DNA from: a virus
Virus record (IMG/VR): IMGVR_UViG_3300032286_000077
Location: 1 to 32,641 of that record
DNA: 32,641 nt
Reading direction: 5' to 3' (one strand)
The notes under the pieces are model-generated. The model saw nothing but the letters and a program-made list of their open reading frames with translations, did not search any database and was not told where the DNA came from. This document shows, piece by piece, positions 1-32,641 of the stretch; position 1 is the stretch's first letter, and each line of letters starts with the position of its first letter. The position numbers were made by a program, and so were the translations under genes.

Positions 1-123
1 CCCTTGGATCACCATGTCGGGTGCGTCACCGGACGGCTTGGCCTCCGAGGGTATGGTTGAGATCAAATGCCCCAATACCGCAACCCACTTGCAAACCCTG
101 TTAGACCGCAAAGTTCCTGAGAA
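1..123. repeat. Terminal direct repeat, exact copy of 32519-32641 (circular-assembly overlap or terminal redundancy)
   Basis: I aligned the two ends base by base. Position 1 corresponds to 32519 and position 123 to 32641, with no mismatches seen. Confidence 0.95.
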
Positions 124-334
124 ATACATCACGCAAATGATGTGGCAAATGGCCTGTGCTGACCGCCCTTGGGTGGACTTTGTTTCATTCGATCCTCGTC
201 TTCCTGAGAGACATCAGCTATTCATCAAACGCATTAACTATGACCCCGAAATGGTTAATTTGCTTGAGAATTCAGTCATCCAGTTCTTGGGTGATGTAGA
301 CCTAAAAATCCAACAATTAGAAAGCCTGCCATGA
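1..334 (+). CDS. YqaJ-like (lambda-Exo fold) recombination exonuclease, 3' part; continues from 32247..32641 across the circular junction
   Basis: It is in the same frame as the ORF that opens at 32247. SPDG ... VEIKCP gives the D...ExK signature of PD-(D/E)XK YqaJ-type exonucleases. The joined gene is about 201 aa. Confidence 0.85.
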   Translation, partial: PWITMSGASPDGLASEGMVEIKCPNTATHLQTLLDRKVPEKYITQMMWQMACADRPWVDFVSFDPRLPERHQLFIKRINYDPEMVNLLENSVIQFLGDVDLKIQQLESLP

Positions 335-567
335 AGAAATTTAAAAACATCGTTGTCATTACTGGCACATACAAAACCCGCGAGGGTCAGGAAAAGAAAC
401 GCTACCAAAACATTGGGTCTGTGTTTTTAGACGATAACGACAACCTCAAGATTAAGATGGATTCAATGCCGCTTGTGGACGGTGGTTGGAATGGATGGGC
501 TAATTGCTATGACTTGGAGGAAAAGGCAAATAAACAGGAGGATAGACATGATGACATCCCTTTTTAG
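331..567 (+). CDS. Miniature SSB-like protein with a bacterial SSB C-terminal tip (DDIPF)
   Basis: The ATG at 331 overlaps the exonuclease stop (ATGA). The 78-aa protein has a beta-rich core, an acidic linker (EEKANKQEDRHDD) and the terminal residues DDIPF. It occupies the position where Erf/exonuclease modules usually carry an SSB. Confidence 0.65.
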   Translation: MKKFKNIVVITGTYKTREGQEKKRYQNIGSVFLDDNDNLKIKMDSMPLVDGGWNGWANCYDLEEKANKQEDRHDDIPF

Positions 568-853
568 AGCTAGGGGGCTTGACCCCTCAACCAGCCACGC
601 CGCCGCAGATCAATCAATAGACCTTGCTAGGCAGCACTTTGAAAAGATCGTAGAGTGCTTACGCCGCTTTGGGCCAATGGGCAAAGATGGCATTGCCGAG
701 CTGGTGGGGCTTGACGGCAACCAAGTGGCTAGGCGCATGAAAGAGCTTGAAAAGGATGGGCGGGTGGAGCTTACAGGGCGCACCACTAAGTCCAACTCAG
801 GCAGGTCAGAAAGAGAATGGCAATTTGTGCCAGTACAGCAGGAGTTAATTTGA
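548..853 (+). CDS. Winged helix-turn-helix (MarR-like) DNA-binding protein
   Basis: AGGAGG at 536-541 precedes the ATG at 548. GKDGIAELVGLDGNQVARRMKELEKDGRVEL looks like a recognition helix plus wing. The track start at 473 would lie inside the previous gene. Confidence 0.75.
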   Translation: MMTSLFRARGLDPSTSHAAADQSIDLARQHFEKIVECLRRFGPMGKDGIAELVGLDGNQVARRMKELEKDGRVELTGRTTKSNSGRSEREWQFVPVQQELI

Positions 854-1482
854 GTTACCTTGTTTCATCATTACCGCCCATTAAATGCTTTGTAAAGGCT
901 GAGTTTCTCTACAACCACACCAAAAGGCATGGCGAGCTTGTGCCTTGCGTGTGGGTCAGCCTCAAAGCTCTTAGAGGGCAAGTGTTTCGGATTGAGTCGC
1001 TGCTAACCGAATACGGCGCTTTGTACGACAAATTGCCCATCCATGCCTATGTGTGGAAAGAGGGCGCTAGTGACTTACCCATTGACATTCTTCAACTATG
1101 GGACTGCATGGGTTACCGATTCACTATTATTGAAAAGATCAGCTTGCGTAATCTTGGTGTAAAGTTTTTGGGTAAAGACAAGCAATGGCACTTTGGGACA
1201 TACCTGTTTACCGTGGACTTTTGTGCTGATGGGCAAGACCTTGACACCGGCTTTACAGAGACCGCCGAGGAGCACAAGAGCTTTAACTTTATCAAACTTG
1301 AGTCAGGCCAGTTTGCTTGCCAGCCCAACAACCGATGCCTGTGGTATGACCAAAGCCTTGTACCTGTTGAGACCAAGTTTCCCGATTTCCAAGCCGCTCA
1401 GCATCTATGGTCTGTGGATGGCACACGCAAATGGAGTGCTGGGGATGATTGGTTTTACACAATAGAGGAAAAGAATGACTAA
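817..1482 (+). CDS. Hypothetical protein (about 210-221 aa)
   Basis: This is a long ORF with a protein-like composition. The alternative start TTG at 850 has GGAG at 841-844 and overlaps the upstream stop (TTGA), which matches the coupling style seen elsewhere in this genome. Confidence 0.8.
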   Translation: MAICASTAGVNLSYLVSSLPPIKCFVKAEFLYNHTKRHGELVPCVWVSLKALRGQVFRIESLLTEYGALYDKLPIHAYVWKEGASDLPIDILQLWDCMGYRFTIIEKISLRNLGVKFLGKDKQWHFGTYLFTVDFCADGQDLDTGFTETAEEHKSFNFIKLESGQFACQPNNRCLWYDQSLVPVETKFPDFQAAQHLWSVDGTRKWSAGDDWFYTIEEKND

Positions 1483-1624
1483 AGCACAGCAGGTTTTTGA
1501 GGCCATGATGCGATCCAAAGGCTATACCGACTTTAACCAAGTTAAAGGAAAATACACAAATCCCAGCGTTGTTATGCGTTGGAATTACTTTCTTTTAGGT
1601 TGGGAAATGCGAGGTGTGCATTGA
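1475..1624 (+). CDS. Small hypothetical protein (49 aa), below the ORF-track size cutoff
   Basis: The ATG at 1475 is preceded by GAGGA and overlaps the end of the previous gene. My hand translation is MTKAQQVFEAMMRSKGYTDFNQVKGKYTNPSVVMRWNYFLLGWEMRGVH. Confidence 0.4.
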   Translation: MTKAQQVFEAMMRSKGYTDFNQVKGKYTNPSVVMRWNYFLLGWEMRGVH

Positions 1625-1728
1625 TCGCCACGGTCTTTGCTTTAGCCATTGGCGCAATCATTGGGGTTGGGACGCTAGTAATAATTGCATACATACTAGC
1701 GTATCTTGAAGACGTTGATAAAAACTAA
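1621..1728 (+). CDS. Possible 35-aa single-pass membrane peptide
   Basis: The TTG at 1621 overlaps the preceding TGA, with GAGGTG about 5 nt upstream. The translation LIATVFALAIGAIIGVGTLVIIAYILAYLEDVDKN is one hydrophobic helix plus an acidic tail. Confidence 0.3.
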   Translation: MIATVFALAIGAIIGVGTLVIIAYILAYLEDVDKN

Positions 1729-1730
1729 AT

Positions 1731-2198
1731 TTACGCTATCAAGCCGTTCAAATAGGTTGTTTTGCCTGCTATCTTAGTGGCGGTCAATTCCTGCTTTTTG
1801 AGGTTGTTGGGGTCATAACTGACATGAACCCACCCGCTGTCGGGAATGCCTGATGTATAAAATTCTAAAATCAATTGGGTGTACTCCAAGTTATCCATAA
1901 TCCACTGCGCCAGCTCTGCATTGGCAACTCCAGGTATCTCAATGTCTGCCGCCATGCCCTTGCAGTGGTCTGATGTCTTGCTGCCGCCAACCGCCGCATT
2001 GGACTCAGGGCTGCGGTAAGCAGAATTCACCTTGACGCCCTTGCCGTAATGCTCACGCACAGGCTGAAGTACCTTTTCACAAAGCAGACGCAAATTCTCG
2101 GTGGCCTCTTCATCAGGCGTATTGTCAAACCCCATGCGTATAGCAGTTTCTGATTTGCACATCTCATGCAAGCTGAAATTGGCGGTTAACTGTGTCAT
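1731..2198 (-). CDS. Endolysin, peptidase M15 family (zinc D-Ala-D-Ala / L-Ala-D-Glu peptidase-like)
   Basis: The pattern FSLHEM ... SAYRSPESNAAVGGSKTSDHCKGMAADI ... WVHVSY matches the M15 zinc-ligand arrangement (H, D, H). It is the last gene of the lysis cassette, and its ATG overlaps the spanin stop (ATGA). Confidence 0.9.
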   Translation of the reverse strand: MTQLTANFSLHEMCKSETAIRMGFDNTPDEEATENLRLLCEKVLQPVREHYGKGVKVNSAYRSPESNAAVGGSKTSDHCKGMAADIEIPGVANAELAQWIMDNLEYTQLILEFYTSGIPDSGWVHVSYDPNNLKKQELTATKIAGKTTYLNGLIA

Positions 2199-2668
2199 TT
2201 TGTAGTCCTCATGGTTTCGTAGGTTTGGATGCAGGCGTTGAGCTTGCGGATGGCGGTGTCTCCCTCGGCTGTGATGGCAATAAGATCGTCAGCAGTCTTT
2301 CGGTCAAGTTCGGCTGATGCTGTTCCGCTGTGATCTCCAGCGGCAATGGTGGCATCACTGGTGGCTGATACGGCGCACTCGGGGGCTTTGACAGGAATGA
2401 ACAGCCTGCGCTCGCCACTAGCAATATCAGCGCGGAGCTTGTCTTCTTTAGCCTTTGCAACATTGTTTGCCTTTCGTAATGTCTGACCATAACTTTGCGC
2501 CACTTGCGCCATTGCCTGCTCGGTCTCCCTTGCCTTGGCATTCAGCGCGGCAATCTCAACTTGCTGGCGTGTATGCTCGTCATGCTTGCCCTTGATGTAT
2601 CCACCGCTAAATGATGACAGCACCGCCAAGACGATGCCAAGAATCACCCAAAGGTTAAACAAACTCAT
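2195..2668 (-). CDS. i-spanin (Rz-like inner-membrane spanin subunit)
   Basis: It has an N-terminal TMD (LWVILGIVLAVLSSFSGG) followed by a charged coiled-coil periplasmic domain. A lipoprotein ORF is embedded in another frame, and the gene lies between the holin and the endolysin. Confidence 0.8.
   Translation of the reverse strand: MSLFNLWVILGIVLAVLSSFSGGYIKGKHDEHTRQQVEIAALNAKARETEQAMAQVAQSYGQTLRKANNVAKAKEDKLRADIASGERRLFIPVKAPECAVSATSDATIAAGDHSGTASAELDRKTADDLIAITAEGDTAIRKLNACIQTYETMRTTK
2209..2463 (-). CDS. o-spanin (Rz1-like outer-membrane lipoprotein) fully embedded in the i-spanin gene
   Basis: An internal ATG at 2463 (AAAGG upstream) gives MLQRLKKTSSALILLVASAGC. This reads as a signal peptide plus lipobox Cys, followed by a proline-rich mature part of about 63 aa. 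Confidence 0.75.
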   Translation of the reverse strand: MLQRLKKTSSALILLVASAGCSFLSKPPSAPYQPPVMPPLPLEITAEQHQPNLTERLLTILLPSQPRETPPSASSTPASKPTKP

Positions 2669-2988
2669 GGTGCTGGTGGCTCATTGTCATTTGCTTCAGC
2701 CTTGGCGCTTGCGTTGGCAATTGCTTTGACACCCGACCTACCAGCGACACCGCCAAGCACCCCAGTGATGAAAACCATAATGGTGCTGATCTGTTGGGTG
2801 TACACCTTATCAATTGCCGCCATGCTTCCATTCATAGGCTGCTGAACAAAACTGACTGAGTAGAGAAACATCCCCATAGAGGCCAGCAGGATGGTCACCA
2901 AGACCACGATAACAAATGCCCATACCCTGACCTCAATCTCGTCAGCATTGAGGCGATTATTTGGTTTGTATCCGACTGTTGGCATCAC
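2665..2988 (-). CDS. Putative holin with two transmembrane domains
   Basis: There are two hydrophobic segments (WAFVIVVLVTILLASMGMFLYSV and ISTIMVFITGVLGGVAG) and a charged C-terminus. AAGGAG lies upstream of the GTG/ATG start, and the gene is immediately upstream of the spanins. Confidence 0.6.
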   Translation of the reverse strand: MMPTVGYKPNNRLNADEIEVRVWAFVIVVLVTILLASMGMFLYSVSFVQQPMNGSMAAIDKVYTQQISTIMVFITGVLGGVAGRSGVKAIANASAKAEANDNEPPAP

Positions 2989-3167
2989 TTCTTCTCCTTG
3001 GGTTTAATAAGCATTTCGGGGCAAGTTCCTGCTGCTGTACAAATTGGCGGCTTACATTCGGTATTTTGCCAATTTAATGGGTCTTGGCAAGGGTAGCGGT
3101 AACGATCATCGCAGCCAGTCAACACTACCAGCAAAACCGATAAAAACCAAATTTCGTAGACATTCAT
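2985..3167 (-). CDS. Small Cys-rich lipoprotein (60 aa precursor)
   Basis: The signal peptide ends in the canonical lipobox LTGC. The mature part starts CDD and carries four more Cys residues. The ATG overlaps the upstream stop (ATGA). Confidence 0.7.
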   Translation of the reverse strand: MNVYEIWFLSVLLVVLTGCDDRYRYPCQDPLNWQNTECKPPICTAAGTCPEMLIKPKEKK

Positions 3168-3331
3168 TTTTCTTTATCCTTTCGCTTTTGAGCTTCTATC
3201 TCACGGCGTAATTTTTCCACTTTTTCAAGTTGCTGGTTGACTTGATGCTTTGCATCTAAGATGTCTAGATACAGCAATGCCCCCATTGGTAGGAGGAGGG
3301 CAATAAGTACGCAAGCAGCTATCCATCCCAC
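3164..3331 (-). CDS. Small N-terminal-TMD protein with a coiled-coil tail (55 aa from GTG 3331; alternative 96-aa form from ATG 3454)
   Basis: The GTG at 3331 shares a G with the TAG of the upstream frame (TAGTG) and has GGGGAGG 5 nt upstream. The ATG at 3454 has AGGAG only 2 nt away and would overlap the upstream gene by 124 nt. Confidence 0.5.
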   Translation of the reverse strand: MGWIAACVLIALLLPMGALLYLDILDAKHQVNQQLEKVEKLRREIEAQKRKDKEK

Positions 3332-4029
3332 TATGTCCTCCCCCAGCGATTGACGAACAGGAGCCACAGCCACAGGTAAAGGAGGAATGTAATAGTCCCC
3401 AACAGGTACGCTACTTTTAGCTGGAAGTTTCTTTCCTCTTCCTTGCGTTGCCATAACTCCTGCCTGTTCTTAGCTTCCAGTTTTAGCCTTGCCTGTGTTT
3501 GCTCTTCTCCAATCTTCTCTCTCATGCTGAAAACTTCTGAATACAAAGCACCCATCTCTTGCGGAGCTTGAAAAACCATGCACTCTCTTATTTGCACAAC
3601 CAATCTATCCATCTCTTGCTGGGCCATCACTCGCTTAAGTGCTGACTCCATCAAGTTCTGATCAGGGTCGTAGATGTTTTTGCTCTTCTCTTCCTCTTCC
3701 CTGATGTGTGCGGCTAGTTGTTCTTGGAGTTTAAAAAATTGCGTGAGGTTAGAAACAATGTCAACCTTGACTTGAGTCTCGTCAACAGCGACATACTCAG
3801 ACTTCTTAGTCTTTGCAACAGGCTTTGCAATTTGAGACTTAGATTTACCGCCAAAGAATTTACTGAAGTTACCCCAAAATCCAGTAACTTCCTTATATAT
3901 CCCAGCAACCTCATCAGCAGTTCTTTTGATCTCAACAAAAGATTCTTTAGCCTGCTTGTAAAGCTCGCACCCAGCTTGGATGTTCTTAACAAGACCAGCC
4001 GCAAGGAGGCAGATGCTGATTGGATCAAT
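3331..4029 (-). CDS. Coiled-coil protein with a C-terminal membrane anchor; start unresolved (the first canonical start is TTG 3654, but the coding frame stays open back to 4029)
   Basis: My hand translation of this frame from 4029 gives a balanced sequence with RNY periodicity (IDPISICLLAAGLVKNIQAGCELYKQAKESFVEIKRTADEVAGIYKEV...). There is no ATG, GTG or TTG in the first 125 codons. The frame continues the 4030-4224 ORF through one TAA. Confidence 0.5.
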   Translation of the reverse strand: MDPISICLLAAGLVKNIQAGCELYKQAKESFVEIKRTADEVAGIYKEVTGFWGNFSKFFGGKSKSQIAKPVAKTKKSEYVAVDETQVKVDIVSNLTQFFKLQEQLAAHIREEEEKSKNIYDPDQNLMESALKRVMAQQEMDRLVVQIRECMVFQAPQEMGALYSEVFSMREKIGEEQTQARLKLEAKNRQELWQRKEEERNFQLKVAYLLGTITFLLYLWLWLLFVNRWGRT

Positions 4030-4224
4030 TTACAGCCCCAATAGTTTTTTGATGAATTCTGCCGCTACGCCAGGCCCAAACAACACCACCACCATCACCG
4101 CATACAAAAGGTATTCAATGCGGGTCATGCGCTTGTCGCCAGCAATAAAAGACTTTTCAATAGCCTCGTACCTTTGGGCGCAAATAGCCTCATGAACAGC
4201 AAAATCTTTTTCTAAATCGCTCAT
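4030..4224 (-). CDS. Small single-TMD membrane protein (64 aa; holin-like candidate)
   Basis: It has an amphipathic N-terminus and then the TMD IEYLLYAVMVVVLFGPGVAA. The ATG overlaps the upstream stop (ATGA), and the gene lies at the head of the lysis region. Confidence 0.7.
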   Translation of the reverse strand: MSDLEKDFAVHEAICAQRYEAIEKSFIAGDKRMTRIEYLLYAVMVVVLFGPGVAAEFIKKLLGL

Positions 4225-4388
4225 GATTCATCTGCGGGAAGTGGTGTGTTGCCCTCTGCAAGCCATTTCAAATACTCAGGCGTTGTCACTAAACAAGATT
4301 CTTGTTTGCCATCAGGCCATATACGCATTACTGCATCAGCCTCTGTCTGACCAAAACGAATGTAAAGTTTCCAAATAGGGTCGTTCAT
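4221..4388 (-). CDS. Small conserved-looking phage protein downstream of the tail fiber (55 aa, possible fiber accessory or chaperone)
   Basis: It is below the ORF-track size cutoff. The ATG at 4388 overlaps the fiber stop (ATGA) and its own stop overlaps the next ATG. The translation is MNDPIWKLYIRFGQTEADAVMRIWPDGKQESCLVTTPEYLKWLAEGNTPLPADES. Confidence 0.65.
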   Translation of the reverse strand: MNDPIWKLYIRFGQTEADAVMRIWPDGKQESCLVTTPEYLKWLAEGNTPLPADES

Positions 4389-6136
4389 AATTCACTTCCT
4401 GTACCAATAACTCTAGCTGAAGAACCAATTAAACCTGTTGCATTGCCAGCTACTAATCCAACCGCTACAGTTGCCAATAATTGAACTTGATTATCGGATG
4501 AGCCGTTAAAAGCTAATGCAGTAGTAGCTATTCCTGATGCGCCAGCGGCATAAACAGAGTATGTTCCTGTTGTAGTTATGCCAGTTACAGGTGTTCTAGG
4601 GGTTACAGGGTAAGTTAAAGGAATAATAGCTTGAGTGGCTCCAATAGCTTGGCCTGCAACCCCTATTAAAGTTCCATTCCATACAGGACAATACCGCTGG
4701 CACAAAGCCAACTCAGTCCCATAAGGTCTGTAATCAAAGCTCGTTGCTGTTGAGCCTTTTTCTAGCTGTATGCCTGTGATTTCAACCCAGTTGTTTGAGC
4801 TACCAGCATTGCCTGTATGTGCATTAACAAAGTTAATAGAAATCTCATTTGTTCCAGCAGGGACAGAAACAGTGCCAGTGTATGTCACAAATGAAGTTGT
4901 CAGAGATGTAGCTGAAACCGCATTTGTAGACGCATATCCAGTCCAACTTCCACCAGTTGAACCATTTACCCCTTGGTCAGTTCCAGTTCCAGTAACTACA
5001 CCACAAGCAAGAGTTCCTGCAAAGTCAGAACCTCTACGAGCTTGAAAACTTACTGTTACAGATTGACCAGCCAAATCGTAACAGTTGTTTGATTCAATAA
5101 CTTGAGTGGCAAACATATTGCCAGAATATGTACCAGCAAATTTATATAATCTTAATGCTTTTGTAAATGGGTATGTGCTAGTTGCGACTTGATACCCGTA
5201 AATTGTTCCTGAAGGTGCGCTACCTGTAGCACAAGCCCATCTGTCAACTGTATATTGGTTTGATGTTGTCAGGCTAACTGCGGCTGATGCTGTTCCTCTT
5301 TGGTCAATCACCATTGCACCATTAATAATGCGGTTTCTATAAGCAAAACCCATACCCAAACCAGCGCCGCCAATACTAGGCGCACCAGTAATTAATACAG
5401 TATCGGTGCTAGAGCTTCCAAGGGTGGGCGTTCCAATTGTTGGGGCTGTTCCCAACACAGCAGAGCCTGTACCTGTAATTGCCGCAAATCCAATATGGTC
5501 ATAGTCCCAAGATGCCGCCGTTGTTCCTGTGATCAAAATACAGGTATACAGCGTAGTTACGCCAGCGGGAATTGTAGAGATTGTGTTTCCACCACTTGAT
5601 TGGACTGTCAGCGTACCAGTTGAATTGTTTTCAATGGAATAGCTCATGCCCAAAGCCAGCGTGGAAGTCACAGGCAAAACAATGGTTTGAGCTAATGTTC
5701 CTGTAAAAAATTGCTGATGGTTGGATGCCGCTGTTAAGGTGGTTGTCCCACCTGCCGTAGCGGTAGTGGTGTAACCCATCTTAATGTTGTTGATCACAGG
5801 ATTGGTGACTGTGACCGCGCCTGTAACGTCCAACGTGCCTGCAATATTAGCGTTTACGCCAACATAAAGATTCTTAGCTACCCCTACACCACCCGCAGTA
5901 ATGATTGACCCTGTGGAGGTGCTAGAGGAGTCTGTGGTTAGGCTTGAGTTAATACCCGCCGCAAACGGTATGCGAGCCGTTGTGGTGGTTTGCCCATCCT
6001 TAGTGATAGCCGTGGACAAACCTGTTGCCAAGTCCGCTGTAAGGGCGTTAAAGGCGGTCGAGGATATAACTGTTCCCGCAACTACCGGTTGCCCCGAGGT
6101 GTTTATTTGGAATGTGCCGCTGCCGTTGTAACTCAT
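4385..6136 (-). CDS. Tail fiber / receptor-binding protein
   Basis: The N-terminus MSYNGSGTFQINTSGQPVVAGTVISSTAFNALTADLATGLSTAITKDGQ is typical of podovirus fiber anchors. The middle is rich in G, T and S. The C-terminal block has the NRIINGAMVIDQRG ... IQLEKGSTATSFDYRPYGTELALCQRY motifs seen in many fiber tip domains. Confidence 0.85.
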   Translation of the reverse strand: MSYNGSGTFQINTSGQPVVAGTVISSTAFNALTADLATGLSTAITKDGQTTTTARIPFAAGINSSLTTDSSSTSTGSIITAGGVGVAKNLYVGVNANIAGTLDVTGAVTVTNPVINNIKMGYTTTATAGGTTTLTAASNHQQFFTGTLAQTIVLPVTSTLALGMSYSIENNSTGTLTVQSSGGNTISTIPAGVTTLYTCILITGTTAASWDYDHIGFAAITGTGSAVLGTAPTIGTPTLGSSSTDTVLITGAPSIGGAGLGMGFAYRNRIINGAMVIDQRGTASAAVSLTTSNQYTVDRWACATGSAPSGTIYGYQVATSTYPFTKALRLYKFAGTYSGNMFATQVIESNNCYDLAGQSVTVSFQARRGSDFAGTLACGVVTGTGTDQGVNGSTGGSWTGYASTNAVSATSLTTSFVTYTGTVSVPAGTNEISINFVNAHTGNAGSSNNWVEITGIQLEKGSTATSFDYRPYGTELALCQRYCPVWNGTLIGVAGQAIGATQAIIPLTYPVTPRTPVTGITTTGTYSVYAAGASGIATTALAFNGSSDNQVQLLATVAVGLVAGNATGLIGSSARVIGTGSEL

Positions 6137-7941
6137 TTCTTACCTTTCAAAGCATCAACTAATGCGTTGTATTTTGTGGATTCTTGCACCTGTTTGGATA
6201 TTTCTCGTGTCTTAGCTATGTCAGCCGCAGTTTTTGCCAATGGGAAACGAATAGCCGCTAACTGATCCAAGCCACGCATAACCACACTTCCGGTATTGGA
6301 GTAATTAACAGCGCCTTGTGGTTTGACCAAAGCATCTTGCACAGTATCACGCAAATCAATCAGGTTTTCACGCCCCTTTTTGCCAAACATATAAGTCAAC
6401 TTATCTTCACGATCTAGCGTGTCAATGGCAGATTTAAGCTTTGCAAACGACAGCTCACCGCTTGCATTCTTGGTTAACTGGTCTTTCAAATACTGGACAG
6501 TTTGACCTTGCAATTCAGCATAAGCCTGTTGCCCCTCAGGGCCACCCTTTTTCAGCAGCTTGGTGACTGTACGCATTTCTTCCAAACTGCCATCAAGCAC
6601 CACATGGGAGAAAACATCATCCAACGCCACAGCACGGTCTGTATAGCCGCCTTTAGTGCCAAGCAATTTAGCTACGCGGTAGGTGTTCTCAAACTCGTTA
6701 GCCAGCTCTTTGCGTTGCGTTCTTGCGGCGCGGTACATATCCCCGCCTGCGCCCTCAGTCATGTCGTTAATTACGTTTTTGACTTGACGCATAAACACGC
6801 CCGATGGATCGCCAGGCTTGCCTAACTGCCCCGCAGCCTTATACAGATTTTCAACGTCATCAATGGTTACTTGCCCATTTGTAGTCGTTTTCAATGCTTC
6901 TAGCTTGGCTTTGATTGAATTGATCTCAGGCACAGAAATAGCCTCGGGCGCATTGTTAGCCAGCCATTGCTCTAAAGGCGCGGTATCGACCACTTGTTTG
7001 GTTTCACCAGCATTTCTAGCCGCTTCGTATGCTTGATTAACCTTAGCATTCTTTGCATCAAACTGCTTAACAAGCTGGGTATCAACCAAAGAACCAATCT
7101 TGCGGTAAGCGGTGGGGTCTGCATACTCAGCGCCAGTTTGATCTGCCAATTGCTCAAAACGCTTCAAAATGTCTTGCTTTTGACGCTGCTTAAACTCGGT
7201 CAGCGCTTTGGCTAAGTCAGGGTTTTCCTTAGGTAAATCAGATTCGCGCTTTAAAAGCCCAAAATCTTGTAACTGCTCGCCCTTGGTTAAAGGAATACCC
7301 TGCTGTAAGGCTCTTTCTTGGCGAATTAAAGCTTGATCTGTAGATGCCGCACCCATGCCCGTCATTTGAGGATTTTTAGGCTGTAAAAGCGCCGCCATAC
7401 GTTGCTGTGTGCTTGATGCAATAGGTGCAACCATGCCCCTAACTTGCCCAACTGCGGCAGGCGTTACAGCGCTTAACGTAGCTCCAGTAGATCCCAATGT
7501 GGGCGGCAAAGCGCTTAAAACTTTGCCTATTGCGTTAACAATGTCAGGGCCGGTTTCTGTGCGTGGCTGATAAAACTGTTGGCTAGTGACTTGGGCGGCT
7601 TTTTGCCCCATTTCTTTGCCTTGTGGCGTTCCATAACCGCCATACGCTTCGCCAAACATCTTAGCCAAGGGCGTAGCTACCATTTGACCAACTTGGCCTG
7701 CAATGATCGCTGGTGTCTCAACCAGCCCCATAACGCGGTCTTGCATAGAAACAGGGGTAGGCGGTAAGGTTGTGCTACGTTCTGCGCCAGGTATCTGTGC
7801 GCTGGTTACGCCTAGTTGTTCAAAGAATTTACCTCTTGGGATGTCCGCATAGTATTTGCTATGCAAGGCATCTGCCAATGCAAGATCAGGCATATCGTTG
7901 TATTCGGGATTTTGAGCACGAAATTCAACTAAGGTTGCCAT
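6133..7941 (-). CDS. Internal virion / ejection protein (602 aa)
   Basis: It is a large alpha-helical protein between the tail tubular-like genes and the fiber, which is the T7 gp14-16 position. Its ATG overlaps the upstream stop (TAATG). Confidence 0.6.
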   Translation of the reverse strand: MATLVEFRAQNPEYNDMPDLALADALHSKYYADIPRGKFFEQLGVTSAQIPGAERSTTLPPTPVSMQDRVMGLVETPAIIAGQVGQMVATPLAKMFGEAYGGYGTPQGKEMGQKAAQVTSQQFYQPRTETGPDIVNAIGKVLSALPPTLGSTGATLSAVTPAAVGQVRGMVAPIASSTQQRMAALLQPKNPQMTGMGAASTDQALIRQERALQQGIPLTKGEQLQDFGLLKRESDLPKENPDLAKALTEFKQRQKQDILKRFEQLADQTGAEYADPTAYRKIGSLVDTQLVKQFDAKNAKVNQAYEAARNAGETKQVVDTAPLEQWLANNAPEAISVPEINSIKAKLEALKTTTNGQVTIDDVENLYKAAGQLGKPGDPSGVFMRQVKNVINDMTEGAGGDMYRAARTQRKELANEFENTYRVAKLLGTKGGYTDRAVALDDVFSHVVLDGSLEEMRTVTKLLKKGGPEGQQAYAELQGQTVQYLKDQLTKNASGELSFAKLKSAIDTLDREDKLTYMFGKKGRENLIDLRDTVQDALVKPQGAVNYSNTGSVVMRGLDQLAAIRFPLAKTAADIAKTREISKQVQESTKYNALVDALKGKK

Positions 7942-9734
7942 TACTTTCTCCGCAAGCCTAAAGGATCAGTACCGCCACCCATTGGGGCTTTAGATTGACC
8001 GCCCATATATCGGTCAATATAGGCTTGACCCTCTTTTGTTGTACTAATCTTCATGCCCTCAATGGCTCGCTCTCGGGCTTCTGTTTTTTGTTTAATTACT
8101 TTGTCGCCCTCGCCAATCATGGGGAAAAACTCTTTAATGGTGTTTGACACCTCAGAAGCACCAAACGATGCGCCTGAGGTTTTACGCAAGTAAGCTGTTG
8201 CAAAGGCAATTTGAGCTTGAGCAAGGCGTTGCTGATCTGCGTTAGGGCCAACCAAACTTGTGGGGTCAGTCCTAGCAATAGATTCAATTTGATCTGCAAC
8301 CTTTTCGCCAACGCCCAAAGGCACTAAACCAACCAAGCTTTGCATCATTGCAGGAATGACCGCATTTTTAACTGTTCCAGCTTTCTCAAGCTCTCTCATG
8401 GTGGAATTAGCTTGTGCCATTGAACCACCAAACAAAGCCGCATTGCTTTGACCCTCAGTCATGTCTTTGTTGGCAGACATAAGTTTTTGTTTTGCAACCT
8501 CACGCTGATCCCTTGGGCTTAAGCCTGATACGTCTTGTATTTCTGCGGGCGCGGGCGCAGGGGCAGGAGCAACAGCGGGCGCTCTTGGGGCATTTAAAGG
8601 CGTGTATGCGCGACCTCTTGGCTGCACAGCAGGGGCAACAACAGGCGGCGCTCCAATAGGGGCGGCTTGTGCTATTGGGATAGCAGGCTGTGAAACAGGT
8701 TGGTTTTGTATAGCACCTAAAACGCCAGTAGTAGGTGTGGGCGCGGTGGGTATTGCCACATTTGCGCTAATGCCTTGATCAGCCAATGTTGCTTTTTTAA
8801 TATTAAGATCAGCCAAGGCCACCTTAAAGTCAAAGACATTTTTAGGTGTAATGCCACCCGCTTTGTTAACTAATGAAGTGTTGACTAAGTCCACAATGGC
8901 AGGGTTTTCTTTCCAATTTTTTGGCAAAGCGCCAGCAACTTGCAAATCACCCAAAATGCCCACCAAAGGTTTGGGTACACCAGCAGCCAACAATGGATCG
9001 CTCTTTTTAAAGTAGCGTGTAACCGGTTGGCCTTGGTCATTGGTGGTTTCAACAGAAACCAAATCCTCAGGCTTTCTAGCGCCCTCAACAAATGTATCTA
9101 AAGGCGCGGCTGCATTTTTATTGATCAAGCCAGTAATTTCTTGACCGTTATCATCAAACTTGCTGTATTTTTCCCAGCTTGGCTTTTCGGGAATGGTTGA
9201 CAATGGTTTTAAGGTTACTGGGTCTAGGAAAACATCCCCTGCGCTGGCTTTAATCGGCGCTTTAGGCGCTGCTTGTGCCAACAATTGCGCCATGTATGCT
9301 TGACGCACAGGCTCTGTCTTAATACCCGATAAACCCTCGGCAGGCAGATAACCCGCTGGTCTTGCAGGAATAGCTGCTTGACCGCCTTGAGTGATAGTGC
9401 TTTGACCCTCTTGGAATGTTGGCTCAATAGCAGGCTGACCGGCTTGTGCTGGCGCTTGCAAGGCACGAATCATGGATTGGAAGTCGCTTGCCACATCACC
9501 TTGGTATCTTTGAGCCAAAGCTTTTTGTTCTTCTGTAGCTCTTTCACTTTGTTTTGATGCACCGTATGCCTGCAACATTTTAGCCAATCCACTCAAAGGG
9601 CTAACCCTCACCCCAGGCATGGTAGGCAATTCAATAGGTTGCATTGCTTGTTGCTGTAAAAGCTCTGCCATTCTTAGCTTTTTGGCTATGGCTTCACTTT
9701 CAGCAGTGTAGGGATTGAGGTTAATGTCAGCCAT
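7941..9734 (-). CDS. Internal virion / ejection protein (about 597 aa)
   Basis: The ATG at 9734 has GGAG 7 nt upstream, whereas the track start at 9746 is a TTG lying inside that SD. The protein has a proline/alanine-rich central linker and sits in the internal-protein block. Confidence 0.6.
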   Translation of the reverse strand: MADINLNPYTAESEAIAKKLRMAELLQQQAMQPIELPTMPGVRVSPLSGLAKMLQAYGASKQSERATEEQKALAQRYQGDVASDFQSMIRALQAPAQAGQPAIEPTFQEGQSTITQGGQAAIPARPAGYLPAEGLSGIKTEPVRQAYMAQLLAQAAPKAPIKASAGDVFLDPVTLKPLSTIPEKPSWEKYSKFDDNGQEITGLINKNAAAPLDTFVEGARKPEDLVSVETTNDQGQPVTRYFKKSDPLLAAGVPKPLVGILGDLQVAGALPKNWKENPAIVDLVNTSLVNKAGGITPKNVFDFKVALADLNIKKATLADQGISANVAIPTAPTPTTGVLGAIQNQPVSQPAIPIAQAAPIGAPPVVAPAVQPRGRAYTPLNAPRAPAVAPAPAPAPAEIQDVSGLSPRDQREVAKQKLMSANKDMTEGQSNAALFGGSMAQANSTMRELEKAGTVKNAVIPAMMQSLVGLVPLGVGEKVADQIESIARTDPTSLVGPNADQQRLAQAQIAFATAYLRKTSGASFGASEVSNTIKEFFPMIGEGDKVIKQKTEARERAIEGMKISTTKEGQAYIDRYMGGQSKAPMGGGTDPLGLRRK

Positions 9735-9756
9735 TAAAGTCTCCAAAAATTAACCA

Positions 9757-10953
9757 TCAGAAACCTACTAATTTTCTAATATCAGGAATGTTTGCTACAC
9801 CCGCAGATCCTAAACTGAATAATCCTGCAGTGTTAGCATTTTGCCCAGCCACTTGTTGGTTATACAAATTTTGGTTGTATGCACCTTGTTGAGCCGCCGC
9901 ATTAGCAACAGGCGCTGCTGCAATATTTTGACCTTGATAAGCGCCAAATTGAGGATTTTGAATTTGTGAACCCGACATCAATGCACTAATTTCATTCAAA
10001 GGCAATTGACGCTGTTGAAGAGCCTGCGCCAGCGCCTGCTGTTGGGCGGTATTGCCAAACTGAGCCGCTTGCAAGCCTTGGTTGTATCTTTGTGCCTCAG
10101 TAGCGTTCTGAGCTTGAGCTGCAGTCATGCCTTGACCATAGTTTTGGGCAATAGCTTGATTTTGAGCTTGCTGTGCTTGTTGAGCTGCGCCAAATTGCGA
10201 CAATTGAGCCGCATTACCATATTGACCGCCTTGCAGAGCTTGATTGAAACCTTGTTGATTTGCGCCAATATCTAAGTTTAAACCTTGTAAAGCTGCTTGA
10301 CTTCTGAGATCGTTTTCTTGTTCGCCAAGAATTCGGGCAGCGTTGTCATAAGCTTCTGTGCCAGGCCGCAACCCTTGGTTAATCAATTGTGTTTCTGTGC
10401 TTGTGCGTTGTCTTGCCAAAGATGGCTCTAAGCGCCGCATGATGGCCTCTTGTGCCGTTGTGCCTGCGTTTACAGGCATCTTGGCAATATTGCTTAAATT
10501 TAATTGGGAATTTAAAGTAGGGGCATTTGGCCCACCTTGTGCAAGCCCATACTGTCCCGCGCTAGGTGCATTTTGTAATGCGCCACCTTGGTTAAATTGG
10601 GTTTGTACTTGTGGGCCACCAAACGAAAAAGGTGATGACAACGTACCAAAAGCATTTGTGTAGGCTGTACCGCCCAATCGAGCCAAATTACCTTGTAAAG
10701 CCTGTTGTGCCTCTAAAGTTCTTTGAGCCTCAGGCGTAAGGGTTTGCCTAATAGTTGGCACATCCCCCTCATAACTAACTAATTGAGTCCCATAAGGACT
10801 GTAAATATTGGGGTTTGATAATTTAGCAGATGCCCTTGCCGCATCCACGTTAGCCGCACCTTGAGCTGTTGCAGCCGCCGCATAATCAGGCGCTGCTGGC
10901 GCAGGGGCAGGAGAGCCAAAAACCGCTTCTTTTAATTCAGTTAAAAAACCCAT
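9757..10953 (-). CDS. Gln/Asn/Ala-rich low-complexity internal virion protein (398 aa)
   Basis: Reiterated motifs such as QGLQAAQFGNTAQQQALAQALQQ are present. It occupies the first position of the internal-protein block, after the tubular B-like gene. Confidence 0.6.
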   Translation of the reverse strand: MGFLTELKEAVFGSPAPAPAAPDYAAAATAQGAANVDAARASAKLSNPNIYSPYGTQLVSYEGDVPTIRQTLTPEAQRTLEAQQALQGNLARLGGTAYTNAFGTLSSPFSFGGPQVQTQFNQGGALQNAPSAGQYGLAQGGPNAPTLNSQLNLSNIAKMPVNAGTTAQEAIMRRLEPSLARQRTSTETQLINQGLRPGTEAYDNAARILGEQENDLRSQAALQGLNLDIGANQQGFNQALQGGQYGNAAQLSQFGAAQQAQQAQNQAIAQNYGQGMTAAQAQNATEAQRYNQGLQAAQFGNTAQQQALAQALQQRQLPLNEISALMSGSQIQNPQFGAYQGQNIAAAPVANAAAQQGAYNQNLYNQQVAGQNANTAGLFSLGSAGVANIPDIRKLVGF

Positions 10954-10964
10954 GATTTAATCCT

Positions 10965-12512
10965 TTACAACACGCCACCAGTTTCGAACACTAGATCGGT
11001 AGCGACCCATTGCAATTGTATGCCCTGCGTAGCAGTTTTGATCAGCGGGGCAAACGTATATCCTATATTTGTGACCCCCTGCCAATCAGCGCTAGGCACT
11101 AAGCCCGATCCCCAAATAGCAGAATCCCACAATCCTGTGTCCCATATCCCATAAATACTGGCTGAGAAATTAAGCTGTGCCGATTCGTCCGCTAAGTTGT
11201 AGTCCACATTTACGTTTCCAAAGACAGATGGCGTACCATTTGATTGGAGGTGGTAGCGAATCATCTTGCATTGTTTTTGCAAGGCTGTTCCATAGGATTG
11301 AAAGCTCTGAAGTCCAAATCCTGCAATGTCAGCGGTGTCGTCTGTGTTGCCATTCCAAGCCTTACCCACATAGCCATCCCCACCAAAGTAAGGGTCATCT
11401 ATGTGCAATTCCCAACAATTGGCATACCAGCCTGTAAAGTTACACCAGCTTTTAGTGATGTTGTTCATCACAAATTGCTGTTGCTCGCCCTCGTCATAAG
11501 GGACATTCAAGATTAATTGATTTTCTTTAGGGTAATACAGCAAAGACCACCCAAAATTACCGCCATAAGCCGATATTGCCGCGCTCATGGCATATTGAAT
11601 CTTGTTGGTGATAGACACCCTTGGATCAAGTCTTGAGCTTTGCAATGCCCCACTCATAGGCACTACGCCATCTTGAGTAATAATCAGCAAGTCCCCGCCA
11701 AACTTTGTAAAGCAGCGTCTACCAATAGGTGCGCCAACTTTATAAAGTCCAATCTGTGAGATTCCTGTTGGTGTGGTTGGGTCTGTTAATCGCCAAACAA
11801 GAGCCTCGCCATTGCTTGTGATAAACACCAAATAATCGTCAACGCCATAACCCGCGTCTAACGTCCAAGTCATCCCCGCCATGATGTAGCCACCAAGCTG
11901 GAAAACACTGGTCATATCTAACGCAACCGCCGCACCGCCAATAGAGTTAACAGGCAAATACCATGCTTTTAAGGTGTTAGAGGTTGTAAGCCAAATGCGG
12001 TTTTTAAACAGAATGATGTTAGAAACCGTTGCGGTATCCACATTGGTAATGTCATAAGGCGACCCATCGCCATCTTTATGCCAATCTGTGCCATCAAAGG
12101 TGCGTAATTTATCTGCGCCGTTAACCGCCATCAGATAAGAGCCGCCTGTTGTGGTGATGTTTACATACTGAAATTTTGAGTTTGAAAGGCCAGTTACAGC
12201 CGGTGCGCCAACAGCGCCGGTGCTAGTAGCATCGTAAATCTTGCCGTCAGATACAGCAAATAACTTGTTTGACGTTCCCGAGCTGTACGCCATCAGCGTT
12301 TGTACTTGAGCTGGCAAGCCTGTTGCGTGTTTCGTGTAGCCGTTTCGCAGGATAACCGAGTTAGTGCCAGGCCAAAAGTTCTGCAACGTTACCGCGTCCA
12401 AAGGATCCATTGCCCCCAACGCATCCCGAGCATTCCACCCGCCAATGGGCGCGGCAACAGTAACTGTCTGTGATGCTTGCTGGCGCGGGATTCGGGCAAA
12501 TGAATTTAGCAT
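10965..12512 (-). CDS. Tail tubular protein B-like (nozzle) structural protein
   Basis: It is a 515-aa beta-rich protein directly after the gp11-like gene in a T7-type gene order. The call rests on position and size only. Confidence 0.55.
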   Translation of the reverse strand: MLNSFARIPRQQASQTVTVAAPIGGWNARDALGAMDPLDAVTLQNFWPGTNSVILRNGYTKHATGLPAQVQTLMAYSSGTSNKLFAVSDGKIYDATSTGAVGAPAVTGLSNSKFQYVNITTTGGSYLMAVNGADKLRTFDGTDWHKDGDGSPYDITNVDTATVSNIILFKNRIWLTTSNTLKAWYLPVNSIGGAAVALDMTSVFQLGGYIMAGMTWTLDAGYGVDDYLVFITSNGEALVWRLTDPTTPTGISQIGLYKVGAPIGRRCFTKFGGDLLIITQDGVVPMSGALQSSRLDPRVSITNKIQYAMSAAISAYGGNFGWSLLYYPKENQLILNVPYDEGEQQQFVMNNITKSWCNFTGWYANCWELHIDDPYFGGDGYVGKAWNGNTDDTADIAGFGLQSFQSYGTALQKQCKMIRYHLQSNGTPSVFGNVNVDYNLADESAQLNFSASIYGIWDTGLWDSAIWGSGLVPSADWQGVTNIGYTFAPLIKTATQGIQLQWVATDLVFETGGVL

Positions 12513-12671
12513 TTATTTCTTTTTTTCGGGCTTTGCAGTCTTGGCAGCTTGTTTAAAGTCAGCCGCTGTGGGTGCGTTTTTAGACCCCACTTTGTTCATC
12601 TTCTCGCCTGATCCAGCCTTGATGCGCTCGCGCTTGGCGTGGATGTTTGCATAAAGTCCATCTAATTTCAT
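12513..12671 (-). CDS. Small basic phage protein (52 aa)
   Basis: It is below the ORF-track size cutoff. GGAG lies 5 nt upstream of the ATG at 12671, and its TAA abuts the next ATG. The translation is MKLDGLYANIHAKRERIKAGSGEKMNKVGSKNAPTAADFKQAAKTAKPEKKK. Confidence 0.7.
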   Translation of the reverse strand: MKLDGLYANIHAKRERIKAGSGEKMNKVGSKNAPTAADFKQAAKTAKPEKKK

Positions 12672-12680
12672 ACCATCTCC

Positions 12681-13598
12681 TTAAACACTAGGCCAATTGC
12701 CATCCTGCACACTCCAAGGCCCGACAAGCTGATTCATGCCAACAGGGGCAAGTGACATTGCTGAGACCGGTACATCCTGCGCTTTGCAATAAGAAAGCGA
12801 TCTTGTGAATTCACCCAACTCAACGGTGAAATCAAGTTTCTTGGCTTTTAAGAAGTAAAACTTTAATCCAGCCAGCATCAGGTCATCAGGGAAAATTGAT
12901 GTGTCTGTGTCCGCTGTATATGTTGACTTTGAGCCTTGATCTGAGCCAGCCGCGCAAATCCAGTAGTTAGAAACATACTCAAAAGAAAAGTTATAAACCG
13001 TTGTTAGCGCTTGGAAAATTCTAAATTTGTTGTTGTATATCCGGTAGCGCTCGCGTGGGCCAATAGAGATAATGCCGCCCTGCAAGAATTGCCAATCCTG
13101 AGATGACTTAGTTCCAAGGTTGCGCCAATGGTCTGTCCTGTCCCAATTGGTGTCCGAAATCATCCGGTCGTAGCCATCGGGCAAGTCATAGTCCTGCTTG
13201 GCAAACGTCATTGAAACTGATGCCGTTGAGGTGGTAACGGGCGTGTTTAGTGTTACCTGTGTGGAGCTATCAATGGTCAAAATTTCAGCATAAGGCGCTT
13301 GCCCTGTGCCTGTAATTACGTTGCCAACTTGCAAAGCCGCTGTGCTTGGTATGTTAGTGATTACTTTAGAGTTTGCCGTTATGTTGCCTGTTGTGCTTAC
13401 AGCGGTTTGGGTCTGCCAAATATACGCTTGCACCAAACGCTGCCATTCAAAGTCCCTGACCAAATCCCTGCCTAGCCGGTTAGCTAAAGCAAGAATTTGG
13501 ATGGTCTGATTGTTAGATGAGCCAATTACTGACGGTGGCTGAGTTAAGCCCAGCTCTGCGGACATTTGATCAACCAGCTGCAGTAATGTGTAGCTCAT
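12681..13598 (-). CDS. Tail tubular protein A-like (T7 gp11-like adaptor/gatekeeper)
   Basis: The N-terminus LLQLVDQMSAELGLTQPPSVIGSSNNQTIQILALANRLGRDLVRDFEWQRL follows the gp11 N-terminal pattern (L..V...LG.PP...GS.....Q.L.L.N.....L....W). The position also fits. Confidence 0.6.
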   Translation of the reverse strand: MSYTLLQLVDQMSAELGLTQPPSVIGSSNNQTIQILALANRLGRDLVRDFEWQRLVQAYIWQTQTAVSTTGNITANSKVITNIPSTAALQVGNVITGTGQAPYAEILTIDSSTQVTLNTPVTTSTASVSMTFAKQDYDLPDGYDRMISDTNWDRTDHWRNLGTKSSQDWQFLQGGIISIGPRERYRIYNNKFRIFQALTTVYNFSFEYVSNYWICAAGSDQGSKSTYTADTDTSIFPDDLMLAGLKFYFLKAKKLDFTVELGEFTRSLSYCKAQDVPVSAMSLAPVGMNQLVGPWSVQDGNWPSV

Positions 13599-13599
13599 A

Positions 13600-14178
13600 T
13601 CATTCCTCTACGGTTTCTTTTTTAGGTCTTCCGGCTTTTTTGTTGATCATCGCACGAAGCTCGGCCAATTCAGCCTCTTGAGCTTCCATTTTTTTATCCA
13701 TCTCAGCGCGAATCTTGTCCATCATTTGCGAATCTTGCGCCACCATGATGAAAGCCCGAGCCTTTGATCTCAAATCGTTAAAACCCATGATCTTGTCGCC
13801 AGCCACATCAGGCAAATTAGCAAACTGGTCAATGGTGAAAATGTTAAGCGCTTTGAACTCTGCTTTTTGTGTTTCTGAAATTGCCATCCATGCGTCTATG
13901 GGTGTGCCAGCTACTTTTTGTTCTTTCTTTTGCTCGTATCTTGCCCACTCAATGGGGTAATCTTCCATGTCTTGCTCGCGCATGGGGCGATCAACAACCA
14001 AGGTCGAGTCGCCTGGCACTAACTTCTTGATAAAGATGCGCTCTTCAAAGATTGGGCGCTTTTCTGCGTCTGATTTAAAGTTATTACGCACCTGTACAGC
14101 ATGAAAAAACACCGCCATCTTGCCACGGTTGTCTTCCATAAAGCTCTCGTTTGTCCAGCCTGCCACTTCGTTTTTCAT
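13600..14178 (-). CDS. Hypothetical structural-module protein (192 aa)
   Basis: It is a long ORF whose ATG overlaps the upstream stop (ATGA). It has a coiled-coil C-terminus, and I recognised no family. Confidence 0.75.
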   Translation of the reverse strand: MKNEVAGWTNESFMEDNRGKMAVFFHAVQVRNNFKSDAEKRPIFEERIFIKKLVPGDSTLVVDRPMREQDMEDYPIEWARYEQKKEQKVAGTPIDAWMAISETQKAEFKALNIFTIDQFANLPDVAGDKIMGFNDLRSKARAFIMVAQDSQMMDKIRAEMDKKMEAQEAELAELRAMINKKAGRPKKETVEE

Positions 14179-14912
14179 GTTAATTCCTTGAGTTTGAAAG
14201 CAGTTTCCTGCATAAGACCATCGCCGTAAAACACCACTTCAGCATCCTGCGTTTCTATGAATTTTTCCATTTCAATCGCCGCTTGGAGCATCTGCTGTGT
14301 TGTTTGGAAAGTTCTCAAACCAACTCTGACCATGATTTTAATCTGATCTTTGCCAGTATGAGCACCCGCGTGGCGGTTATTTGTATATGAACAATCCATG
14401 CCATGAATGTCAAACCGGCGAAACCCTAAAGCCGCCGAAACATTCATTGCCCTCATGCCTACACTAGAACCGCCACCAATCAGGCTTTCCATGCCCTCGG
14501 GGTGGTGCTGGGCTACCCATGCCACCGTCTCGAAATCATCTCCATTTACCAAATGCCATACCTTAACATTTTTCCCTTTAAGAATCTCCCAAAAGTTTGG
14601 GTGGCAAACCGAGGCCATCAGGTACTTAGTGGCTTTCTGTGGCTTTCTTAACATTTCAGCCTTGTGCGGTCTTGGATCGCAGTCCACATGAAAGTCAGGA
14701 ATAACACCCCTCTCCACCAAGTAATCATGCGCCCCTGAGACGGTCATTATTGGGTGTTTGAGCTGCTTCCAAGTATCTGCAAGGCTTGGCCCATAACAAG
14801 CAATGGTCATGCGCCGGTCGTTGAATTTGCCCTTTTTCTTGAGCAGGGGCAAATGAATTGACTTTGCCATCTGCTCATGGCGCTCGGCGTTACTCAAGAC
14901 CCCTTTAAGCAT
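14175..14912 (-). CDS. DUF115 (MptE/Maf-like) putative glycosyltransferase, stand-alone copy
   Basis: The motifs are CYGPSL ... SGAHDYLVERGVIPDFHVDCDP ... LIGGGSSVGMRAMNVSAALGFRRFDIHGMDCSY. It is a paralogue of the N-terminal half of the 15340-16971 protein. Confidence 0.75.
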   Translation of the reverse strand: MLKGVLSNAERHEQMAKSIHLPLLKKKGKFNDRRMTIACYGPSLADTWKQLKHPIMTVSGAHDYLVERGVIPDFHVDCDPRPHKAEMLRKPQKATKYLMASVCHPNFWEILKGKNVKVWHLVNGDDFETVAWVAQHHPEGMESLIGGGSSVGMRAMNVSAALGFRRFDIHGMDCSYTNNRHAGAHTGKDQIKIMVRVGLRTFQTTQQMLQAAIEMEKFIETQDAEVVFYGDGLMQETAFKLKELT

Positions 14913-15496
14913 TCCACCCTCATATCTCTAAATGGGAAATGGTAGCGAGGCTCGCAAAACGTAATGTTCTGCATTCCTACGGTTTCCAGCATATCTTTCA
15001 ATGGGCGTTGAAACCAGCCCCAATGGTGGCACATGGCCTCAGATTTATATTTGGGGTCACCATACAACGCATTTAGCGTCATAAAGGGCTGTAAAGGCTC
15101 TTTGTTGACCACGCAATTATGGACATAGGCAAACACCTTATCCATGCAGGGAAGCTCTAGGATCATCTTGCCGCCAGGCTTTAGCACCCGCTTCCACTCG
15201 CTCAGTAAGTCATAAACTTCCCACTCGTAAAAGTGTTCTAGAACGTGAATTGCCGCTACAGCATCAGCAGAATCGCTTGCTATCTCTAGTTTTCTTAGGT
15301 CGCATTTGATGTCAGAAATGTCAGAATGCAAATCGACATTTATCCAACCGTCCCATTTCTTTGATCCGCATCCAAGGTTGTAGGCCGTCTCGTAGCGCTC
15401 TTCCACTTGTCGATCAGTATTTGAGGCGAGAATTCTTCCCTCACGAACCTCTGCGCCTTGGAAATGAGTTCGTTCATGTTCTGCTGTTTTGTCCAT
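14894..15496 (-). CDS. Class I SAM-dependent methyltransferase
   Basis: It carries motif I NLGCGSKK, then DAVAAIHVLEHF and VLKPGGKMILELP. The ATG at 15496 has GAGGG 6 nt upstream but overlaps the upstream gene by 157 nt. The alternative GTG at 15406 overlaps by 67 nt. Confidence 0.75.
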   Translation of the reverse strand: MDKTAEHERTHFQGAEVREGRILASNTDRQVEERYETAYNLGCGSKKWDGWINVDLHSDISDIKCDLRKLEIASDSADAVAAIHVLEHFYEWEVYDLLSEWKRVLKPGGKMILELPCMDKVFAYVHNCVVNKEPLQPFMTLNALYGDPKYKSEAMCHHWGWFQRPLKDMLETVGMQNITFCEPRYHFPFRDMRVECLKGS

Positions 15497-16971
15497 TCGA
15501 TGCCCTCTTTGATGTTGCCGATATAAATGGGAAAATCTTTCAAGGCTGGGTGCGGCTCTGCAACCACAAAACAACCCTGTCTAATCGCCTCAATTGCCCT
15601 GTTTGCGCTTTTGTAAGAAGCAGTGGTAGGGATCACCACTATATCGGCTCGGGCAAATTCTTCCAACATGGTTTCTTTCGACCAAGGAATCGCCCCCTCA
15701 AAGTTTGACACCACCCGCAAGGGATAACCCTCAAGGTCAGGCAGTATGCGCTGCAAGCTATCACGGTTGACGTGATGCCCAAACCACAGCAAATTTGTCC
15801 CAGCGTAATGCGGTGGCATCTCGGGAAACTCATAAGGGTCGGCAATGACAGTTGCATCCCGCCCCAACTCTTTAATTCTTTTAGCCATCTCGGTGGTTGA
15901 GCAAGTCACCGCATCAGCCAGCCGCAGCGCCTCTTGGTAGTGCAACCAATCAAAATGGTCATCACAAAAGTCCACCACCACCCAAGCGCCTCGGGCTTTA
16001 GCTCTTGCCATATCCATCAGCTCACTGGCTTGCGGTTTGGCAAATATCAACGTGTCGGCAGTCAGGTCGTTTAAGGTTGCCCAATCCCCTGACGGTATTT
16101 TTGCCCGATAGCGCCAGCTCGCCGCATTCTTGTCGCCCCAATGGATAAATGAGGTGCGGTCGTTAAGGTTTGCCTTAACATTGATGATGTCACCCAACTC
16201 CATCATGTTCTGTTCACGCTTTTTAATGATGGCTTGGATCAACCCATGCCCATGCCCATTAAATGTGGCATCAGGCAAATAATCGTAATAGGTTTGGAAG
16301 TGCTCGGCCTGCAACGCCATTGCTGTATTGCAATAAAAGGTCTCGCCCTGTGGGTCAATCTTGACCTCAATCAGCTTGTCGCCCTCTTTTAGCCCCTCGC
16401 CGTTTACCCTAAGTAAATCGCCGTCATTGCAAGAGTCAAACCCAAACAGCTCAAACTGGCGGTAGCCAAGAACGTAAAACAGCGATATAGCCCTTAATCC
16501 TGAGGTTGTACCCCCACCTATCAACATACAGTTTTTAGGGCGGTCTTGCCCTTTTTTAACGTATGGATGCCATAGCGTGACCTGACACCCATCAAGGTTG
16601 TCAAACATCGCTGGATGGCATTGGCTGGCAATCATGTAATGCACAGTCGGCTGCGGTTTGTAAAACGCTATCCTGTGCTCTTGCGGGTCGATGGCTAATG
16701 CGTAATCAGGCATAACGCCGTTATCAATTAACCAATCATGTGCGCCCTTAATTGCCACAATAGGCGACCCTGCCGCTTTCATCTTTTTAATAAGCTCTAA
16801 CTGACCTTTAACGCTTGGTGCGCTTGCCACCAACAAGATCGCGCCGGTCTTTATTTCCTGCGCTTGTCTGACCTGTGGGTAACCTCTAGCAACCGCCGCA
16901 TCCATGTTGGCAAACAATGTCTCATCTTCTGCGACACACTTACCGGTAATTTTTAAAGGCAAAGAACTCAT
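15340..16971 (-). CDS. Two-domain putative glycosyltransferase: N-terminal DUF115 (Maf-like) plus a C-terminal GT-B-like domain
   Basis: The N-terminal half has VASAPSV ... KGAHDWLIDNGVMPDYALAIDP ... LIGGGTTSGLRAISLFYVLGYRQFELFGFDS. The C-terminal half has ADIVVIPTTASYKSANRAIEAIRQGCFVVAEPHP, which resembles the nucleotide-sugar-binding half of GT-B enzymes. Confidence 0.75.
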   Translation of the reverse strand: MSSLPLKITGKCVAEDETLFANMDAAVARGYPQVRQAQEIKTGAILLVASAPSVKGQLELIKKMKAAGSPIVAIKGAHDWLIDNGVMPDYALAIDPQEHRIAFYKPQPTVHYMIASQCHPAMFDNLDGCQVTLWHPYVKKGQDRPKNCMLIGGGTTSGLRAISLFYVLGYRQFELFGFDSCNDGDLLRVNGEGLKEGDKLIEVKIDPQGETFYCNTAMALQAEHFQTYYDYLPDATFNGHGHGLIQAIIKKREQNMMELGDIINVKANLNDRTSFIHWGDKNAASWRYRAKIPSGDWATLNDLTADTLIFAKPQASELMDMARAKARGAWVVVDFCDDHFDWLHYQEALRLADAVTCSTTEMAKRIKELGRDATVIADPYEFPEMPPHYAGTNLLWFGHHVNRDSLQRILPDLEGYPLRVVSNFEGAIPWSKETMLEEFARADIVVIPTTASYKSANRAIEAIRQGCFVVAEPHPALKDFPIYIGNIKEGIEWTKQQNMNELISKAQRFVREEFSPQILIDKWKSATRRPTTLDADQRNGTVG

Positions 16972-17001
16972 TAAAAAGACACCCCACCTTTTGAGTGGGG
17001 C
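16972..17001 (-). terminator. Hairpin plus T-tract after the capsid/accessory genes (partial intrinsic terminator and/or SD-occluding structure)
   Basis: The minus strand reads CCCCAC-TCAAAAG-GTGGGG-TGTC-TTTTT-A and then ATG at 16971. The stem is 6 bp, and its 3' arm is also the only SD-like sequence for the next gene. Confidence 0.5.
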
Positions 17002-17012
17002 ATCGTTTCTGA

Positions 17013-17546
17013 TTAGCCTGCGCCAACCATGATCAAGCCTGCATTGTTGACCATACAGAATGGTGCTGATGCAGAAGTAGCGGATGTGTTAGCCACAATA
17101 CCTTGGATGAAGCCAGCAGACACAGTTGTGTCGTCCAACGAACCAGCGGTAGAAGTGGTGTACAAAGGCACTTTAGGATTGCATCCAACCAACAAGTTGA
17201 CCTTGAGCATACCGTTCAAGCCAACCCAGCCGTAGTAGCTAGAGGCAATTGCGGTTTGTGCAAAACCAACCATGTTGAAACCCAAAGCCGCAGCGTTTGT
17301 GGTGGTCACAGGCACAGCTCGCATAACAGGAGTGGAACTTGCTGAGTCTGCGTAACTGGACATGATCACAGCATCAAATGCGTTGATTGTGGATTCGGCG
17401 CGAACAAAAATGTAAACGCCGTTGTTGGATGTTCCTACCCGTGTGCCAGGTGTAACTGGAAACAATGTTGTAGAGCCTGCACTTGTTGACGCATAAGTAG
17501 CCGTCAAGTCAATGCCGATTTTGCCGTCTGTGACGTAATCTGCCAT
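17013..17546 (-). CDS. Ser/Thr-rich capsid-accessory (decoration-like) protein
   Basis: It lies 12 nt downstream of the major capsid gene and has its own GGAG. By my count 40 of 177 residues are Ser or Thr, clustered in runs such as TATYASTSAGSTT, SSYADSASSTP, TTSTAGS and NTSATSAS. Confidence 0.5.
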   Translation of the reverse strand: MADYVTDGKIGIDLTATYASTSAGSTTLFPVTPGTRVGTSNNGVYIFVRAESTINAFDAVIMSSYADSASSTPVMRAVPVTTTNAAALGFNMVGFAQTAIASSYYGWVGLNGMLKVNLLVGCNPKVPLYTTSTAGSLDDTTVSAGFIQGIVANTSATSASAPFCMVNNAGLIMVGAG

Positions 17547-17558
17547 GATATTTGCTCC

Positions 17559-18539
17559 TTATTCAGTCATCACGCCTTGGAACTGGAGTCCCGAGGCAGT
17601 CATATTGCCAGCCCAGCCGATCAAGCGCACGATGGCATCTTGGTTGGTGGACATACGCTCATCACCAATCGGAACGAAGTTACGATTTGCATGAGGACGG
17701 AAGAAAATGTATTTCGTGTTCAAGAAATAACCAGTAGATGTCGGGATGTTGCCGCCGATACCACCGTCAAGAACAACGTCTGCATTCATGTACTTGGAAG
17801 CAACAAAGCCTAATTCGGCCATTTTGCTAGATCCTGGGAAACGCTGAATGTTTTGCAGAGACGACATAAAGAAGCCCCACAAGTTGTTATCCAACAAAAT
17901 CAAATCGACTACGTCAGAGCCGCGACTTGTCTTTGCATACAGGCGGTTAAAACCGGTCTGAATGTTTGAGCTGGAAGCAGAAGCACCCAAGTCAGAAGTG
18001 AAGTCAAAAGTCTGATTACGCCAAAATGACCATGTTTGACGATCAATACCGCCAACCACACCAGTGCCAGGCGATGCGACCACCATAGCTTGCAAACCAG
18101 TGATTTGCTTGCCGTTGTTGGCTGTACCGTCAGAGTAGATACCAGTAGAGATCAAGTTTTCAATCGATGCCTCGGCAACGTCCAAACGTGCGTCAAACAA
18201 ATCGATGATCTGTTCTTCGCCGCTGTTTTGGAGCATTTCCAAGCCATTGATGGTAACTGCCACCGCTGCTTGTTTGATAGGGAACTGAGCCGCAGAGATT
18301 ACGTCCGCAGGGCTGATGTCTAAGACTTCAGCGCCCGAGTAGTACATAGCGGTTGAGTTTGCTTGGAATGACAATTCTTGCAGAATGGTCGAACCACCTG
18401 TGAAAGGCTTGTAACGGCCTTTCTCACGCAGGCGAGTCAGCAACGCATTGTTTTTGGTCACGTTATCAGCAACGATGCCGGAACGTGACTCAATGGTGGT
18501 TGCTAAAACGTCTGAGTAATTACTATTGGCGTATGCCAT
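17559..18539 (-). CDS. Major capsid protein (HK97-fold type)
   Basis: The 326-aa gene directly follows the scaffold gene. The N-terminal region LLTRLREKGRYKPFTGGSTILQEL ... VAVTINGLEMLQNSG resembles podovirus coat proteins. Confidence 0.85.
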   Translation of the reverse strand: MAYANSNYSDVLATTIESRSGIVADNVTKNNALLTRLREKGRYKPFTGGSTILQELSFQANSTAMYYSGAEVLDISPADVISAAQFPIKQAAVAVTINGLEMLQNSGEEQIIDLFDARLDVAEASIENLISTGIYSDGTANNGKQITGLQAMVVASPGTGVVGGIDRQTWSFWRNQTFDFTSDLGASASSSNIQTGFNRLYAKTSRGSDVVDLILLDNNLWGFFMSSLQNIQRFPGSSKMAELGFVASKYMNADVVLDGGIGGNIPTSTGYFLNTKYIFFRPHANRNFVPIGDERMSTNQDAIVRLIGWAGNMTASGLQFQGVMTE

Positions 18540-18552
18540 GATTTACTCCTTT

Positions 18553-19608
18553 TTAATTCACCTGCCGCAGCGCATTGGCAATAACGGCTCGGCGATCCAT
18601 TTGATTGACTGCACCTGAGATGGCAGCGCCTGGCGCTCCCCTAACCTGTACAGCCGCCTGTTTTGCTTTTTGAACCTGATTCTGCGCGGCATAGTTTTGT
18701 TGCTGTTGAGCATATAAACTTTGTGCTAACTGTGGATCAAGCCTTACAGCGGTGTCGTATGCCATCTGCAATTTCTCGCGTTCTGACATATTACTAATGT
18801 CCCCTAGAACCTGTGGCGCTTGGAGAAGCGACAACATTCGATCTTGGACGGCCTCAAAGTGTGCGTTTGCGGGGTCGCTCGCAAACTGCTGGATTACAGA
18901 GAGTGCTCTGTTTTCATTCTGTTTCTGCGCTTCGTACTGGCTCTGCGTGATGTGTTGCGTAAGCTGCTGTACTTGTTGCGCCAATTGATTGTAGTGCGAA
19001 TCTTGCTGTGGTGGTGCTTCGCCGCCAAAGTAAGCAGCCACTTGATCTAGCGGAATTTGAAACTGCTGGATCATTTGGGCAACAGCTTGGGATTTCTGTT
19101 GCGGTGTGCCTGTTCTTAACAATGCCGCCGTTTGAAGCAATGGGCCAATCGCCGTAGCAGGCGTGGCGTTCTCGTTTCTAAGCATCCACTCGTATGGCTG
19201 GAATAATTCGGTAATTGCCCGAGCCTCTGCATCCCTTTGCTTGTACTGATTGATGCCCTTTTCGTAGTCGGCATCCCGCTGGGCAAAGGCTTGCTGTAAC
19301 TCAGGTGGGGCTTTTTCCCAATGGTCTTTCAGCTCAAGGCGCAGGCTTTTAGGCATCTCAGCTCTAGGCTTGTCAGCCATCTGAGGCGCTTGGGTTTCTG
19401 CTGTGGGGAATTTAGGTGCAAACTTACCCCCCTCTCGGGGCTGTGTAGCTGCGTGTTTGCCCCGATTGGTTGGGGTCTTGGTCAAAGCCTCACGAATCGT
19501 ATCGGCTCTGCTTTGCGGCTCGGCTGGCGCTTGGGGCGCTTCGACCGCTGGGGTTTCGGGTGCTGGTGTTTCTATCGTGTCGGGTGCGACAACTTCGTTT
19601 TCCATCAC
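18553..19608 (-). CDS. Scaffolding protein
   Basis: It has an acidic Pro/Ala-rich N-terminus followed by a long Gln-rich helical region. It is immediately upstream of the capsid gene. Confidence 0.7.
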   Translation of the reverse strand: MMENEVVAPDTIETPAPETPAVEAPQAPAEPQSRADTIREALTKTPTNRGKHAATQPREGGKFAPKFPTAETQAPQMADKPRAEMPKSLRLELKDHWEKAPPELQQAFAQRDADYEKGINQYKQRDAEARAITELFQPYEWMLRNENATPATAIGPLLQTAALLRTGTPQQKSQAVAQMIQQFQIPLDQVAAYFGGEAPPQQDSHYNQLAQQVQQLTQHITQSQYEAQKQNENRALSVIQQFASDPANAHFEAVQDRMLSLLQAPQVLGDISNMSEREKLQMAYDTAVRLDPQLAQSLYAQQQQNYAAQNQVQKAKQAAVQVRGAPGAAISGAVNQMDRRAVIANALRQVN

Positions 19609-20033
19609 TTCATCCTTTTCATTTGTTCCAAAGTCATTTTGATCATCTCCTTGCGCTCGGGCATGGGACGGTTGTGCAATCTGTTTGCCATCTCAACATT
19701 CAGATTAGACATCTTAACAGGGGCTATCGGTGCGCCTGGTCGGTCAAACTCTTGCACCGTAGCCAACTGACCACGCAGCCGGTCTCGGTGCGCTTCTTTT
19801 TTCTTGTTCCACTCTTGCTGTGCATACTTAACATCCGAATGCCCCATCTCGATTGAATCGGTGCGCTTTAAGTGCTCGCGCCATTGCTTTCTGCCCTCAA
19901 TCATCACGCCATCAGGCGACATAAAGGGCGCAATATCGCCCATGACCGAGGCCATCGTTTCGTTTCGGTACTCGCCCCGCGTGACTTCATAAGCCTCGCT
20001 GCCGTCTGATGGATAAACCCAAGTACGTTTCAT
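19605..20033 (-). CDS. Hypothetical head-module protein (142 aa)
   Basis: The ORF has ATGA coupling at both ends, and I recognised no family. Confidence 0.75.
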   Translation of the reverse strand: MKRTWVYPSDGSEAYEVTRGEYRNETMASVMGDIAPFMSPDGVMIEGRKQWREHLKRTDSIEMGHSDVKYAQQEWNKKKEAHRDRLRGQLATVQEFDRPGAPIAPVKMSNLNVEMANRLHNRPMPERKEMIKMTLEQMKRMK

Positions 20034-20389
20034 AGCAAATCCAAAAGTGTTTCGAAATCTTCTTCATCTTGCTCAAACTCAATCCGCTTTTTCAGCGTTT
20101 CAATCTGAACCATGACCGCATCATAAGTGATTACAGTTTGAGCTGCAATATCTATTGTCTGAGCTGGGGCGCTGGTGATCTTCTCTCGCTGGTCAGGCGG
20201 CAACCCAAACAGCGCTGTCTTGATCTTTTCCCTGCGCTTGGCCTCTTGCTTCTTGTCCTGCTCCCAAGCCTTGTCGCGCTCATCAAACCCAAAATGCCCA
20301 CCTAGTAGGACTTCGCTTGGCGGTGGTGGCGCTGCCGCTGGGCCAATCGTGGCAAATGGAAGCTCGGCAAATGCGGCATACCCAAACAC
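20030..20389 (-). CDS. Hypothetical head-module protein (119 aa, GTG start)
   Basis: The GTG at 20389 directly follows the upstream TAA, with a G-run SD 5 nt upstream. The protein has an acidic C-terminus. Confidence 0.7.
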   Translation of the reverse strand: MFGYAAFAELPFATIGPAAAPPPPSEVLLGGHFGFDERDKAWEQDKKQEAKRREKIKTALFGLPPDQREKITSAPAQTIDIAAQTVITYDAVMVQIETLKKRIEFEQDEEDFETLLDLL

Positions 20390-21430
20390 TTATGCCCCCC
20401 ACTTAGCTGCTAGTCCATCCGCGTAAGTCTTGTTAACAATGTCTGTGCTTGCGCTTGGCGCTGTGCTGATCGTGCCTGTGGTCAGAGCCACCGATGTGAT
20501 TGAGCCGCCAAGGGTTAAGTTTCCTGTGCTGGTGACTGTGCCTGTCAAGGTCAAGCCGTTAACTGTTCCTGTACCGCCGACTGAGGTAACTGTTCCCACG
20601 CTTGCTGAGCCGCCCAACGATGTGGCAACGCCATTTATTGTGATTGAGGAGTAAGTTAAGGCGCTGTTTGGTATTGATGTTAAGCCTGAGCCTGACCCCG
20701 AAAATGACGTAGCCGTAATTGTTGTGCCTGTAATGGCTTTGGGCGTAATCCCGCCAATTACCAAGTTATCCAATGTGCCTGTATTGGTAGGCGCTATCTC
20801 AACCGATCCTGCCCCTGTGGGCTTCATGTGGACGTGGCCTGTCCCTGTGGGGCTTATATCGACTTGGGCATTTGAGCCGTTAATGTTGGTTGAGACATTT
20901 AGCGTCAAGTTATCGCCACCGCCTGCACCCATGCTTAACTGCGTTGTACCTGATGCGTTTTTAAGGGATAACCCTGCCGAATTAGTGGCCTGAACTGTTG
21001 GAGTAGATAGGCTTGTGAGGGTAGCCGTTCCACCTGTAATCGTCACCGAATTGGCGTTTTGGGTAGACATTGTTCCCAAGCCGCTAATGTCAGTATTGCT
21101 TAACGTGACCTCGCCAACCTTGCCAGCCACCGAAATAACTGTTTTACCAGCAGGCAAGGTAACAAACACATCTTTTGTGCCTGCCGTCAATAAAAGCTTA
21201 GACCCGCCGTTAGATGAGCTTAAAACAGTATCTCGGCTTAACGTATTGGAAAGATACGTCCCAATCCCTACTTCCCATTCGGTAGTGCCTTGAATCGTGT
21301 AATAAGTTGTATTGTTGTTGCCAACCGCTGTAAATGCTTGAAAACCAGCCACCGCGCCATCAAGCGATAACGTACCTGTTCCTGTCGTGGTGGTGGTTTC
21401 CCTAACCCTGTCCGCTATGACAAAGCTCAT
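20390..21430 (-). CDS. Fiber-like protein rich in Thr, Gly and Ser (head fiber or second tail fiber)
   Basis: The N-terminus IADRVRETTTTTGTGTLSLDGAVAGFQAF ... WEVGIGTY is followed by reiterated beta-helix-like units (TLTGTVTSTGNLTLGGSITSV). The C-terminus has IVNKTYADGL. Confidence 0.6.
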   Translation of the reverse strand: MSFVIADRVRETTTTTGTGTLSLDGAVAGFQAFTAVGNNNTTYYTIQGTTEWEVGIGTYLSNTLSRDTVLSSSNGGSKLLLTAGTKDVFVTLPAGKTVISVAGKVGEVTLSNTDISGLGTMSTQNANSVTITGGTATLTSLSTPTVQATNSAGLSLKNASGTTQLSMGAGGGDNLTLNVSTNINGSNAQVDISPTGTGHVHMKPTGAGSVEIAPTNTGTLDNLVIGGITPKAITGTTITATSFSGSGSGLTSIPNSALTYSSITINGVATSLGGSASVGTVTSVGGTGTVNGLTLTGTVTSTGNLTLGGSITSVALTTGTISTAPSASTDIVNKTYADGLAAKWGA

Positions 21431-23712
21431 ACCGCAATCTCAACACCCGCCGCCCGACCATCAGGCCCACGAATAATGCGCTTGGGTGCGCTGATCGCCT
21501 GCATTACGCCGGTAATCTGTCCAAGGGTTTGACCATGCATATCAGCAAGGCGGTTAATTGCTTCGCTCATGCCGTCACCCAAAGTAGCGTCAAGCTCTTC
21601 AGATGCCGCCATTTGTGCGCTTAAGGCCGCTTGATCGAGGCCAGCTTTTGCACCAATTTGAGCCACAAGGACTTTAGTTGCTGCATCAAGCTCTGCTTTC
21701 CATCGTTCATATTCTTCCTTTCCAGCCATTTCTCGGGCTTTTATCTGCATCTCGTTATTTTGTTTAGCCGCTTCAAACTCGGCTTTCATCTGTTGTAGTT
21801 GCATCTCGGCCTGCACCTTGGCTTGTTGCATCTGCATATCAAGCTGGGCTTTGACTTGCGTCATCTGTGCGTCAGCCTGCATTTTCATCTGCTCAGTCTG
21901 TGCCTGCGCCTGCATCCGCATTTGTTCAGCTTGCTGGTCAGCCTGTAGCTTCATCATCTCGGGATTCTGCTGTGGTTGCTGTGCCGCCTGCGCCGCTTTG
22001 TCGCTTAAGGCTTTCATGGCTTGCTCAATCGCGCCCTCCATCCCTCGACCCGCCCTAAATCTGCGAACAAGGAATAAAAGCATTTCTGACATCATGGGCA
22101 ACATCTCAGGGACGTTTTGCATGATAGGCAATGAGCTTTGCAAGAATGAGCCAATGGTCTCCACCGCTTCAGCCGCCGCTTGCTTTTCTGCTTGCTCATC
22201 AATCTGAGCCAAGCTATCGGCCTCGACTTGAATGTGGAAGTCCCTAATCGTGCTGTTAGACAGCATTTGGATCGCTGCCTGCAACAACTGTGGATCTTGA
22301 CCGTCTTGCGTGTTCATCACGCCCGACATCTCAACAATCAACTCAGGTGGGTAAAACTTGCAAATGATTTGCGCTTTAAGCCTAAAAACATCTGTGGCAA
22401 ACCGAGCCACATCGCCTTGGGCGCTACGCAAACGCAAGCTACCAAAGTTGGCCTTGAGCTGTTGAGCACCTAGCGTTTCTTGAGCTTTGGACGATCCACG
22501 CAGAATGTCCGATATGCCCATGATCTCGTAGATCGACTGCTTAACCTGTTCACGAGCCGCATACAACTCCCGCAAGGTCACAATGATCTGCGAGGTGTCC
22601 ATCATGTCAATAGCGCCTTTTAAGCCGCCTTTTTCTGACATTGCCGCCCAGCCGGTCACAGGGAATAGCTTGTTGTCCACACCCTCGCTAAACATCCGCG
22701 CCAGCTCTTTAAACTCGGCATTGAATACACCAACCGCCTTACAAGCCTTGGTCAGCAAGTAAATGCGCTGTGTTAAGTTGTCCAGCTCTTGCGCCTGATC
22801 CTCATATTCGCAGTAATCAGGAATCGGAATCATTGTCCCTGTGGTGGTGGTTGCCAACAAGGGTTTGGGGCAAGGGAAGAATTCTTCTAACTCTAAGGGG
22901 TCATCCCTCTCATCTAGCGCCTGTGGATAACCTTTGGCAATCCAGCAAACCTTGCCGCTGCGCTTATTCCAAATCTCATAGACCTTGGCTTTTTTGTCAT
23001 AGGTCATCTTGGCGGTTAAGGGATTCTTGCCGTCCATGTCGGTGTTTGAGCTGGTCAGGCTGACGTTTTTAAATACGTCTCCAAAGCGCTCAATGCCCTC
23101 GTCCTTGGTCATGTAGACCGCCCGAGCTACCCACCAAACCTCATCCCATGTGCGAGCTGGTGAGTGTAGGAAATCAGCCCAGTAAACGTAATCAATGGGG
23201 CTATGGGCAGAATCAATACGCTCTTTAGGCTCTTCTACTGCGTCATAAACTTGAGCCTCGTCCTGCTCTAATCCCTCGACCTCGGGTTGGTCGTTAACAA
23301 TGATCGGCTCGTAGCGTATCCATGCCGTACCGCGACCAGGCAGCAATCTATCCTCCACCACGCCACGCATTGCATTGTCAAAGTCTGCAAATTGGGTGGT
23401 CTCATACTCCATCACCCTCTCAAGCATTGTTGAGGCAAGGCGACCGACAGGGTCTTGGTCAGAAAATCGGCGTGAAACCTCGGGCTTGGCTTGGCGACCA
23501 TACAAGGCAGGAAACAGGACTTGGATGTTTGACCACAGGATGTTGAACTTCATCCTTGGCATTTCTATTGCATCGCGTTCATCCCGATAGCGCTTGACAA
23601 CCTTTTGACCGCGCTTTTCCCATTTGTCAAATGACTTTTGGGCGGTCTCTATTTGATCGTGCCAATAAGGGCCAGCATCTTCGCCCTCGTATGCGCCTGT
23701 TTCTTCGTACAT
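21427..23712 (-). CDS. Portal (head-tail connector) protein with a long Met/Gln-rich C-terminal extension
   Basis: The 761-aa gene lies two genes downstream of TerL. The core is of podovirus portal size, and the tail carries runs like QAEQMRMQAQAQTEQMKMQADAQMTQVKAQLDMQMQQAKVQAEMQLQQMK. Confidence 0.85.
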   Translation of the reverse strand: MYEETGAYEGEDAGPYWHDQIETAQKSFDKWEKRGQKVVKRYRDERDAIEMPRMKFNILWSNIQVLFPALYGRQAKPEVSRRFSDQDPVGRLASTMLERVMEYETTQFADFDNAMRGVVEDRLLPGRGTAWIRYEPIIVNDQPEVEGLEQDEAQVYDAVEEPKERIDSAHSPIDYVYWADFLHSPARTWDEVWWVARAVYMTKDEGIERFGDVFKNVSLTSSNTDMDGKNPLTAKMTYDKKAKVYEIWNKRSGKVCWIAKGYPQALDERDDPLELEEFFPCPKPLLATTTTGTMIPIPDYCEYEDQAQELDNLTQRIYLLTKACKAVGVFNAEFKELARMFSEGVDNKLFPVTGWAAMSEKGGLKGAIDMMDTSQIIVTLRELYAAREQVKQSIYEIMGISDILRGSSKAQETLGAQQLKANFGSLRLRSAQGDVARFATDVFRLKAQIICKFYPPELIVEMSGVMNTQDGQDPQLLQAAIQMLSNSTIRDFHIQVEADSLAQIDEQAEKQAAAEAVETIGSFLQSSLPIMQNVPEMLPMMSEMLLFLVRRFRAGRGMEGAIEQAMKALSDKAAQAAQQPQQNPEMMKLQADQQAEQMRMQAQAQTEQMKMQADAQMTQVKAQLDMQMQQAKVQAEMQLQQMKAEFEAAKQNNEMQIKAREMAGKEEYERWKAELDAATKVLVAQIGAKAGLDQAALSAQMAASEELDATLGDGMSEAINRLADMHGQTLGQITGVMQAISAPKRIIRGPDGRAAGVEIAV

Positions 23713-23714
23713 GA

Positions 23715-23993
23715 TCAGCTACCAGCGGCAAAGAAGAATGTCACATCCAATGCTGTGCCACCAATCGTGGCGTACAAACTGACACCTACGTTAGCGGGGA
23801 ATCGATGAAACCCGATAGCCGGTGTGATTGTGCCACTCATTACTTCGCCACCAGCGCCGCCGTTGCGGAGTACCAATGTGCCTATGGTAGTGTTGTTAAC
23901 GTAGAAACCAATCAACTGACAAGGGCCTGGCGTTACTGCGCCGGTTGCGGTAATGTTTTTATACCCACCGACTTCTGCTACTGGCTGGCTCAT
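23715..23993 (-). CDS. Small beta-rich hypothetical protein between terminase and portal (92 aa)
   Basis: The ORF is coupled to the TerL stop by ATGA. It is rich in Gly, Thr and Val, and I recognised no family. Confidence 0.7.
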   Translation of the reverse strand: MSQPVAEVGGYKNITATGAVTPGPCQLIGFYVNNTTIGTLVLRNGGAGGEVMSGTITPAIGFHRFPANVGVSLYATIGGTALDVTFFFAAGS

Positions 23994-25309
23994 ATTCGCT
24001 CCTCTTTATGTTGCATCTCATAATCCCACAGCTCATCGAGAGTGATGGTTTGCAGGGTCTTGCCCTTGGGCGGTGTCAAATCTCTTGCTTCTTGTCTATA
24101 AGCTACTGCAAGCATTCTAAACGCATCTGCGGGGTGTGAGCACCAGTCATGGCGGGGAGTTTGACGAAAAGTTTTCTTATCTTCATCATATTCCCGCTGA
24201 TATTGCCTTAACGCTTCCAGCCCCTCATCGCAGCTTGTGTCAAACCAGCATATCGGCAGGATCATCCGCACCGCCTGTATGCCATCCTGTATGCCAATCT
24301 CAGGCACGATGGCTAACTTACTCAAGCCCCCAAGGTGCGATGCCAACTGCTCGACAATAGACTTACCCCCTGAGGCCAGCGTCTTAGCCCTTGCATCATG
24401 CGGTAGGTAATGCTTTGTATATCGATAACCCTTAGAGTTAACAACGCTTGCAATTTCCTCAATGCTTGCGCCGCTGACCGCGTAATAGTCCATTACCCTG
24501 ATCTCGCCCCTGATAACCTGATACCACCAAATGGCTGTGTCATCCCTATATCCCAAATCCCACGCGGTGTAAACAGGCGATTCAGGCTCAAAAGGCAGCT
24601 CACATATCCTGCCTGCGTCTTGGGCTTGGCGCATCTCTTGACCATAAAACGCCCCAAGGATGGCGGCATCAAAGCTGCACTCGTACTCTTGATCGTATTG
24701 GTCTTGGCTTAACTGAGACCGAGCCGCTTCTAATTCTGAGTCGGGCAATAGCTTGGACATTGATGCCGGCAGCCTTAACAAAAACCAATCAGGCACAACT
24801 TGGCTTACCTTATAGATGTCGTGAAACTGATTCTTGCCCTTGGGCGTACCCCCAAACACCGCCCAGCCTAACCGGTCTGACAATGTGGGCCGAATGACGT
24901 TACCCCACACGCTAGGTTTGAAGTCACCGTATTCGTCAAGGTAAACGCCGTTAAAGCCCAGCCCCCGCATGGCATCAGCGTTGTCCGAGCCAAACAGCAT
25001 GATCTTTGCGCCGTTCAGCAGCTCTACCAACAAATCGGATTCATTGGTTGCTTTGGTTACTGGGGCGGCGTAAAACTTAAGGTAATCCCAAGCTACCCGC
25101 TTGGCTTGGCTTCTGAAAGGTGCAATGTAGGCATATTGGGCTGATCTGTTGCCCTCAGTGATAGCTCGCTTGATCAGGTCGTTAATGGCAGCTACTGTCT
25201 TGCCAGCCCTGCGGTGGGCAACCAAACAAGACCAGCGCTCAGTCCTGTTGTGGAATGGCATGAATGCCGCCCTTGGTGAATAGGGCAGTATTATTTCCCT
25301 GCTGCCCAC
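23990..25309 (-). CDS. terL: Terminase large subunit
   Basis: LPYSPRAAFMPFHNRTERWSCLVAHRRAGKT provides the Walker A motif. A DEY(G)-type Walker B follows (VYLDEYGDF), with a nuclease half at the C-terminus. Confidence 0.9.
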   Translation of the reverse strand: MGSREIILPYSPRAAFMPFHNRTERWSCLVAHRRAGKTVAAINDLIKRAITEGNRSAQYAYIAPFRSQAKRVAWDYLKFYAAPVTKATNESDLLVELLNGAKIMLFGSDNADAMRGLGFNGVYLDEYGDFKPSVWGNVIRPTLSDRLGWAVFGGTPKGKNQFHDIYKVSQVVPDWFLLRLPASMSKLLPDSELEAARSQLSQDQYDQEYECSFDAAILGAFYGQEMRQAQDAGRICELPFEPESPVYTAWDLGYRDDTAIWWYQVIRGEIRVMDYYAVSGASIEEIASVVNSKGYRYTKHYLPHDARAKTLASGGKSIVEQLASHLGGLSKLAIVPEIGIQDGIQAVRMILPICWFDTSCDEGLEALRQYQREYDEDKKTFRQTPRHDWCSHPADAFRMLAVAYRQEARDLTPPKGKTLQTITLDELWDYEMQHKEERI

Positions 25310-25629
25310 TTGATCACCAAGTCTTGACCCTCTGCGCCTGTGATCTCTTGCTTAACGGTTTCAGCCCAGCGCATCTGTGTCTTAGTCCACCAAATCAATG
25401 CGGTAGTGTCGCCCCCTGTGGCTTTACCAAACAGCGTTTTGGCTATCTGCCCATTGGCTTTGGCTTTGCCCAAGTCTAACTCGGTGCGGTAATACTTGCG
25501 TAGGGTCTTGTCGTCTATGCCCACAAGAATGGCTATTTGCTCATGCGGCAAGCCTAATCCGCTGGTGCTTTCAACCATCCTGCGGGATTCATCGGTTGGC
25601 TTATGAGCCTTTTGTGGGATTACTGGCAT
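25291..25629 (-). CDS. terS: Terminase small subunit (HTH-type)
   Basis: It is 112 aa and immediately upstream of terL, overlapping it. It has an HTH (HEQIAILVGIDDKTLRKYY) and the TALIWWTKTQMRW motif common in small terminases. Confidence 0.7.
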   Translation of the reverse strand: MPVIPQKAHKPTDESRRMVESTSGLGLPHEQIAILVGIDDKTLRKYYRTELDLGKAKANGQIAKTLFGKATGGDTTALIWWTKTQMRWAETVKQEITGAEGQDLVIKWAAGK

Positions 25630-25649
25630 CTTTTATAAAGGGGAACTCG

Positions 25650-26852
25650 TTAAGCTGTTACGGTGGATTCTAACAACAATACGGCCTTTTTGCCTGTAAA
25701 GTCTTCCCATCGCTTAACAATTACATCACAATATTTGGGGTCTAACTCCATTAATCGCGCATACCTTCCGTGCTTTTCTGCTGCCAGCAATGTTGTACCG
25801 CTTCCACCAAAGGAATCCAACACAATATCGCCGCCTTTGGTGTTGTTAAGCATTTGGTACTCAAACAAGGCAACTGGCTTCATAGTTGGGTGTTCACCAT
25901 TGCGGGTGGGTTTGTCAAATTCCAAAATGGTAGTTTGCTTACGGTCAGCCGACCAAAGGTGTCCAGCTCCGTCTTTCCAACCATACAAACAAGGCTCATG
26001 TTTCCAATGGTAGTCTTGCCGCCCCATGACAAGGCTGGATTTTTTCCATATTAAGCATTGGCGTACAGTCCATCCCGCATCTAAGCAAGCGCCACGAAAG
26101 TTGTAACCCTCGCTATCAGCATGCCAAATATAAAAGACTGCCCCAGCTTTCATCATTAAATCGGCGGTTACAAACGCATCGCGCAAAAACTGCCGAAATT
26201 GGTCATTTCCCATACTGTCGTTTTTTATGGTTAGCTTTTCTTTTGTGCTGCCCTCATATGCCACGTTATAGGGTGGGTCGGTTAACCACATATCCACAAG
26301 TTGGCCATCGCATAGCTTTTCCATGTCGGTCAGGCTGCACGAATCTCCGCACATTAGGCGGTGCTTGCCCAACTGGTATATGTCGCCCAGCTTAGTCATT
26401 GGCTCATCAGGCACGTCAGGAACAGCGTCCTCGTCTGTTAAGCCCTCAATCACATCAGGCTCAAGCAATGCGCTTAATTCTTTGGGGTCAAAGCCCAGCA
26501 TCTCTAAGGCAAAGCCGTCTGCCAGCAGATCGTTAAGCTCTATGGTTAACATTTCATTGTCCCAGCCGGCGTTAAGCGCCAGGCGGTTGTCGGCAATGAT
26601 GTAGGCTTTCTTTTGGGTTTCTGTTAAGTCTGCCAGCTCTATGGTGGGCACTTCCTTGTAGCCCAGCTTCCTTGCCGCTAATAACCTACCGTGGCCTGCA
26701 ATGATGCCGTTAGCCCCATCTACCAATATTGGGTTAGTCCAACCAAATTCTTTTATGCTGCCGGCTATTTGTGCCACTTGCTCATCGCTGTGGGTGCGGC
26801 TGTTATTAATGTAAGGGATTAGGCTGTCAACCTTTTTTTGGGTTATCTTCAT
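25650..26852 (-). CDS. ParB-like nuclease domain fused to an N6-adenine/N4-cytosine DNA methyltransferase
   Basis: The N-terminus has ParB-type motifs (NPILVDGANGIIAGHGRLLAARKLG). Then come DPPYN (motif IV) and the C-terminal DSFGGSGTT (motif I), which is the beta-class motif order. Confidence 0.9.
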   Translation of the reverse strand: MKITQKKVDSLIPYINNSRTHSDEQVAQIAGSIKEFGWTNPILVDGANGIIAGHGRLLAARKLGYKEVPTIELADLTETQKKAYIIADNRLALNAGWDNEMLTIELNDLLADGFALEMLGFDPKELSALLEPDVIEGLTDEDAVPDVPDEPMTKLGDIYQLGKHRLMCGDSCSLTDMEKLCDGQLVDMWLTDPPYNVAYEGSTKEKLTIKNDSMGNDQFRQFLRDAFVTADLMMKAGAVFYIWHADSEGYNFRGACLDAGWTVRQCLIWKKSSLVMGRQDYHWKHEPCLYGWKDGAGHLWSADRKQTTILEFDKPTRNGEHPTMKPVALFEYQMLNNTKGGDIVLDSFGGSGTTLLAAEKHGRYARLMELDPKYCDVIVKRWEDFTGKKAVLLLESTVTA

Positions 26853-26858
26853 TTACCG

Positions 26859-27539
26859 TTATCCATCAACTGTCTCCCGCATTTTAATTAAGCCGTTAAG
26901 CATCCTACTCTTGGTGTTAAACCATTGCTTGCTGAAGTCGCAGTTTTGGTAATGGTCAAACTCAGGGATACCTAGCGTGTAATGAGCAATCTTGGCGTTC
27001 TTGTTCTCTTGCTCGCCAACCAGTACGTTCCATTCTTTCGGTAATTCACCGATAAGCGAATCAGGCAACCAACCGAATCGGTGAAGCTCTGAGCCTGTAT
27101 GGTCATCCACAAATTCGGGCGTTAAAACCCTGTTTCTTAAGTGATCGCAATTCCAAAGTATTAAACTTGACCAGTTCTTTCGGGGATAGTCCCGATTCGC
27201 CGATTCCATAGGTGTACCGATATATTTCTTTGGGTGCTTGGTCTGATACTCATGCTTAACAACTTGCACCGCCTTGGTCGGGTCAAACAACTTGCTTAAG
27301 TCATCTATGTTTGCCAGCATCAGCATATCGCTGGCATCCATAAATATCGCTCTGCCTGTAAAGTTGGTGAAGTAAGGTACAAGAAACCGCTGATAGGTGA
27401 ATGCGTTTGTACCGTCCCGCTGTGTGCCGTACAAAGGCGTTATAGCTACTGGCTCGCTGGTGCGCTCAATCAGGCTTTGGCAAAACACATGGTAGCCAAC
27501 AGCCTCTCGAGGGTCATAGCCAGCGAATATCCTGATCAT
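26859..27539 (-). CDS. GT8-like (GT-A fold) glycosyltransferase
   Basis: The N-terminus IFAGYDPREAVGYHVFCQSL is followed by the DxD-like FMDASDM and then NWSSLILWNC and AHYTLGIPEF. These parallel the GT8 motifs (LDxD, FNxGVxxxN, HxxGxxKPW). Confidence 0.6.
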   Translation of the reverse strand: MIRIFAGYDPREAVGYHVFCQSLIERTSEPVAITPLYGTQRDGTNAFTYQRFLVPYFTNFTGRAIFMDASDMLMLANIDDLSKLFDPTKAVQVVKHEYQTKHPKKYIGTPMESANRDYPRKNWSSLILWNCDHLRNRVLTPEFVDDHTGSELHRFGWLPDSLIGELPKEWNVLVGEQENKNAKIAHYTLGIPEFDHYQNCDFSKQWFNTKSRMLNGLIKMRETVDG

Positions 27540-27892
27540 TTCAGCGTCAGCTTGTACAGGGTTGTGTCAATCAGCGCCGCTATCTCGTCCACAATGTTTT
27601 GCAGCTCGGTGTCATCAGGCAAAGCTTGGCGGTTTTTGTAAACGTACTCTTTGATGCTGGTCAGATACTTAACAGGGTCTTTGGCATTGTGGAAGTTCTC
27701 AGGAAAATCCTTGATCTTTTCGTAAGCTCCTGCATAAGCCTCTGCATATTGGTCACCCAGTTCAATGATCTCGGTGTAGTAAGCCCCCAGCGCCATGTGG
27801 ACTGCAAACGAATCAGTCGCCAAGTGCATGAAATGGGTAACTGTCGAGCTGTGAAACAGCGTGGAAATAAAGTCGGCAACGTCTTTTTTCAT
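27536..27892 (-). CDS. Hypothetical helical protein (possible ferritin/Dps-like four-helix bundle)
   Basis: I place the start at ATG 27892 because the track extension back to 27922 would run through the terminator T-tract. The spacing in HSSTVTHFMHLATDSFAVHMALGAYYTEIIELGDQYAE loosely resembles Dps metal-site helices. Confidence 0.5.
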   Translation of the reverse strand: MKKDVADFISTLFHSSTVTHFMHLATDSFAVHMALGAYYTEIIELGDQYAEAYAGAYEKIKDFPENFHNAKDPVKYLTSIKEYVYKNRQALPDDTELQNIVDEIAALIDTTLYKLTLK

Positions 27893-27900
27893 ATTTACCC

Positions 27901-27931
27901 TAAAAAAAAGCAGGGGTGTCAATGCCCCTGC
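27901..27931 (-). terminator. Strong Rho-independent terminator at the early/late boundary
   Basis: The minus strand reads GCAGGGG-CATTGACA-CCCCTGC-TTTTTTTT. The stem is a perfect 7 bp and is GC-rich, and it is followed by 8 T. The upstream gene's TGA lies in the loop. Confidence 0.8.
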
Positions 27932-28272
27932 GAATGAGACAACTGCTCTTCCATTGTAAACCTAGGAATGGGTACGTCAACAGGCCAAGAGTCTTGATCA
28001 CAAAGTTTTGCAATGGTAGCAATGTGGGCGTGATGCCATTTTCTTTGCCTCTCCTCTTTGCTTAACTCTTTGCCTTGGTCAATCTCATAATGGCATTTAA
28101 GGCACAAAGCCGCCACTAGGTTGTCGTCAGCCTTAACCCCCCGACCCTTGCCGCCACCCCAGTTCGTGTGCGCTGCCTGCACCATGTTGCCCGACCCGCA
28201 AGCTTGGCAATCAAGCCCCGCTACTAGCTTTAGGAGTTTTTTGCTTCTTATGTATTGGTGTTTTTGGTACAA
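27919..28272 (-). CDS. YbcO-like (DUF1364) zinc-binding putative nuclease
   Basis: CQACGSGNMVQAAHTNWGGGKGRGVKADDNLVAALCLKCHYEID follows the YbcO pattern C..C...AH....GKG..K.D...ALC..CH.EID. Confidence 0.65.
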   Translation of the reverse strand: MYQKHQYIRSKKLLKLVAGLDCQACGSGNMVQAAHTNWGGGKGRGVKADDNLVAALCLKCHYEIDQGKELSKEERQRKWHHAHIATIAKLCDQDSWPVDVPIPRFTMEEQLSHSQGH

Positions 28273-28396
28273 GTATTGTCTCCAATGTGGTGAATCTGTG
28301 CTCGTTAGCGCATTCCAAACGCCGCCTGCGTGTGTTTCCTGTTGAAGTTCTCGTTTCTTTTACGATAGTCCAAGTCCCGCACTCGGGACATTTCAT
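28211..28396 (-). CDS. Zinc-ribbon protein (61 aa)
   Basis: The ATG at 28396 overlaps the upstream stop (ATGA). MKCPECGTWTIVKETR ... RRRRLECANEHRFTT has CxxC ... C..H zinc-ribbon spacing. Confidence 0.65.
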   Translation of the reverse strand: MKCPECGTWTIVKETRTSTGNTRRRRLECANEHRFTTLETILVPKTPIHKKQKTPKASSGA

Positions 28397-28722
28397 TGGT
28401 GCGCCTTGTCCTGCATTCGGTTGGTTGCCTCGCGGGTACGCCAAATCTCTATGTCAAGCCTAGCCGCCTCAATCTCCCACTTTAGCGTCTCTTCTTTTTC
28501 AATTGCCGCAGCCAATCCCCTTAACAGTTTGGCATAAATAGGGTCGGCGTAGGCTTCACGTTCTTGGGCATTTGCCGCCTCAAAGCCCATTTCTAGGGCA
28601 TCTTTCATCAACAAGGCTTTTTGGCTTTTGCGAAATTCCTCAAGGTAAACCCGCTGGGCTTTTGCTTCGCCGTAAGCCGGCGCTTTGTCTCTAATGGCTT
28701 GCGCCGCTTCTTCGGGTTTCAT
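28393..28722 (-). CDS. Hypothetical coiled-coil protein (109 aa)
   Basis: The ORF is coupled by ATGA at both ends. It is helical and charged, and I recognised no family. Confidence 0.7.
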   Translation of the reverse strand: MKPEEAAQAIRDKAPAYGEAKAQRVYLEEFRKSQKALLMKDALEMGFEAANAQEREAYADPIYAKLLRGLAAAIEKEETLKWEIEAARLDIEIWRTREATNRMQDKAHQ

Positions 28723-28985
28723 TTCAATACTCCAATCATGCGTAGAGCCGCGTCAGGGCTATCAACCCTCGCCAGCGTACCTCCGTTCCAACTTTCAAAA
28801 AAATCTCGTTGTAGGGTCGTTAAACGCTTTTTGGCATCTGTTTTAATCTCCACCAAGAACGTATGACCCTTGTAGCCAACCAAAAGATCAACTGGTAGGC
28901 TAATGATCCACACATTAGCGCCAGCAGCTCGCAAGGCAACCACGATTTGATCTTGATTTGCGTCCACCCTTTTAGCGTGTCTCAT
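28719..28985 (-). CDS. PD-(D/E)XK (VRR-NUC / resolvase-like) nuclease
   Basis: VDANQDQIVVALRAAGANVWIISLPVDLLVGYKGHTFLVEIK provides a D ... ExK core, in the pattern typical of small phage VRR-NUC proteins. Confidence 0.7.
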   Translation of the reverse strand: MRHAKRVDANQDQIVVALRAAGANVWIISLPVDLLVGYKGHTFLVEIKTDAKKRLTTLQRDFFESWNGGTLARVDSPDAALRMIGVLK

Positions 28986-29232
28986 TCATTCGCTTTCTTA
29001 GATCAACGGCGGCTGCTGATCCACGGCGTTTTTCTATGTCTAAGTAAACCTGTGACCACCATGCCGATGCTTTGATTTTCCCAAGGTCTTGCACTTTCTT
29101 GCGGTATCTCTGCACCCATTCCCGCGCTTCCATCATCTTCATAGTCTCCAGTAAGTCTAAGCGCTGCTGTTGCGTCAGCGTAGCTAAGTTCACAGGTTTC
29201 TTTATGTCGGTCAAGCAGTCGGTTTGCTTCAT
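28972..29232 (-). CDS. Hypothetical replication-region protein (86 aa); start uncertain
   Basis: The C-terminal part EAREWVQRYRKKVQDLGKIKASAWWSQVYLDIEKRRGSAAAVDLRKRMNE looks like a real helical protein. There is no SD before ATG 29232, and a well-placed SD serves ATG 29242 in another frame. Confidence 0.6.
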   Translation of the reverse strand: MKQTDCLTDIKKPVNLATLTQQQRLDLLETMKMMEAREWVQRYRKKVQDLGKIKASAWWSQVYLDIEKRRGSAAAVDLRKRMNETR

Positions 29233-29241
29233 TTTTATCCA

Positions 29242-29472
29242 TTAAAACACCTCATCATCTTGCCAATGCTTAACAGGTGAAGAATTTTTAAAAACTTCTT
29301 TTAAGTTGGGCATTTTGTAATCTTCTTTTTGCCATGCGTGTTTGGAACATTTAGGCTTGTCGCCCTCCATGTGAACAGACCAACGATTTTGGCAACCGTA
29401 GACTGAACACATCAAACGCTGCATGGCATCGAAACTATCTTCTTTTTTTACGTCAGGTTTAGCAAAACTCAT
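29242..29472 (-). CDS. Hypothetical Cys/His-containing small protein (76 aa)
   Basis: The ORF is coupled to the replication gene stop by ATGA. CSVYGCQNRW ... KPKCSKHAW suggests a small zinc-binding motif. Confidence 0.7.
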   Translation of the reverse strand: MSFAKPDVKKEDSFDAMQRLMCSVYGCQNRWSVHMEGDKPKCSKHAWQKEDYKMPNLKEVFKNSSPVKHWQDDEVF

Positions 29473-30209
29473 TTTTGATACTTTCCATCAATTATCTTGG
29501 CGAAATTGGTTGCGTTCACTATCCACACAAGATCAGGTCGCCATGTCCTGTCCTTGGTTTCAAACCCCTGTGCCAGCTTGGTATCGTTGGCAATGTAACC
29601 AAAAAAGGAATCCCACCATGCCAAGCCCTCTGCTTGCGAGGAATACCCCTGTGGGCTAAATACAGATGGTTTGGCAGCTTGTAACCATCTTTGCCTTAAA
29701 TTAGTCTGCCTGACCCCATCCCAAACCCTTGGCTGGGCTAACTGGGGTAAATGCTTTTTGTAAAGGTTAAGAATGTCCTGATGCGGGCAAGTCGGCAACC
29801 CTGCCGACAAAGAATCTTTAGATTCTTTAATATGGTTATTGGTTATTGGTTTATGGTTATTGGTTAGTTGAACGTCCGTTGAACCGCCGTTAGACCTACG
29901 TTCAGCGGATGCTTTACCAGCCCTTGACGCTTGTTCAATTTTTGCTTTGTAATGCTGGATTTCAACTCGCACACGATCACAAACCCAGCCATCAACATCT
30001 CGGCTAAAAAACTCGTTTAAAACGTCCCTGATGGTGGCGGCATGGTCACGCAAACGAATTATTCTTGCAATTTCGTTGGCATCTAGCGGTAAGGGTTTTT
30101 CGTGGAGATAACACCAATCAAGCATTCGGCGATAGGCCAAATCCTCAAGAGGGTCTAAATGATTGGTGTGACTTTGATAGTCGCCAATATTGAATTGGTA
30201 GTAGTGCAT
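29469..30209 (-). CDS. DUF1376 (YdaU-like) replication initiation protein
   Basis: The N-terminus MHYYQFNIGDYQSHTNHLDPLEDLAYRRMLDWCYLHEKPLPLD matches the DUF1376 signature (YY.F.IGDY...T.HL...E.GAY.RLLD.Y...E.PLP.D). Confidence 0.8.
   Translation of the reverse strand: MHYYQFNIGDYQSHTNHLDPLEDLAYRRMLDWCYLHEKPLPLDANEIARIIRLRDHAATIRDVLNEFFSRDVDGWVCDRVRVEIQHYKAKIEQASRAGKASAERRSNGGSTDVQLTNNHKPITNNHIKESKDSLSAGLPTCPHQDILNLYKKHLPQLAQPRVWDGVRQTNLRQRWLQAAKPSVFSPQGYSSQAEGLAWWDSFFGYIANDTKLAQGFETKDRTWRPDLVWIVNATNFAKIIDGKYQK
29791..29868. repeat. Ori-like cluster inside the replication gene: two perfect inverted repeats plus five tandem heptamers
   Basis: The elements are GTCGGCA-ACCC-TGCCGAC (29791-29808), AAAGAATC-TTTA-GATTCTTT (29809-29828), and GGTTATT GGTTATT GGTTTAT GGTTATT GGTTAGT (29834-29868). 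Confidence 0.45.
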
Positions 30210-30306
30210 ACAAACCTTACTTCATCGGTCATCTTCACATGAGAAACATTGGCAGGACGGTGAAGAATCGTCTTTTCGGGAGCTACCCTAGCCACGTTTC
30301 AAAAAA

Positions 30307-30462
30307 TCATAGCACAAACCACTCAGGACGCAAGTCTCTGAGCTGGCGCATCCGCAGCTCAGGCACGTTTTTCCACATAGAGACTGCAGCCCTAGAAATC
30401 TTCAATAGCCTAGCAAGCTCACTTTGTGAGCCTGCCAACTGGATAATCTGTTCTTTTGTCAT
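30307..30462 (-). CDS. Cro/YdaS-like helix-turn-helix regulator (51 aa from ATG 30462)
   Basis: MTKEQIIQLAGSQSELARLLKISRAAVSMWKNVPELRMRQL matches the YdaS/Cro-type HTH pattern (AGSQS.LA..L.VS..AVS.W). It is the first gene of the minus-strand early unit. Confidence 0.7.
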   Translation of the reverse strand: MTKEQIIQLAGSQSELARLLKISRAAVSMWKNVPELRMRQLRDLRPEWFVL

Positions 30463-30469
30463 GCTGAAA

Positions 30470-30489
30470 TTGTAAAGGCAAATTAACAA
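30470..30489. promoter_or_regulatory. Operator-like 20-bp site O1 (bottom strand TTGTTAATTTGCCTTTACAA)
   Basis: It matches the O2 site at 17 of 20 positions in inverted orientation. It has internal dyad half-sites TTGTAAA-N6-TTAACAA. It contains a TACAAT -10-like hexamer that ends 6 nt before the Cro-like ATG. Confidence 0.45.
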
Positions 30490-30533
30490 ATAAGCGACAT
30501 TAGGGAAATCCCCTAGAAAAATATCTTGATGTA

Positions 30534-30553
30534 TTGTTAATTTTGCTTAACAA
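30534..30553. promoter_or_regulatory. Operator-like 20-bp palindrome O2 (TTGTTAA-TTTTGC-TTAACAA)
   Basis: It has perfect 7-bp inverted arms. It lies between a possible -35 (TTGATG, 30526-30531) and -10 (AACAAT, 30549-30554) for the plus-strand unit. Confidence 0.45.
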
Positions 30554-30602
30554 TGCACCCATGCCCCAGCAATTTCGCACAGGGTCTTTTAGGAGGATTA
30601 AA

Positions 30603-30773
30603 ATGATGAACTGCAACTGGATGGTTACTTTGGCAATAGCCCAGCGCAAGGCTTTGCTTAACCTTGGCTACACAAGCCAACAAGTAAACGCTATGAGTTT
30701 AAATGACACAACTGATGCGTTAAAAACACTTGGCTACAACTTTAAAGCCAACTCACCTTTTAAAAACAAATAA
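30603..30773 (+). CDS. Small early protein (56 aa)
   Basis: AGGAGG at 30591-30596 lies 6 nt before the ATG at 30603. It is the first gene of the plus-strand unit, and I recognised no family. Confidence 0.6.
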   Translation: MMNCNWMVTLAIAQRKALLNLGYTSQQVNAMSLNDTTDALKTLGYNFKANSPFKNK

Positions 30774-30807
30774 ACCAAAGGGGCGTAAGCCCCATAAAGG
30801 AAAAACT

Positions 30808-30924
30808 ATGTTTGAAATAGAAAAATACAAAAAACCCACCAATTGGTTTCAAGTCGCTATGTGGATTGTATCGGTTGCCGCCATCGTGGTGGTTGCTCTC
30901 GACATATTTGTTTGGAGAGCATGA
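30808..30924 (+). CDS. Small single-TMD membrane peptide (38 aa)
   Basis: AAGGA lies upstream of the ATG at 30808. MFEIEKYKKPTNWFQVAMWIVSVAAIVVVALDIFVWRA contains one hydrophobic helix, and the stop overlaps the next ATG (ATGA). Confidence 0.5.
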   Translation: MFEIEKYKKPTNWFQVAMWIVSVAAIVVVALDIFVWRA

Positions 30925-31196
30925 TGTTAAATGACGGCGATGAGGGTGAATTTATCACCTATTTAATTTGGGATGAAGTAACCGTTATATGGTCTTGGGC
31001 AGAGGGTGACGATTGGGAAACAGATGGCTACTTTGACATTTTTGTTTACAAAGATAATTTAGACATTACTTACGACATTCCCAAACTTCATTTCAAGTGG
31101 ATTGAAGAAGAAGTCAAAAAACAAGCAGGCTATGAGCCACCCAGCCATCAGCGTGTTGCATCTGCCATTAACGGCTATTTCAACAAAACTTTTTAA
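30921..31196 (+). CDS. Strongly acidic, aromatic-rich early protein (91 aa)
   Basis: The ATG at 30921 overlaps the upstream TGA. By my count there are 19 Asp/Glu and about 7 basic residues, with many Trp, Tyr and Phe. Confidence 0.7.
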   Translation: MMLNDGDEGEFITYLIWDEVTVIWSWAEGDDWETDGYFDIFVYKDNLDITYDIPKLHFKWIEEEVKKQAGYEPPSHQRVASAINGYFNKTF

Positions 31197-31204
31197 GGAT
31201 ACCC

Positions 31205-31447
31205 ATGAAATACGCACTTTTACTCTTGGTGCTGGTCGGCTGCGCCAGCGAACCAAAGATGACCGAACAGCAGCTCATCATGGATAAGCAAATCCAAGCA
31301 ATGGGCAGAAATGAAGTTATCGATGCCGTGAAGCAATGCGAAACCTCAGGACTTCGTGCCATAACAATTTATGGCAAACGCAAGATTAATGGCTATACCG
31401 CAGAGACCATCGTTGATGTGACCTGTGGCCCTAAATGGTATTACTAA
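31205..31447 (+). CDS. Early lipoprotein (80-aa precursor)
   Basis: AAGGA lies upstream. MKYALLLLVLVGC is a signal peptide with the lipobox LVGC, and Ala is at position +2. Confidence 0.7.
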   Translation: MKYALLLLVLVGCASEPKMTEQQLIMDKQIQAMGRNEVIDAVKQCETSGLRAITIYGKRKINGYTAETIVDVTCGPKWYY

Positions 31448-31456
31448 GGAAAAATC

Positions 31457-32059
31457 ATGGAAACACCAATCGGAAAAAACATTGCCGCAGCATTTGTCAA
31501 GGCTCAACGCCAGTTCGGGCCAGCTCTCAAAACCTCTACAAACCCGCATTTTCGGTCTAAGTATGCTGACTTGTCTAACTGCATTGAGGCCGTCATTGAT
31601 GCCTTAAACAGCAATGGCATCGGTCTTATGCAACGCACCTATGAATCTAAAGACGGCGTGATGGTTGAGACAATCTTTGTCCACGAATCGGGCGAGGTCA
31701 TGGAATGCGGTCTTTTGCACGTTCCTGCAAGCAAACAAGACCCGCAGGGTTACGGTTCGGCATTGACCTATGCCAGGCGTTACAGCCTATTGGCAGCCAC
31801 AGGGTTAGCCCCCGAGGATGACGATGGCAACAGCGCCAGCCGCCGCACCGAGATCAAATCTACGGTTAACGAAAGTCAAATAGCCGACCTGTTGGCGGCA
31901 ATGGATGAGGTGACCACCATCAAAGAGTTACAGCAAGCCTACAAAGACGCATACAAGGCGACAAATGGCGAGCAGGCATGGCAGACCAAGGTCATCAACA
32001 AAAAAGACGCTAAAAAGGCGCATTTGGAAGCAACATTATCTAAGGAGTTAGCCAAATGA
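31457..32059 (+). CDS. ERF-family single-strand annealing protein
   Basis: NPHFRSKYADLSNCIEAV ... GYGSALTYARRYSLLAATGL matches the ERF superfamily core motifs. An acidic linker and a helical C-terminus follow. Confidence 0.85.
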   Translation: METPIGKNIAAAFVKAQRQFGPALKTSTNPHFRSKYADLSNCIEAVIDALNSNGIGLMQRTYESKDGVMVETIFVHESGEVMECGLLHVPASKQDPQGYGSALTYARRYSLLAATGLAPEDDDGNSASRRTEIKSTVNESQIADLLAAMDEVTTIKELQQAYKDAYKATNGEQAWQTKVINKKDAKKAHLEATLSKELAK

Positions 32060-32247
32060 ATGAAACAGCATTTCCCAACCCCAACCGCACCGACCAAACA
32101 GGCATGACCTTGCGGGACTATTTTGCGGCAAAGGCTATGCAAGGCTTGTACTCTGACCCTGAATGGCGAATAGACATGGACTTTTCTGATACTGCTTATG
32201 CCGCATACAACCAAGCAGACGCAATGCTAAAAGCGAGGGAAGCATAA
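32056..32247 (+). CDS. Small conserved-looking phage protein (63 aa)
   Basis: AAGGAG lies upstream and the start is coupled by ATGA. The GMTLRDYFAAKAMQGL motif recurs in small prophage proteins. Confidence 0.75.
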   Translation: MNETAFPNPNRTDQTGMTLRDYFAAKAMQGLYSDPEWRIDMDFSDTAYAAYNQADAMLKAREA

Positions 32248-32641
32248 TGGAACAACGTACAGAAGAATGGTTTGCCGCTAGGTGTGGCAAGGTGACCGCA
32301 AGCCGCGTAGCAGACATCATTGCCAAAACCAAGACAGGGCCAAGCGCCAGCCGCGAGAATTACCTTGCCCAATTGGTCTGCGAAAGGTTAACAGGCAAAC
32401 CTGCCGAGTCCTACAGCAACGCAGCAATGGCTTGGGGAACGGATACTGAGCCTTTTGCTCGCGCCGCTTATGAGGCAAGGATGGACATCTTAGTAACAGA
32501 GGTGGGGTTTATCGACCACCCTTGGATCACCATGTCGGGTGCGTCACCGGACGGCTTGGCCTCCGAGGGTATGGTTGAGATCAAATGCCCCAATACCGCA
32601 ACCCACTTGCAAACCCTGTTAGACCGCAAAGTTCCTGAGAA
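32247..32641 (+). CDS. YqaJ-like recombination exonuclease, 5' part (runs off the window and continues at 124..334)
   Basis: The ATG at 32247 overlaps the upstream TAA (TAATG). My hand translation is MEQRTEEWFAARCGKVTASRVADIIAKTK..., the typical YqaJ N-terminus (W...R.G..TAS). It is in frame with 14..334 via the repeat. Confidence 0.85.
   Translation, partial: MEQRTEEWFAARCGKVTASRVADIIAKTKTGPSASRENYLAQLVCERLTGKPAESYSNAAMAWGTDTEPFARAAYEARMDILVTEVGFIDHPWITMSGASPDGLASEGMVEIKCPNTATHLQTLLDRKVPE
32519..32641. repeat. Terminal direct repeat, exact copy of 1-123
   Basis: See the 1-123 feature. The repeat falls inside a coding sequence. Confidence 0.95.

What the first reader, a model, noticed from the sequence alone, without database searches (positions are those of the whole stretch)
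3331..4224. A genuine coding frame of about 232 codons with no canonical start for its first 125 codons, in frame behind the TAA of the upstream membrane-protein gene
Reading the minus strand, the 64-aa ORF (4224-4030) ends ...AAA AAA CTA TTG GGG CTG TAA. The same frame then continues ATT GAT CCA ATC AGC ATC TGC ... with no stop until the TAG at 3333-3331.

The first 125 codons after the TAA contain no ATG, GTG or TTG; the first is TTG at 3654. Even so, this frame has strong purine-first (RNY) codon periodicity and a balanced, helical composition (…CELYKQAKESFVEIKRTADEVAGIYKEVTGFWGNFSKFFGGKSKSQIAKPVAKTKKSEYVAVDETQVKVDIVSNLTQFFKLQEQLAAHIREEEEK…).

The two ORF-track calls that cover this stretch (3714-4028 minus and 3718-4044 plus) are Leu/Ser/Arg-rich shadow frames. 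A standard gene caller will therefore either leave a 375-nt hole or annotate the wrong frame.

Three explanations are possible:
- Termination-reinitiation at the ATT (or the ATC three codons later) directly after the TAA. This fits the stop/start coupling used at every other junction in this operon.
- Programmed TAA readthrough giving a 297-aa product with TMDs at both ends, alongside the 64-aa product. That would be attractive for a holin/antiholin-style pair.
- A nonsense mutation or a sequencing error.
Basis: seen in the sequence. Interest (0 to 1): 0.7.

Follow-up and report, generated by a model that had tools for sequence, protein, structure and literature searches.

The report
Phage gene starting at ATT codon
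A real phage membrane-protein gene begins with the very rare start codon ATT, which about 70% of 266 related phage contigs keep at the same position, and the ATT overlaps a normal TTG start codon that opens a second reading frame.

Summary
On the minus strand, 4029-3331 is an open 232-codon frame directly behind the TAA (4032-4030) of a 64-aa gene. Its first in-frame ATG/GTG/TTG is codon 126.

It is a real gene: 3381 database homologues were found, mostly 232 aa, and all begin at the same position (x-DPISICLLAAGLVK).

At the DNA level this first codon is ATT in about 189 and GTG in about 77 of 266 related viral contigs, across five subfamilies down to about 30% identity. It is never ATG, TTG, ATC or ATA. 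ATT starts carry a Shine-Dalgarno sequence ending at -6. GTG starts mostly lack one and sit 1 nt after an upstream TGA.

Readthrough, sequencing error and a downstream start are all rejected. Upstream genes and stop codons differ between relatives, and identical junctions recur in independent metagenomes.

One unexpected result concerns the "shadow" ORF 4028-3714, in the +1 frame. It starts at the TTG inside A-TTG-A and stays open for about 80-150 codons in nearly all ATT/GTG relatives. GTG relatives carry ATG or GTG two bases upstream, in that same +1 frame. A sister clade with a plain ATG start has no such ORF. However, the +1 peptide sequence itself is not conserved.

Best reading: this is an AUU-initiated gene, probably at a start site that serves two frames.

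The parts
4030..4224 (-). Upstream 64-aa gene encoding a small protein with a C-terminal hydrophobic segment. Its stop codon TAA is at 4032-4030.
   Evidence: ORF list and translation. A similar small protein (xHEAxCAxR motif plus a hydrophobic tail) precedes the gene in L084. Other relatives have unrelated upstream genes.
4036..4039 (-). Shine-Dalgarno-like GGGG. Its pairing with the anti-SD ends 6 nt before the ATT.
   Evidence: RNA duplex with ACCUCCUUA gives -4.7 kcal/mol. All 37 unique ATT contexts in subfamily 1 have an SD of -4.7 to -9.3 kcal/mol ending at -5 or -6, almost always -6.
4027..4029 (-). ATT (AUU), the start codon of the 232-aa gene, directly abutting the TAA.
   Evidence: It occupies the same alignment position as the GTG start of homologues. 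ATT is found in about 189 of 266 related loci and is never ATC or ATA.
3331..4029 (-). 232-codon gene for an all-helical, C-terminally anchored membrane protein of unknown function. Stop codon TAG is at 3333-3331.
   Evidence: 3381 homologues. 130 representatives at the 50% clustering level. AF2 model with pLDDT 76.6, five helices, the last running through the hydrophobic C-terminus. No Pfam or PDB relative.
3346..3414 (-). C-terminal transmembrane segment (about residues 206-228, VAYLLGTITFLLYLWLWLLFV).
   Evidence: Translation. Hydrophobic C-terminus conserved in alignment A1. Helix 157-231 in the AF2 model.
3714..4028 (-). +1-frame ORF of 104 codons. It starts at the TTG (4028-4026) that overlaps the ATT by two bases. 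It is a possible overprinted ORF or second product of the same start site.
   Evidence: Open for 80-155 codons in nearly all ATT/GTG relatives, against a median of 3-47 in synonymous shuffles. There is no amino-acid or synonymous-site constraint.
3164..3331 (-). Downstream 55-aa gene with an N-terminal TM segment. It probably starts at GTG 3331-3329, overlapping the TAG stop (ATAGTG), with SD GGGGGAGG at 3337-3344.
   Evidence: Sequence reading. In relative L085 the called downstream gene is 55 aa and overlaps the stop of the 232-aa gene.

Best explanation
Window 4029-3331 (minus strand) is a genuine late/lysis-region phage gene. It encodes a 232-aa helical, tail-anchored membrane protein.

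Translation initiates on the non-canonical codon AUU (ATT 4029-4027), which initiator tRNA reads as fMet. The ribosome is positioned in two ways. One is a Shine-Dalgarno element (GGGG 4039-4036) with a fixed spacing of about 6 nt. The other is delivery by ribosomes terminating at the abutting TAA of the upstream 64-aa gene (translational coupling).

The product is a separate protein, not a readthrough fusion. AUU is a weak start codon that IF3 discriminates against, so the gene is expected to be expressed at a low level that depends on the state of the cell.

The family uses two interchangeable start architectures at the same position. One is SD + ATT, as in the window. The other is an SD-less GTG placed 1 nt after an upstream TGA.

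What is shown: the coding status, the start position, the conservation of ATT, the SD/start-codon association, and the proximity of upstream stops. What is inferred: actual initiation at AUU, the low expression level, and IF3 sensitivity.

The probable reason for ATT rather than ATG is that the start overlaps the canonical start of a +1-frame ORF. This is set out in the section on the most novel reading.
For: 1. Homologues are separate genes that begin at this codon. Most top hits are 232 aa and start M/V-DPISICLLAAGLVK. At the DNA level those starts are GTG.

2. The codon at this position in related viral contigs:
- subfamily 1: ATT in 62, GTG in 19 of 81
- subfamily 2, 49% identity: 72/4
- subfamily 3, 45% identity: 8/4
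- subfamily 4, about 30% identity: 30/45
- subfamily 5: 18/6
No locus has ATG, TTG, ATC or ATA.

3. No locus in subfamily 1 has a canonical start between the upstream in-frame stop and this codon. The first downstream canonical start is scattered over codons 8-127.

4. Codon 1 is ATT in 32/32 unique 5' sequences. The Ile codons 4 and 6 switch freely between ATC and ATT. Codons 2-16 are variable at all third positions with conserved amino acids.

5. The SD differs by start type. ATT contexts give -4.7 to -9.3 kcal/mol, ending at -5 or -6 (n=37). GTG contexts give >= -2.8 kcal/mol (n=9). Mann-Whitney U=0, p=3.6e-6, not corrected for phylogeny. The same trend holds in subfamily 4 (-5.3 vs -2.8).

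6. An upstream stop lies within 0-16 nt in nearly all contexts.

7. The identical junction occurs in independent metagenomes: L004, L005, L007, L008.

8. Published precedent for AUU starts:
- AUU starts limit expression of infC and pcnB in E. coli, and ATT does so for ebpA in E. faecalis (PMC4447247)
- AUU is the most IF3-, temperature- and nutrient-sensitive of the start codons tested (PMC5499595)
- a UAA-GGU-AUU junction is translated by both reinitiation and de novo initiation (PMC3592434)
Against: - There is no experimental evidence (N-terminal sequence, toeprint, Ribo-seq) for this family. The host is unknown, and no relative was found in 185,579 representative bacterial and archaeal genomes.
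- The window's own SD (GGGG, -4.7 kcal/mol) is the weakest of the ATT contexts.
- A better start codon, UUG, lies 1 nt downstream in another frame and should compete for the same ribosomes.
- The SD/start-codon association was not corrected for shared ancestry.
Confidence: 0.85

Rival explanations
1. Programmed readthrough of the TAA at 4032-4030 produces a 297-aa fusion of the 64-aa and 232-aa frames, forming a holin/antiholin-like pair.
For: In the window the two frames are in phase and separated only by TAA. Both parts carry hydrophobic segments.
Against: The gene is preceded in relatives by many unrelated upstream genes. Their stops are TAA, TAG or TGA, lie 0-16 nt away, and are often in another frame, for example TGA-T-GTG. 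Homologues with GTG starts are stand-alone 232-aa genes. A conserved SD precedes the ATT.
Confidence: 0.02
2. The TAA or the ATT is a sequencing or assembly error or a recent mutation, so this is a pseudogene or a mis-assembled ATG/GTG start.
For: ATT differs from ATG by one base. Single contigs can carry errors.
Against: The identical junction is found in at least 4 independent metagenome contigs. ATT is present in about 189 of 266 loci from five subfamilies with different flanks. The ORF is intact and under purifying selection.
Confidence: 0.01
3. The real product is the 107-aa C-terminal part, starting at TTG 3654 or ATG 3651. The upstream 125 codons are untranslated.
For: These are the first canonical in-frame starts. 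Met127 is fairly well conserved.
Against: The N-terminal 40 codons are the best-conserved protein segment: amino-acid heterozygosity is 0.10 against synonymous heterozygosity of 0.39. GTG-start homologues are full length. The position of the first downstream canonical start varies from codon 8 to 127 among relatives. No SD was noted there.
Confidence: 0.03
4. Translation starts only at the canonical +1-frame codon (TTG 4028-4026). It then reaches frame 0 by a programmed -1 frameshift, giving a chimeric protein.
For: The +1 frame is open with a canonical start. The window has U UUU UUA in the correct phase 7 codons before the +1 stop.
Against: No slippery heptamer is conserved: 40/70 unique sequences in subfamily 1 and 50/65 in subfamily 4 have none in phase. 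The frame-0 N-terminus is under strong amino-acid constraint from codon 2, while the +1 peptide is unconstrained.
Confidence: 0.02
5. ATT is retained only as an expression-limiting weak start, as in infC, pcnB and ebpA. The open +1 frame is a compositional by-product with no function.
For: - The +1 peptide shows no amino-acid conservation above the +2 control frame.
- There is no synonymous-rate depression in the overlap.
- Shuffles restricted to the local region are not significant.
- The antisense codon-aligned frame is also relatively poor in stops at the 5' end.
- Some ATT loci have lost the +1 ORF.
Against: - It does not explain why TTG, ATC, ATA and CTG never replace ATT.
- It does not explain why 67 of 77 GTG starts are preceded by AT or GT, which creates ATG or GTG in the +1 frame. 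About 12.5% would be expected by chance.
- It does not explain why the ATG-start sister clade has 4.9 +1-frame stops in the first 80 codons, against 0.0-0.16 in three ATT/GTG subfamilies.
Confidence: 0.4

Closest known systems
E. coli infC (IF3) AUU start codon
   Same: A conserved AUU initiator. It lies directly downstream of the preceding gene's stop (thrS UAA-GGU-AUU, against UAA-AUU here and UAA-GGA-CAC-AAA-AUU in relatives). It is preceded by an SD and translated by a mix of reinitiation and de novo initiation (PMC3592434, PMC5499595).
   Different: In infC the AUU serves autoregulation by its own product, IF3. Here the product is a phage membrane protein, the codon alternates with GUG in relatives, and it overlaps a UUG in another frame.
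E. coli pcnB and Enterococcus faecalis ebpA (AUU/ATT starts that limit expression)
   Same: A rare ATT start conserved among strains. Annotation pipelines pick a downstream canonical codon instead. The effect is attenuation of a potentially costly protein (PMC4447247).
   Different: Those are single cellular genes with experimental proof. This is a large uncultivated-phage gene family with no experimental data.
Embedded +1-frame lysis genes (lambda Rz/Rz1; phiX174 E within D); comparison from general knowledge
   Same: A second ORF in the +1 frame of a phage late/lysis-region gene. The window itself has an Rz-like gene with an embedded lipoprotein ORF.
   Different: Rz1 and E start internally with their own ribosome-binding sites and encode conserved, functional sequences. 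Here the two start codons physically overlap, and the +1 peptide sequence is not conserved.
Dual-start holin genes (lambda S105/S107); comparison from general knowledge
   Same: Two adjacent initiation codons at one ribosome-binding site could set a fixed ratio of two products in a lysis-region gene.
   Different: The holin dual starts are in the same frame and give holin and antiholin differing by two residues. Here the starts are in different frames.
[quoted passage not shown]
   Same: Two overlapping ORFs are expressed from start codons a few nucleotides apart in different frames.
   Different: Those use eukaryotic scanning and leaky scanning. Here the mechanism would be SD-positioned or reinitiating bacterial ribosomes choosing between overlapping triplets.

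Membership tests
Genes initiated at a non-canonical AUU codon (infC/pcnB/ebpA type) | Protein-level conservation extends upstream of every canonical start, up to a conserved ATT | tested here: met
   the N-terminus DPISICLLAAGLVK is conserved. There is no canonical start between the upstream stop and the ATT. The first downstream canonical start is at codon 126 in the window.
Genes initiated at a non-canonical AUU codon (infC/pcnB/ebpA type) | Shine-Dalgarno sequence at functional spacing from the ATT | tested here: met
   37/37 unique ATT contexts have an SD of -4.7 to -9.3 kcal/mol ending at -5 or -6. The same holds in subfamilies 2-5.
Genes initiated at a non-canonical AUU codon (infC/pcnB/ebpA type) | ATT conserved among homologues, while synonymous Ile codons are not used | tested here: met
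   About 189 of 266 loci have ATT and the rest have GTG. There is no ATC or ATA, although internal Ile codons vary between ATC and ATT.
Genes initiated at a non-canonical AUU codon (infC/pcnB/ebpA type) | Direct demonstration of initiation at AUU and of reduced, IF3-sensitive expression | not testable with these tools
   This needs toeprinting, N-terminal mass spectrometry, or reporter fusions with ATT-to-ATG and ATT-to-non-start mutations.
Programmed stop-codon readthrough | The same upstream ORF and an in-frame leaky stop are conserved in homologues | tested here: not met
   Upstream genes are unrelated between clades. Stops are TAA, TAG or TGA, 0-16 nt away, and often out of frame.
Translational coupling (termination-reinitiation) | The stop of the preceding ORF overlaps or lies within a few nucleotides of the start | tested here: met
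   The gap is 0 nt in the window and 0-16 nt in nearly all contexts. GTG starts are 1 nt after TGA and lack an SD.
Translational coupling (termination-reinitiation) | Downstream translation depends on upstream translation | not testable with these tools
   This needs premature-stop constructs in the upstream gene.
Overprinted (dual-coding) gene pair | The alternative-frame ORF is longer than expected given the primary protein and its codon usage | tested here: met
   The +1 frame is open for 80-155 codons, against a shuffle median of 3-47. P is 0.000-0.035 in subfamilies 1, 2 and 4, and 0.0-0.11 in subfamily 3. It has 0.0-0.16 stops in the first 80 codons, against about 2.5 expected. Shuffles restricted to the local region are not significant.
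Overprinted (dual-coding) gene pair | A conserved start codon for the alternative frame | tested here: met
   TTG is present in every ATT locus. ATG or GTG sits 2 nt upstream in 67/77 GTG loci, including 45/45 in subfamily 4. The remaining subfamily 1 GTG loci have a +1 start within 2 codons (read).
Overprinted (dual-coding) gene pair | Reduced synonymous variation in the overlap | tested here: not met
   Synonymous heterozygosity is 0.376 in the overlap against 0.364 downstream in subfamily 1, and 0.251 against 0.275 in subfamily 2.
Overprinted (dual-coding) gene pair | The alternative-frame amino-acid sequence is conserved above a non-coding control frame | tested here: not met
   Amino-acid heterozygosity of the +1 frame equals that of the +2 frame in every 20-codon block.
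Programmed -1 ribosomal frameshift | A conserved slippery heptamer in phase near the end of the upstream frame | tested here: not met
   most relatives have no X XXY YYZ in phase, and none is conserved by position.
Holin/antiholin dual-start gene | Two in-frame start codons a few codons apart in a small multi-TMD protein | tested here: not met
   The adjacent starts are in different frames. The protein is 232 aa with a single C-terminal TM helix. There is no holin family hit.

The most novel reading that the evidence does not exclude
The ATT is not just a weak start. It may be half of a two-frame start site.

In A-TTG-A, the weak frame-0 start AUU overlaps a canonical UUG that opens a +1-frame ORF of about 100 codons (window 4028-3714). 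In GTG relatives, the motif R-TG-TG places an ATG or GTG for the +1 frame two bases ahead of the frame-0 GUG.

Codon 2 is always GAY. Given that, ATT and GTG are the only frame-0 start codons that allow an overlapping canonical +1 start. This matches the exclusive use of ATT/GTG: 266 loci and no ATG, TTG, ATC or ATA. The sister clade with a plain ATG start has no +1 ORF.

One ribosome-binding or reinitiation site would then partition ribosomes between two frames in a ratio set by the codon pair. The +1 product, or merely its translation, is maintained even though its amino-acid sequence evolves freely.
Probability: 0.5. Interest if true: 0.8.

Novelty: new variant of a known kind. Interest (0 to 1): 0.68.

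Why it matters
Natural AUU start codons are extremely rare. Only two are reported in E. coli, and non-canonical triplets make up 0.004-0.024% of annotated starts (PMC4447247, PMC5499595).

This case differs in three ways:
- **Scale.** An abundant family of genes from uncultivated phages (3381 database proteins) keeps AUU across deep divergence.
- **Annotation.** Standard gene callers systematically truncate the gene, extend it, or call the wrong frame. Database entries of 220, 224 and 255 aa are examples, and two GenBank records have starts annotated 7-8 codons too late.
- **Mechanism.** If the two-frame start site is real, it explains why a non-canonical start is selected: overlap with a second frame's start. 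It would also be a compact bacterial-virus counterpart of the overlapping out-of-frame starts of eukaryotic RNA viruses. It is directly testable with simple reporter constructs.

Tried and rejected
- **Near-identical DNA in GenBank phages:** none found. By tblastn only three spring-water metagenome phages match, at about 29-31% identity.
- **Prophage or host identification** through 185,579 representative genomes: no relative found.
- **Function assignment:** none obtained.
  - Pfam gave nothing.
  - PHROGs gave one weak hit to a family of unknown function.
  - A PDB profile search gave nothing significant.
  - Foldseek against PDB gave E>0.8, with only generic helical bundles such as syntaxins.
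  - Foldseek against BFVD gave only uncharacterised homologues from uncultured phages.
- **mRNA structure around the junction:** no unusual structure, z = -0.11.
- **Frameshift model** (U UUU UUA near the +1 stop in the window): rejected, because no slippery site is conserved.
- **The +1 ORF as a conserved protein:** rejected. There is no synonymous-rate depression and no amino-acid conservation above the +2 frame. PHROGs gave no hit for +1 peptides.
- **Database proteins starting with 'M':** I first took these as ATG starts. The DNA shows GTG.
- **N-terminally truncated database entries:** these are not reliable indicators of ATT. For example, P0127/L166 has a GTG start.
- **ATT use as a genome-wide habit:** a window-wide scan found only this site as a serious SD + non-canonical start candidate.
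- **Literature searches** for ATT/AUU starts in phages, and for overlapping out-of-frame starts in bacteria or phages: no description of this family was found.
Full report
**1. Observation**

On the minus strand the 64-aa ORF 4224-4030 ends ...AAA AAA CTA TTG GGG CTG TAA. The same frame then runs ATT GAT CCA ATC AGC ATC TGC ... for 232 sense codons to TAG 3333-3331. The first in-frame ATG/GTG/TTG is TTG at 3654, codon 126.

**2. It is a real gene**

- A search of 5.8 billion clustered proteins returned 3381 hits at E<=1e-3.
- Most of the best 120 hits are exactly 232 aa at 74-93% identity.
- These proteins begin M/V-DPISICLLAAGLVK, precisely at the position of the window's ATT.
- A full scan of 1.84 billion 50%-identity representatives found 130 family representatives down to about 24% identity.
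- The family shares an N-terminal motif x-D-P-h-x-h-h-x-A...G-C-E-L-Y-K, a variable Lys-rich linker, a conserved helical core (VYDP..N....AL.RV...IRE.MVY..PPELG.LY) and a hydrophobic C-terminus.

Context and fold:
- AlphaFold2 with a 23-sequence alignment gives an all-helical model, pLDDT 76.6. Residues 32-80 are disordered, and the last helix (157-231) runs through the C-terminal hydrophobic segment.
- Pfam, a PDB profile search and Foldseek give no informative relative.
- The gene lies in a phage late region between a tail-fibre-like gene (4385-6136) and a lysis cassette. The cassette comprises small TM proteins, an Rz-like spanin (2195-2668) with an embedded lipoprotein ORF, and an M15 endolysin (1731-2198).
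- The capsid, portal and terminase identify a tailed phage. Its closest cultured relatives by capsid are Stenotrophomonas phage BUCT555, a Bradyrhizobium phage and Mx8, at 51-57% identity.
- The host is unknown, and no relative was found in representative bacterial genomes.

**3. The start codon**

I fetched related loci from IMG/VR and anchored each to the family's first residue by tblastn.

| Group | Identity to window protein | ATT | GTG |
|---|---|---|---|
| Subfamily 1 (window's own, incl. window) | 72-97% | 62 | 19 |
| Subfamily 2 (P0125-like) | 49% | 72 | 4 |
| Subfamily 3 (P0131-like) | 45% | 8 | 4 |
| Subfamily 4 (P0154-like) | about 30% | 30 | 45 |
| Subfamily 5 (IDPISILFAANAC) | not determined | 18 | 6 |

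- After removing two duplicated contigs, the totals are about 189 ATT and 77 GTG in 266 loci. There is no ATG, TTG, ATC or ATA.
- Database proteins printed with an initial 'M' turned out to have GTG at the DNA level.
- In subfamily 1 no locus has a canonical start between the upstream in-frame stop and this codon. The first downstream canonical start is scattered over codons 8, 9, 13, 23, 32, 42, 71, 105, 126 and 127.
- Among 32 distinct 5' sequences with ATT, codon 1 is invariably ATT. The Ile codons 4 and 6 alternate between ATC and ATT. All 15 third positions of codons 2-16 vary while the amino acids are kept.

So the region from codon 2 onward is translated, and the third base of codon 1 is under its own constraint. 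That is the signature of a start codon, not of an internal Ile.

**4. Ribosome-binding context**

- All 37 unique ATT contexts in subfamily 1 carry a Shine-Dalgarno sequence (TAAGGACACAAA-ATT, TAGGAGACTGAA-ATT, GAGGAGTAGGTC-ATT). The window has TTGGGGCTGTAA-ATT.
- Duplex energies against ACCUCCUUA are -4.7 to -9.3 kcal/mol, and the paired stretch ends at -5 or -6, almost always -6.
- The nine unique GTG contexts have essentially no SD (>= -2.8 kcal/mol). Mann-Whitney U=0, p=3.6e-6, not corrected for phylogeny.
- Subfamily 4 shows the same tendency, -5.3 against -2.8 kcal/mol.
- An upstream open frame of at least 40 codons ends 0-16 nt before the start in nearly all contexts. GTG starts typically sit 1 nt after a TGA.
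- There is no unusual mRNA structure at the junction, z = -0.11.

The family therefore has two alternative solutions at one position. One is SD + AUU. The other is an SD-less GUG dependent on termination-reinitiation. On a neighbour-joining tree of subfamily 1, ATT is the inferred root state, with at least 6 changes.

**5.

- **Initiation at the ATT next to the TAA: supported.**
- **Readthrough: rejected.** Upstream genes are unrelated between clades, stops are TAA, TAG or TGA and often out of frame, and GTG homologues are stand-alone genes.
- **Sequencing error or nonsense mutation: rejected.** The identical TAA-ATT junction is present in independent metagenome contigs (L004, L005, L007, L008), and ATT is the majority state.
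- **A downstream start at codon 126: rejected.** The N-terminal 40 codons are the best-conserved part of the protein.

Published work gives the expected behaviour of such a start.
- AUU is reported for only two E. coli genes, infC and pcnB, where it limits expression. ATT likewise attenuates ebpA in E. faecalis (PMC4447247).
- AUU-initiated mRNA is the most sensitive to IF3 excess, low temperature, poor medium and stationary phase (PMC5499595).
- The infC-type UAA-GGU-AUU junction is translated roughly equally by reinitiation and de novo initiation, and abutting stop/start pairs depend strongly on an SD (PMC3592434).

**6. An unexpected second layer: the +1 frame**

How long the +1 frame stays open from the start:
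- 80-133 codons in all 70 unique subfamily 1 sequences
- 84-155 codons in 63 of 64 unique ATT sequences of subfamily 2
- 91-130 codons in subfamily 3
- 76-142 codons in all of subfamily 4

Comparison with expectation:
- Whole-gene synonymous-codon shuffles give median open lengths of 3-47 codons. The probability of reaching the observed length is 0.000-0.035 in subfamilies 1, 2 and 4 (0.0-0.11 in subfamily 3).
- +1 stops in the first 80 codons, observed against shuffled: 0.00 vs 2.46 in subfamily 1, 0.16 vs 2.69 in subfamily 2, and 0.03 vs 2.45 in subfamily 4. In subfamily 5 the contrast is weak: 2.18 vs 2.60, with only 64% of sequences stop-free.
- The last 80 codons of the same genes carry 5.7-7.8 +1 stops.
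- At the column level, NTA codons make up 2 of 38 variants at Leu/Val/Ile columns where they would create a +1 stop. They make up 8 of 24 at 'safe' columns in the same region, and 19 of 41 at equivalent downstream columns.

Start codons for the +1 frame:
- In the GTG loci, the two bases before the GTG are AT or GT in 67 of 77, including 45 of 45 in subfamily 4 with more than 25 different flanks.
- This creates ATG or GTG in the +1 frame (R-TG-TG). About 12.5% would be expected by chance.
- The remaining subfamily 1 GTG loci have a +1-frame ATG or GTG within two codons upstream (read).

The sister clade as a contrast:
- Its proteins start M-P-L... with no Asp, and it uses a plain ATG in 51 of 52 loci.
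- Its +1 frame closes at codon 2-3 in 41 of 49 unique sequences, with 4.9 stops in the first 80 codons.

Given the invariant GAY at codon 2, ATT (giving TTG at +1) and GTG (with RTG at -2) are the only start-capable frame-0 codons compatible with an overlapping canonical +1 start. This matches the exclusive ATT/GTG usage exactly.

**7. Evidence against a conventional overprinted protein**

- Synonymous diversity in the overlap is not reduced: 0.376 vs 0.364 in subfamily 1, and 0.251 vs 0.275 in subfamily 2.
- The +1 amino-acid heterozygosity equals that of the +2 control frame in every block.
- The +1 peptides are Leu/Ser/Arg/Lys-rich with pI about 12, as expected for an off-frame reading.
- Shuffles restricted to the local region are not significant.
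- The +1 ORF is closed in the four subfamily 2 GTG loci, in six unique subfamily 5 ATT sequences, and in the distant GenBank relatives.
- A frameshift model is rejected because no slippery heptamer is conserved.

What seems to be maintained is that the +1 frame can be initiated and read for about 100 codons, not what it encodes. I therefore treat the two-frame start site as the most novel reading compatible with the data, at about 50%, and not as established.

**8. Verdict**

- The gene is an AUU-initiated, SD-assisted, translationally coupled phage membrane-protein gene.
- AUU is conserved across a large, deeply diverged family of uncultivated freshwater-type phages.
- Standard gene callers mis-annotate it. 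Database entries of 220, 224 and 255 aa are examples. The annotated starts in MW202462 and MW202484 are 8 and 7 codons too late.
- The mechanism of non-canonical initiation is known, so this is a new variant of a known kind.
- The likely coupling of the AUU to an overlapping +1 start is, as far as my literature searches show, undescribed for phages.

Noticed in passing
window 3164-3454 (minus): The listed 96-aa ORF (ATG 3454) overlaps the 3' end of the 232-aa gene by 124 nt. A GTG at 3331-3329 overlaps the TAG stop (ATAGTG) and is preceded by GGGGGAGG. It would give a 55-aa protein with an N-terminal TM segment. In relative L085 the called downstream gene is 55 aa.
   Followed up: partly
window 2209-2541 within 2195-2668 (minus): The Rz-like i-spanin gene contains an embedded +1-frame ORF with a lipoprotein signal (…SSALILLVASAGCSF…). 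This is probably an Rz1-like o-spanin starting at the internal Met (MLQRLKK, about 2463).
   Followed up: no
window 2985-3167 (minus): A 60-aa ORF with a lipobox-like signal peptide (LLVVLTGCDD) and several Cys residues. It is a second small putative lipoprotein, just upstream of the 107-aa multi-TM protein (2665-2988, phrog_25359, possibly the holin).
   Followed up: no
L081 (MW202462.1) 3998-4690; L082 (MW202484.1) 3001-3726: The GenBank annotations of the two distant homologues start 8 and 7 codons too late, at an internal ATG. The conserved N-terminus (V-LDPLTLL / V-DPISLL) begins at a GTG next to the upstream stop.
   Followed up: yes
window 3718-4044 (plus): The antisense, codon-aligned 108-aa ORF is open in the window. 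The equivalent frame is stop-free over the first 80 codons in only 21% of subfamily 1 relatives (76% of subfamily 2, first 84 codons). It behaves as a compositional shadow. The 5' half of the gene is generally poor in TTA, CTA and TCA codons.
   Followed up: partly
window 25650-26852 (minus): A 400-aa protein combining a ParB-like nuclease N-terminal domain with a DNA methyltransferase domain (phrog_498, E=7e-175). It sits next to the terminase genes.
   Followed up: no
window 14894-15574 vs 15340-16971 (minus): The 226-aa ORF (TTG start) overlaps the preceding 543-aa ORF by about 235 nt. Its true start is probably further downstream, or the overlap is real. This was not examined.
   Followed up: no
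window 10965-12512 (minus): A 515-aa protein inside the structural module matches phrog_5107, annotated 'amidase' in the lysis category (E=1e-115). It may be a virion-associated cell-wall hydrolase.
   Followed up: no
window 3717-3740 (minus), frame-0 codons 97-104: CAA TTT TTT AAA contains U UUU UUA, the classical -1 slippery heptamer, in phase with the +1 ORF 7 codons before its stop. It is not conserved in relatives, so it is probably fortuitous.
   Followed up: yes

Follow-up and report, generated by a model that had tools for sequence, protein, structure and literature searches.

A Maf/DUF115 glycosyltransferase and methyltransferase cassette in the structural operon of a freshwater phage: a candidate virion O-glycosylation system

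Organization of the locus

The window, by which we mean the whole 32,641-nt stretch of DNA analyzed (IMG/VR record IMGVR_UViG_3300032286_000077), comes from a small freshwater phage with a complete genome of about 32.5 kb that has a 123-nt terminal repeat. A cassette of three minus-strand genes follows the capsid genes and precedes the gene for the head-tail adaptor, and it encodes a 543-aa fusion protein (15340-16971), a class I SAM-dependent methyltransferase of 170 aa (14894..15406) and a stand-alone 245-aa Maf/DUF115 protein (14175..14912). The upstream flank of this island is the major capsid gene (17559..18539, minus strand; PHROG 9953, E 1.7e-104), and directly after it lies the gene for a 177-aa protein, g177 (17013..17546, minus strand), which matches PHROG 29386 "virion structural protein" (E 1.6e-4). 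Downstream, the island is flanked by the gene for a conserved protein of 192 aa (13600-14178), followed by that for the head-tail adaptor (12681-13598), both also on the minus strand; this region (12681..14178) matches PHROG 20268 and PHROG 6013 "tail protein" and, weakly, SU10_adaptor. Reading frames overlap by 67 nt between the fusion and methyltransferase genes, and by 19 nt between the methyltransferase and 245-aa genes; the 245-aa gene overlaps its downstream neighbour by 4 nt. All three genes lie at the coordinates given in a preliminary description of this cassette, and the overlap it described holds at every junction.

An intrinsic-terminator-like hairpin (16973..17004, minus strand) with an 11-bp stem, 6 G-C pairs and a T run separates the stop codon of g177 from the start codon (ATG) of the fusion gene; we infer it to be a partial terminator that holds expression of the enzymes below that of the capsid proteins. 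The dN/dS values of the cassette enzymes (0.04-0.16) are similar to those of the capsid and adaptor genes, and the enzymes are under strong purifying selection.

The phage had been described as a T7-order podovirus, which is wrong. The nearest kin of its capsid protein are from Stenotrophomonas phage BUCT555 (57% identity), Bradyrhizobium phage ppBjS10J-1, and Myxococcus phages Mx8 and Mx9, the genome encodes Erf and an O-like replication protein, and no ORF in it matches RNA or DNA polymerase families. The phage is an Mx8/BUCT555-like podophage. The sole lead to a host is that the contig was binned with a Burkholderiaceae metagenome-assembled genome, an assignment that is not firm.

Two Maf-type DUF115 domains

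The N-terminal domain of the fusion protein (approximately residues 1-262; 16186..16971, minus strand) matches the MptE-like family PF01973 over residues 41-182 (E 9.9e-16; 58.4 bits, the cut-off being 34.6), and the 245-aa protein matches the same family with an E value of 6.3e-18. The two were proposed to be paralogues, and they are 31% identical over 192 aa (E 4e-26) with the motifs quoted in support of that claim aligned. When the predicted structure is compared with solved proteins using Foldseek, the best match of the N-terminal domain is the flagellin glycosyltransferase Maf (5MU5, E 2.5e-7). Two acidic residues of Maf are essential by mutagenesis (bioRxiv 10.1101/2020.06.03.131540), and both are kept in each phage paralogue: E324 and D415 of Maf correspond in the alignment to D95 and D179 of the fusion protein, with D79 and D173 as the conserved equivalents in the 245-aa protein.

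The Pfam family is named after MptE, the archaeal 6-hydroxymethyl-7,8-dihydropterin pyrophosphokinase, and the phage proteins could instead be pyrophosphokinases of this type or other small-molecule enzymes of cofactor or metabolite synthesis. The M. jannaschii kinase 8SD5 shares the core fold (E 1.4e-4, target TM-score 0.64) and the conserved Asp residues, so conservation of the acidic residues is no proof of transferase chemistry. However, Maf is the better match by fold as well as by family profile (E 8e-11 for 5MU5 against 6.6e-7 for 8SD5). DUF115 is also fused to a glycosyltransferase here and to sugar-type methyltransferases or a sulfotransferase in relatives, where such fusions can lie beside GT2 and UDP-glucose dehydrogenase genes, and folate or pterin genes were found nowhere else in the phage genome. 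We therefore regard a pterin-type or other small-molecule role as very improbable.

Likeness to the Maf proteins of M. magneticum (5MU5), G. kaustophilus and C. botulinum thus extends to the PF01973 core fold, the two essential acidic residues and a soluble, cytoplasmic nature. Maf proteins have about 630 aa, whereas the phage proteins are cut down to a core of about 250 aa, with neither the N-terminal nor the C-terminal flanking domain. One copy is joined to a GT-B domain, and both score far below the cut-off of the NCBIfam PseD model (18.5 bits against 670). The family is not absent from phages: UniProt/BFVD already auto-annotates several uncultured-phage proteins as "MptE-like", and one of these is 72% identical. 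Databases thus carry automatic annotation of the enzyme family, and our literature search returned no paper that describes it in phages.

GT-B, methyltransferase and GT8-like enzymes

The C-terminal part of the fusion protein (approximately residues 272-527; 15391..16158, minus strand) was first read as a GT-B-like half. The AlphaFold model (pLDDT 93.3) instead predicts a complete, compact GT-B fold, followed by an unconserved tail that runs down to the stop at 15340. Foldseek matches this domain to SenB (target TM-score 0.62), TarM, SdgB, GtfC and PimA with E values of 5e-6 to 2e-4; SdgB and GtfC, which are among the nearest structural analogues, are protein O-glycosyltransferases with Ser-rich substrates. 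Sequence profiles give weak matches, to Glyco_trans_1_2 for the C-terminal part itself and to GT-B clan Pfam families for members of its domain family, and many genomes hold stand-alone homologues of about 270 aa. There is also a weak, non-significant sequence match (E 0.23) to 3QKW, which we take to be a Gtf3 enzyme of the serine-rich-repeat adhesin pathway.

The methyltransferase matches Methyltransf_11 (E 4.3e-10; 40.5 bits, the cut-off being 21.2) and contains all three motifs on which its assignment had been based (NLGCGSKK, VLEHF and LKPGG). A weak match to NCBIfam MftM, an oligosaccharide methyltransferase (2.7e-7), was also found. The true start is most likely the GTG at 15406, giving 170 aa, and the 226-aa ORF listed from a TTG is too long. 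This GTG is embedded in the codon for Trp523 of the GT-B reading frame, and at the equivalent site of two related loci (L110 and L111) the start is an ATG.

A further gene, for a GT8-like glycosyltransferase with a DxD motif (26859..27539, minus strand), is located at a distance from the cassette and immediately upstream of the genes for a ParB-DNA methylase and the terminase. A Pfam search with the protein itself matched no family; 16 of its 27 close homologues (53-83% identity) match PF01501 Glyco_transf_8, the best with an E value of 6e-7, and neither aspartate of the DxD motif (D68 and D71) varies, so this assignment stands. In L111 and L008 the GT8-like gene is located within the structural module and adjoins the cassette, and the enzyme probably belongs to the same system as well. 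With it, 10.7% of the genome encodes glycosyl or methyl transfer, in agreement with the earlier estimate of about a tenth.

Glycosyltransferases and a methyltransferase could also hypermodify the phage DNA, as in glucosyl- or arabinosyl-hydroxymethylpyrimidines, and so evade restriction. The GT8-like gene adjoins a ParB-N6 DNA methylase, and DNA-decorating viral glycosyltransferases are reported to be diverse (bioRxiv 10.1101/2023.12.21.572611). Against this, scanning the ORFs of the complete genome gave no match to a hydroxymethylase, a TET/JBP-like enzyme or a base kinase, the unscanned ORFs all being shorter than about 130 aa. The cassette is placed in the structural rather than the replication module, and homologues of the GT8-like and GT-B enzymes occur in flagellar loci and phage structural modules. 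In addition, we know of no DUF115 protein that acts on DNA. Taken together, a DNA target is quite improbable.

Related phage loci and the candidate acceptor

Equivalent cassettes with conserved synteny occur in related phages, with 79-97% protein identity and at the equivalent position; none of the cultured relatives carries one. Using the downstream flank (the 192-aa protein and the head-tail adaptor) as an anchor, we compared 67 related loci and found that the interval 3' of the capsid gene is hypervariable and that DUF115 enzymes recur within it. At the equivalent position, the fusion partner of DUF115 is Methyltransf_24 in L027 and L076, Methyltransf_23/25 in L073, and a sulfotransferase in L028, the last beside GT2, UDP-glucose dehydrogenase and a Methyltransf_14 protein.

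The occurrence of DUF115 follows that of the Ser/Thr-rich g177 family. Both are present in 18 loci, the g177 family only in 17, neither in 32, and DUF115 only in none. All 18 DUF115-bearing loci, from 8 lineages, have a g177-family gene directly after the capsid gene, and DUF115 is found in 0 of the 32 islands that have no such gene. With loci collapsed to lineages the link is 8/8 against 17/49 (Fisher p = 6.5e-4, a value uncorrected for phylogeny), and it could mean that the two families were inherited together as neighbours, not that they are linked in function.

With 23% Ser+Thr, g177 is the best candidate for a glycan acceptor, although Ser/Thr content does not differ between g177-family loci with and without DUF115. 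Its probable role is that of a capsid decoration protein or the base of a head fibre: a low-confidence model (pLDDT 60) gives weak fold matches, all short of E 1e-3, to the base of phi29 gp8.5 and to capsid-accessory chains of phages T1, HFTV1 and Sf11. The major capsid protein and Ser/Thr-rich fibres are alternative acceptors.

Cellular homologues and a possible host target

In Dongia deserti, homologues of the GT-B and GT8-like enzymes are adjacent and lie between flagellin/FlaF and FlgE/FlgK. In a Tad-pilus locus of Methylophilus methylotrophus, the GT-B and methyltransferase homologues form the C-terminus of a TPR-rich 1487-aa protein, and in cellular homologues the methyltransferase is fused in frame behind the GT-B domain. 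The M. methylotrophus protein resembles, in its architecture, the flagellin O-glycosyltransferase FlmG, which consists of a substrate-binding TPR domain and a GT-B domain (PMC7591256). The phage protein has DUF115 where FlmG has TPR, and the cellular GT-B relatives differ from FlmG in bearing the additional fused methyltransferase.

Since these homologues point to flagellin or pilin substrates, the enzymes might just as well act on a filament of the host. On this reading, the substrate might be flagellin, pilin of the Tad/Flp type, or an intermediate of LPS or capsule, and its modification could block superinfection, keep progeny off debris or alter host behaviour. Flagellin is the substrate of Maf enzymes, JGI names the GT8 relatives LPS glycosyltransferases, and serotype change by phage glycosyltransferases is known (review cited in PMC12619734). 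Several features of the locus argue otherwise. The genes are embedded in the late head-tail operon, their frames overlap and promoter-like sites are not in excess across the cassette, and modification late in the lytic cycle would have little time to reach the cell surface. No integrase-sized ORF is present in the complete genome, which makes lysogenic conversion unlikely. No flippase, GtrA/B-like protein or membrane component is present, and no cassette enzyme has a membrane-like segment, so all are predicted to be soluble. Finally, DUF115 co-occurs with a phage structural protein family. A host target is thus unlikely.

Proposed virion O-glycosylation

The best-supported reading, to which we assign roughly even chances, is that the cassette is a virion O-glycosylation system, for which we infer acceptor, sugar and activity alike. 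That the phage decorates its own virion gains indirect support from the same-position islands of relatives and the co-occurrence of DUF115 with a decoration-like family, from the flagellin and pilus loci of cellular homologues together with the solubility of the enzymes, and from a complete genome with no integrase-sized ORF. From the interpretation first offered, the enzyme assignments and the unusual position in a structural operon are retained, while the T7-order label and the GT-B half are not.

Under this model, a cytoplasmic protein O-glycosylation system would be expressed with the late structural genes and act on the phage's own particle. Read-through of the hairpin after the capsid gene and g177 would set the enzymes below the level of the capsid proteins. 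The two DUF115 domains would then take the sugar from a nucleotide sugar of the host and attach it to Ser/Thr residues of a virion protein exposed at the surface, with g177 preferred over the capsid protein or fibres as acceptor. No sugar-nucleotide synthesis genes, including those of nonulosonic-acid type, were found in the complete genome. If the enzymes work as Maf does, the sugar would come from a CMP-activated ulosonic acid, for instance Kdo or one of the nonulosonic acids, for the latter of which Maf offers only an analogy. The GT-B domain, and probably the GT8-like enzyme, would lengthen the glycan from UDP- or other NDP-sugars, and the methyltransferase would O-methylate a sugar. If present, such a glycan may provide shielding, stability or an advantage in adsorption.

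Chlorovirus PBCV-1 offers a similar set of enzymes. It encodes host-independent cytoplasmic glycosyltransferases and a sugar methyltransferase that place a methylated glycan on its major capsid protein, and its multidomain A064R combines two glycosyltransferase domains with a methyltransferase domain in capsid glycosylation. It differs in its eukaryotic host, atypical N-linked glycans and unrelated enzyme families. Flagellin glycosylation islands likewise contain glycan-tailoring enzymes, including methyltransferases; the phage locus is instead a head-tail operon with no flagellin or nonulosonic-acid synthesis genes. A published precedent in phages comes from mycobacteriophages, whose capsid and tail-tube subunits carry glycans (Freeman et al. 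2023, Cell Host Microbe, cited in PMC12619734). There, phage glycosyltransferases have been shown to decorate the phage's own capsid-associated proteins, as is proposed here. The acceptors there are the C-termini of capsid and tail-tube subunits, whereas here we propose a separate decoration-like protein; the enzyme families also differ, being Maf/DUF115, compact GT-B and GT8-like in this podophage of a Gram-negative-type host.

Genome organization and phage affiliation

The window ends in an exact 123-nt direct repeat (1–123 and 32519–32641) and is therefore a complete, circularly assembled phage genome of ~32.5 kb, with nearly all of its genes on the minus strand. Transcription order begins with an O-like/DUF1376 replication protein, an HNH endonuclease and a regulator, followed by a GT8-like gene (26859–27539), a ParB-N6 DNA methylase, both terminase subunits (small and large), and the portal. 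Next come a 346-aa protein (20390–21430; 32% Ser+Thr) and two small genes, which separate the portal from the scaffold; the scaffold precedes the major capsid protein (17559–18539). The gene directly after the capsid gene encodes a 177-aa Ser/Thr-rich protein, g177 (17013–17546), and leads into a cassette whose three genes are present as the preliminary description had listed them: a 543-aa fusion of DUF115 and GT-B domains (15340–16971), a methyltransferase (14894–15406) and a second, 245-aa DUF115 protein (14175–14912). The cassette is followed by a 192-aa protein, a head-tail adaptor (assigned from a weak SU10_adaptor match), a 515-aa tail protein and three large internal proteins, and the order closes with a 583-aa fibre, an Rz-like spanin and an M15 endolysin; Erf is encoded on the plus strand. 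The complete genome holds no sugar-nucleotide synthesis genes, and neither flagellin nor CMP-nonulosonic acid biosynthesis genes; the association of DUF115 in this phage is with capsid genes.

The phage had been taken for a T7-order (Autographivirales) podovirus, an assignment that has to be given up. Its capsid protein shares most identity with that of Stenotrophomonas phage BUCT555 (57%), followed by those of Bradyrhizobium phage ppBjS10J-1 and of the Myxococcus phages Mx8 and Mx9 (51–53%), and these closest capsid proteins place it among Mx8/BUCT555-like podophages. The Erf, DUF1376/O-like, ParB-methylase and HNH genes likewise argue against the T7 order, as does the lack of any polymerase family match among the scanned window ORFs. 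Close relatives of the phage are plentiful in metagenomes, and the sole lead to a host is a 33-kb contig that had been binned with a metagenome-assembled genome of Burkholderiaceae; a genome scan with a six-sequence alignment as query located on it a protein 82% identical to the 543-aa protein.

The DUF115 domains and their relation to Maf

Both DUF115 proteins match PF01973 (MptE-like/DUF115, Maf_flag10 superfamily) well above its gathering threshold of 34.6 bits (58.4 bits, E = 9.9e-16, for the 543-aa protein; 65.6 bits, E = 6.3e-18, for the 245-aa protein). The 245-aa protein aligns with the N-domain of the 543-aa protein (16186–16971) at 31% identity (E = 4e-26), with the motifs of the preliminary description falling into register, which bears out the proposal that the two are paralogues. 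An AlphaFold model of the 543-aa protein has two domains (pLDDT 93.3, pTM 0.84), and a Foldseek search of the PDB with the modeled N-domain returns as its top match the Maf protein of Magnetospirillum magneticum (5MU5; E = 2.5e-7 over 256 aligned columns), whose modified GT-A, GT42-like fold the domain core resembles. No significant PDB match came from single-sequence searches with the two DUF115 proteins or the GT8-like protein, and the structural matches come from profiles and folds only.

One question of chemistry is whether these domains act as Maf transferases or carry out small-molecule chemistry in the manner of MptE. A profile of the DUF115 subfamily ranks Maf 5MU5 (E = 8e-11) above the archaeal MptE kinase 8SD5 (E = 6.6e-7), and the fold comparison gives the same ranking. 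Mutagenesis of the M. magneticum Maf has shown E324 and D415 to be essential (bioRxiv 10.1101/2020.06.03.131540). In the 543-aa protein E324 corresponds to D95 and D415 to D179, and the counterparts in the 245-aa protein are D79 and D173; Asp occupies the two columns in 39 of 41 and 40 of 41 sequences. These residues are common to the MptE kinase and thus do not discriminate between the two chemistries. The fusions found within the subfamily do more in this respect, as DUF115 is joined to a GT-B domain in the window phage, to Methyltransf_24 in L027, L076, P0163 and P0167, to Methyltransf_23/25 in locus L073 and to a sulfotransferase in L028. We consider MptE-like small-molecule chemistry very unlikely.

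The phage proteins are nevertheless not classical Maf proteins, since they lack the flanking domains and fail the equivalog model for PseD/Maf (NCBIfam FlagModPseD, 18.5 bits against a cut-off of 670). A classical Maf of about 600–650 aa has both N- and C-terminal flanking domains, whereas the 245-aa protein consists of the Maf core alone and the 543-aa protein has a GT-B domain in place of the flanks. Both halves of the 543-aa protein are also widespread as stand-alone proteins.

GT-B, GT8-like and methyltransferase genes

The C-terminal part of the 543-aa protein (15391–16158) had been described as a GT-B-like half. Its GT-B identity is supported by the fold, but it is no half: the C-terminal 270 residues make up a complete, compact GT-B domain, with two Rossmann-like halves across residues 272–527 modeled at pLDDT >90. 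Foldseek matches include SenB (target TM-score 0.62), TarM, SdgB, PimA and GtfC. At the sequence level the domain scores 18.5 bits against Glyco_trans_1_2, below the cut-off of 25, and has no significant match in the PDB; among 62 members of its family, 10 match Glyco_trans_1_4 (best E = 1.5e-5) and nine match Glyco_trans_1_2. The GT8-like protein of the window has no Pfam match, and 16 of 27 homologues, at 53–83% identity, match PF01501 (best E = 6e-7). Its DxD aspartates, D68 and D71, are invariant, and its profile aligns the DxD region with the GT8 protein WbbM, although weakly (E = 0.19). In two divergent phages (L111 and L008) this gene adjoins the cassette inside the structural module, which ties it to the same system.

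The methyltransferase is of class I and SAM-dependent, as first proposed, with a match to Methyltransf_11 above the gathering threshold (E = 4.3e-10; 40.5 bits, cut-off 21.2) and a glycine-rich motif I loop, LGCGSKK; a match to MftM is weak (30 bits, cut-off 200). Its start is built into the codon for the invariant Trp523 at the end of the GT-B domain and is GTG here (15406) and ATG in loci L110 and L111, where gene callers miss or mis-call the gene. Past Trp523, some 20 further codons of the 543-aa ORF, which are not conserved, overlap in the −1 frame the sequence for the N-terminus and motif I of the methyltransferase (15340–15406). A start at ATG 15496, with an overlap of 157 nt, was rejected: this upstream ATG and the seeming conservation of a 30-aa extension arise from conserved Glu-Trp codons and an FSPxxL motif in the GT-B frame, and L110 and L111 have ATG at the position of GTG 15406. 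A programmed −1 frameshift that would join the two products, as they are joined in the fused cellular homologues, was also set aside, as inspection of the sequence by eye showed no slippery heptamer. Bacterial GT-B (of the compact type) and methyltransferase domains usually form one in-frame polypeptide (507 to 1964 aa), and for this reason the phage pair looks like the fission of a fused gene. Taken together, the cassette products are very probably glycan-building enzymes.

Variation between the capsid and adaptor genes

A capsid-protein profile was used to collect the best 80 of at least 580 IMG/VR relatives, which together with other related loci gave 67 informative loci. The complete cassette is kept at the same place in relatives, at 79–97% protein identity. 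Among 50,697 phage records, neither a megablast search with the region nor tblastn searches with the two DUF115 proteins found a match, and hence no cultured relative that carries the cassette. Across the 67 loci, the interval from the capsid gene to the 192-aa gene ranges from ~370 to 7,500 nt and is a hotspot of gene turnover: many relatives have a single small gene there, and BUCT555 has its lysis genes. Two marine metagenome contigs (L028:2885–9593 and L029) have at this position a 7.5-kb island with a GT2 enzyme, a UDP-glucose/GDP-mannose dehydrogenase, a Methyltransf_14 fragment, a sulfotransferase-DUF115 fusion and several ORFs of no assigned function, which suggests a sulfated or uronic-acid-containing glycan. 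The interval in two other loci (L063:4742–9520 and L106:8570–11071) holds very large Ser/Thr-rich proteins (591–833 aa, 22–29% Ser+Thr) with no family match that may be head fibres, so the hotspot is not confined to enzymes.

DUF115 is found in 18 of the 67 loci, representing eight independent lineages, and each time a member of the g177 family lies directly ahead of it. The g177 family occurs without DUF115 in 17 loci, neither is present in 32, and DUF115 without g177 is found in none (Fisher p = 6.5e-4 by lineage, uncorrected for phylogeny or adjacency). Three more lineages, from genome bins (L008, L010 and L013), have the same g177-DUF115 order. The Ser/Thr content of the g177 family was also tried as a marker of DUF115 presence and dropped, as it does not differ between the groups.

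The g177 protein, expression and selection

With 23% Ser+Thr, g177 matches a PHROG family of virion structural proteins. Its structure model, built from a shallow alignment, is poor (pLDDT 60), and even its best fold matches have E values above 1e-3. They are to the head-fibre base of phi29 (gp8.5) and to accessory chains from the capsids of phages T1, HFTV1, Sf11, FCWL1, YSD1 and TW1. These are consistently capsid-surface accessories, which given the poor model is only suggestive, and we regard g177 as a probable decoration protein with low confidence. A literature search on capsid glycosylation in HFTV1 yielded nothing of use.

The strongest terminator-like hairpin of the region (11-bp stem and T run; 17004–16978) lies between g177 and the 543-aa gene, and would fit strong expression of the capsid proteins and weaker expression of the enzymes by read-through. 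The cassette region shows no enrichment of promoter-like sites, and the cassette enzymes have no membrane-like segments. Compared with several relatives, the three cassette genes have dN/dS values of 0.04–0.16, and the capsid and adaptor genes fall in the same range. When one related locus (L007:9428–10780) is compared with the window (16192–17546), the flanking genes are 98–100% identical, while g177 is only 87% and the N-domain DUF115 of the 543-aa protein only 70% identical. This tract may reflect local replacement or fast evolution, and its extent coincides exactly with the candidate acceptor plus the first of the transferase domains.

Cellular relatives and the glycosylation target

The cellular relatives of these enzymes point to protein glycosylation, specifically of filaments. 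In Methylophilus methylotrophus DSM 46235 (L012:7193–11656), GT-B and methyltransferase domains form the C-terminus of a TPR-rich 1487-aa protein encoded inside a Tad/Flp pilus cluster with a prepilin peptidase, a secretin and a CpaE-like ATPase. The flagellin glycosyltransferase FlmG consists of a TPR domain followed by GT-B (PMC7591256), and the 1487-aa protein has the same order. It is a candidate glycosyltransferase-methyltransferase for pilin or another filament, and we found no description of it in the literature searched. In Dongia deserti, homologues of the GT8-like and GT-B proteins sit side by side with flagellin/FlaF on one flank and FlgE/FlgK on the other (L024:4871–12108: a 737-aa flagellin, FlaF, the GT8-like protein, the GT-B homologue and a methyltransferase-kinase fusion), in what is probably a flagellin glycosylation island built from the same enzyme families as the phage cassette.

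These cellular contexts favor a role for the phage enzymes in modifying a filament or the envelope of the host. The position of the cassette in the structural operon and its link to g177 argue against such a target, as does the complete genome, in which no integrase-sized ORF is left unassigned; lysogenic conversion was rejected on the same ground. We consider a host target unlikely, and DNA hypermodification, with DNA as the substrate, highly unlikely. A virion protein as the target stands at about even odds in our judgment, on the basis of the cassette position, the co-occurrence with g177 and the apparent solubility of the enzymes. The choice of any particular donor sugar would be far more speculative. 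In the mechanism we propose, a soluble O-glycosylation system would be expressed late in infection; drawing on the nucleotide sugars of the host, it would assemble a methylated glycan on a surface protein of the virion, with Maf-type transfer as the protein-linking step and the GT-B and GT8-like enzymes extending the glycan.

More broadly, and tentatively, we suggest that a large, mostly aquatic podophage family carries a hypervariable capsid glyco-island between the capsid and adaptor genes, in which flagellin-type (Maf/DUF115) O-glycosyltransferases and interchangeable methyl-, sulfo- and further glycosyltransferases use nucleotide sugars of the host to cover a capsid decoration protein with glycans that are acidic and methylated. 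Were this so, it would be the first Maf-type protein glycosylation outside flagella and the first virion glycosylation system described in phages of Gram-negative bacteria, and the variability of the island would represent an arms race over particle surface chemistry. Virion glycosylation is established in chloroviruses. It is also established in mycobacteriophages, in work cited in PMC12619734. The literature searched contained no paper on Maf-type enzymes in phages or linking them to virions, and no relevant one on phage Maf, MptE-like or nonulosonic-acid virion glycosylation; in UniProt/BFVD, family proteins of uncultured freshwater phages (one 72% identical) are automatically annotated as MptE-like.

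The cassette is of interest because its role is directly testable. If the particle is glycosylated, virion glycosylation would be far more widespread than in mycobacteriophages, taking in phages of Gram-negative bacteria that are abundant in the environment, and Maf enzymes would gain viral proteins as substrates besides flagellins. The enzymes would then form an O-glycosylation toolkit that is compact, soluble and self-contained, made up of a minimal Maf core (~250 aa), a GT-B enzyme (~270 aa) and a methyltransferase (170 aa), and that could serve glyco-engineering. Glycosylation would also offer a testable reason for the turnover hotspot after the capsid gene, and would bear on phage stability, immune or predator recognition, and adsorption. 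A host filament as the target would instead reveal a new way in which phages manipulate flagella or pili.

Other genes of the window

The 346-aa protein has no family match and a fibre-like N-terminus similar to that of the 583-aa tail fibre; close relatives have a 431-aa gene or three small genes in its slot. It could be a head fibre and a further glycan acceptor. On the plus strand, a 221-aa protein (817–1482) matches PHROG 3704 (E = 6.5e-74) and no Pfam family; that PHROG is annotated as ferredoxin in the moron/auxiliary metabolic gene category, a label that looks doubtful for this protein.
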